A stretch of DNA of 64,000 nucleotides from NCBI GenBank assembly GCA_002269645.1, contig NIVC01003709.1, positions 17,399-81,398 on the forward strand. Reading direction: 5' to 3'. Below, piece after piece: positions 1-64,000 of the stretch (its first letter is position 1; each line of letters starts with the position of its first letter). The position numbers and the translations under genes are program-made. A model generated the notes under the pieces. The model saw only the letters and a program-made list of their open reading frames with translations. It ran no database searches and was not told where the DNA came from. The DNA is from Macrostomum lignano. Its lineage: Eukaryota.

Positions 1-2441
1 ATGATTATTTTTTAGAATAATTTTGTTGTTTACTAAACTTCAAAATTAATAAACATGATTAATTAACTACTTGCTGGGTATAGGAACTTAAAATTACAAG
101 AAAGTAAATAAACATAGCTTCCTGTTCTAATGTTGATAGCACGCACAAATTTTACTATTAAATGTGGGATTAGATTTGAATACTTTATAAAGAAAAAAAT
201 ATATATGAAAATAAGTAAGATACTCACCGTAAATTATGCGAAATGAAATAACTAAATTGGAAGAAAACTATTTGGAACTAGCTGCGCCAAAGTACTGAAG
301 AACTTTCAGTATATGGGCTGACTAAAATAAGCTGACTAAAGATTGCGGTTTTCCTGGATTGACGCGGAAGTCGAAAAATTTATAGAACGCTAGCGTGCCT
401 ATCAACGACAAATAACGAGATAAATTAAACCCGGAATTTTTTGAACATATTGAGTTCAACGAAACTAAATTAAAGAAAACATTTGGGAAGAAGTGAAATA
501 CTTAATAAAACTATAATATAATTTAAAAGCACAAATAGGATGTAAATAAAGCCTTTTCGTGCTACAAAATTATCCGAAACAGAATTTTAATGCCTTAAAT
601 ACTCCTATGGGCATATTGCGTTCCAATAATTACTTGAAATCGATGGAACAAATCAATTGGATTTAATTTTTTCCCCAAAAATTTATGAATATGACAATAC
701 CATCGCCACGCTGCACAAATTTCCATAGTGAAAAGTTTTGTTTCTGTACTTCTTCAATATTATGTCGTGCAGAAGATTCTTCTTCAAAATGTCGTGCAGA
801 AGATTCATATACATGTATATTAACAGGTTTATTTTTCAATTCTGACCAGTGAATCGTGATCACTATAGTTCTTTTGAATGAATGTATCTATCGAACCGTC
901 ATGTAGTTCTGCATAAAAATAAGATAAATTTGTTTTGGCTGACCAGACTTCACGCAAGTGTAGTAGACGTATGGACGACTTACATTTGCATGTGTGTATA
1001 TAGCGCTATAAATGTGGGGGTTTTGTGTTTCGACGCTGTAAATTGCATTATACTCAAAATCATATTTTAATTACACTAGGGTTTGGTAGCATGCGCAAAT
1101 TTTGGCTTATATTCGTTGAGGGTTCGCGTGACCTCGGACGTCAAGATCATTGACGAAATTGCTAATTAATCGCTTTTTCGTATTAAATGGCCTGTTTAAG
1201 ACGTGGCAAAATTATATCCTGATTATCAACTTGAACTTTTCCTGCTTTTGCTTCGTAAGCGAAGCTTTAAACGACGGAGCATCCGCTGATAGACTCACTT
1301 GAACAGCAAGTTGACTAGCTGCTGCTGCCGACGCTGCAGGCACCCCACCGGCAGAGACAGGCGCGCCTGCGTTTTTTATGAACCAACAGCCTATGTTGTT
1401 GCTGTTGTAAAGCAAGCATTTCTGAAAATAAACAGAACATAATAAATACTGCAGGATTTAGAAGTCAAGCTACGTGGCTACGTGGCTGTTTTTTAAGAAT
1501 GACAACCAGGCGATTTATATTGACAGTTTGATGGATGGACAATCGGATGGTTGTGAGCGTGAGATAATAAAACTATAAATATTAAAAGCAGACAGTTGGT
1601 TGTACTGTTACAAAAAAGAAACGCAGCGCACAACAAAGTAGAATAAAATGCCGCAGAAGTCTCGATCAGATCGAACTAGAGTTAGAAATTGAGGAGTTAT
1701 CCCTAGTAATTATTTCAGTGCCTCATAAATTACTTCATAAAGACACCAGAACTGTCGGTTTTGACCATAGACAAGTTTTCATGAAGTCTAAGGAACCCCT
1801 TCCGTGGAAGAGACACTACTGATTTGGCCATAGATATATGCAAGAGCTCTATTATATGCAAGACAGTTTAATACTGTAATAATACAAACCAATTTAATAT
1901 AAAAATGCAGCATGTTTTGAGGTCTTTATAATGTCAAGCGATTGCTTTGGCATCATTAATTTTAAAAGCAAATATTTTTGTTTACTACTAATAGAGTATT
2001 AGATACAATTTCATGGTTTTTTAACTGTAATAAACATAATTTTGCTTGCTCTTACTAACAGTAAAGTATTAAAGAATTGATTAAAATAAATTTTATACGC
2101 GTAATATTCTGCCATTTCTACTGTTAGCAGAATATCAATCAAATGCTATATATTCTAAATTGTATTTATATCTCTGAATTCATTGATTTTGAAGTTTTTT
2201 ATTTAGGAGAATTTCCTGGTAGTCCCGCATAAGCATCATCAAAATACCCGAGAGTTTATTACTCGTTATGTCTGTCCCCTACAAGGCCTAGTAGAAGAAT
2301 CTTACGCAAATGCACGACGTTATCCATATGACATGAGCGGTCAAAAAAAGAAAAGCAACAACAAAAAACAGAACCAAAAAGTTAATAAAGGAACTATTAA
2401 GCACTTCTCTATAGCACCGGGAGAACAATATAGGTGCATCA

Positions 2442-2600
2442 GAGTAGCTAGTCACTAGTAATCAGAGTAGCCAGATACCAGCAATACGAGTAGCTAGTCA
2501 CTAGTAATCAGAGTAGCCAGATACCAGCAATACGAGTAGCTAGTCACTAGTAATCAGAGTATTTAGTTACTAGTAACCAGGGTAGCTAGTTATTAGTTGT
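2442..2600. repeat. Short tandem repeat, 46-bp unit of two related 23-bp halves, ~3 copies
   Basis: GAGTAGCTAGTCACTAGTAATCAGAGTAGCCAGATACCAGCAATAC starts at 2442, 2488 and 2534; a related pair of units recurs at ~5620-5665. Confidence 0.85.
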
Positions 2601-2679
2601 TGCATATGCTGCATGCTATGCTGCATTATTCATAGATTTATTTTCTTCTAAAAGTAGTCTATGTGCCATCGGGGCAAAA

Positions 2680-2834
2680 TGTTACCGTACACCTTGTTTG
2701 CTAGAAACTTTAATGCCCTTAAGGGTAAAGAAATATAAGAGCGAGCTTCGTGCACATGCCAATTTGGAGCTGCTCAAATAACGCCCTCCTTCAATTCATA
2801 AACCCAAGTGCCTTTGCGTTCTTCAACCGTAACA
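2680..2834 (+). repeat. Putative 5' LTR (155 bp)
   Basis: Starts TG, ends CA, has 6-bp terminal inverted repeats TGTTAC/GTAACA and directly abuts the PBS. No second LTR is present to confirm the boundaries. Confidence 0.65.
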
Positions 2835-5615
2835 TGGCGACGAGGAAAAGTCACTGGATTCACTGAAGAAGCTGTGTACTGACTACCTTACGTTCGCAGG
2901 ACTGATAACTCAGCCGCTGGATTTTCGACTTGGAGAATTGCCTCTTTCTTATCATGAGATTGAGCAGTATTTCAAAAGACTGCAGTTTTACTTGGTGGCT
3001 TCAGGGAAGCAAGCTCACTCCAAAGCAGTACTTCTAGCGACATGCGGAGACGCAGCCTTCACGCTGATAGAAGAGCTTGCAAAGCCAAAAGACATCACGA
3101 AGGACGAAGTAACGTTCGATGATATCCAGAGTTCGCTAACCGCACATTTTAAGCCCAAAACATTGCTTCACTATGAGAGACACGTGCTTCACTCCATGGT
3201 GCAAAAAGAGGGTGAATCGATTGCTACCTACATCGAATGTCTAAAGCGCCAAGCCAACAAATGCAGATTCGGTGATCTCCGAGACGAACTAATTCTGTCG
3301 CAGTACATATTTGGCTTGCGGAATCAAGTGTTAAAGCAAAAGCTTCTTTCAAGAGAGGATGTCACTTTGGAAGGCGCGATACAAGAAGGTTTGCTGTCTG
3401 AGTCGATTAGGATGGCAACAAGCAAGCCGGATACAATCGCGGCGGTACAGAAGAAGAGTCATTCCGGATGGGTGAGACCAGAGAAGACGCCTGCCCACAA
3501 GCAGCAGCACAGTTTGGACAACCGCAAAGGACCGACAAAGCCTCGTGAAACTGGTCACTGCCACACATGCGGAAAAGCAGGACACGTCAGGTCAAAGTGC
3601 CGATTTCGGGATGCGCAGTGCCGAAAGTGTGGAAGGTTGGACACCTGGCAGCAGTTTGTCGCTCCAAGACCGTTAATGCTCTGCAGAACGTGTGCCGATC
3701 AGAGGATTCTAGCCATGGACATGTGGGAGCAATCTACGCGACAACTGACATCGGAGATCGTCATTCAACGGCTATATTTATTGGCTATACTGGGAATGGA
3801 TTTCCTATCGCGCCTGGACATACTACACATCGACGGAAGCATTTCAGAAGATCTTTGAAGATCTTTGATGCAAATTCGAGATTTCTCGCAAGTTTCCGCC
3901 TCCGCTCAGATGCTAGAACGGACGGCATGCGATATCCTGCCAGATCTCTGCCCTTTTCGATGAAGTCTATGGTTGAGACTGAGCTCAAGCGACTGCTAAA
4001 TGCAGGCATTATATATCCAGTGGAAGACCCAGACGTTTCTGCGCCAATTGTTCCAGTTTTAAAGCAGCAAGGCTCAACGAGACCAATACGTCTATGCGGC
4101 GACTACTCAGTCACGCTTAATCGCATAATCGATGCCGATCGCTACAAGCTTCCAAAGCTAGAAGAAATCCTTTCTAAAATTCCTAATGCCAAGTACTATT
4201 CAGTCTTGGATTTGGAAGACGCGTTTCTTTAAGTTGCGCTTTCGCCTGAGAGCCAGAAACTTACCTGCATCTCTACGCACCTGGGCCACTTCGCTTTCAA
4301 AAATCTTCAGTTCGGAATTTCCGCAGCACCATTAATATTCCAAGAAGTCATGGATGATGTGCTCAGAAACGTAGAATGCACTGCTTCGTATCAAGACGAC
4401 ATAATAATCGGAACTCCCGGAGACCGACAACAATACATGCTGGTGCTAAACAAGGTAAAGCAACGTTTGGCTGACAATGGGTTCAAAATTAACGCCCGCA
4501 AGTCACAGGAATGCTTAAAAAGCGTCAAGTTTCTCGGGTTCATTCTCCACAACGGCAAGCTCGAGCCTGATCCAGCGAGAATAGAGGCATGGGAAAATAT
4601 GCCAGATCCCGCGGATAAAGACCAATTAAAAAGCGCCTTGTGTACTCTTCGACACTACGGCCTGTTCTGCAAGAATTTTTCTATCATTGCTCGACCATTG
4701 TATTCATTATTGAAGAAAGGACAGCACTGGTTCTGGAACAAAGAACATTCACAGGCCTTCACGAGATTGAAGCAAAGTATTCGACAAGGAGCAATAACTG
4801 CTTACGACTCGTCCAAGCGTCTGTTTCTGACTTGTGATGCGTCAAAGGATGGATTGGGGTTCGTGCTCTCTCATGACAGAGAGCAGAGACAGATTGTTTG
4901 GCTCGGAAGCAGAGTGCTCACACCCGCAGAGGGCAATTATGCAAATATCGAACGAGAGGCGCTGGCTATCGTCGAAGGAGTTAAGTATTTCCACCAGTTT
5001 CTCGCCGGAAGAAGATTTACTATTCTATCAGACCACAGACCGCTTCAGTTCATTTTCGATCACAATAAATCGTCTGAGCGTGTTTCCGCCAGGCTTCAAC
5101 GCTGGTCGCTCATTCTACGAGCGTATGACTACAAGATCGAATATTCCAAAGACGATTCGATGTACGCCGCTGATACTCTGTCGCGACTTCCAAGTGGCAA
5201 TTGTATAACGAAGGAATCCGTCAACCTACTGTCAATAAATGCCCAGGACACCTTTGCGAATTCCGAAGATCTACTGCGTCGAATTGCTAAGACGAATGAC
5301 TGCCATCTGCAGACACTGAAGCATTACATTCAGGATGGATGGCCGGAGTACTTACCGAAAGTCATGCTGCCTTACTCAAAAGGAAAGCTTGAGTATACTA
5401 TACAGAATGGCATTGTGTTTAAAGGATTCAAGCGGATTGTACCACCCAGTGATTTAGGAACGGAAATTTTACACCTGCTGCATGAAAATCACCCCGGGAG
5501 TTGTGCGCATGATTCGCTTGGCACGACAGTATTTCTGGTGGCCAGGAATCGACACGCAGATAAACAGTTTCGTTCAAAGGTGTGCACAGTGTCAGCTTCA
5601 CGCAAGAAAGCGAAC
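2834..5615 (+). pseudogene. Disrupted gag-pol polyprotein
   Basis: Gag CHTCGKAGHVRSKC, with a second knuckle split by a frameshift at ~3633 (CRKCG/KVGHLAAVC). No recognisable protease D(T/S)G segment. TAA at 4230-4232 interrupts RT. A frameshift at ~5495 splits HENHPG from VVRMIRLARQYFWWPG...CAQC. Confidence 0.88.
2835..2846 (+). promoter_or_regulatory. Primer-binding site TGGCGACGAGGA
   Basis: Lies immediately after the LTR-terminal CA. It is complementary to a tRNA 3' end ...TCCTCGTCGCCA, as in metazoan tRNA-Ser(GCT). Confidence 0.8.
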
Positions 5616-5654
5616 TGCCAGTTACTAGCAATACGAGTAGCCAGTTACTAGCAA

Positions 5655-8087
5655 TCAGAGTAGAAAACCTTGCCGACGCAGCTCCTCAGTGACGCACAGC
5701 TGCGAGTTGCTATCCGCACCAGCCGGGACCAGCAGCTGCAGCACGGGTTCGCCAGTTCCCGGCTGGAACCGGATCAGCCTGGCCCTGATTGGTTCATAGG
5801 TGGCGCACTTTGTCAGCCGTTGAAATTCGGCGATGCACTCGTCGCTAGCACCGGCCGGTAGGACGAGCTCCGCGTCCAGGGTGCAGCGGATGGCCTGGCG
5901 GGGGTTTACGAGAGGCTTATAGAAACTAGTCTGTCTTAGTACTGGAAGCTGTGGGCATGTGGACTAGAAAAGGCCACCATGCACAGCTGAAGCAGCAGGA
6001 CGCTGCACTCGCGAATCGTGCAGACTGGCGAGATGGGAAGTTTTCAGTTCTTCAGCACTGAATCCCCAATTTCTCACCTGCTGGACTTCCGAATTGCAAA
6101 TGCAGCCAGCAGGTGTTTTGTCCGAGCTGCGCTTACAAGTTTATCAAGCTGCTTTTTTCATGAACTGCTGCCGGAGACCGGCAAGCAAGCAAAGTTGCGG
6201 CGAAATTGCAGTCGCTCCTGTCTCTGCAGTGTTTTGTCTGGACGGATTTGTCTATGGCCAAACCCCACTCAGCGCTGTGCAAAATGCAAATCTTTGACAA
6301 AAAACACCTGCTGGCTGCATTTGCAATTCGGAAGTCCAGCAGGTGAGACTTTCTTTCCAGAAAGCATGACCCCCCATCAACACGTACACTAAGAGGGACA
6401 GCTGACCCCCTGACCTCCCCCTGGATGGCTCTGCCATTTTAAGTGAAAAATCATCTTAAATTTCAGGGAGGGGGAAAAGCTGCCTTTTCTGTCCAGCTGA
6501 ATTGAACAGTTCTCTCTTATTGGTACAATGCCAAAGCGAAATCGGGATGCTAAATATATAAATCTGGCCAGTTTTTAAAAGTACACCCTTGGGGGCGGGA
6601 GTCCCCATTCATCCCTGATAACTTTCACTACCAACCTGGAAGGGCAGCTCGCAAAACTGAGGCTGCAGTCGGAACGCCCGGCCAACTGGCACCATCAGAG
6701 AGTCGCCATAGTCCAAACAGTCCACATCCAGCATAGCCTGCTGCTGCTGTGTAAGGTCAACACTGACAACTCTGGCCCGTTGCCAGGTTTGATCTGGCTC
6801 ATAATAAGCGGCCACCAATTCGCCTGGGCAAAGGTTGCAGCCTAGCGGATGGTCAGGCTTCAAACCATTATAGTACTCAACCATCGAGCAGACCAGATTG
6901 CTCAGACTTCTGCTCTGTTCGTTGTCGCACAGCAAGTAGAAAACTAAGGGATCGTCGCCTACAGCCGACACGCAGACGCTTATAGGTTCGTTGGTGGCTG
7001 GGAATGCAGCGAACCTAACAGGGTATGGAGGCTGGGGCGGCTGCTGAGCTGGCGGCTGAGGCTGCTGAGCTGGCGGCTGAGGCTGCTGAGCTGGCGGCTG
7101 AGGCTGCTGAGCTGGCGGCTGAGGCTGCTGAGCTGGCGGCTGGGGCTGCTGAGCTGGCGGCTGGGGCTGCTGAGCTGGCGGCTGAGGCTGCTGAGGCGAC
7201 GAAGAGGCAGAGTTAGCTCCGTTAGCAGAATTTGGAGCGCCATTTCTACTACGATTAGTTGAGCGCCTAGCGTCGCGCTGATCAATCTCGGCGCACAGCT
7301 GGTCGATTAAAGATTTAGCCAGGTCGATCTGGTCTTGGGTGCCGCACAGCGTCACCAGCCGGTTCTCCTCGTTGAGCCGGCCGCCGCCGCCGCCGCCGCG
7401 TTCGACGTCGATTTTGCACCGGGACTGAGTCATGAGATCGCGCACATTCTGGCCGCCCCTGCCAATCAGCGGGCCGATGTAGCGCGAAGCCAAACGAAAC
7501 TCGGCGGTCTCTTTGCGCGGCACCGCGGCTATGAGCCGACGCAGCTCCTCCTCGGCGGCGTGAACGCAGCGCGCCTCGCCGCGTATTCGGACAGGCTCCG
7601 TCGCTGAGGCCGACCTGCCGTCGGCTTGCGGGCCGTCACCGCCGTTAGCAGCCCGATTGACAAATGTAATTTTAGTCTTAGTAGTCTGCTGCAGTTGACG
7701 GATAGCGGCGCCGTCTTTGCCAATAATAGCGCCAATTGCTTCGCGCGGAATCGACATCAGCGCCACCTTGTAGGTGTCGGCCGTGGCCACTGTCTGATCG
7801 CCGGCCTCGGCTGGTCCGTCGGCATCGGCGGCGGCATCGGCGGCAGAGTCGCCAACTGCTCCAGCAGCGGAGTCTAGCACCTGACGGCGCTGCTTCTCAG
7901 CATAGCCAATGCCGACAGAGTGCAGCTGGACTGGGCGCTGGGTTCGATAGGTGAGGTACCAAAACACGGCACAGCCGGCCAGCACCAGGCAGTGGTAGGC
8001 CGGGCTGTCCATACCAGCAATAGTTACGAGGAGGAGTGAGGAGTGATCACGATCTGGAATAAGTTGGCGAGTTAGAGAAGCTTGCAT
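5655..8087 (-). CDS. TDRKH: Tudor and KH domain-containing protein (TDRKH/PAPI); exons 8087-6636 and 5894-5655, ~563 aa
   Basis: N-terminal hydrophobic helix, two KH domains (IIGKDG, LIGRGG) and an extended Tudor domain (WQRARV, DYGD, ELPFQ). Donor CAG|GTTGGT at 6636 and acceptor CGCCAG|GCC at 5894 join in phase 0 to AIRCTL...EFQRLTKCATYEPIRARL...EELRRQGFLL*, which is the expected Tudor C-terminal half and is not in the ORF track. Confidence 0.9.
5978..6348 (+). repeat. Fold-back dispersed repeat, copy 1 (TDRKH intron)
   Basis: ~6045-6297 matches the reverse complement of ~10838-11090; 6300-6348 is an inverted copy of 6073-6120. Confidence 0.85.
7038..7196 (-). repeat. Exonic 21-bp minisatellite encoding QQPQPPA x~8 in the TDRKH KH-Tudor linker
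   Basis: GGCTGCTGAGCTGGCGGCTGA repeats in frame within the TDRKH ORF. Confidence 0.9.
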
Positions 8088-8317
8088 TTCTCAAAGTCTA
8101 AAATCTACTATACCCAAATAGTCTTCCATTAACGGGTGATCCAATATAACGTGTGTCCCAAGTAACCTACCAATTCAACTGACTCCGAAAGAGTCGGCAC
8201 TGCATAACGAAAGACAATATCTATAAATTTTATCAGTCAAAAACTTTAGTGTAACTTTGCTGTAAAAGATGCTGTTCTCTGACCTTCATTTGTCCGTGCT
8301 CAGGGCTCGAATCCGCG

Positions 8318-8801
8318 GGGTCCATGAGAATTGCCCGCAGACGAATTGCCCGCCGAGATTTTCAATTCCGGCAGGCAAATCTCAGCGGGCAATTCTCGGC
8401 AGGCAAATCTCAGCGGGCAATTCTCGGCAGGCAAATCTCAGCGGGCAATTCTCGGCAGGCAAATCTCAGCGGGCAATTCTCGGCATGCAAATCTCAGCGG
8501 GCAATTCTCGGCAGGCAAATCTCAGCGGGCAATTCTCGGCAGGCAAATCTCAGCGGGCAATTCTCGGCAGGCAAATCTCAGCGGGCAATTCTCGGCAGGC
8601 AAATCTCAGCGGGCAATTCTCGGCAGGCAAATCTCAACGGGCAATTCTCGGCAGGCAAATCTCAGCGGGCAATTCTCGGCAGGCAAATCTCAGCGGGCAA
8701 TTCTCGGCAGGCAAATCTCAACGGGCAATTCGCTCACGGGCAAATTGCACTGCGGGCAAATCTCGGCGGGCAATTCGTCTGCGGGCATTTCTCGTGCTCC
8801 C
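8318..8801. mobile_element. Non-autonomous TIR element (MULE/Foldback-like) with internal 28-bp tandem array
   Basis: Imperfect ~45-bp TIRs starting GGG (GGGTCCATGAGAATTGCCCGCAGACGAATTGCCCGCCGAGATTT and its inverse). 9-bp TSD GAATCCGCG at 8309-8317 and 8802-8810. Interior is GCAGGCAAATCTCAGCGGGCAATTCTCG x~12. Confidence 0.8.
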
Positions 8802-9489
8802 GAATCCGCGGTCACATTCAGTTGGGGCTGTGTGTGCACGAAAATTGACCAGTGGAGGTTGTCGTGCGATTCACAGCCAACCCCCCCCCCCAAAGGCGCA
8901 GAGAGTGTACAGCAGCCTGTGTGAGCGTGTGCATGAGTGCGTGCCTGCGTACAGTATTGGCGTGCTTGCATTTGCTCAGGAGTCAGTGGAATGGCTGAAT
9001 TGCCTCAGCGCAGCCCTCCTGCAATTAATAATTAATAATTACCAGTGGTTTTCTACTCCTAAACGGATCCCTAATTTAGCTTCAAACATTACGCCTTTAG
9101 TAATAATGACTTCTAGTTAAGGTTCGAAAGAGAATAAAAAACCAAAAAGAAAAGTCGAAATAAGCGTGATTGTACTCAAAGAAACCGTGATCGTGGCATG
9201 TACATATTTATATAGGCATTATAAAGCAAGCAAACAACGATTTCTTTAAAAAAAATCTGTTGAAAATAGTTAACAACAAACACATTCTAAGCATGCTATA
9301 TACAGGTAAGTTTATTGAAAGGCCGGTTCAACAGCTACATGTATAGGTCTGCAGGTCAAAGAGTTATTCGAATTCATAGTATAGCAGCAGCCTTTCAAGA
9401 CTAATACAGTGAAATTCGAGCTTTTCGAAATAATCCTAGACTTCCCCACTGCTCATAAGTATCTAAGCTACCATTTTAAATGTAATATA

Positions 9490-9887
9490 TAACGGGTGAT
9501 CCAAAAAATGGACAAACCTGTAGTGAAACTGTGCCAAGGCAATACAGTGAATCTTTACAGGCTCGCAGCAGGCGAATCCTGACACCTGTAAGATCCCTTC
9601 TGCCAACTTTGGAATGAATATTTCAAATAGTCTTTGGCTTTAAGTTGAAAGTGTCTTTGGTTGTTTCTACAATTACACATCTACTGTCTATGGCTTCAAG
9701 TTGAAAGTGACTGTTGGCTAAATTTAGAATGGCTATTTTAGGAAACTGGATAAAGATATCCATTCCAAAGTTGGCAGAAAAAATCCTACAGGTGTCAGGA
9801 TTCACATGCTGCGAGCCTGTAAAGATTCACTGTATTGCCTTGGCACAGCCTCACTACGAAGTTTGTCCATTTTTGGATCACCCGTTA
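9490..9887. mobile_element. MITE with ~130-bp TIRs and TA flanks (Tc1/mariner-type)
   Basis: TAACGGGTGATCCAAAAAATGGACAAAC...CCAACTTTGGAATG is mirrored by CATTCCAAAGTTGG...GTTTGTCCATTTTTGGATCACCCGTTA, with TA on both sides. A solitary end AACGGGTGATCCA also occurs at ~8132. Confidence 0.88.
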
Positions 9888-10667
9888 TAATATGTAATAT
9901 AATATAGCTTTTTGCAACCCATTTGAGCTTACGCGCATTTAATTTAATCCAAGATAGGTTTGCCAATGAAATGGAGCTTTATCTATGGTAGCAAGGCTGG
10001 CGCAGCGGCATTTAATTTGGTCCAACAAGCATCAGTTTGGTCCACAGCTTCATTTGCAACTGCTGCGGAGGAGCAACATCAGCCCCAGAATAGTGAAACA
10101 TATGCTAGGCTTTTGAACGAATGCCATTGGCTTGCGATCGAAGCGCTCGACAGAGGTGAACACCCATAGGACATTGCAAGGTTGCTGAATGTAAAAGAAT
10201 AATTAAATCATACTAGTGTCGTAAGCTAGCAGAGTGCAAAGTGAGAAATTACCATAGACAGTCTCTCGGCAGGGCGCGAGACCCGTTTTGTGTCTGTCCT
10301 CTAGCTTTGTACCGAAATCAATGGGCTTTTGGCCATAGACATTCTCATCAGGTGGGCTTCCCTGCGTTACAACCATAGACCTTCCACACTCTAGATAGGC
10401 CACTTTGTGTCACGGCAATCGGGTGCACTCAACCGTTTATTTTTTATACACGAAAGTGCCGACTCTTAGTGGGAACTCAGATTTTAAGTTCAGTAGGGTT
10501 TAGGACATAGACACTAGTATATGAAGGTAGGTGCATTGTCAGGATAAGAAATGGCTAAAATAGACCATATAGACAGCAAACCTATTTACAACTGTACACA
10601 TGTAGGCTGCGACCATTTGATGCCTTTGTTGACAGGCTGCCCGCCTTCCCACCTAGCCTGACAAAAG

Positions 10668-11176
10668 CGTGTTGCTCATGTACAGAGTTCAGATTTCAGC
10701 ACTGAATTCCCAATGCCTCACCTGCTGGACTCCCGAACTGCAGATGCAGCCAGCAGGCGTTCTGTCCGAGCTGCGCTCACAAGTTTGTTCAGAGAAAGGT
10801 TGAAAGAAGCATTATTGTAGAGCTAAAACAGTTTCTCTCAAAGATTTGCTTTTTGAACAGCGCTGAGTGGGGTTTGGCCATAGACAAATCCGTCCAGACA
10901 AAACACTGCAGAGACAGGAGCGGCTGCAATTTCGCCGCAACTTTGTTTGCTTGCCGGTCTCCGGCAGCAGTTCATGAAAAAAGCAGCTTGATAAACTTGT
11001 GAGCGCAGCTCGGACAAAACACCTGCTGGCTGCATTTGCAATTCGGAAGTCCAGCAGGTGAGACATTGGGAATTCAGTGCTGAAGAACTGGAAAATTCCC
11101 ACCTCGCCAGTGCAGTTCGCAGCGAAATCTGCACGGTTTTCGAGTGCAGCGGCCTTCTGCTTCAGCTGTCCATGAG
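10668..11176 (-). repeat. Fold-back dispersed repeat, copy 2 (just downstream of the TAB1 stop)
   Basis: Inverted homologue of 5978-6297; ~10694-10785 is an inverted copy of ~10998-11085. Confidence 0.85.
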
Positions 11177-11220
11177 CAACATTTGCATCATTCATATTCT
11201 CAATGGGAAGCAGAATTGTA

Positions 11221-14200
11221 TCAAAGCTCAGCCACCTCGACATCGTCATCTCCTGCATCAACTTCGTCGTCAGTGTCAGCGTCGGCCTCGGCCGCTCCGG
11301 TGCCAGCTGACGGCTGGCTGCCCTCGTCTATTGACTCCTCGCGGATGATGTCGCGCGGCGCCGGATGATGCTGATTGATGATGCCGCGCACTCTGGCCAG
11401 CTGCTCTTCGGTCAGCGAGTCTAGGGCTGCCTGCCATTCGGCCAGAGGCAGGTAAGCGTCGCACAGATCGGAGAAGTGCTTAGTATCTAAGGAATTTGAG
11501 CCGGAGTCCAGCGAGTTGTCCGCGCTGTCCGGACCGGAGGCGATGAGGAATGTGTGCTGCTGGGTGTCGCTGCCCTGCTGGCCGGGCAGCTGGCGGTAGT
11601 GAAAATCCCGGACTAAGAGAGTCATGTCATCGCGGATCACCTGGTTAAGTTGAGTAGGCCTAATTTATAGCTTGAGTAGGCCTAGTTGAGTAGGCCTAAC
11701 TGGCTGGGGTAGGGGTTGGCGGCATATCAAAGAACTGGCTGGGAGTGGGATTGGCGGCATATCAAAGAACTTGTTGGGGTAGGGGTTGGCGGCATATCAA
11801 AGAACTGGCTGGGGTAGGGGTTGGCGGCATATCAAAGAACTGGCTGGGAGTGGGATTGGCGGCATATCAAAGAACTTGTTGGGGTAGGGGTTGGCGGCAT
11901 ATCAAAGAACTGGCTGGGGTAGGGGTTGGCGGCATATCAAAGAACTGGCTGGGGTAGGGGTTGGCGGCATATCAAAGCACTGGCTGGGGTAGGGGTTGGC
12001 GGCATATCAAAGAACTGGCTGGGGTAGGGGTTTGCGGCATATCAAAGAACTTGTTGGGGTAGGGGTTGGCGGCACATTAAAGGACTGGCTGGGAGTGGGG
12101 TTGGCGGCATATCAAAGCACTGGCTGGGGTAGGGGTTGGCGGCATATCAAAGAACTGGCTGGGGTAGGGGTTGGCGGCATATCAAAGCACTGGCTGGGGT
12201 AGGGGTTGGCGGCATATCAAAGAACTGGCTGGGGTAGGGGTTTGCGGCATATCAAAGAACTGGCTGGGAGTGGGATTGGCGGCATTATATCAAAGAACTG
12301 GCTGGGGTAGGGGTTGGCGGCATATCAAAGAACTTGTTGGGGTAGGGGTTGGCGGCACATCAAAGGACTGGCTGGGAGTGGGGTTGGCGGCATATCAAAG
12401 CACTGGCTAAGAGTGAAGTGGGCGGCACATCAAAGGACTAGCTAAAGAAGAACCAGGCGATATCGCGAACTGACCTGCTGATCGCAGTCGCCAGCATAGA
12501 ACACGGCCTCCTTGTGCAGGCGGACTACATTGTCAACTACAGATTGGGATGCAGCCAGCAGGGAGTTGTCATTGTTGCGCAGTTCTTTAGCAACCAGGCT
12601 CACAATTTGGCCATTGTTGGTCCGATCGTCTTTGGCTGTGACCATCTCCAGCGTGTGAAATACGCCCCTGCGGATTGTTGAAATGCATTACTTATTGAGC
12701 GGGAAAATTGCGCGACACTTCGGGGACTGCAATATTGAGAATCGGAACTGCAATATTGAGAATCAGGACCGCCATATTGAGAATCGGGACCGCAATATTG
12801 AGAATCGGGACTGCAATATTGAGAATCGGGACCGCAATATTGAGAATCGGGACTGCAATATTGACAATCGGGACTGCAATATTGAGAATCGGGACTGCAA
12901 TATTGACAATCGGGACTGCAATATTGAGAATCGGGACCGCAATATTGAGAATCGGGACTGCAATATTGAGAATCGGGACTGCAATATTGACAATCGGGAC
13001 TGCAATATTGAGAATCGGGACCGCAATATTGAGAATCGGGACTGCAATATTGACAATCGGGACTGCAATATTGAGAATCGGGACTGCAATATTGACAATC
13101 GGGACTGCAATATTGAGAATCGGGACCGCAATATTGAGAATCGGGACTGCAATATTGAGGATCAGTGCTCCATCGGGGTCGAGAGTATTGCCAATGACTT
13201 GGCTCACTTAGTCATGAGCACCAGAAAGGCCCAGTCTTGCGGGCCCTCCACCGGGCCGGTGAGCGACACGAGCGGAGTGTCGGCGGGCTCCGGGGAGCCA
13301 AGCAAATAGTTGGCCGATGTCGGCGGCGCTGACGGCGTCAACAGTTGAAAACGGAGCGCCTGCCGACGCGGCTGCATCCGGCAGAGCAGCGCTCGACAAG
13401 AGCCGCCAACGCTGGCCACGTACAGCTTTTCAGAGTAGAGCAGCGCCATGGCTAGGGAGCACCGAGCGCCCAAGCCCTCTTTGAGGCTGTGCAGCTGGGC
13501 CAGGCTCTCCATCAGGTCGGCCTCGCTGCTAGATCGGGACTCTCGTAGCTGGCGAACCCGCTGCTGCGCGTCCTCGATGCGACGCTGGTTGTCAGTAACG
13601 ACATTTGTCCTGAGGAGGATTGAACGGTTTTGAACTAGCTAGTTAGTACAGGTTGTCATAGCAACGGGAATCGAACTCGGGACTGACTTAAAAAGAATCC
13701 CTTTATTTAACCATAAAGTAACTTCTCTGGAATATGGACAACTCTCATGAAAAACCAAGCGACTCCCGTGAACATCAAGCGACTCCCATGGAACCCAAGC
13801 GATCCCCATGGAACCCAAGCGGCTCCTATGAACCACAAGCGGCTCCCATGGAACCCAAGCGGCTCCCATGGAAACGAAGCGACTCCAATGGAACGAAAGC
13901 AAACTAAGATGGAACCTTCGTGAATCCTATGGAACCTAAACGACTCCCATGGAACCTAAACGACTCCCATGGAACCTAAACGACTCCCATGGAACCTAAA
14001 CGACTCCCATGGAACCTAAACGACTTCCATGGAACCTAAACGACTCCCATGGAACCCAAGCGACTCTCATGGAACCCAAGCGACTCTCATGGAACCCAAG
14101 TGACTTCCCATGGAACCCACGCAACTTCAACTACAAAGAAACTCCGGCCACCAACTTGAACATGTTGTCCACTCGTAGGATAGCATTTCGCATCACATCG

Positions 14201-14523
14201 GCCACAGTTTCGTCCGGCATTCCGGTAGACAATTCTAGCAGCACTTCGGCTGGCAGATGCTGACGAAAGAAACCGGCCAGAGCCTGGGATCCGTCGCCAG
14301 AGCCGTCAATCACAGCGTACAGATGGCAGGCCTGGTCTACTAGTTTATCAGAAGTGAAGGGGCCCAGCATGAAGTAGGCATTCTGGAAAGGGTGCACCTC
14401 GTGGGCCATCTCGCCGCCGGACTGCAGGGCTTGGTTGACTTGGGTGCCGGCGCCGCACTGGGTGCACTTGGACAGACTGTCCAATCCGCTGTGGGAGGCC
14501 GTCCTGCGGTGACCGTTGGGCAT
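11221..14523 (-). CDS. TAB1: TAB1-like PP2C-fold pseudophosphatase (TAK1-binding protein 1); exons 14523-14156, 13609-13208, 12667-12475, 11640-11221, ~460 aa
   Basis: Matches TAB1 motifs: LDSLSKC (WTDDLPLC), KLYVASVGGSCRALLC, FLVLMTKG, SVVDNVVRLHKE, DDMTLLVRDF, and C-terminal DAYLPLAEW (TAK1-binding-like). All three GT-AG junctions are phase-consistent. The start codon is uncertain. Confidence 0.82.
11700..12440. repeat. 35-bp minisatellite, 21 units, TAB1 intron 3
   Basis: Unit GGGGTAGGGGTTGGCGGCATATCAAAGAACTGGCT. Confidence 0.97.
12721..13160. repeat. 21-bp minisatellite, ~21 units, TAB1 intron 2
   Basis: Unit CGGGACTGCAATATTGAGAAT, with C/T and G/C variants. Confidence 0.97.
13755..14125. 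repeat. Degenerate 20-bp minisatellite, TAB1 intron 1
   Basis: Unit ATGGAACCTAAACGACTCCC / ATGGAACCCAAGCGGCTCCC. Confidence 0.92.
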
Positions 14524-14639
14524 CCCGCTTGAGGCACAAGCTGCTGGAGCGGTCAATGTTTGGCGGAACTATTGTGAGTTTCTGCGCTGACCAGAATAAC
14601 AATATGCCATCCACTATGACTGAAACGTGATTGGGACAG

Positions 14640-15748
14640 TGTGAAACAGATGAGTGAGGAGGAGTGACATAGATGAGTGAATGTGTGAGGGGAGTAGGAC
14701 ACAGATGAGTGAATGTGTGAGGGGAGCAGGACATAGATGAGTGAATGTGTGATGGGAGTAGGACACAGATGAGTGAATGTGTGAGGGGAGTAGGATATAG
14801 ATGAGTGAATGTGTGAGGGGAGTAGGACACAGATGAGTGAATGTGTGAGGGGAGCAGGACATAGATGAGTGAATGTGTGAGGGGAGTAGGACATAGATGA
14901 GTGAATGTGTGAGGGGAGCAGGACATAGATGAGTGAATGTGTGAGGGGAGCAGGACATAGATGAGTGAATGTGTGAGGGGAGCAGGACATAGATGAGTGA
15001 ATGTGTGAGGGGAGCAGGACATAGATGAGTGAATGTGTGAGGGGAGCAGGACATAGATGAGTGAATGTGTGAGGGGAGCAGGACATAGATGAGTGAATGT
15101 GTGAGGGGAGCAGGACATAGATGAGTGAATGTGTGAGGGGAGCAGGACATAGATGAGTGAATGTGTGAGGGGAGCAGGACATAGATGAGTGAATGTGTGA
15201 GGGGAGCAGGACATAGATGAGTGAATGTGTGAGGGGAGCAGGACATAGATGAGTGAATGTGTGAGGGGAGCAGGACATAGATGAGTGAATGTGTGAGGGG
15301 AGCAGGACATAGATGAGTGAATGTGTGAGGGGAGCAGGACATAGATGAGTGAATGTGTGAGGGGAGCAGGACATAGATGAGTGAATGTGTGAGGGGAGCA
15401 GGACATAGATGAGTGAATGTGTGAGGGGAGCAGGACACAGATGAGTGAATGTGTGAGGGAGCAGGACATAGATGAGTGAATGTGTGAGGGGAGCAGGACA
15501 TAGATGAGTGAATGTGTGAGGGGAGCAGGACACAGATGAGTGAATGTGTGAGGGGAGCAGGACATAGATGAGTGAATGTGTGAGGGGAGCAGAGTGAATG
15601 TGTGAGGGGAGCAGGACATAGATGAGTGAATGTGTGAGGGAGCAGGACATAGATGAGTGAATGTGTGAGGGGAGCAGGACATAGATGAGTGAATGTGTGA
15701 GGGGAGCAGGACATAGATGAGTGAATGTGTGAGGGGAGCAGGACACAG
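14640..15748. repeat. 32-bp minisatellite, ~34 units, upstream of TAB1
   Basis: Unit GAGGGGAGCAGGACATAGATGAGTGAATGTGT. Confidence 0.97.
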
Positions 15749-16259
15749 GCCTTAACTTAGCCATGAAAGAATAAACAAAGACAATGAAATTGATAACAGT
15801 AAAGAACAGGTCAAAGCTAAAATAAGCAGGAATATAATGTAAGAATACTAAAAGTAGTATATGCAGATCTCATCCATCACTAGTAAAATACAAATTCGGA
15901 AGTTGGTTTGGTATCTACTAAAATATCTTTAGTAGCAGACCAGCGTAGACAATATTGCGCTAAACAATATGTACCGTAGTAAAACTTAAAAAATTGATTT
16001 AAATAAGATCAACAAACTATCGAGTTAACGAGCGATTTAAAAAATTATATATTATAATACAGATTCGTGCTTTAATTCAGGTAAATCCGTGAAAATGTTG
16101 ATGTCCAAATTGACGAAATGTTTGTCAATACAGAAAAACTGATTAAAAATATCTATTGCAAAAAGTTTAAAACTGTTTAGTACACAATGTACTTTAATTG
16201 TACTGGTAGCTCGTAGTTAGTAATGCTTTCTATAATTTCTCTAAAATAGTTTATGAAAA

Positions 16260-16480
16260 CAAAGGGAATTGGAGCGAATTGCAGGCTCAAACAGCTAATG
16301 CAGGCGTTAATGTACATTTGGCCCCAGGTGAGAATGTACATCATGCCAGCTTTAGGCTGGGCAAGGTCAAGAGGATCAATAAACGAGTTCTTGTGCTAAA
16401 ATTTATCATCGAACTTTCTATCTACTGACTGAAAGTAGTTAGTAGTTATTCTAATTATAGTATCTGTGGACTGGATTGAG
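16260..16480. mobile_element. Degenerate fragment of the CACAGATACTAGAATAACT TIR family
   Basis: Colinear similarity to ~42180-42490 (AATGTACAT...GCAGCTTTAGGCTG, CTGAAAGTAG, TAGTTATTCTA...GTATCTGTGG). Confidence 0.55.
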
Positions 16481-16518
16481 TTAAAAGGTTCAAAAGGAAC
16501 TTTAAATTATGCAGTTAA

Positions 16519-18332
16519 TTAAACAGGCGGAGGGCCGAATAGCGAGTCGTAGGAAGGCGGCATCTGGGGCAGCTGGGCGCTGCCGTCTGGCTCCGAAAAA
16601 CTCGCCAACTCAGCAGTAGTAAACGCCGTTGCCGAAACCGCCGCTTCCAGCTCTTTGCGCTCGGCGGATCCCGGCCAAGCGAACCACCAACTGTGCACCT
16701 CCAGCGAATACGAGGTGCTGTCGTCCGAGTAGAACCGACCGGACACGTTGCCGGTGCAGGCGAGGCGCCAGCCATTGGTTGTAAACTCGCCCAACAGGTT
16801 TGTTAGCAGGATGCGCCAGTCCAGCTTGTTGCAGGCCTGACCGCGGAATTTCAACTCGTACGCGTGCTCTCTGGGATTGACGGGGTGGGGTGCAAGCCAG
16901 CGATTCAATACAAGGCCTCCGCTATCTGCGGCTCTTCACCCTCCACTGCCCCTATCTGCGGCTCTTCACCCTCCACTGCCCCTATCTGCGGCTCTTCACC
17001 CTCCACTGCCCCTATCTGCGGCTCTTTACCCTCCACTGCCGCTATCTGCGGCTCTTTACCCTCCACTGCCGCTATCTGCGGCTCTTTACCCTCCACTGCC
17101 CCTATCTGCGGTTCTTTACCCTCCACTGCCGCTACTGTGGCTCTTTACCCTCCACTGCCGCTATCTGCGGCTCTTAACCCTCCACTGCCGCTATCTGTGG
17201 CTCTTAACCCTCCACTGCCCCTATCTGCGGTTCTTTACCCTCCACTGCCGCTACTGTGGCTCTTTACCCTCCACTGCCGCTATCTGCGGCTCTTAACCTC
17301 CACTGCCGCTATCTGTGGCTCTTTACCCTCCACTGCCGCTATCTGCGGCTCTTCACCCTCCACTGCCGCTATCTGCGGCTCTTAACCCTCCACTGCCGCT
17401 ATCTGCGGCTCTTCACCCTCCACTGCCCCTATCTACGGCTCTTTACCCTCCACTGCCCCTATCTGCGGCTCTTAACCCTCCACTGCCGCTATCTGCGGCT
17501 CTTTACCCTCCACTGCCGCTATCTGCGGCTCTTAACCCTCCACTGCCGCTATCTGCGGCTCTTAACCCTCCACTGCCCCTATCTGCGGCTCTTCACCCTC
17601 CACTGCCCCTATCTACGGCTCTTTACCCTCCACTGCCCCTATCTGCGGCTCTTAACCCTCCACTGCCGCTATCTGCGGCTCTTTACCCTCCACTGCCGCT
17701 ATCTGCGGCTCTTCACCCTCCACTGCCGCTCTCTCCCGCTCTACTTAGTTTTCTAGAAAGTCAATTACATGCACTCTGGATTGATTGTTTACTCACCTAG
17801 CCTTCTGCGAAGCCACATTGCCGCAAGCGTTGGCCACAGCAATAGACGATTCTAGCAGGCCCTCTGGCACGTCGATGAAGCTCAGCCGATTGGACACACC
17901 GGTCCAGAAGCAGCAGTGCCGCACTGGCTCTGGCTCCGGCGCCGTCCTAGCAAACAGGAATGCACTTTTAATCACCGGATAGCGCCTATAAATGTCCAAC
18001 GAATGCAGCACCCGCCAGCCGCGAGTTCTCAATTCGCCTAGTAGGCGGCAAATCAATTGGCGGCAAAGATTCTTCGAGTTCTTATCGGTTGGTAGCCAGG
18101 GCGAGCCACCAAGCCGGATGTCCACCGCGCCATAGTAGTTGCCGTGGGACTGGACCCCGCGATGCCACAGGCGATTCAGGGCGTTGGCAAGCCAGGTAGA
18201 GTCCGAGTCGGGATCGCCACCCTCCATGCGTACGCTCTGCTTGTCGTGCAGAGAGATTAGCATCAGTTGCGCCTGCTGCAGGCTCAGTGCGCTCGGGTGA
18301 TCAGCTGGGAAGGGTAGGGGTGACTTAGTGTC

Positions 18333-18389
<57 letters not shown>

Positions 18390-21300
18390 GTCAGTCAGTC
18401 AGTCAGTCAGTCAGTCAGTCAGTCAGTCAGTCAGTCAGTCAGTCCCATCTGCCATCCCTCACAGAAAATATCATCGCAGCCGCCGTCTCTGTGGCAGAAG
18501 TACAGCGAGTCGCTGCTGTCTTTGATTCGCGCGCTGGTCAACAGCTGCCAGCCATTTCGCTGCATCAATTCCACCAGACGCAGCAGCAGTCGTCTAGCCG
18601 ACGCCCCATCGGCCTTCTGAGCGGTCCACGGGCAGCCGGACAGGCGCAGCTCGGAGCCGGCGCACTGGACGCCGGCCGGCCACATGCTGGCGACCAGCTC
18701 GGCCACCCGCTCGGTCAGACCAGGCGGGAAGCGCACGAAGCGGAGGCCGTTGCTCTGCGTCAGCATCAGACAGCAGCAATAGAAGTTTTGAGCGTCGGTG
18801 TCGGCGCCGACTAGGGGATCGGCGTCGGGCCGGCGCTGAAAAAACCAAGTAGCCACGTCGCGGACGTTAGTGACTATGGGTGCCGCGACCAGGGCCCAGC
18901 CAGCGCGCCAGGAGGCCAGCAGCAGGTCGCAGGCCAGCTCTCGTGCGGCGATGGCGTCGTTGCTAGGCGAGCCGCGGGCGAAGGGACTGTGCGACAGCTT
19001 TAGCGTCCAGGCCTGCATAGTGCATACGTAGTGAAGCTGCTGTTCATGTACTTTAGTGTCTAATTTGATCATCTGGGACTGTAACACCTATGCCTGAGGA
19101 TCTGGGACTGTAGCACCCATGCCTGAGGATCTGGGACTGTAGCACCCATGCCTGAGGATCTGGGACTGTAGCACCCATGCCTGAGGATCTGGGAGCACCC
19201 ATACCTGAGGATCTGGGACTGTAGCACCCATGCCTGAGGATCTGGGACTGTAGCACCTATGCCTGAGGATCTGGGACTGTAGCACCCATGCCTGAGGATC
19301 TGGGACTGTAGCACCCATGCCTGAGGATCTGGGACTGTAGCACCCATGCCTGAGGATCTGGGAGCACCCATACCTGAGGATCTGGGACTGTAGCACCCAT
19401 GCCTGAGGATCTGGGACTGTAGCACCCATGCCTGAGGATCTGGGAGCACCCATACCTGAGGATCTGGGACTGTAGCACCCATGCCTGAGGATCTGGGACT
19501 GTAGCACCCATGCCTAAGGATCTGGGACTGTAGCACCCATGCCTGAGGATCTGGGAGCACCCATACCTGAGGATCTGGGACTGTAGCACCCATGCCTGAG
19601 GATCTGGGAGCACCCATACCTGAGGATCTGGGACTGTAGCACTCATTCCTGAGGATCTGGGACTGTAGCACCCATGCCTGAGGATCTGGGACTGTAGCAC
19701 CCATGCCTGAGGATCTGGGACTGTAGCATTCATGCCTGAGGATCTGGGACTGTAGCACCCATGCCTGAGGATCTGGGACTGTAGCACCCATGCCTGAGGA
19801 TCTGGGAGCACCCATACCTGAGGATCTGGGACTGTAGCACCCATGCCTGAGGATCTGGGACTGTAACATCGTAGCACCTATGCCTGAGGATCTGGGACTG
19901 TAACATCGTAGCACCTACGAGGGGCATACTGAAAGTTTTGAGATACACCGAAACCAAAAATGTCTGAAGCAAAATTTTTGTCACAACTTTCAAAGTAGTT
20001 GCCACCCGCTTGTACGCATTTCCTCATCCGGTGAAACCACTGTGTCCAGGCTCCAGCCCACTGTTCTTCTGGCACTGCTGACACTACCCGCTCGAACTCG
20101 AATCTTGCTGCTTCAGGGCTCTCAAACCGAGTCCCACGCAGTTGGTTCTTCACCAAAGGGAAGAGAAAGAAGTCGCAGGGTGCCAGGTCAGGGGAATATG
20201 CGGGATGCGTCACCAACTGGACTCCATTTTCAGCCAGAAATGCCAATGTTGCAGCAGCTGTGTGCGCACTGGCATTGTCGTGGTGCAGCAGCAGACCACG
20301 AAGTCCGGTGCGCGGCCGGCGTCTGCGCCACGCATCGAGCACGAGTGGCAGGCACTGGTTGATATACCAGTCGGCATTGACTGTCCGCCTGTCTTGGAGC
20401 GCTACAGTCGCCAGGTGGCCAGCCTGGCTGAAGAAAGTCGCCACCATCTGCTTCCCGACGCTGCGGGCCCGCTTGACCTTCGTTGGGGTGGCATCGTCCG
20501 GAAGGAGCCAAACTGCCGACTGCTGCTTGGTTTCCGGGTCGTACTGGTAGACCCAGGTCTCATCGCCTGTGATGATCTCCCAGCATCGCTTCGAGGCCCC
20601 AGAATCGAATCTTTCGAGCATAAACTCGCACCAACGCACCCTCTCCGCTTTCTGGTCCTCCGTCAGGTTGTGGGGCACCCATCGGGCACACCGCTTGGAG
20701 GCTCCCAGCTTGTCGTGCAGGATGGTCGTAACCGCTGCCGATCCAATGCCGAGGGCGTCTCTGATCTCGGCACAGGTCACTCGCCGGTCCTCGTCAATCA
20801 TTCTCCGAAACGCAGCGATGTTTTCATCCGTGACTGCAGAAGCTGGACGTCCCGTCCGAGGCTCGTCATCAAGGCTGCTTCGGCCCCACTTACACTCGCT
20901 GTACCAACGAAAAACTGTGGCACGTGAAGGGGCTTGGTCTCCAAAGGCAGCACGTAAACTTTCAACGCACTGCTCCTGCGTGAGACCTTTTCGCTGGTCG
21001 TAAACTATCATGGCACGAAAGTCGCGGTTTGTCAACTCCATTGGAGCAAGTACAGTTTGGTAGGGGGTATTGATTTTGAAGAGTGATTGTGAAAAATTGA
21101 CAAAAGCGCGAAGGCTGAAAATTTATACCCAATCATCTTAAGGGTGGTAGAGTATGTACATAAAAATTTGTGCAGTTGTGACTTATGAGTCAACCATATC
21201 TCAAAACTTTCAGTACGCCCCTCGTATGCCTGAGGATCTGGGACTGTAGCAGCCACCTATAATAGGCGGATATTGGTAATCAACCTGATCTGGCTGCTGC

Positions 21301-21476
21301 TTCTTAGCCTTCACAGATGTCAGTCCCGGCGAGTAGCAGTTGAGCACCGTCTGCTCAGCAAGTCGCATCGGGCTATCACCGCAATTGCTGATCACTTGAA
21401 TACGGTCGGGCTTGCGAAATGTCAGATTAAATTTTTGCTGCTGCTGGTGTTGCGGATTGGGAAGGCTGACTGCCAT
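16519..21476 (-). CDS. Uncharacterised protein with four tandem ~110-aa repeats (L-x-G-x-PW ... LL ... GW-x-L) and a C-terminal PPSY; exons 21476-21285, 19012-18463, 18304-17797, 16921-16519, ~550 aa
   Basis: Four GC-rich ORF segments join through phase-consistent GT-AG sites. Repeated motifs: KLSHSPF/RAGWAL, RLSGCPW/RNGWQL, RLGGSPW/TRGWRV, KFRGQAC/TNGWRL. The exon 2 acceptor is the least certain junction. Confidence 0.78.
16921..17730. repeat. 30-bp minisatellite, ~27 units, last intron of the four-repeat gene
   Basis: Unit CCCTCCACTGCCGCTATCTGCGGCTCTTTA. Confidence 0.97.
18335..18443. repeat. Compound microsatellite (CAAT)n(CAGT)n, intronic
   Basis: Read directly from the sequence. Confidence 0.97.
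19071..19915. repeat. 29-bp (and 24-bp variant) minisatellite, intron 1 of the four-repeat gene; continues at 21225-21250 after the mariner
   Basis: Units CCTGAGGATCTGGGACTGTAGCACCCATG and CCTGAGGATCTGGGAGCACCCATA. Confidence 0.97.
19878..21041 (-). CDS. Mariner transposase (irritans-like), with an extended C-terminus as written
   Basis: HTH region, WVPHNL, TGDETW, HDNA, YSPDLAPCD; 34 residues lie between the 2nd and 3rd Asp. The expected end YFEKL* is missed because of one absent A at ~19988-19990. Confidence 0.95.
   Translation of the reverse strand: MELTNRDFRAMIVYDQRKGLTQEQCVESLRAAFGDQAPSRATVFRWYSECKWGRSSLDDEPRTGRPASAVTDENIAAFRRMIDEDRRVTCAEIRDALGIGSAAVTTILHDKLGASKRCARWVPHNLTEDQKAERVRWCEFMLERFDSGASKRCWEIITGDETWVYQYDPETKQQSAVWLLPDDATPTKVKRARSVGKQMVATFFSQAGHLATVALQDRRTVNADWYINQCLPLVLDAWRRRRPRTGLRGLLLHHDNASAHTAAATLAFLAENGVQLVTHPAYSPDLAPCDFFLFPLVKNQLRGTRFESPEAARFEFERVVSAVPEEQWAGAWTQWFHRMRKCVQAGGNYFESCDKNFASDIFGFGVSQNFQYAPRRCYDVTVPDPQA
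19918..21224 (-). mobile_element. Full-length mariner transposon (1307 bp, DD34D)
   Basis: 28-bp TIRs CGAGGGGC(A/G)TACTGAAAGTTTTGAGATA with 1 mismatch; TA TSD at 19916-17 and 21225-26; inserted in a repeat unit GCACC-TA-TGCC. Confidence 0.97.
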
Positions 21477-22805
21477 GCCTTCGTATTTTATTTCTATCTC
21501 GCTCCACTAATTGGAAACGTGGCAGCATGAAGGGAAAAACAGAATTAAGAGGTTAAGTTAACATTTACTAATGTTTCGGTGACTACTAATAGTAGGTGAA
21601 CCTGACTCTTGTACAAAACGAAACAGGAGAAAAATTGGCAACTTTTTATAGCATCAATAAAACCCGAGAACATGAACGAGAGCGCAATTCCGATCCCGAG
21701 CCAGGCATCAGTATGCCACTCTTGGGATTTCAATGCAACTACAGTACAGACAGGAGGATTAACAAATCCCTTTGTGCTCGCGAATAACTCCATCGACTGC
21801 ATCTATCTCAGGGGAGTAAAAAAAGAACCAGTTTTTTTACGATGATGAAAGCGTAAAGGAAAAAAAGAGAAAAAATCCGCAGAACAGATACCTGACTATT
21901 GCGCCAGCTCGCTAGCAAGCAAGTGGAAAGCAGGAAGAGACGCAAACAGAAGAACTGAAATCTCCGCTTAGCCTGAATAGCGGACTAGACTGGGCTTAAA
22001 CTAAGCAAGCAACTATTGAGCAGGCCAGCCTCTTCTCTCGGCTATCATCATTCTTTTCCCCAAAAGCGTCTCTATTCATTTCGCCTGCTCGAGTCTGCAG
22101 TTCTTACTGTTCCTAGCGTGCCGCGCGTCAGCCCGCACAGCTGTCAGACACGCAGCGATGGCGAAAGAAATGCATCGAAAAAGAGACAGATGGCTCAAGA
22201 TTGTTTTTGCTAAACCAACTGCTTGTTTGAAGCTCAACCTAAAGGCTACAGTACACATACATAGGGATAAAAGTGGGAAAACACAATCGGGACAGTCGTA
22301 GACTCGAGCGCTGTTTACATTACAAACGTCATGTGTATTTTGAGTAGATCTTTTGTTCAGATCAGATCACTAAATCACAGGGAAACTTTGGCCCAACTTA
22401 ACTCAAAAGAATAACAAAAAATGAAAACAATCAACACATTCCAAACAGATTAGCAAATACAGCTGTATTAGTACTACTAAATGAAAATTAGATGAGGAAG
22501 TGGACCAGTGCTGCAATGAAAGGCACGAAAGTATTTTTTTTCTTAGCGACAAATCTACTCGTAGTGGTACCAAGATGCTGTTACTTTGAATTGCAAGCTG
22601 AAGTTTACTTGCCTGTGTGGCGAAAAAGAAACAGATGGTGAGAAACTCAATTTTCATTCAATCAGAGAAATCATAAGACCTTTTTTGCTTTACTATCCGT
22701 ATTTTATACTAGTATCTATATAACGCTGTACAGTTCTGTAAGCTTGTAGTTTGTAATTACTAGCGCACATCAAAGCTGCTGTCTGACAATGTAATCAGCA
22801 CCGAG

Positions 22806-23888
22806 TTAGGATTCGCGGTGAAGTACGCAGCTGCGGACAAATGCTTGACAGCGCTCAGCATAGAAGTTCGGCTCGACAACGCTAACAGATTCGCCGTCCG
22901 TAACCAGGGTACAGAGCGCGTGGCCCAAGCGTCTGGAAAGAGGATAGCCTTGTAGGACATCAATAAGACCAACGCACAGCAAGAGACATTCACCAGTTTG
23001 TCTATCCTTAGCTGGCAGGCAACAACAGTACGAGAGGCCACTGTTCTCATTGATTACAGTGGAATTATTACCTTCGCCAGGCTTTGCAATGCATAACAAC
23101 AGGCTATAGTTAGTGAGACCAAACGAGCGCAGCGCCATGCAGTCTCTGGCTAGAGCATCATTAAGCTGGTCGTATGCAGGCGCAGCAAGCCACAAGCCGG
23201 AGCGCCGGGTCTCGCGAAAGTCCAAGTCTTTTAGCAGCGGACAGGGACCAGCGCGTTCAGCCGGATTGGCCCGTCTCTTGTAAGTAGAGCCTTTCAAGTC
23301 GTACAATTCCACCGACTCGGCTGCAAAGCAAGTGCGCAGCGGCAGCAGACAGTCGGCAACGGCGACAAAACGGACGCGTCGGAATCCGCACCGGCAGCGG
23401 TACAGGCCGCAGTAGCGCGGCAACAAAGTTGGCGAGCCCTGCGTCAAGATTAGATAATACTGCTGCAACAGGCGCAGCAGCCGCCTGACTTCTTGGCGGC
23501 GCACCGACTTGAACAGGAAGCGACCGTCTACAGTCCGACCAAGTATGTCAGAGTCGGAAGTGTCAGCAACTCCAGCACGAACGGAGACTAGAAACTGATC
23601 CAAAATTTGTTCGTTTTCCCTGGTGCTGCTGCTCGTGCCGCTGCTAGAACTGCACGAGTAAAGCTGTCGCAGATGACGAAAAGCAGCCGGAGCGTAGCAC
23701 TTCAGCGAAAAATCTGTCGCTTCGTGATTGGGGGTATCCGGCCCACCGGCCGCTGGAAATTCGACGGTGCTTGCTGTTCGAAAGTCCGAAATCAACAAGT
23801 CGCGCACTGGCGAAGCTGCTTCGCAGCTGAGAGCGTGTCCAACAGCTAGCTGAATCATGGTCGACAATTCAGTGTACTTTCTGTTCAT
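22806..23888 (-). CDS. Divergent intronless type I PIP kinase-like protein (PIP5K1-like), probable pseudokinase, 360 aa
   Basis: Colinear with the PIP5K1 kinase core: CYAPAAFRHLR, FKSV, LLPRYCGLY, YDLKGSTYKRRA, KDLDF, RDC...NYSLL, GLIDVLQ, DGESVSV..P.FYAER. Confidence 0.88.
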   Translation of the reverse strand: MNRKYTELSTMIQLAVGHALSCEAASPVRDLLISDFRTASTVEFPAAGGPDTPNHEATDFSLKCYAPAAFRHLRQLYSCSSSSGTSSSTRENEQILDQFLVSVRAGVADTSDSDILGRTVDGRFLFKSVRRQEVRRLLRLLQQYYLILTQGSPTLLPRYCGLYRCRCGFRRVRFVAVADCLLPLRTCFAAESVELYDLKGSTYKRRANPAERAGPCPLLKDLDFRETRRSGLWLAAPAYDQLNDALARDCMALRSFGLTNYSLLLCIAKPGEGNNSTVINENSGLSYCCCLPAKDRQTGECLLLCVGLIDVLQGYPLSRRLGHALCTLVTDGESVSVVEPNFYAERCQAFVRSCVLHRES

Positions 23889-25580
23889 TTTTCACAACTA
23901 TATTTGCTTGTTTCATTCAGTTTAATGTAAAAAATTGCAGACCTTCTCGCCCTTTTGTTTCAAAGAGATAGATTTGTGTATAGGGGATAGCAATCGAACC
24001 ACGCCCTATATTTTATATAGCAATAAACACCTGACGCCCTCACTAATTCCACTCGCGTCTTTATTTCACATGATTGTATTTACACGTGCGGTCTCGGTGT
24101 TATTCTTTGTCAACCGAAGGGAAACTGGGCAGCCACCTCCCTTGCTCTCTCTCTCTGTCTCTGATCAAGGCGTACCAGTCAACTATAGGTCCTGCCCTAG
24201 CCGCGCCAATGAGTACAGAGCACTTATGCGCAAGCCCCTACGCAGTATTCGTAAACGCAGCACTACGCGAAAACGCTTGTTAACTCGAGCGTATGTCCTG
24301 CTGAGACGATTTTTGTCTTTATCTGTTCTTGGGGCTTATTTTACAAGCACTTCATTGTGAAGAGCAGCTAGATTATAGCATGGGATGCGCTTTCATCTGA
24401 GCTTTCTTGAAACCATGGACCATCAAAGGAATGCTGCAACCGAAACTGCAAGACAGCGAATATATAGGACAGCTTCTTGTAGCTCTTGTAACTCCAGTTT
24501 ACCGTTGTCATGCTAAATTAAACTGCAGCAAACAAATTCTCAAAGCATTTGAGCGTTAAAACACACTGTTTAAATGTCTTTCTAATCTTCGACATGCACG
24601 GACAAAAAGAATAAATAAATCATGACATACTAGTGCATACCGCAGTATTGTCTCTATATACGTAAACTAATGATTTAACTTTATACATTCAAATGAGAAG
24701 CAATGTAAACAAGAACGGCAGATACAAAGTAATAAACAGCTTAACGCGATAAAATTTTGCACTTTCTAGTACAAAAAAGGTGAGCGGACTAAAATAACCC
24801 ATAGAATTGTCAAGCACCTGGAATATAATCCTGATTCCTGACACAGTAGTACCCTGAAATGATAAGCTGACAGGTTGGGAAATTCGGAAGCCGAGAGTGA
24901 TGAAGAATACAAAATATGAGCATACTTTAGATAAAACACAGCCTCAGAAGAAGCTAAGAACAAGAGCACTTGATAGGAACAAGAGACAGTCATCAGACTG
25001 ATTATAGGTATTCGATAAAATGAATTTGTAAGGATGCATTTGGTTGGCAGCCAGGTGCTATTATAGGTATATCTCTACTGATCTGAAATCTGAAATTCGA
25101 CAACACCAGGCCTGAAGGCTTAGCAACTAGACAATCAGCTCTGCTACTATAAAATTTAATTGTGAATTAAGCAATACGAACGACAAAAGTGTTATTAAAT
25201 TTATACTAATAATAGAAGCAAATTACAGTAAGAATATATGCATACATATATTTTCTGAAATTAGGCATATAATATAAAATCCGACTCCATTGTCAAGTTT
25301 GGGCGGATTGAATAACACACACTGGAACAGTAATCGACTGAGGCGCATAAAATATCCTGTTATAATTCATAGCATACGGTACCTAATGTAAACTAGTAGT
25401 AGATTTATGCCAATTTCACACCGTATACATACAGTATATCATAATTAGTATTTACTAGACAAGCAAATGTTACTACTTAAGTGACACTTGACCGAAAAAT
25501 ATAGGTTGAGTAAGTGAGACACAGAAGGCCAAAAAACAAGCATTAGACAGCAACATCAAGCAGGAATAAATTAGATTCAA

Positions 25581-26700
25581 CCACAGATACAAGAATAACT
25601 GTCACTTGCTCTCATCTACTCTATTGTCAGTAGCAAAACTGGGGTTTTTGTCTTAAGTTAATGAATTTAAAAATAGTTTTTAAAGAGCAACAATCGTCAC
25701 TGGCTGTCTACAAGAAGACCCATCAAAAGCATCTTCATCCTGCTTGAAGCTGCACCCATCCAGTGCGTGTGCATAGAGAGCTATATTGGGCCTACCCCCT
25801 AGACTGAGTTTCGTCCGTCTGACTTTGACCTCTCTCCTTGCTGCTCTCTCATTGGCTGAGCTAGATTGGGCCTGCCCCCTAGATTGAGGTTTGTCTGTCT
25901 GATTTTGACCTCTCCCCTTGCTGCTCTGTCATTGGCTGAGCTAGATTGGGCCTGCCCCCTAGATTGAGGTTTGTCTGTCTGATTTTGACCTCTCCCCTTG
26001 CTGCTCTCTCATTGGCTGAGCTAGATTGGGCCTGCCCCCTAGATTGAGGTTTGTCTGTCTGATTTTGACCTCTCCCCTTGCTGCTCTCTCATTGGCTGAG
26101 CTAGATTGGGCCTGCCCCCTAGATTGAGGTTTGTCTGTCTGATTTTGACCTCTCCCCTTGCTGCTCTCTCATTGACTGAGCTAGAAGGAATGCTTTCACA
26201 AGGTCGAAAATTTAATATAACAAGAACCATACAGTAGTTTCCTACGTTGTGAAATTTCGACCTTGTGAAATTTCGACCATATGAAGTCTCTTGCTAAAGT
26301 TTTCAATGTTGTGAAATTTCGATCTTGTGAAGTTTTGACCTTGTGAAAGTGGCTGCAGCTGTTTAAGTTTTCTACGTTGTGAAATTTTGACCTTATGAAG
26401 TCCTTTGCTAAAGTTTTCGATGTTTTGAAAATTCGACCTTGTGAAAGTGGCTGCTATTTGAGTTTTCGACGTTGTGAAATTTCGAGTTTGTGAACCCCCC
26501 CCCAGCTAGATTGGGCCTGCCCCCTAGGTTGAGGTTTGTCTGTTTGACTTTGACCTCTCTCCTTGCTGCTCTCTCATTGGCTGAGCTAGATTTGGCCTGC
26601 CCACACAACACTGTGCATACAAACTACTGAAAACAGAGTAGATGCTGTACTTTTACACAACTTTTTTGCGAGTGATATCTGGTTATTCTAGTATGTGTCT
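25581..26700. mobile_element. Non-autonomous TIR element carrying an 80-bp satellite, copy A
   Basis: Left end CCACAGATACAAGAATAACT-GTCACTTGC; right end GCGAGTGATATCTGGTTATTCTAGTATGTG (inverse). About 6 internal 80-bp units (25778-26184, 26504-26600). Arms are homologous to 30830-31890 in the opposite orientation. Confidence 0.72.
26185..26503. mobile_element. Nested 319-bp insertion made of ~17-bp GTTGTGAAATTTCGACC-like repeats
   Basis: Interrupts an 80-bp unit, with AGCTAG duplicated at 26179-26184 and 26504-26509. Confidence 0.7.
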
Positions 26701-27515
26701 ATTTAACAGAGGAAATATGCGGCTACATAAATATAATTATTTATAGTACGAGCTACATGCATGCTAGAAAGCACTCCTAATAACGAGGAAAGAAAGATAG
26801 GAAAAATGTGCCTCCCTAAGCCTACTTACAAACTGTAAAACGCACGCGCAGTAGACAGCAGAATAACTAGTTAGTATCTCGTATATGAAAAATTCAAGTA
26901 AATTTTCAGGTACAAAATTGCTGGATAAGAAATTTCTGCAGAGAATCAAGCAAAATTACAATCAACAGTAAACTTATCACACAGACAATGTAGAAATAAA
27001 TTTTACTTTGTGTCCCTCGTCGGAGTAGATTATAGGAAAGGCGATTAATATACCGCTTTAAATGGTTTTAACGCAAACCTTTGACATCGTTAACTTGAGA
27101 TAAATATATGCAAAAAATATGCTTAACTTGCGCTTTTTAGAATAAAATATTCTTTGTTCAGGATGAGCTAGTTCAAAATAGAGTTAATTGAACTTGCCAA
27201 TTATTACAACATATGCATGGAGAAAAAGTATAAACCTTCGAACTACTGTGGGTTAATTTTACTTAGCTTGAGAACAAATAAATAACAGCTTATGATCCGC
27301 TGCATTATTTATTCCTATAAAACGTGCCTACCTGCACAACATTAAAATAAGAATTCTTATTCTTTAAAAATTGAGAAAGAAACTAAATTTTTTGCAGTCA
27401 TTTACATCTGAGTGAGTCACAGATCTTAAAACACTACCGTAGGTAGTATCGCTAATTTAGTAATTGGCTTTACCAGAGCTTTAGCATCCTGTAGACTTTA
27501 GCTAGCGTCAACAAA

Positions 27516-29057
<1,542 letters not shown>

Positions 29058-29480
29058 TTAAACTAGGTGCTGAAATGTGACTAATTTCAAAACATATTTC
29101 TACTTCTAGTAGAGTATAGAAGACATCTGAATTGTTTTTCTTTTTAACGTTTTTTGGCGTTTTAAATTATTTTTTTCTGCATTTCTTCTAAAAGTATAAA
29201 ATCGTAAATCACATTGGGGGAAGTGGCGATTAACAACTCCTAGAGACCGGCCTCGCGGCTTCCCTACATACTAATATACCCATGGCCTAAATCCCCAAAA
29301 CAAACCGGTAGCGGATGATTACTAAGAGCACGTGACCTAGAGCTTTGACACGAAGAAAACAAAATAAGTAAATCACTAACGATGGTCAATGCTTATCATA
29401 AATCTAGCATTAGTAAAATAAGACTTTGTATTTTTCTTTTTTCATCGAAAACAGAAGTACTAGCCGCGTAGAAAGAATAC

Positions 29481-29528
29481 GGACAGGACAGGCAGACAGG
29501 CAGACAGGCAGACAGACAGACAGACAGG
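29481..29528. repeat. (GACA/GGCA)n microsatellite
   Basis: Read directly from the sequence. Confidence 0.9.
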
Positions 29529-30829
29529 CCACAATTAGACGGACACACGCTGGTGCATTCAAACTAGCAGCGATCAAAGAGATGAAACTTCATCTGCATT
29601 AGAAAACGTGTTGGTAGGTAGTAAAAATAGGCTTTTTGAACTATATTTTATACTATGTATGGTTAGCACTACTACTATTACTACTATTAGTACTGGCTAG
29701 CGAGCAAAGGCCTAACAAAAGCCATTAATGTTACACAAGCAGCGAAGGGGAAAGTGCGAAGGTGTGGCGGCCACAAAATATAAAGTTATATAACAAAATC
29801 AAACAATGTATAATAAACACTAAAAAGATGGCGGCAATGAAACCGGTCTATATACTACTTATAATGTAGTGCTGAACATTTTCCTCTAGTGGAAAATTAG
29901 ATTAGGCTCGCGCAGAGACACAACAGAAGTTGTTAAATTGTTTGAAACCTGTCTTGACTTAACAATATATGCTTAAGGATTGGAGACGCGGGCTGTTACA
30001 AACCAGAATATAATTATCCCATTACAAACCAGATAGGGAACTTTGACTAAGGGATCAGGGAGGGGGTTCAGCATTAAATTAAATGACGGGACGGAACTAG
30101 GGAGATGCGTTCAAAGGACCAGAAGAAAAAAATTAAGGATTTGATTGTCTCATTCACAGAATATGCTCAGAATGCTCAAGAATGGTTCCTACTAAAAAAA
30201 AGAATTAACATTCGCACAGCCTACTTATGATGTGATCTTTCTCAGTAGTACGAATCAAAATCTACGAGACAAGCCAGCAATAAATTGCAAAGAATTTGCA
30301 AATTGCCATTCGGCCTACTCATGGATTCTGTGGGTCCTATCAGTGACTGGGCTTCTTAGGTCCAACCTTAGGCCAATTCAGTGAATGCAATTTAGTCATG
30401 TCCATCATGCATCAGCGCGACTGTGGATAAACTTATGGAATGCGGCATGCAGACCCACTGAGGGAAATCAAATAGCAAAAAATAAAATGACAAACGGACT
30501 GCAGGCACAGAACAGCAAACAGCGAAAATGAACAGTGAACACATTTTATAGCAAAAGGATGTTATCTAAACTACAGACACTGCTCAAATTTCTTCTCAAA
30601 CTAATTTTGGCAAGGAAAGACGCAAACGCTACTAACTATACGAGTACACACTCTCGTAATTGTATTTATTACGTATGGTATTATATACTTACATATTTCT
30701 CTAACAAAAATCATGCCTAGTGATTTGTTACTACATTAAATAGTCAGGAAAACGTTTTAAAAAATAATGACAACACAAACTAAACAATGAACGAAAACAC
30801 TTAGTTGAAAAATGATTCCTTAGGTCCTA

Positions 30830-31890
30830 TCACAGATACTAGACTAACTAGACATGTCACTCGTAATGTAAGAAAGTTTGTCAACAAGTTCAGCATCTAC
30901 ACTTTTTCAATAGTTTATCCGTGCAGTGTCACTTAAACTTAATGTGGCAACTAAAATTTCCTTTTTGCGGGCTAAGGAATTTAACTCGATGTACGCAAGT
31001 AAACTCAGCTAGGGGGCAGGCCCAATCTAGCTCAGCCAATGAGAGAGCAGCAAGAGAGAGGTCAAAGTCAGACGGACGAAACTCAGCCTAGGGGGCAGGC
31101 CCAATCTAGCTCAGCCAATGAGAGAGCAGCAAGGAGAGAGGTCAAAGTCAGACGGACGAAACTCAGCCTAGGGGGCAGGCCCAATCTAGCTCAGCCAATG
31201 AGAGAGCAGCAAGGAGAGAGGTCAAAGTCAGACGGACGAAACTCAGCCTAGGGGCAGGCCCAATCTAGCTCAGCCAATGAGAGAGCAGCAAGGAGAGAGG
31301 TCAAAGTCAGACGGACGAAACTCAGCCTCAGCCAATCTAGAGCCAATGAGAGAGCAGCAAGGAGAGAGGTCAAAGTCAGACGGACGAAACTCAGCCTAGG
31401 GGCAGGCCCAATCTAGCTCAGCCAATGAGAGAGCAGCAAAGAGAGGTCAAAGTCAGACGGACGAAACTCAGCCTAGGGGCAGGCCTAGGCCTATACATAA
31501 GCAGTTGTTATATATCATCCTTGGACAGGACTAATCTAGCTCAGCCAATGAGAGAGCAGTAAGGGAGAGATCAAAGTCAGACACAAAGGGTAAGAGAAAA
31601 GCCTAACTGTTTATTGGCCTGGATGGCGCCACCTTTTTTTCTCTCTTGCTTGCTATGCACCCGCACTGGATTTGGGTGCAGCTTCCAACAGGATGAAGAT
31701 CCTAATTTAATTGGGTCTGCTTGTAGACAGCCAGAGATGCGATTGTTGCAGCTATTAAATATTAAAAATATCTGCAAAATTTAATAAATTTTAATCCTAA
31801 TAATATAAAGGCAGAAACGCTACTTTTGCTACTGAAAGATTGATGAGCGAGCGCATTTCTTGCGAGTGACATCCAGTTGTTCTAGTATCT
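30830..31890. mobile_element. Non-autonomous TIR element carrying an 80-bp satellite, copy B (inverted relative to copy A)
   Basis: Left end CACAGATACTAGACTAACTAGACATGTCACTCG; right end GCGAGTGACATCCAGTTGTTCTAGTATCT. About 7 units of GGGGCAGGCCCAATCTAGCTCAGCCAATGAGAGAGCAGCAAGGAGAGAGGTCAAAGTCAGACGGACGAAACTCAGCCTAG at ~31005-31580. 31650-31750 is the inverse of 25688-25778. Confidence 0.75.
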
Positions 31891-33359
31891 CCTCTCCTAT
31901 AGGAGTCCCTCTAATTAACAAGAGTTTTGTTAACTGAAAGGACTGTTTTATGCACACACAATATAAGACAGTAACTGACTAACTAGAAACAAATATAAAA
32001 CTTGTTTTTTTTCAAATAAAAAAACGATAGACAGCAAGCTAACACAACAGCACGGGTGCAAAGAATGGATGATCTCAACAAAGCAAATACATTATACGTA
32101 CTGCAAGCAAAGTTTAAAGACAACGGCAGAGAAATTCAACTGGGAACAAAAATAGCTTTCTCGCATGGTTATAATATCGCAAACAGAAACCTGTTTTGGT
32201 TGAAGATTATTGTGACAAAGTGGCTGAATAATCAACTGAAAAATTAATTAATGTTTAATTAGCTTTTAACGGCAAGACAAATTTTCATATTGAAAGTTCA
32301 AATGTCTGAATATGCGCAGAAGTTGCAACAAGTTCGAACAGATATTATATTCAAACAGAGACTGCATAGATAATTGAGCAATTAACATAATAGAACAAAT
32401 TGACACCTTTATAAACAAAATGATGAACACACAAATACAGACCTCGGCAGCCTAAAAGTCCCAATGCAATTCCGCTGCAATTCATGGAAGGCTAATTATA
32501 ACACAAAGATATGGTATAAGTTAATTACTCGTAGATATTATATAAACCTACAAAGGTGTGAACAAAATAAATGGCTCAAGCAAATATAATAATGAACAAT
32601 GAAATATGAATAATATGAAAGTATTTAGCACTCAATGTACAAGAATATGGATTTGTGTTTAAGCTCTATCTAAAAGATACGATATATATTGTAGGGGAAT
32701 AATAGCGAAATGATTACAATTATTAAGGACTACTAATGCACGTTACGAAGGCCAACTAGTTATTTTGGTCACTTGAAAAGGACTAACAAAAAAACAACAA
32801 AGGTGTTACGCATCATATCAAACGGACCAGCTCTCTCTCTCGTAAGCATGTGCCATAGAGAGAGTGGACACAGGGACTTCAAGCTGGCTAAAGGCGCTTA
32901 GGTCAAATTGCATATCAATTATTTTTATGACAAATGTGCTAATGAACTGATAGCGCAGAAAATTAAGTTAAAAATTGTAACTAGCAAGTAATGCTACTAG
33001 CAGTAGGGAAAATCGTACATAAGGTCTATACAACCGAGGGGGGCACAAATTAAGGGACCTTCTATAATTCAAGGGGCTTCCTTAAGCGAAGGGCGCGGAT
33101 TAACAATGATACACAAAAGTTGGCATAACATTATTTAGAAAACAAGACAAGCACAAAAGTAAACAACTTTAGCTTACAAAATTGGACAAAAAGAAAACGA
33201 CGAAAACTGGATTGTTCGCCTCAGCTAAGAGAAAGAAAGATGATTTGAATTGATATGTAATTGATTGGAGCGAAGTATAATTAAATCCAGCTACAGGAAA
33301 ACTCGGCCCATATTAGCAATCGATCCGCACACTAGCCGAATAATTAGCTAGTAGTAAAG

Positions 33360-35330
33360 TTAGCACAGCGAATAAAGAAAGGAAATTAACTGCGAATGAT
33401 TCGGACTGCACGAGTCAAGATCGCGTCTAAGCAAGGCGTTCTCTTCGGCCTTCTGGCGCAGCAGCTTCTCGTACTCGGCCGGATTCAGCGGCCTTGGACG
33501 ACGCTGAGGGGCAGCACCAGCGGTAGCAACGGGTGCGGCTGTGGCAGTGGCAGCAGCCGTGTCGGAGACTCCGGGCGAGCCAGACCGAGAGGACGACGAG
33601 GTGCGCACCGTAGAAGCCGGCGTCTGGCTGGAGTTTGGCGGCGACGGTCCAGCTGCGGCGGCGGCGGCGGCAGACGCAGGCGGAGCGGCAGCTGAATGAG
33701 CACCGTTATGAGCTCGCGCTGACGCCGAATGGGCCGACGAAGCCTGACGGTGCTGTTGGTATGCCTGTGGACCCTGCTGATCAGCACTTTGACGCGGCGG
33801 CTTATGCTTGGGAGGGGGCGCGCTGTGAATAGTGGAAGTGGCGTCAGCCCGTTTAGTGAGTCGCTTGCGCTCTTTCTTAGACAGGACCACAGAGAAGGCG
33901 TCTTCCTGGACGGGCTCCGGCGCGGTTAGATTGTCGAAATCTGTGAATTCCAGCTGCTGCTGCCGTTTCTCAGCTGAACTGTTAACGATGCCATCTTTAA
34001 CAACACCGCTGCTAGGCGGTGCGGCAACCGAATCAGACGATGGCGCAGACTCATTACTTTCTTTCTCTTCTTCTGACAGCTTCTTCTGAAGCGCGGATGT
34101 TTTATCAGCAGTCGAGGAGTCAACGAAAGGCTCCTGCGGCTGCGACTGGGTGTTAGCTTCACTGGCTGCTGCTGTTGAAGCATCTTCAACAGATGGACTA
34201 GGCGGAGACTTCGGCCGGGCATCCGAGGCTATCTTGCCGCTATCCTTGGCATGCTTCTTCTGCTTCGGCTGCTGCTGTGGCAGCTGCAGTTGAGGGTGCA
34301 CAATACTTCTAGGAGCAATGCTTTTCTTACTCCTGGAGCCTGGATTGTTTTCAATAAAACTGAGCAGCGAGTCAATGTCTTCATTGCCACGATTGCCCTG
34401 AACGTCCTGAGCTTTAATCGTTGCCCGAACTCCCTGCTCCCGACGTTTTTTCTTGCTTTTGGCGCCTCGATCCGAAGCCGGGCCGCCGCTGGACCCGTCC
34501 AAGCCGTACTGCAGCTGGCTGTAGTGCACAGCCTTCGGCTCGCTTGGATCCGTGGAATCCGCTGAGGACTGACCGCTGAACTGCTGCTGCTGCTTCTTAG
34601 ACGAACCAGTCTTGCCGGCCTGCTCCGGCGGACTGCCGCTCTTCTGACGGCGCTTCTCCGACGAATAAGCAGTGGAAGCGCTTGGCCGAGCTGACTCCGA
34701 GGCGGCAGTCGACCCAGAGGAGGCGGTGACAGCTGCAGCGGCCTTGTATTTGGTGGAGGCGGCACCAGAGGCACTAGCATAGCCTAAGCCGTTGCTATTA
34801 GTGTACGCCACCGCGTAGCCAGATTGGCGGCCTTGTCCGGCGTTCTTATAGTAGCCGAACTGACCAAAGCCGCCGTCAGAGTTCTCGCCCTCGTCGTCGC
34901 CGTCGTCATCGACGTTGTCGCTGTCTCCGTTACTATCGTCGTCATCGCCGTTCTCGTTGTCGCCGAGTGGCCGATAGGGTATGCTAGTAGTGTCGCGAGT
35001 GTAATAAGCCCGGTCCGGGCCGCACAGCTGCAGATTCTGCTGCTGCATTCCGTGGAGCTGATTACCGGCGTCATCGCTGGAGTCGGACGAGTTCGTGGCG
35101 CCGGCGGCGTCCATCGCGTAGCCGTCGTAGGCGCGGTTGTTCTGATTGGCCGCCGCACGAGCCACGTCGTCGGTGTGCAGCTGGTCGGCTAGAACAATTC
35201 GATCGTCCGCCTCCTCGGGGGCGGGCGCCGACGACAACGAAGACACAGAGTCGTCAGTGTCAGCCGCATTGAACTGATCGTCAGCCTGGCCTTCGTGGCG
35301 TCGTTGCAGCTTCCGATTGACGTCCTTCAT
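33360..35330 (-). CDS. Uncharacterised low-complexity protein, 656 aa, single ORF
   Basis: Long GC-rich ORF with the same codon style as neighbouring genes. Mostly disordered, with two ordered motifs (QGNRGNEDIDSLLSFIE; NHSQLISFLY). An in-frame stop lies upstream of the ATG. Confidence 0.8.
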   Translation of the reverse strand: MKDVNRKLQRRHEGQADDQFNAADTDDSVSSLSSAPAPEEADDRIVLADQLHTDDVARAAANQNNRAYDGYAMDAAGATNSSDSSDDAGNQLHGMQQQNLQLCGPDRAYYTRDTTSIPYRPLGDNENGDDDDSNGDSDNVDDDGDDEGENSDGGFGQFGYYKNAGQGRQSGYAVAYTNSNGLGYASASGAASTKYKAAAAVTASSGSTAASESARPSASTAYSSEKRRQKSGSPPEQAGKTGSSKKQQQQFSGQSSADSTDPSEPKAVHYSQLQYGLDGSSGGPASDRGAKSKKKRREQGVRATIKAQDVQGNRGNEDIDSLLSFIENNPGSRSKKSIAPRSIVHPQLQLPQQQPKQKKHAKDSGKIASDARPKSPPSPSVEDASTAAASEANTQSQPQEPFVDSSTADKTSALQKKLSEEEKESNESAPSSDSVAAPPSSGVVKDGIVNSSAEKRQQQLEFTDFDNLTAPEPVQEDAFSVVLSKKERKRLTKRADATSTIHSAPPPKHKPPRQSADQQGPQAYQQHRQASSAHSASARAHNGAHSAAAPPASAAAAAAAGPSPPNSSQTPASTVRTSSSSRSGSPGVSDTAAATATAAPVATAGAAPQRRPRPLNPAEYEKLLRQKAEENALLRRDLDSCSPNHSQLISFLYSLC

Positions 35331-36147
35331 TTTGCCACGATTATACGCGATTGCAGCAGCGTTATTATTGCAATCGATTATGTGATGATTAATTGCGCCT
35401 TTTGACTTCTTGATCTTTATAGCGGAGCTTCAGGCACAGCTGAGGTTGCTAATAGATTTTCACCTGATGGTAGCAAATGTCCAAATAGTTGTCCTCCTGA
35501 TTAGTTTGTAAGCGGTTAAATAACTAGTCCAAATTGCGAGTTAAATGAAGACTGTAGCACTGAAACATTAAGAAATGGCAACAAAGTTGTATATTAAGAA
35601 CGACATTAAATTTTACAAAGGAGACGTACAAACTATCTTTAAACAAAGCTGACCATCTATTTCCATATAAAATAGTCTATATAACCTGTGAAGTGGACTG
35701 AGTAGACTAAAGGCTTTGGCCATAGACAACAGACTAAGGGTGCAGTTGAGATTGGAGAACATCTTTAACACAGAAGACAAGCGAATATAAAGTACATGAT
35801 TTAGTAAGCTAAACTTAAACAGTATTGCAACTCAATAATTTAAGACTTTCTGCTTATTAACTTAATTCTTATAAAACCTAGAAGTTGGTATAGAAGGTTC
35901 AAAGTTTCTTAGGGGGGGGGGGGTGCCAAAACATCTAAGTTTTGTTTGCCTAAACCCCAAAGCTATATTATTCAGAAAAGAAATTTAAAAAATCAGATGC
36001 AACACAGATAGCACGCGCTTGAAAAGGCATACTGGCTATAATGTATTTACAAAGTGCAAGTTACATTTTCATATAATGCTCGCAATATAGGGTGGGAATT
36101 TTCGCATTTTTTGAGAACTAAATGCGAATAATTAACAATATGATGCA

Positions 36148-36606
36148 TCAATCAACAACCGGGACATTAGCGGCGCACGCCTCCTCTTCCAGATCGTATT
36201 GAATATCTAGTAGCCGATCTCGGGTGTCCTCCAGCGCCCGACGCATTTCGATAAGCTGCTTGCGTTCTTCCGTATTAGCGATCTCTTTCACATTGTGCAT
36301 CCAAGAGAAATCGTCAAGTATTGACGCCCGCTTCATCTCCAACACTTGGCGTTTCAATAGGTGGCAGGCTCGAACTAGATTGGCGGCCCGGGTGCTCAGT
36401 TCTAGATAGTCTTGCGACGTCTGCGTCACAGTAGCGATTCTGGTGCTGCTCTCGGACAGGCTCCCCGGCTGCGCCTGGACAGGCTCCGGCTTTGCCAGGG
36501 ACAGCATCTCGGAGAAATTCTCCAATATTAAGCGGACATCCGACCGGACATTGTTGCGCATTTCAGATAACTGCTGGTTAGCTTGCTGGCTTGCCTGGCG
36601 AGACAT
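36148..36606 (-). CDS. MED22: Mediator subunit 22, intronless, 152 aa
   Basis: DVRLILENFSEMLSLAK, ELSTRAANLVRA, ILDDFS and YDLEEE match the MED22/SURF5 pattern (DIKSIMDNFTEIIKTAK, VRAANIVRA, ILNDFP, YELEEE). Confidence 0.9.
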   Translation of the reverse strand: MSRQASQQANQQLSEMRNNVRSDVRLILENFSEMLSLAKPEPVQAQPGSLSESSTRIATVTQTSQDYLELSTRAANLVRACHLLKRQVLEMKRASILDDFSWMHNVKEIANTEERKQLIEMRRALEDTRDRLLDIQYDLEEEACAANVPVVD

Positions 36607-36769
36607 GCTGCCCGCTGCGGGAGGGCGGCATGATAGGCTGTGTAAGGGAAATTTCTCGTGGGGACATTTTTCATGCTTTAAGCTATTTATAAGTAGCTAC
36701 GCACTGCATAGTTGAAATAGCGTTCCTGAACTGAATTTCAACAGATTGATTCAAAGAATTTCAAAGACT

Positions 36770-37400
36770 AGAGCAACTATTGATAGGGGAATTTCAAGCA
36801 TTAAAGCAACTATTGATAGGGGAATTTCGAGCATTAAAGCAACTATTGATAGGGGAATTTCAAGCATTAAAGAAACTATTGATAGGGGAATTTCAAGCAT
36901 TAAAGAAACTATTGATAGGGAAATTTCAATAGATTGGTGACAGAGGAGAATTTCGAGCAACTATTGATAGGGGAATTTCAAGCATTAAAGCAACTATTGA
37001 TAGGGGAATTTCAAGTATTAAAGAAACTATTGATAGGGGAATTTCAAGCATTAAAGCAACTATTGATAGGGCAATTTCAAGCACTAAAGCAACTATTGAT
37101 AGGGGAATTTCAAGCATTAAAGCAACTATTGATAGGGCAATTTCAAGCACTAAAGCAACTATTGATAGGGGAATTTCAAGCATTAAAGCAACTATTGATA
37201 GGGAAATTTCAAGCACTAAAGCAACTATTGATAGGGGAATTTCAAGCACTAAAGAAACTATTGATAGGGGAATTTCAAGCACTAAAGCAACTATTGATAG
37301 GGGAATTTCAAGCACTAAAGCAACTGTTGATAGGGGAATTTCAAGCATTAAAGCAACTATTGATAGGGGAATTTCAAGCACTAAAGCAACAATTAGTAGG
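36770..37400. repeat. 33-bp minisatellite in two blocks (~5 + ~14 units) upstream of MED22
   Basis: Unit ATTGATAGGGGAATTTCAAGCATTAAAGCAACT. Confidence 0.96.
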
Positions 37401-38039
37401 GAATTTTCAAGCGATTGTTAATGGAGGAAATTTTCAGATTTTAATCATCTAATAATCGACTACTTACTTTACTTAACTAATCTAGTTATTAAAAATCTAC
37501 AAGCTAAGCTTAAGACACTTCGAACCCTAAGCAGATAACCGAAATAAAAAACGGAAACACAAATAACCTAAAAATTATTGTTCGAATCAACAGCAGCACC
37601 ACGGTGTCATATCCGATCGATGGCAGAAATTTCGGCATTTTGACATAGCAACACTGAGCCGCGACAAGAGTGGACTGAAGTTCTGAACGCTGCGTAGAAA
37701 AAATATTAATTCCCAGGATGGATTTAGAAAACAATTATTACAAAAACTTATAAAGTTTCAATGCTTAAATTGAGAAGCAACATTGCATGGAAAAAATAAG
37801 TAACAAAAATAATCGAAAATAAACCCGGTGCAAAATGCTTTTTTTTATAAAAAAAATAGAAATTAGCAGTGGAAAATAATATTAAGTAGATTTGATGCTG
37901 GCACATAATTTTTTGGCGTCACAACAAAATTCAAACAAACTTAGCTAAAGCTCATTTCAAAATTTGCGTACTATATATATGTTTTGAATATGATGATGAC
38001 TTGTGGGATTCTGGTGTCGCGATAGGATTAGTAACTGCA

Positions 38040-38830
38040 TTGGGATAGCTAGTAACTGGATTGGGACAGCTAGTAACTGGATTGGGACAGCTAGTAACTG
38101 GATTGGGATAGCTAGTAACTGGATTGGGACAGCTAGTAACTGGATTGGGATAGCTAGTAACTGGATTGGGATAGCTAGTAACTGGATTGGGACAGCTAGT
38201 AACTGGATTGGGACAGCTAGTAAATGGATTGGGACAGCTAGTAACTGGATTGGGATAGCTAGTAACTGGATTGGGACAGCTAGTAACTGGATTGGGACAG
38301 CTAGTAACTGGATTGGGATATCTAGTAACTGGATTGGGATATCTAGTAACTGGATTGGGATAGCTAGTAACTGGATTGGGATAGCTAGTAACTGGATTGG
38401 GATAGCTAGTAACTGGATTGGGACAGCTAGTAACTGGATTGGGATAGCTAGTAACTGGATTGGGATAGCTAGTAACTGGATTGGGACAGCTAGTAAATGG
38501 ATTGGGACAGCTAGTAACTGGATTGGGACAGCTAGTAACTGGATTGGGATATCTAGTAACTGGATTGGGACAGCTAGTAACTGGATTGGGATATCTAGTA
38601 ACTGGATTGGGACAGCTAGTAACTGGATCGAGAATTGAGATAGCTAGTAACTGGATTGGGACAGCTAGTAACTGGATTGGGACAGCTAGTAACTGGATTG
38701 GGACAGCTAGTAACTGGATTGGGATATCTAGTAACTGGATTGGGACAGCTAGTAACTGGATCGAGAATTGAGATAGCTAGTAACTGGATTGGGGCAACTA
38801 GTCACTACAATAGGACAACTAGTTACTGGA
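38040..38830. repeat. 21-bp minisatellite, ~36 units
   Basis: Unit GGGA(C/T)AGCTAGTAACTGGATT. Confidence 0.97.
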
Positions 38831-39595
38831 TTGAGATAATAAACAATAACTTAATAAAAAAATGAAAACCAGGCCACAGCAAACTACCCGAAACCAGGCC
38901 TTCAAAAACAATTGAAATGCAACCAACTGAAACAGGTACAGGCCATGTTTCGAATTCAAACTTTCAAACTATGTTTCAATCAAGTTAAACTATTATAGCA
39001 CCTTTAATTTTTTAGCGATACAAAGAGTGAAACGAACGCAATGAGTCGATAAAAGTTAGCGCTTAAACGGCTAGGAATTAGATAATAGGTTAAAAAACTG
39101 GGACTTTAAAAAAAACAACAACGCATAGCAAACGATGTACAAGTCAGCTGTTTGGCGTGACAAGCAAATGCAGTGTTGGACTGGCCAGGCCTCAAGGTTT
39201 AATATGCCGGGCAATAGAGAGTGTTGCTCAATGTGGCAACTGCCCTGCAAAATGAAATTATTCATAGAAAATTACACATTAAAAGCTTTATCGAAAAAAC
39301 TAACTTGAAAAAAGTAACTTTATTAAAGGTGCGGATTAATAATAGCCTAATATTATGGTATAAATACGGTGCCGGCAAAATGCCAGAGCGGAAGGCCAGG
39401 GCGAATAAATTTAACGAGAGACAATTCTTTTAAGCACGCGGTCCCGGCCGCCACCCGGCTCGAGTGGGCCGTGAGCGTTTCGCATGCGTATTGAATTTCA
39501 TTCAGTTCCGAAAATCAACTTAGTAAAAGTGCAACAAAATCGAACGTAAAAGAACACAAATAGTTTTTTAATTAAAAAAAACAAAGAACGCGGTC

Positions 39596-51708
<12,113 letters not shown>

Positions 51709-53805
51709 TTTCAATAATTGTTGTTTACAAACGTGTTTTTTTTAATTTAGTAGCTAGCTAACTAGGCCTATCCTCAATTTTTGGATGTCGGGATGAGTTT
51801 AGAATACAAATTAGGTAGGCCTAGTCAGGGTAGAATTTAATGAGCTAGCCTTTGCTTTGAATCGATTAAAAATGCAGAGGGAAGTGCCGACCGAGCGGTG
51901 ACGATGGGGGCTGGCTGATTAATTAATGAATTCAATGACTGACGTGACAAGGTATGCGACGCGACTCTCGGGTATTCTCAGCAGCAGTCTAAGAATATTT
52001 TACGTTTCCCGCATAGTTAGTTCAAGAATTAAATATTAAATATATTTGAAATCGTAGACCATAAACGTAAAACAAGGAAGGCTGTTATGTGTATACATTA
52101 ATTAAATTTTTTTACTATGAGGCTTTAATTAGCCTACAATTTATATTTTTAAAAATTGACAGCAATAAAACAGAATTTTAACTACGCTAACTTTCGTGGG
52201 TGTGTAATGTACTTTTTACTTTTGGTTTAAATTAAACGGAAAGAAAGGAGGTCATTTCCGATTCTGACATGGAGAGGAGTCAAAGTTTGGGTGGAAAGGT
52301 ATAATCATAGCTAGATAAACTTAGCACATACAGTTGGAGAGCATGATTTGAGAAGATAACGAAATTACACTGTAGATATTAGGTACATGCTTGTATAATT
52401 GTGGTCAGAATGTTGGTCCGTAAACCAGAAAAAACTCACGTTTTCCGTTCCATCAACAAGTGAATAAATGCCATCGCCAGGCACATGAAAAACTATTTTA
52501 ATGGAATTAACTACAATACTTAGCTTGGCAAAATTAATTATAGAATCTATATAGGGATGCGCTTAATTCCATGCAGATACATTTACGTTTATTAGAGCCG
52601 GGAATTACAGTAGAAATACTAGAAATACCAAAACAAATTCGTGGATGTTTGCATCCAAGTTTATTTTTCGTAAGTAAGGTATTTTCGGAGTACATGTAAC
52701 TCATAGCACAACAACCATGCAATCAACTTTGAATATCTAGTTTATCATCCGGAGGATTTTTTAATGCACAACGAATTACACACGCGTTTAGCTTGCCATC
52801 TATTCGTCTACATGATCTCGGTACATGTACATGGTTTCGTGCCGGATGTGGGCGACGAAATTCTCGCTAGGGACGTAATTGAAAGAGCCAGAATGCCTTT
52901 TGATCTGTGCGGGCGTGCTGCACTCGGTGACCTTGACTGACGCGGTGCCACATGTTGCAGATCTTGCGGAGAACACCCTACTGTACAAGCGACAGCTCGA
53001 TCAACGAGACACACGGCAATTAGATAAGGCGTTCGGCACCCGCCGCGGTCCAGCAAAAAAAGCGTACGGCTCGCTATGTTCACCTTAACTATAGTACCTA
53101 AATGAGTGACACGCAAACTCCAGACCCTCATGTACATGTAGCAGGCGGATTGACGTACATTAAAGACGGATCGCTTCTAGGCGCGTGATTTAAAGCCCCC
53201 CCCCCGAAACAAAAACAAGTAGAATTGAAGACTATGTCATTCGGACGTCAGGCTCTTAGCCCATTTCTATTAATTCGATACAAGAGATCATGCAAGATCA
53301 TAGAGAACCTACATGTATACAAACTACAAAAAATATCAGAAAAACAAACACGTTTTTAATTGAGGATAAAGATAAACAGATTATAGGCGCAATAGGTGCT
53401 CAGTTTTAAGTGCCCATTGCATATACATGTGTAATACGAGCGTAACAATAAAAAGATTCACGTACGAGCGTATAATGTTACGTGTTCGCTTATAAAATAC
53501 TTTGTTCAGCAAGGTGCAACAGTGCGCAATATGTAGAATATTTGAAGTAGCTAAGGCTAAAAGCATGAGCTGCGCCTACGAAAGTACTCGCGCATTTTCT
53601 CGTAATTCGATGACGATTAGTGCTGCGATCAAAGAATTTGCTGCATGTAACTACGAATTTTATAAAGATGGCGAAACAGTGCGAATGTGGTATTCGGCTT
53701 GAGACATGAATTTAGTTTCGGTTCATTCTCCAAACTTAAGAGTAAACAACAGATCGACTCTAAGAGTTTCTTCAATAAATGTGAAGGTGAGAGCTAGTTC
53801 TAAAT

Positions 53806-55638
53806 CTAGCCGTCCTCCCATGGCGTCACCGTAGAGCTGTCCGGCTTTTTCTCTGACGCAGCCTCCGTCTCCCAAGGCGCCACCTCGCCCGCGCTCGCCT
53901 TGTTCGCGACTGGTTCGCAGCCGCTCGGCCCAGCTTGATCCACCGGTCGCGTCTTGAGCACTCGAGTTCCGGATGAACTCGATGCCTCCAGACTGCTCTG
54001 CGTCTCCACTTTGCCGCGCTGAGAGATTGACGCTGTCACAGTTGGGTGCGCCGCGCATGACGATGTCGGCTGTGCCGCCTTCTTGCCGAAGTTAAACAGG
54101 GCGCCGCGCTTTTTCATAGCGTGGCGCTCAATTGCCGACTGCAGCAGCGTTTTGTAATCGTCGGAGCGCAGGAAGCGCTGGTAGCTGTCCTTCTTCATCA
54201 ACAGGTAGATGTGCTCCTGGGCTTCTTCAAAGGAGAATCGGTTGGGCGACTGCATGCCCTTCTGAGTAATTGTCATGGTCTTGGAATCGATGTTGATCTC
54301 GGATGGCGCTCCCGGAGCAAGAAACTCGTCAAAAATTTGCGTCATGCGCGATCTCAGCTGGTCGTTGGGACCGAACTTGTAATCCTGCACAGCTAGCCAA
54401 AAGCTGAGATTCTCCGAGCTGAACTCCTTAGTAAGAAACTGTTTAAAGTACTCCCGGCCAGCTGCATCACGGAGGAGAAAGTCAAAATAAGCTGACCACA
54501 TTTTTACCTGCTTTGGTGTCAGACCACTCTCTCCGTAGCCCAGGCTGTTCTGAAACACAGCCACATCATCACCAACCCAGGGCGACTGACCGCTGGTCAG
54601 AGCGGCGCTATCTGATGATGGTCCTCCTGAGTGATCGGCTTCAGTAAAGGACGTGTCGACCGCAGGCCCAGCACCAGCTGTGCCTGCGGCTGAATTGCTG
54701 CCATTTGCTGGTTGCTGTGCCATCGTCCCTGCTGTCCCTGGTGCCGCCGGCCGAGTGTGCAAGAACCAATCAAATGCCTTGGAGATCTCGTAGCAAGCAA
54801 TGATGGTCTCACCGGACTTGTGATGCGCATTCTGACTGCTGACTAGGGACTCCTTGTGCTGACGTCGGCGACGCTGCTTGGCTAATCGATTCTGCGTCTG
54901 GGTGAGGCTGAAGTGCCGCGGTACCGGGTGATCAACTGAGTTAATGTAGCCCGGAGGCGGTCGGTGCACGCGCCAGTAGGCCTGCTCCTGCATTTCTAAC
55001 ACCATTCGGTCATTCTTTTTGCGCTCCCGCAGCAGCTTCAGCTCCTCCTCGGCCTGCAGAGCGATAAACTGCCAGCGATCGGCCAGCAACTTTTGCAGCT
55101 TGGACAGGGCCAACTTTTCAAAGTCCTCGAAGCCTGGTTTCTGCTTGCTGCGAATCATGCGCTTGACCAGGTGAATAGCATAGTCTAGATTGTCAGGTCG
55201 ACCGGAAATCGATAGCCAATAATACGGCGACTGAAAGCGGTACAGACACGATGGATCGTCCCTCACCGCCAAGGAATAATCATCGCTCAGAGGGTAGACG
55301 TAGCCGTAGATTGCCAAGAGGCTGGCAATGTGGTTGGCCTCTGTCGGTTCCTCGGCTCCCGTGTATCGTCGGACCCAGGCGATGAGGTCGCTACCGGCAA
55401 CTGCCGCCGGCACAGAGGTCAGAAATGCCTTCTGGGCTCGAAAAGTGACACCTGTTTGAGGATGTTGCATTGCCTGTACCATCGCCTCTAGCTTCGTGAC
55501 GACGTGTGTATGACGCCAGTTGTCCAGCGCCGAGCTTGAGCTGCAGCCAACTGTCTGCTGCTGCTGCTGCTGGTGGTCGGTGACCTGGCGTCCTTCTTCG
55601 TCTTCACTGACATCGGATGCACAGTTTACTAGTGTCAT
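53806..55638 (-). CDS. RGS7: R7-family regulator of G-protein signalling (RGS7/RGS6/EGL-10-like), intronless, 610 aa
   Basis: DEP domain (KLEAMVQAMQ, GSDLIAW, FQSPYYW), DHEX (LDYAIHLVKR, QEQAYWRVHRPPPG), divergent GGL (FDWFL...SPWVGDD) and RGS domain (EFSSENLSFW, INIDSK, MKKDSYQRFLRS). Confidence 0.92.
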   Translation of the reverse strand: MTLVNCASDVSEDEEGRQVTDHQQQQQQTVGCSSSSALDNWRHTHVVTKLEAMVQAMQHPQTGVTFRAQKAFLTSVPAAVAGSDLIAWVRRYTGAEEPTEANHIASLLAIYGYVYPLSDDYSLAVRDDPSCLYRFQSPYYWLSISGRPDNLDYAIHLVKRMIRSKQKPGFEDFEKLALSKLQKLLADRWQFIALQAEEELKLLRERKKNDRMVLEMQEQAYWRVHRPPPGYINSVDHPVPRHFSLTQTQNRLAKQRRRRQHKESLVSSQNAHHKSGETIIACYEISKAFDWFLHTRPAAPGTAGTMAQQPANGSNSAAGTAGAGPAVDTSFTEADHSGGPSSDSAALTSGQSPWVGDDVAVFQNSLGYGESGLTPKQVKMWSAYFDFLLRDAAGREYFKQFLTKEFSSENLSFWLAVQDYKFGPNDQLRSRMTQIFDEFLAPGAPSEINIDSKTMTITQKGMQSPNRFSFEEAQEHIYLLMKKDSYQRFLRSDDYKTLLQSAIERHAMKKRGALFNFGKKAAQPTSSCAAHPTVTASISQRGKVETQSSLEASSSSGTRVLKTRPVDQAGPSGCEPVANKASAGEVAPWETEAASEKKPDSSTVTPWEDG

Positions 55639-56831
55639 GCCTTAGGCAGACGGGAAACAGTAGTGAAGCTGTGTGGAATAGTTTCTGCGCTCGAGTATTA
55701 GATTTGAATAAAAGTGACCGAGCTGAGAAATGAGAAGCGAGAGAAAGTGAGTCGGGATGGCGTGCAGGGGTTGAAGGGTGTCGCTCCTCTAAATTCATCT
55801 TTGCAATATCCTTCTCAGTTCTATCCGTCGGTCGCTACTAGCAACCATCCGTCCCATCCCCTCCTACCCGAGCCAGTCTGATCTTCCGTCTCTTTTTTCT
55901 AACCAGCAGCTTCTTCTCCCTTGCTTCCAACTCTTCCCAGCAGAGGTATCGAGTACTCAGTGCAGGGATCCACTTTCTGTTCTCCTCAGTTCCTTTCCCG
56001 CCCGGACTCAACTGTCCCTCTAGCTACATAGCCGTACATTCAAACTCTTTGCTAGCCCGCTCCAGTCAGCAATGCGAGTGCGAGGCTTAGAGAGGGGGAA
56101 TTGCGATCGAAGGACGGACCAGGCGGGAAGCGAGTAGCATCATCAACTGCTCGCGGTCCTGCGAGTTGCACTTTCTGAAAAGCAGCGGCCATGGTTAGCA
56201 AAATCCAGCCAATACTCATGCTTCATTCCCAAATTAAGCTTCAACGAACGTCACTATATGGGCACTGTATGCTACATTAAAATGTGGCAACAAAGTGTGG
56301 CAAGAAGTAATGCACTGCTGTGAGAGCGTACATGCATGTACTTTATGTTTGACAAGCGGATTAATCTGGGACGGGACTTTGAATCAGCGGTTGTACGGTA
56401 TCTGTTTGTTCCTTGTCCTACTAGTGACTAATTAAACGCAGCATTTGAAAACAGAAGACACAAGAATGCTGGACAGCTCAAGATGATAGCAATTCGCTAA
56501 TTAGCTTTGTTTGTTTGGCTTTCTTTATAGAACAAGAATGAACATTCTAGAATAATTTAGGACTCAGTCGCGTTGCCGGTCTCCAAATCAGATTCAGTGA
56601 GCTCATGATCAAATCAATGGTACAAGTGCAACGCTGCTAGTAAAACGATGCTAGCTATACGTCAAAATCTACGTGGCAAAGACAGCTTGAAAAGTTGCTT
56701 CAGTCTGGAAGGAGGGTGCATACGAGCTTAAAAACTTCAGCTCACAAAATGAGTCATGGAACAGTTCTTCAACCGAAGCTAGCAGAGAATTTCTCAAGTG
56801 ACGTATTTCCCATACAGCGTAATTTGCTTAA

Positions 56832-57407
56832 CAGTAGAAAGACCATGGGGGTGTATTTCAAATACACACATTTTTCTTTTGTCTGGATCTCCGAAAATAT
56901 TCAACCAATTGCCATCAAAATCCAGAACACGGGCTAAAATTTTCCGCTCAATTTGATGAAGCAACTCCGAGAATCACGAAAAATCGGCATCGTCGAGATA
57001 TTCAACGATTCTCCTCGGGGTGTCCGGTGGCAAAAACCACCAACATTGGCAAATTTTTTCTGTTCACAAAATCTCATCATGAAACCACGTCGGCTCAGGA
57101 AACTATGCATATGAAATGGACCCAGATTATTGAGCCAATATGGATTCACCATAAGGGTTTATACAGTGTTGGTTGTCCTTGCCACCAGTGTCTTCCACAA
57201 GAATCGTTGAATATCTCGACGATGCTGACGTCGGATGACTTTGAAAGTTAATTCGTTGGAAAGAGGGGGAAATTTTGATTCAAATGGTGGACTTTTACGA
57301 AAATCGGTTATTCGGTTTGCGAGCTATGGTGAAATTGGTTGTGTGTATTTGTAATACACCCCCCATGGTCTTTCCCCATGGGGAAAAATAGCGTGGTCTT
57401 TCTACTG
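56832..57407. mobile_element. Palindromic non-autonomous element flanked by TTAA, 576 bp
   Basis: TTAA|CAGTAGAAAGACC...GGTCTTTCTACTG|TTAA, with an internal perfect 25-bp inverted pair (CATCGTCGAGATATTCAACGATTCT at ~56989 and its inverse at ~57205). Confidence 0.75.
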
Positions 57408-59334
57408 TTAAGAACAATTTCACTGCAAGAAACAATCTACTCGTATAAAGTAGTAAAATGTTTTAAATGAGTATATAATGGGGGAATTGTCGAGTAGCAG
57501 TTGCCAAGGAAGGGCTCGTATGTTCTCTAAACATCTGCAGGAGTGCAATTTACGCTGTTCGCTCGTCTGGCAGTTTTCGCCACAAATATGCGACTCTGTT
57601 CGGACCGCATTCGATGATGGAGAGACAGCGGTCGTTCTTAAAATGTATTTTCGCGTCGCAAGCTATGCGCGGACGCCAACAATTCGAATCTACCTTGTGG
57701 CTGCCATGGTCCCAGCTTACGGATGCTGGATCAATCGACTTGCAACGCTCGCAGCTCTCGACCAACCGCTCTCGGAAAAGCTGTCTAGCCAGTTATAGGG
57801 TCTCCTACGTCAAAGTGATGTTGCTCAAGTTGATGTCGGATGCAGCACACTGAGACCATCCCTGGGGGCCCTGTTGTGCCAGAAGGTCATGTCGAGGATG
57901 TCGGGTCCACTTCCCATGGATGCATATATGCACAAAGCTACGTAAAGTACGCGCTTGATAAGCAATAAGCAAAATGAATTATTTTGTATATTGATTGACT
58001 TTGATCGAAACCATGCATTCACGAGAGTTACTTTTACTAAAGCAGAACCTCATAACCTCAAAAATTTTGCGTAATCGAATTCTTCAAGTGGTGAGCCAGC
58101 AGGAGTGGCTAGCAAAGACTTCAAGGATGTAAAGTTTCGAGCATGTGAAACGCCCCTCCCCCCACCTTAAGTTGCAAACTTTGTCTATAGTGCAAACAGC
58201 TTTGGCACTTTTTTGTTCCCCACCTATTATTACATGTATATCCGCCTTGTATAAATTAATTCTATGTCTGTCTGGAAAGGGGATTATAGTGTCCGATCAG
58301 ACAGCTATTGGTCAATTAGGAGAGCAATACGTGACAGCTGCATGGTTAATTAGACCGGTTTGAGGTCACGCACGCGACCTATGTTCATTTTTTTCGTTCT
58401 AACAGTGTTTTTAATTGCTTTACTATAAAAAATTTTCAATAGTGACGACGAGCAATTGCATGTCATCCTTTAAGGTATTTACGTAGCAACCTGGAAAAGC
58501 CTCAACAAGTTTTAATAAATACCGAAATGCAAAAATATGTATGAAGTTGTATCTTCTCATTGATTGTTAATTGAATCTTCCAACGTTCCGTGACGCTGAG
58601 TTGGCTGCTTTTTTGTGCAACGGATAGGGAGTGCAAATCGTCTTTCGGTGTGCCCACCGCCCAGCAATTTGAGGCAGTGGAAATTGTGGAATAGTTGGGA
58701 TAGCCGAAGGAAACCACCGTACAATCAAGCGGATGGCGACCAGAAGTGGACGCGACAAGCTGGGCATGGTCTTCTGGTACAGCTTCGCTCAAAAGGACAA
58801 AGCAGCTCGATTAGAAGCTCCATCAAAGCATATTGCCGACGCAACTGAAGCCAGTTAACCGAGGTCATTTTGCACGGAACTCGTACACTCCTAACCTTGT
58901 TAATCCTGTTAAATAGACACCACACCTTGTACTGCTTGAGTCTGTAAAAACAGTAAAAAGCAAGACCCTTCGATTATATGAAATTTCGAGCTCGTGAAAG
59001 GGACAAACAATTGTAGTTTTCTACGACGACGACGATGTGAGGTTTCGAGCTTATAACGTTTACTGTCTTCAATTACGAGTATGTGAAAGCGAGCTTTAGA
59101 TGTATTTATTATCAAATGAACCCATACAAACAAAAAACACTATTTTATTAACGATTTTAAATACGAGCCTTCTTACAGAACAAGTGCATTGGCGAAGCAA
59201 AATGGAAGAATTTATAATTCAATTAGTAACAATGATGAGGTCTCGATTAATTAAGTGTAATGTTTGTAAACAGGAACAATTATGCGAGCTACCAACAGAA
59301 AAAGCACAGGTTAGTTTTAGGAGACTCTCGTCTA

Positions 59335-60190
59335 ACCCTCTCGGTGGGTTGGTAGGAGACCCGCTACCCTCTCGGTGGGTTGGTAGGAGACCCGCTACCC
59401 TCTCGGTGGGTTGGTAGGAGACCCGCTACCCTCTCGGTGGGTTGGTAGGAGACCCGCTACCCTCTCGGTGGGTTGGTAGGAGACCCGCTACCCTCTCGGT
59501 GGGTTAGTAGGAGACCCGCTACCCTCTCGGTGGGTTGGTAGGAGACCCGCTTCCCTCTCGGTGGGTTGGTAGGAGACCCGCTACCTTCTCGGTGGGTTGG
59601 TAGGAGACCCGCAACCCTCTCGGTGGGTTAATTGGTAGGAGACCCGCTACCCTCTCGGTGGGTTGGTAGGAGACCCGCTACCCTCTCGGTGGGTTGGTAG
59701 GAGACCCGCTACCCTCTCGGTGGGTTGGTAGGAGACCCGCTACCCTCTCGGTGGGTTAGTAGGAGACCCGCTACCCTCTCGGTGGGTTGGTAGGAGACCC
59801 GCTACCCTCTCGGTGGGTTGGTAGGAGACCCGCTACCCTCTCGGTGGGTTGGTAGAAGACCCGCTACCCTCTCGGTGGGTTAATTGGTAGGAGACCCGCT
59901 ACCCTCTCGGTGGGTTAATTGGTAGGAGACCCGCTACCCTCTCGGTGGGTTAATTGGTAGGAGACCCGCTACCTCTCGGTGGGTTAATTGGTAGGAGACC
60001 CGCTACCCTCTCGGTGGGTTAATTGGTAGGAGACCCGCTACCCTCTCGGTGGGTTAATTGGTAGGAGACCCGCTACCCTCTCGGTGGGTTAATTGGTAGG
60101 AGACCCGCTACCCTCCCGGTGGGTTAATTGGTAGGAGACCCGCTACCCTCTCGGTGGGTTAAATGGTAGGAGACCCGCTACCGTCTCAGT
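59335..60190. repeat. 31-bp minisatellite with a 35-bp (+AATT) variant, ~26 units
   Basis: Unit GGTAGGAGACCCGCTACCCTCTCGGTGGGTT. Confidence 0.97.
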
Positions 60191-60254
60191 GTGGCAACCT
60201 GATTTTCGACTGCACCCAGGTTTTGGAGCCAGGATGCAAGAAACGCACAATAAT

Positions 60255-61847
60255 TTAGACGAAAAACCTTAGTTTAGGAATAGTACTCAAGCCTAGGCAA
60301 GCTAAGGTCAACAGGCCGGCCGGGCCCGGTCTCAGGTCCGGGCAGAGCTGATCAAAATCGTAGCATAACGAGGCGTCGCAATGAGCAGATTGAGTGAGAT
60401 CGAGAGCGCCGCACACTGGCTGAGCTCGCTCGCCGGCAAGGTAGGTGCCATCGACCAAATTAAAGCCGTCCTGTATGCCCAATGTAAGATCTAGGGCGCC
60501 GTCCTTGCTCAAAGTGAACGAGGAGATCGGTGGTAGGACGCAAGAGGAATACACGGCTGTGTGGGGTGGAGGCGGGTGCTGCGCTGGCGGTGGAGGCGGC
60601 GGCTGCGCAGTTGGAGCAGACTGGCTCGGAGCCAGGCGCAGGGGTGTGGCAGCAGCTGCTGTTTCTGCTGCTGCTGTTGCCACCGCAGTTACAGACGGAG
60701 ATGTCGCATTGGTTGCGGCTGAACCGCCGCTGGTGGCTGAGAAAGGACAGAGAAAAAGAATGAATATTAATTTTTATCTTGTAATACATTGTCTATCTCC
60801 ACAGTTGCCACACTGCCCTGTCATGCAAAATGAGTGCCTGTGGCGCTAAAATGAGTGGCTGTGGCGCTAAAATGAGTGCCTGTGGCGCCAAAATGAGTGC
60901 CTGTGGCGCCAAAATGAGTGCCTGTGGCGCTAAAATGAGTGCCTGCGGCGCCAAAATGAGTGCCTGCAGCGCCAAAATGAGTGCCTGCGACGCCAAAATG
61001 AGCGCTGACAACACCGATTCTCAAAATAATGTGCATGTAGGAATTTAGTCATGTACATGTAAAATTCTTGGCTTTGTCCCCCCCACCGTAAAATCCATGG
61101 CGACGCCCCTGCAAATTGTCAGTCAGTCAAATTGCTTGAGACAATCGCCGTTTTCCCCTTGCTTCGGGCTGACCTTCACAGGCATGAATCGTACGACCAA
61201 AACCCCAAGCCAAGTACGAAACTTCGCCGCACACGAAATCGAGCCCAGGCATCTTAGTGCTAAAATTTGTTCTGCTCTGTCCGAATGCAGACACATGACT
61301 GATTCTTTAGAATCTTCAACACGTTCAGAGTTTCAACTATAATGTCCATCCACGCTTTAAAACTTGTGTACAATCAAAATTTTACCATCAAGCGGCTCGT
61401 CCGCATGCCAGCGCTTCCGATGCTTGCGCAAATTTCCGGGATCTTTGAAAGCTTTGCCGCAGTGCCGGCAGTTGTGCAGCTGGCCCGGTGGCCGCGCTCG
61501 CAGCGACTCTTGTCAGCCGAATGGGCAAATCGTTTGCCGCAGACTGAGCAGGCGTGGCGCCGCTCCTCTGGTAGCTGATGAGATTCCAGATGCCGGCGTA
61601 GGTAAGCCTCGGTGTTAAAACGCTTGCCGCAGTGCACGCAGGCATGTTGCAACTCATTTGCGTGCAGAGCTGCGTGCTGCTGCAGCTGGTAGCGATACAG
61701 GAACGGCTTTTCCGAGCGCTTGCAGCCGCGCCACTGGCAGGCCAAACTGTCGCCTGATTCCAATTTGGCCGCGTGCGACATCACGTGATTGGCCAAGTCG
61801 GATTGCACACAACCGACTGGGCAACCTCGCCACAGGCATTCAAGCAT
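60255..61847 (-). CDS. Divergent GLI/GLIS-like five-finger C2H2 transcription factor; exons 61847-61386 and 60736-60255 (1-nt gap at ~61485 as written)
   Basis: Tandem CLWRGC/CQWRGC fingers 1-2; finger 4 FAHSADKSRC; finger 5 CRHCGKAFKDPGNLRKH...H, found in the shifted frame (compare GLI DPSSLRKH). Donor GAT G|GTAAAA and acceptor TTTCTCAG|CC are both phase 1. Confidence 0.8.
60826..61010. repeat. 21-bp minisatellite, ~9 units, intron of the GLI-like gene
   Basis: Unit AAAATGAGTGCCTGTGGCGCC. Confidence 0.95.
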
Positions 61848-64000
61848 TGTTTTACAGATCGCTGTGGGATTTTGTATGGTAAATTTGCACTTTTAACAAC
61901 AATAATCGCAGGATACTGAGGTGGCTGAGGAAATTCTACCCATCCCACTAGCTCCTGAGCACATACACGAATATAGTCACGCTGACAATGCCCAGTGGCC
62001 CTGACTTTCAAATCGTCAGGCATGTACACTCTCTGCGCCTTGGGGGTTGGCCTTCATAGGTGTGATTTGCACAACAGCCAATTTTATGCACAAGCTCTAA
62101 AATACCATGGAATTGTGGTGTGAGAACTTTAGTTTTACAATACAATTTTCTTAACACACAGTGTTTTGTGTTGAGTAGTGAAGATAGGCTACCAGTTTCA
62201 GAGGTACAAGTAATGTACTACTTAAACAAGCTATAGCCCACTCAGTATATAATTACTTAATATATTTAGGGCTGGAATGTCACAAAATACTTAATAGGCA
62301 GGGGAATAACTAGAAATTTTGTTTGGAGGTATTGTTTTTCATCCCAAGTTTTCAACTTCTACTTAGAAAGTTAGAAGCACTCTTATCAATTTTTACTTAT
62401 TATATGTAAAACAAGCTAGAGTTAAGTATTGCTATTCAAATCTGGGAAAATAATTCAGAGTTCATATAAATTAAAAGATTGGTCATAGCCTATCAAATCA
62501 AAGCCTATCTAAAAATGGCTAATGTAAATTAACCTTATATAGTAATGTAATGATTATGAAATGATATAAGATAATTAAAAAAGGCTAAGGTTAGAATGGA
62601 TATTTTAGAATGGATATATAGATGTTAAAAGTAAAGTAAGTCTATTGTAGCCAAAGTTTTTGAAGATATTAATCTTAGCTCTATTAGACAAACTAATCCT
62701 TACTACAAATGCTTTTTAGCATATATTTAAATTTTAGCTTTGGCAAACCATAGCATTTTATTAGTTAATAGGAATTTATAATTTATATATTCATTGGCAG
62801 CAATAAAGGTACTAAAGTGCTATTGCTTTTTACCTTTAAATTATAAGACCATAAACTATAAGCAATCAAAGAACTAATATATGTGGCAGACTTTAAGAAT
62901 GCCCACCCCCCCTGACATAGGCCTATATCCTGATTCCTGGCTACATGCCTGATACCAATTATTATCTAGCTACAATTTCCACTTTATAAATATATTTAAA
63001 AAAGGGTCCTAAAGTTTAGCCAAAAAAATTAAAGCAGTTATTATAGCATCAACCTTTTCTATTGCTAGCTAGGCCTAATGGCATTGCCATTTCTTCCTAT
63101 AGATATTATAGCAAGCACCTATAAATTCGGTATCTATATATGCTTTTTGATGCTTGTGCTTTTTTGTGCCAAGTATTTTGGTATTGCATATTAGTTATAA
63201 GCTATGCAATCATAGTAAAATAATCACAATTGACAAATAATTGTTAACAAGTTTACCTAGATATGAATGGACTGATGGGCACATATGTCCCAGTGTCCCC
63301 CCTGGCCTTTGTGCCTTGGCTATGCTCCTCCATGCGTATAGAATAAGTGCATAGGCTATATATTTACAATATCTTAAGAAAAATATTGTATAAAAACATA
63401 TTGTGTTAGTAAGTGATAGCTGATAGGCCTAGTAAAGCTGTAGAACCACTTGACAAAGGCATAGAGGCTTAAAGGAAAGTTAGGCCTATATATATACTTA
63501 TCGTTTTATCTTTATACAAATTCAGTTTTTTATTGTTTTTAACTTTTAAAAAATAATATAGGCCTAATTGGCTGAAATTTTATACTATAGTATAATTTTA
63601 CAACAATAAATTATATGAGTTTATAATACATTTTATGATTTTTAAACTTTCAGGTTTTAAGTACGCTGGCAGACGAATAGTATAGTTCCCGAGTAAAGAA
63701 CTCTTATACAGCTAAGTCATCATTCAATCAGTGCAGTCAGTCATCGATGATGTCATGTCAATTGTTTCCTAGAAAGGTATACGATTTAATTAATAGTAAA
63801 TGAATGAGGTTCAAAAAATCAAACTATATACCACATTAGCTTTTCTGAGGCATCAAGATGTTTAACAAGTAAGTCAAGAAAAAAATTTATAGAAATTTTA
63901 ACATTATTATTTAGTACTTACGTTACTCTTGAATGTCGTTCAAATCCCAACACTATTTTTTAAAAGTTTGCCTACGCCTGCAATGACCTCATACACATGG

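What the first reader, a model, noticed from the sequence alone, without database searches (positions are those of the whole stretch)
11700..12440. TAB1 intronic minisatellite is a tandem array of bipartite TCF/LEF sites (HMG site + Helper site)
Seen: on the minus strand each 35-bp unit reads (T/G)CTTTGAT-AT-GCCGCCA; 20 of 21 units keep CTTTGAT and about 18 keep GCCGCCA. Established: CTTTGAT is the core TCF/LEF HMG-box site, GCCGCCR is the Helper site bound by the C-clamp of invertebrate TCF/Pangolin/POP-1, and the TAB1-TAK1-NLK pathway (TAP-1/MOM-4/LIT-1) antagonises TCF. Inference: a minisatellite may have produced a natural TOPflash-like Wnt-responsive enhancer inside a Wnt-antagonist gene, giving a copy-number-tunable feedback loop, or it may act as a TCF sink. 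A chance match in a single founder unit, then amplified, remains possible.
Basis: partly seen in the sequence, partly recalled or inferred. Interest (0 to 1): 0.78.

Follow-up and report, generated by a model that had tools for sequence, protein, structure and literature searches.

The report
Flatworm intron minisatellite with TCF-like motifs
A 21-copy, 35-base repeat in the last intron of a TAB1-like gene of the flatworm Macrostomum lignano really does carry a textbook two-part TCF (Wnt-pathway) binding motif in nearly every copy, but it sits in a genome where almost every intron holds its own unrelated repeat, so it is most likely an ordinary repeat that copied a chance motif.

Summary
On the minus strand, 11698-12435 holds 21 head-to-tail units of 35 bp. 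Twenty keep CTTTGAT, 18 keep GCCGCCA, and 15 read exactly CTTTGATATGCCGCCA.

The window is Macrostomum lignano (contig NIVC01003709.1). The array fills 92% of the last intron of a four-exon gene whose best structural relatives are TAB1.

The Helper lies 3' of the HMG core on the same strand, one base closer than the "FF0" layout that Drosophila TCF binds best. That is a real and fairly rare coincidence: about 2.5e-5 per random unit in any orientation, and about 1e-6 for this layout.

Nothing here shows function:
- The window holds 20 unrelated minisatellites (18.8% of its bases), one in every intron examined.
- Tandem and simple repeats make up 15% of this genome, so a few such arrays are expected by chance.
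- Most units miss both flanking S positions of the 11-bp TCF consensus.
- The array grew by block duplication, which copied a Helper-broken unit.
- The only other copy I could fetch is a 99.1% identical duplicate with the same 21 units, so it tests neither conservation nor copy-number change.

I could not establish whether M. lignano TCF has a C-clamp.

Verdict: an ordinary minisatellite with a chance founder motif. It may bind TCF incidentally, and this is cheap to test.

The parts
11698..12435 (-). 35-bp minisatellite of 21 units. Consensus on the minus strand: TCTTTGATATGCCGCCAACCCCTACCCCAGCCAGT. Unit 1 (12435-12401) is the most diverged edge unit; unit 5 carries a 3-bp insertion.
   Evidence: TRF; unit-by-unit listing; unit string abcdefdgdbhfdgdijdijd shows block duplications.
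11641..12474 (-). Last intron (intron 3) of the TAB1-like gene: 834 nt, GTCAGT...CCAG, phase 0, 92% tandem repeat.
   Evidence: The spliced model translates without stops and is 100% identical to NCBI protein PAA50138.1. All three sense frames of the intron are closed, with 9-11 stops each. Occupancy.
11672..11698 (-). Short 14-bp repeat (TAGGCCTACTCAAC-like, about 2 to 3 copies) between the array and the 3' splice site.
   Evidence: TRF; sequence.
11221..11640 (-). Exon 4 (last coding exon) of the TAB1-like gene. It begins VIRDDMTLLVRDFHY and has an acidic C-terminal tail.
   Evidence: ORF list; gene model; alignment to TAB1 structure 2irm.
12475..12667 (-). Exon 3 of the TAB1-like gene.
13208..13609 (-). 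Exon 2 of the TAB1-like gene.
14156..14523 (-). Exon 1 (first coding exon in my model) of the TAB1-like gene.
12723..13163 (.). Unrelated 21-bp minisatellite (21 copies) filling 82% of intron 2. Included as context showing that array-filled introns are the rule here.
13755..14119 (.). Unrelated 20-bp minisatellite (18 copies) filling 67% of intron 1.

Best explanation
This is an ordinary, selectively neutral intronic minisatellite of Macrostomum lignano. A single stretch of about 35 bp in the last intron of a TAB1-like gene happened to contain CTTTGAT, then two bases, then GCCGCC. That stretch was amplified by replication slippage and unequal exchange, first unit by unit and later in blocks of three to eight units, until it made up nearly the whole intron. 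The 20 TCF-like sites are therefore copies of one chance event, not 20 independent events and not the product of selection. If the chromatin is open and this worm's TCF has the usual specificity, the array may bind TCF incidentally, but no regulatory role is implied. Shown: the array, its position, its motif content, its block structure, and the abundance of unrelated arrays around it. Inferred: neutrality, and the slippage and unequal-exchange origin.
For: 1. The window holds 20 arrays with period of at least 10 and at least 4 copies. Together they cover 12,024 bp, or 18.8% of the window. Their units are unrelated, and all three introns of this gene are 67%, 82% and 92% array. Introns of the neighbouring MCM gene and of the upstream gene also carry arrays.
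2. The genome paper reports that simple and tandem repeats make up 15% of the 764-Mb assembly (PMC5730564). That is on the order of 1e5 arrays. At 2.5e-5 to 3.5e-4 per unit, roughly 2 to 35 HMG+Helper arrays are expected by chance genome-wide.
3. The unit string abcdefdgdbhfdgdijdijd shows growth by block duplication. The Helper-broken unit f (GCCGCAA) was copied with its block, and a unit with a broken core (CTTTAAT) persists.
4. Thirteen of 21 units score only 8/11 against SCTTTGWWSWW. The best-fitting variant, CCTTTGATGTG (10/11), is confined to units 1 and 3.
5. Motif columns are variable in 3 of 14 cases against 12 of 21 for the rest of the unit. Fisher p = 0.046, falling to 0.25 once the degenerate edge unit is dropped, and the variants are not independent events.
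6. A 40-motif panel of familiar TF cores hits 7 of 19 array units, and about 3.3 of 19 random non-array segments of the same lengths. TF-like words in short units are therefore commonplace.
7. The unit occurs nowhere else in the window or in L003, so it is not a dispersed regulatory module.
8. No Rfam family matches the window.
Against: The coincidence is not trivial under the narrow hypothesis. Fourteen specified bases sit in the same-strand, Helper-downstream layout, one base tighter than the FF0 reporter CCTTTGATCTTGCCGCCA. For that layout the chance is about 1e-6 to 3e-5 per random unit, which gives only about 0.1 to 3 such arrays expected in the whole genome. The host gene belongs to the TAK1-NLK branch that regulates TCF in other animals. 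The motif half of the unit is nominally less variable than the other half. No other HMG+Helper pair exists in the other 63 kb of the window. Neutrality is inferred, not shown. No binding, accessibility, expression or cross-species data were available.
Confidence: 0.72

Rival explanations
1. The array is a working Wnt-responsive enhancer. TCF binds each unit through its HMG domain (CTTTGAT) and its C-clamp (GCCGCCA). Beta-catenin then activates the TAB1-like gene, whose product feeds the TAK1-NLK branch that restrains TCF. This would be a negative feedback loop whose gain depends on copy number.
For: Eighteen of 21 units carry both half-sites in the FF orientation with a 2-nt spacer. FF0 to FF2 pairs are among the best bound and most enriched configurations for Drosophila TCF/Pan (PMC4154663). 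C-clamps are reported in nearly all invertebrate TCFs (PMC3896468). Motif columns are nominally less variable than the rest of the unit (p = 0.046). Multimerised HMG-Helper pairs drive Wnt reporters in flies (PMC4154663).
Against: No binding or expression data exist. The majority units miss both S positions of the 11-bp HMG consensus. The Helper overlaps the last position of that 11-mer, a spacing (FF-1) that was not among those tested. Damaged units were propagated. Two assembled copies have identical copy number. Whether M. lignano TCF has a C-clamp is unknown, and flatworm TCFs are duplicated and divergent (PMC5643146, PMC8651982). The TAK1-binding tail of TAB1 was not detectable in this protein, so even the pathway assignment rests on the PP2C-like domain alone. 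The link to the gene's function is post hoc.
Confidence: 0.1
2. Incidental binding platform or sink. TCF, or another HMG-box protein, occupies the array simply because 20 good cores are clustered there, but occupancy has no effect, or only a titrating effect, on transcription.
For: Twenty exact CTTTGAT cores lie within 740 bp. [quoted passage not shown] Hoverter et al. suggest that Helper sites can act as a sink bringing TCF close to WREs (PMC4267635).
Against: Twenty sites are few against the genome-wide supply. The window alone has 36 further CTTTGAT cores outside this array. Chromatin state is unknown. A second array with about 21 CTTTGAT cores but no Helper sits in an MCM intron, which suggests such clusters arise without purpose.
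Confidence: 0.12
3. The repeat acts through something other than TCF. One option is the C-rich half of the unit (AACCCCTACCCCAGCC) as an RNA element in the pre-mRNA that binds poly(C)-binding proteins. Another is the G-rich template strand forming G-quadruplexes. A third is the GC-rich heptamer serving another zinc-finger factor.
For: The sense-strand RNA carries two CCCC runs per unit. The opposite strand has 7 GGGG-N2-GGGG...GGGG-N2-GGGG stretches that could fold with one long loop. GCCGCCA is also one base away from Kozak-like and YY1-like words (my own knowledge, a lead only).
Against: There is no canonical G4 with loops of 7 or fewer and no Rfam match. Neighbouring introns are filled by arrays of quite different composition, so no common sequence requirement is evident.
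Confidence: 0.04

Closest known systems
Intragenic minisatellites of repeat-rich invertebrate genomes; here, the tandem-repeat fraction of Macrostomum lignano (15% of the assembly; Wudarski et al. 2017, PMC5730564)
   Same: Head-to-tail units of 20-80 bp, tens of copies, non-coding, degenerate edge unit, higher-order block duplications, G/C strand asymmetry, and many unrelated arrays side by side in introns.
   Different: Nothing structural. The only special feature is that the founder unit contains a recognisable bipartite transcription-factor motif.
Bipartite HMG-Helper TCF sites of Wnt-dependent cis-regulatory modules (Chang et al. 2008; Archbold et al. 2014, PMC4154663), and synthetic multimer reporters such as FF0 constructs and TOPflash
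   Same: CTTTGAT core plus GCCGCCR on the same strand, Helper downstream and almost adjacent. Many copies in tandem, as in synthetic reporters.
   Different: Natural W-CRMs hold 2-4 pairs of varied layout within unique sequence, whereas this is 21 identical-by-descent copies. The spacer is 2 nt where FF0 has 3 (CCTTTGATCTT|GCCGCCA). Most units lack the flanking S positions of the HMG consensus. No evidence of TCF binding or Wnt response, and the species' TCF is uncharacterised.
Repeat-derived transcription-factor binding arrays, for example GGAA microsatellites used as EWS-FLI1 response elements, and transposon-borne TF sites (my own knowledge)
   Same: A repeat expansion that multiplies a TF-site-like word could create a binding platform whose strength scales with copy number.
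   Different: Those cases rest on binding and expression data. Here the parallel is only by sequence.

Membership tests
Minisatellite (tandem repeat, unit 10-100 bp) | Head-to-tail copies of a 10-100 bp unit | tested here: met
   Period 35, 20.2 copies, 90% matches; 21 units listed.
Minisatellite (tandem repeat, unit 10-100 bp) | Non-coding; not an exon-encoded peptide repeat | tested here: met
   35 is not a multiple of 3. There are 9-11 stops in each sense frame of the intron. The region is spliced out of the model that matches PAA50138.1 at 100%.
Minisatellite (tandem repeat, unit 10-100 bp) | Variant units arranged in blocks, with degenerate units at the edge (growth by slippage or unequal exchange) | tested here: met
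   Unit string abcdefdgdbhfdgdijdijd; edge unit a is the most diverged.
Minisatellite (tandem repeat, unit 10-100 bp) | Copy-number polymorphism between alleles or individuals | tested here: inconclusive
   The only second copy available (L002, 99.1% identical over 15 kb) has the same 21 units in the same order. No population data.
Bipartite TCF site (HMG site + Helper site) / Wnt-dependent cis-regulatory module | HMG core CTTTGWW | tested here: met
   20 of 21 units have CTTTGAT.
Bipartite TCF site (HMG site + Helper site) / Wnt-dependent cis-regulatory module | Full 11-bp HMG consensus SCTTTGWWSWW (the text of PMC4154663 prints 10 letters for an 11-bp site, and CCTTTGATCTT fits only with WW in the middle) | tested here: not met
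   13 units score 8/11, six score 9/11 and two score 10/11. No unit reaches 11/11, because the Helper's first G occupies position 11.
Bipartite TCF site (HMG site + Helper site) / Wnt-dependent cis-regulatory module | Helper site GCCGCCR | tested here: met
   18 of 21 units have GCCGCCA; one has GCCGCCC and two have GCCGCAA.
Bipartite TCF site (HMG site + Helper site) / Wnt-dependent cis-regulatory module | Helper close to the HMG site in a productive layout (AK0-6 or FF0-2 preferred) | tested here: inconclusive
   Orientation is FF. The spacer between CTTTGAT and GCCGCCA is 2 nt in 20 units and 5 nt in one. FF0 in the published oligos has 3 nt (CCTTTGATCTTGCCGCCA), so this is FF-1, a spacing that was not tested.
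Bipartite TCF site (HMG site + Helper site) / Wnt-dependent cis-regulatory module | The species has a TCF with a C-clamp | not testable with these tools
   A C-clamp profile search returned only three exon fragments from other animals. A full-length Pangolin query returned 5,245 hits, of which only the best 120, all insects, are listed. No paper on M. lignano TCF was found. The literature says nearly all invertebrate TCFs have a C-clamp (PMC3896468).
Bipartite TCF site (HMG site + Helper site) / Wnt-dependent cis-regulatory module | TCF occupancy and Wnt/beta-catenin-dependent activity lost on mutating the sites | not testable with these tools
   Needs experiments.
Bipartite TCF site (HMG site + Helper site) / Wnt-dependent cis-regulatory module | Conservation of the motif pair in orthologous sequence | not testable with these tools
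   Only near-identical duplicates from the same assembly could be fetched. No orthologue from another Macrostomum species appeared in the protein search.
TAB1 (TAK1-binding protein 1) for the host gene | PP2C-like domain whose closest relatives are TAB1 | tested here: met
   The six PDB sequences matched are all TAB1 (for example 2irm, 2j4o, 8xi8, 2pom, 5nzz; E from 1e-17 to 2e-14), covering both ends of the domain, including ...DDMTLLVRDF. Rat TAB1 and a Trichoplax protein are among the few distant hits. Pfam PP2C is just above cut-off: 22 bits against 20.3.
TAB1 (TAK1-binding protein 1) for the host gene | C-terminal TAK1-binding motif | tested here: inconclusive
   The C-terminal 124 residues have no significant match to any PDB chain, TAK1-TAB1 fusion chains included. 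A short motif could escape this search.

The most novel reading that the evidence does not exclude
A minisatellite expansion has turned one chance HMG+Helper pair into a natural TOPflash-like multimer that recruits TCF/beta-catenin inside a TAB1-like gene of a regenerating flatworm. This would give a Wnt feedback element whose strength scales with repeat number, and would be an example of regulatory DNA born directly from tandem-repeat growth.
Probability: 0.1. Interest if true: 0.7.

Novelty: new member of a known kind. Interest (0 to 1): 0.3.

Why it matters
If the array were a working TCF enhancer, it would be a clean natural case of a repeat expansion creating a signalling-responsive element. 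It would lie in an animal where transgenic reporters and RNAi are routine, and in a gene of a pathway that restrains TCF. As the evidence stands, the lesson is mainly a caution. In a genome where about a fifth of local sequence is minisatellite, a motif multiplied 20-fold is one event and not 20. A striking transcription-factor word in a repeat unit is expected a few times per genome. The wider pattern seen here, a different minisatellite filling nearly every intron, may be the more interesting biology.

Tried and rejected
1. Finding the M. lignano TCF to look for a C-clamp. A 47-residue C-clamp profile found only three exon-sized fragments from a fly-like source and from trout. A full-length Pangolin query, written from memory and 97% identical to the D. 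sechellia protein, gave 5,245 hits, but only the top 120, all insects, are listed. Literature searches found nothing on M. lignano TCF or on flatworm C-clamps. The question stays open.
2. Cross-copy conservation. P0002 and P0003 are alternative gene models of the same locus. P0003, the only one of the two looked up, has no contig on record. L002 and L003 are about 99% identical duplicates of the locus, so they say nothing about selection.
3. Sampling more of the genome through a multi-copy protein. The mariner-like transposase ORF is not on record as a called gene, so the genome-wide test of minisatellite units against shuffles could not be run.
4. A dispersed repeat family or transposon origin. 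The unit occurs only in this array within the window and is absent from L003. Rejected as far as the data reach.
5. Coding repeat. Rejected: stops in all frames, and the unit length is not a multiple of 3.
6. Structured RNA. No Rfam match at gathering thresholds anywhere in the window.
7. Enrichment of the TCF core among arrays. A second array also carries CTTTGAT, but given that the first was selected for it, one more among 19 arrays has a probability of about 0.09 (my estimate from base composition; arrays). Not significant.
8. TAK1-binding tail of TAB1. Not detected by sequence.
Full report
WHAT IS THERE

Tandem Repeats Finder reports one array at 11698-12408 with period 35, 20.2 copies and 90% matches. 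On the minus strand the sequence splits into 21 units running from 12435 down to about 11698.
- Twenty units contain CTTTGAT; unit 11 has CTTTAAT.
- Eighteen contain GCCGCCA. Unit 1 has GCCGCCC, and units 6 and 12 have GCCGCAA.
- Fifteen read exactly CTTTGATATGCCGCCA.
- The consensus unit is TCTTTGATATGCCGCCAACCCCTACCCCAGCCAGT.

WHERE IT IS

The flanks are coding exons on the minus strand. A four-exon model (14523-14156, 13609-13208, 12667-12475, 11640-11221) translates to 460 residues without stops. It is 100% identical to NCBI protein PAA50138.1, "hypothetical protein BOX15_Mlig005590g2" of Macrostomum lignano.

The locus is on contig NIVC01003709.1 of assembly GCA_002269645.1.

All six solved structures matched are TAB1, with E from 1e-17 to 2e-14. 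The alignments cover both ends of the PP2C-like domain, including the ...DDMTLLVRDF end. Pfam PP2C is just above threshold. I could not detect the C-terminal TAK1-binding motif by sequence. "TAB1-like" is therefore sound for the domain but not proven for the pathway role.

The array lies in the last intron (11641-12474, GT...AG, phase 0) and, with a short 14-bp repeat next to it, makes up 92% of that intron. All sense frames are closed.

THE MOTIF PAIR COMPARED WITH WHAT IS KNOWN

Archbold et al. 2014 (PMC4154663) define the fly HMG site as an 11-bp consensus, exemplified by CCTTTGATCTT, and the Helper as GCCGCCR. They found two best layouts: AK6, and FF0 with the Helper immediately downstream on the same strand. 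A Helper in any orientation raised affinity.

Their FF0 oligo reads CCTTTGATCTTGCCGCCA. The array reads TCTTTGATAT-GCCGCCA. It has the same orientation with the Helper one base closer ("FF-1"), a spacing they did not test. Unit 5, with its 3-bp insertion, is FF2.

Against SCTTTGWWSWW, 13 units score 8/11, six score 9/11 and two score 10/11 (units 1 and 3, CCTTTGATGTG). The core and the Helper are therefore textbook and the layout is close to optimal. The majority unit is sub-optimal at both flanking S positions, and the best-fitting variant is the rarest.

HOW UNLIKELY IS IT

Repetition multiplies one event, so the question concerns one founder unit. Random 35-mers with the window's composition, treated as tandem units, carry the pair at these rates:

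| Motif definition | Any orientation, gap up to 12 | Observed FF layout, gap up to 3 |
|---|---|---|
| CTTTGAT + GCCGCCR | 2.5e-5 | 1e-6 |
| CTTTGWW + GCCGCCR | 7.8e-5 | 5e-6 |
| CTTTGWW + RCCGCC | 3.5e-4 | 3e-5 |

With 20 arrays in the window, this TCF-specific hypothesis has a per-window chance of about 5e-4 to 7e-3.

Genome-wide the picture changes. Simple and tandem repeats are 15% of the 764-Mb assembly (PMC5730564). At roughly 600 bp per array, as in this window, that is on the order of 1e5 arrays. About 2 to 35 arrays with an HMG+Helper pair are then expected by chance, and about 0.1 to 3 in the FF layout.

The motif and the link to the gene's pathway were both recognised after the fact. 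A small panel of 40 familiar transcription-factor cores already hits 7 of 19 array units here. It hits about 3.3 of 19 random non-array segments of the same lengths. My reading is that the coincidence is real and moderately rare, but is of the size a genome scan should be expected to turn up.

THE SURROUNDINGS

The window holds 20 minisatellites with period of at least 10 and at least 4 copies. They cover 12,024 bp, or 18.8% of the window, and all have unrelated units.
- The three introns of this gene are 67%, 82% and 92% array.
- The MCM gene at about 42.5-47.4 kb has arrays at 43294-43541, 44117-45116 and 46154-46900 between its exon-sized coding ORFs.
- The gene upstream of the TAB1-like gene shows the same pattern.

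The existence of an array in this intron therefore needs no special explanation. Only the content of its founder unit is notable.

One other array (46154-46900, 28-bp unit) also carries CTTTGAT in about 21 units, without a Helper. Given that the first array was selected for the motif, one more among 19 has a probability of about 0.09. No other HMG+Helper pair exists in the remaining 63 kb. The 35-bp unit occurs nowhere else in the sequence I hold.

SIGNS OF SELECTION, OR THEIR ABSENCE

The unit types read abcdefdgdbhfdgdijdijd. The block b-c-..-f-d-g-d recurs as b-h-f-d-g-d, and i-j-d occurs twice. The array therefore grew by multi-unit duplication, as minisatellites do. The Helper-broken unit f was copied along with its block, and the core-broken unit h persists.

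Motif columns vary in 3 of 14 cases against 12 of 21 for the rest of the unit (Fisher p = 0.046). The value falls to 0.25 without the degenerate edge unit. The non-motif variants are a few multi-column events copied many times. I do not regard this as evidence of constraint.

A second contig (L002, the end of NIVC01001965.1) is 99.1% identical over 15 kb, with 31 substitutions and many single-base gaps. It carries the same 21 units in the same order. It confirms that the array is real. It is too recent a duplicate to test conservation, and it shows no copy-number difference.

THE C-CLAMP QUESTION

- A C-clamp profile search returned three exon fragments from other animals.
- A full-length Pangolin query returned 5,245 hits, of which only the best 120, all insects, are listed.
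- The literature states that nearly all invertebrate TCFs have a C-clamp (PMC3896468).
- Planarians have three to five divergent TCFs, only some with a beta-catenin-binding domain (PMC5643146, PMC8651982).
- I found nothing on M. lignano TCF.

VERDICT

The most likely account (about 0.72) is a neutral intronic minisatellite that amplified a chance HMG+Helper pair.

Incidental TCF binding without consequence (about 0.12) and a true Wnt-responsive enhancer or feedback element (about 0.10) remain open. Some other sequence-dependent role is unlikely (about 0.04).

The enhancer idea is cheap to test in this transgenic-competent worm, which is the main reason the finding keeps some interest.

Noticed in passing
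window 1-64000 (arrays listed), e.g. 12723-13163, 13755-14119, 14658-15745, 16919-17742, 19071-19865, 43294-43541, 44117-45116, 46154-46900: Almost every intron examined carries its own unrelated minisatellite (units of 20-45 bp, 10-38 copies), often making up 67-92% of the intron. Arrays total 18.8% of the window. I found no paper describing this intron-filling pattern in M. lignano beyond the 15% genome-wide tandem-repeat figure.
   Followed up: partly
window 46154-46900: A 28-bp minisatellite (25 copies) in an intron of an MCM gene also carries the TCF core (ATCAAAG on the plus strand) in about 21 units, but has no Helper site.
   Followed up: partly
window 25778-26185 and 31001-31485, flanking 27516-29021: Two 79/80-bp tandem arrays are reverse complements of each other. 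They bracket about 4.8 kb containing an intronless katanin-p60-like AAA ATPase gene (MIT + AAA + Vps4_C domains). The unit contains a CCAAT-box-like AGCCAATGAG. This may be a foldback-type mobile element or a captured gene.
   Followed up: no
window 19878-21041 (-): Uninterrupted 387-aa Mos1/mariner-like transposase ORF (HTH_48, Transposase_1, DDE_3). Its 3' end runs into the 29-bp minisatellite at 19071-19865. It is not on record as a called gene.
   Followed up: partly
window 2938-5651 (+): LTR-retrotransposon remains: a gag ORF and an RT/RNase H ORF in separate frames. The same stretch aligns in the duplicate contigs L002 and L003, so the insertion predates the duplication.
   Followed up: partly
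window 7039-7195 (-), within ORF 6609-8087: A 21-bp repeat of 7.5 copies lies in frame inside the Tudor-KH (TDRKH-like) gene next door and encodes QQPQPPA repeats. It is a coding minisatellite, unlike the intronic ones.
   Followed up: no
L002 1-15103 and L003 1-8767 against window 15142-1: Two other contigs of the same assembly (NIVC01001965.1, NIVC01002748.1) duplicate this locus at 97.6-99.1% identity, and both stop at a contig end inside or near a minisatellite. This is consistent with the known redundancy of the DV1 assembly, and with arrays breaking the assembly.
   Followed up: yes
window 11641-11700 (-): Three copies of TAGGCCTACTCAA(C) lie directly upstream of the 3' splice site of the array-bearing intron, where a branch point and polypyrimidine tract would be expected.
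   Followed up: no
protein cluster of P0001: The 90%-identity cluster that holds the TAB1-like protein also holds Tudor-KH proteins, because a 1,555-aa UniRef model (A0A1I8JHN3) fuses the neighbouring genes. Older gene models of this locus (P0002, P0003) are mis-spliced around the arrays.
   Followed up: partly
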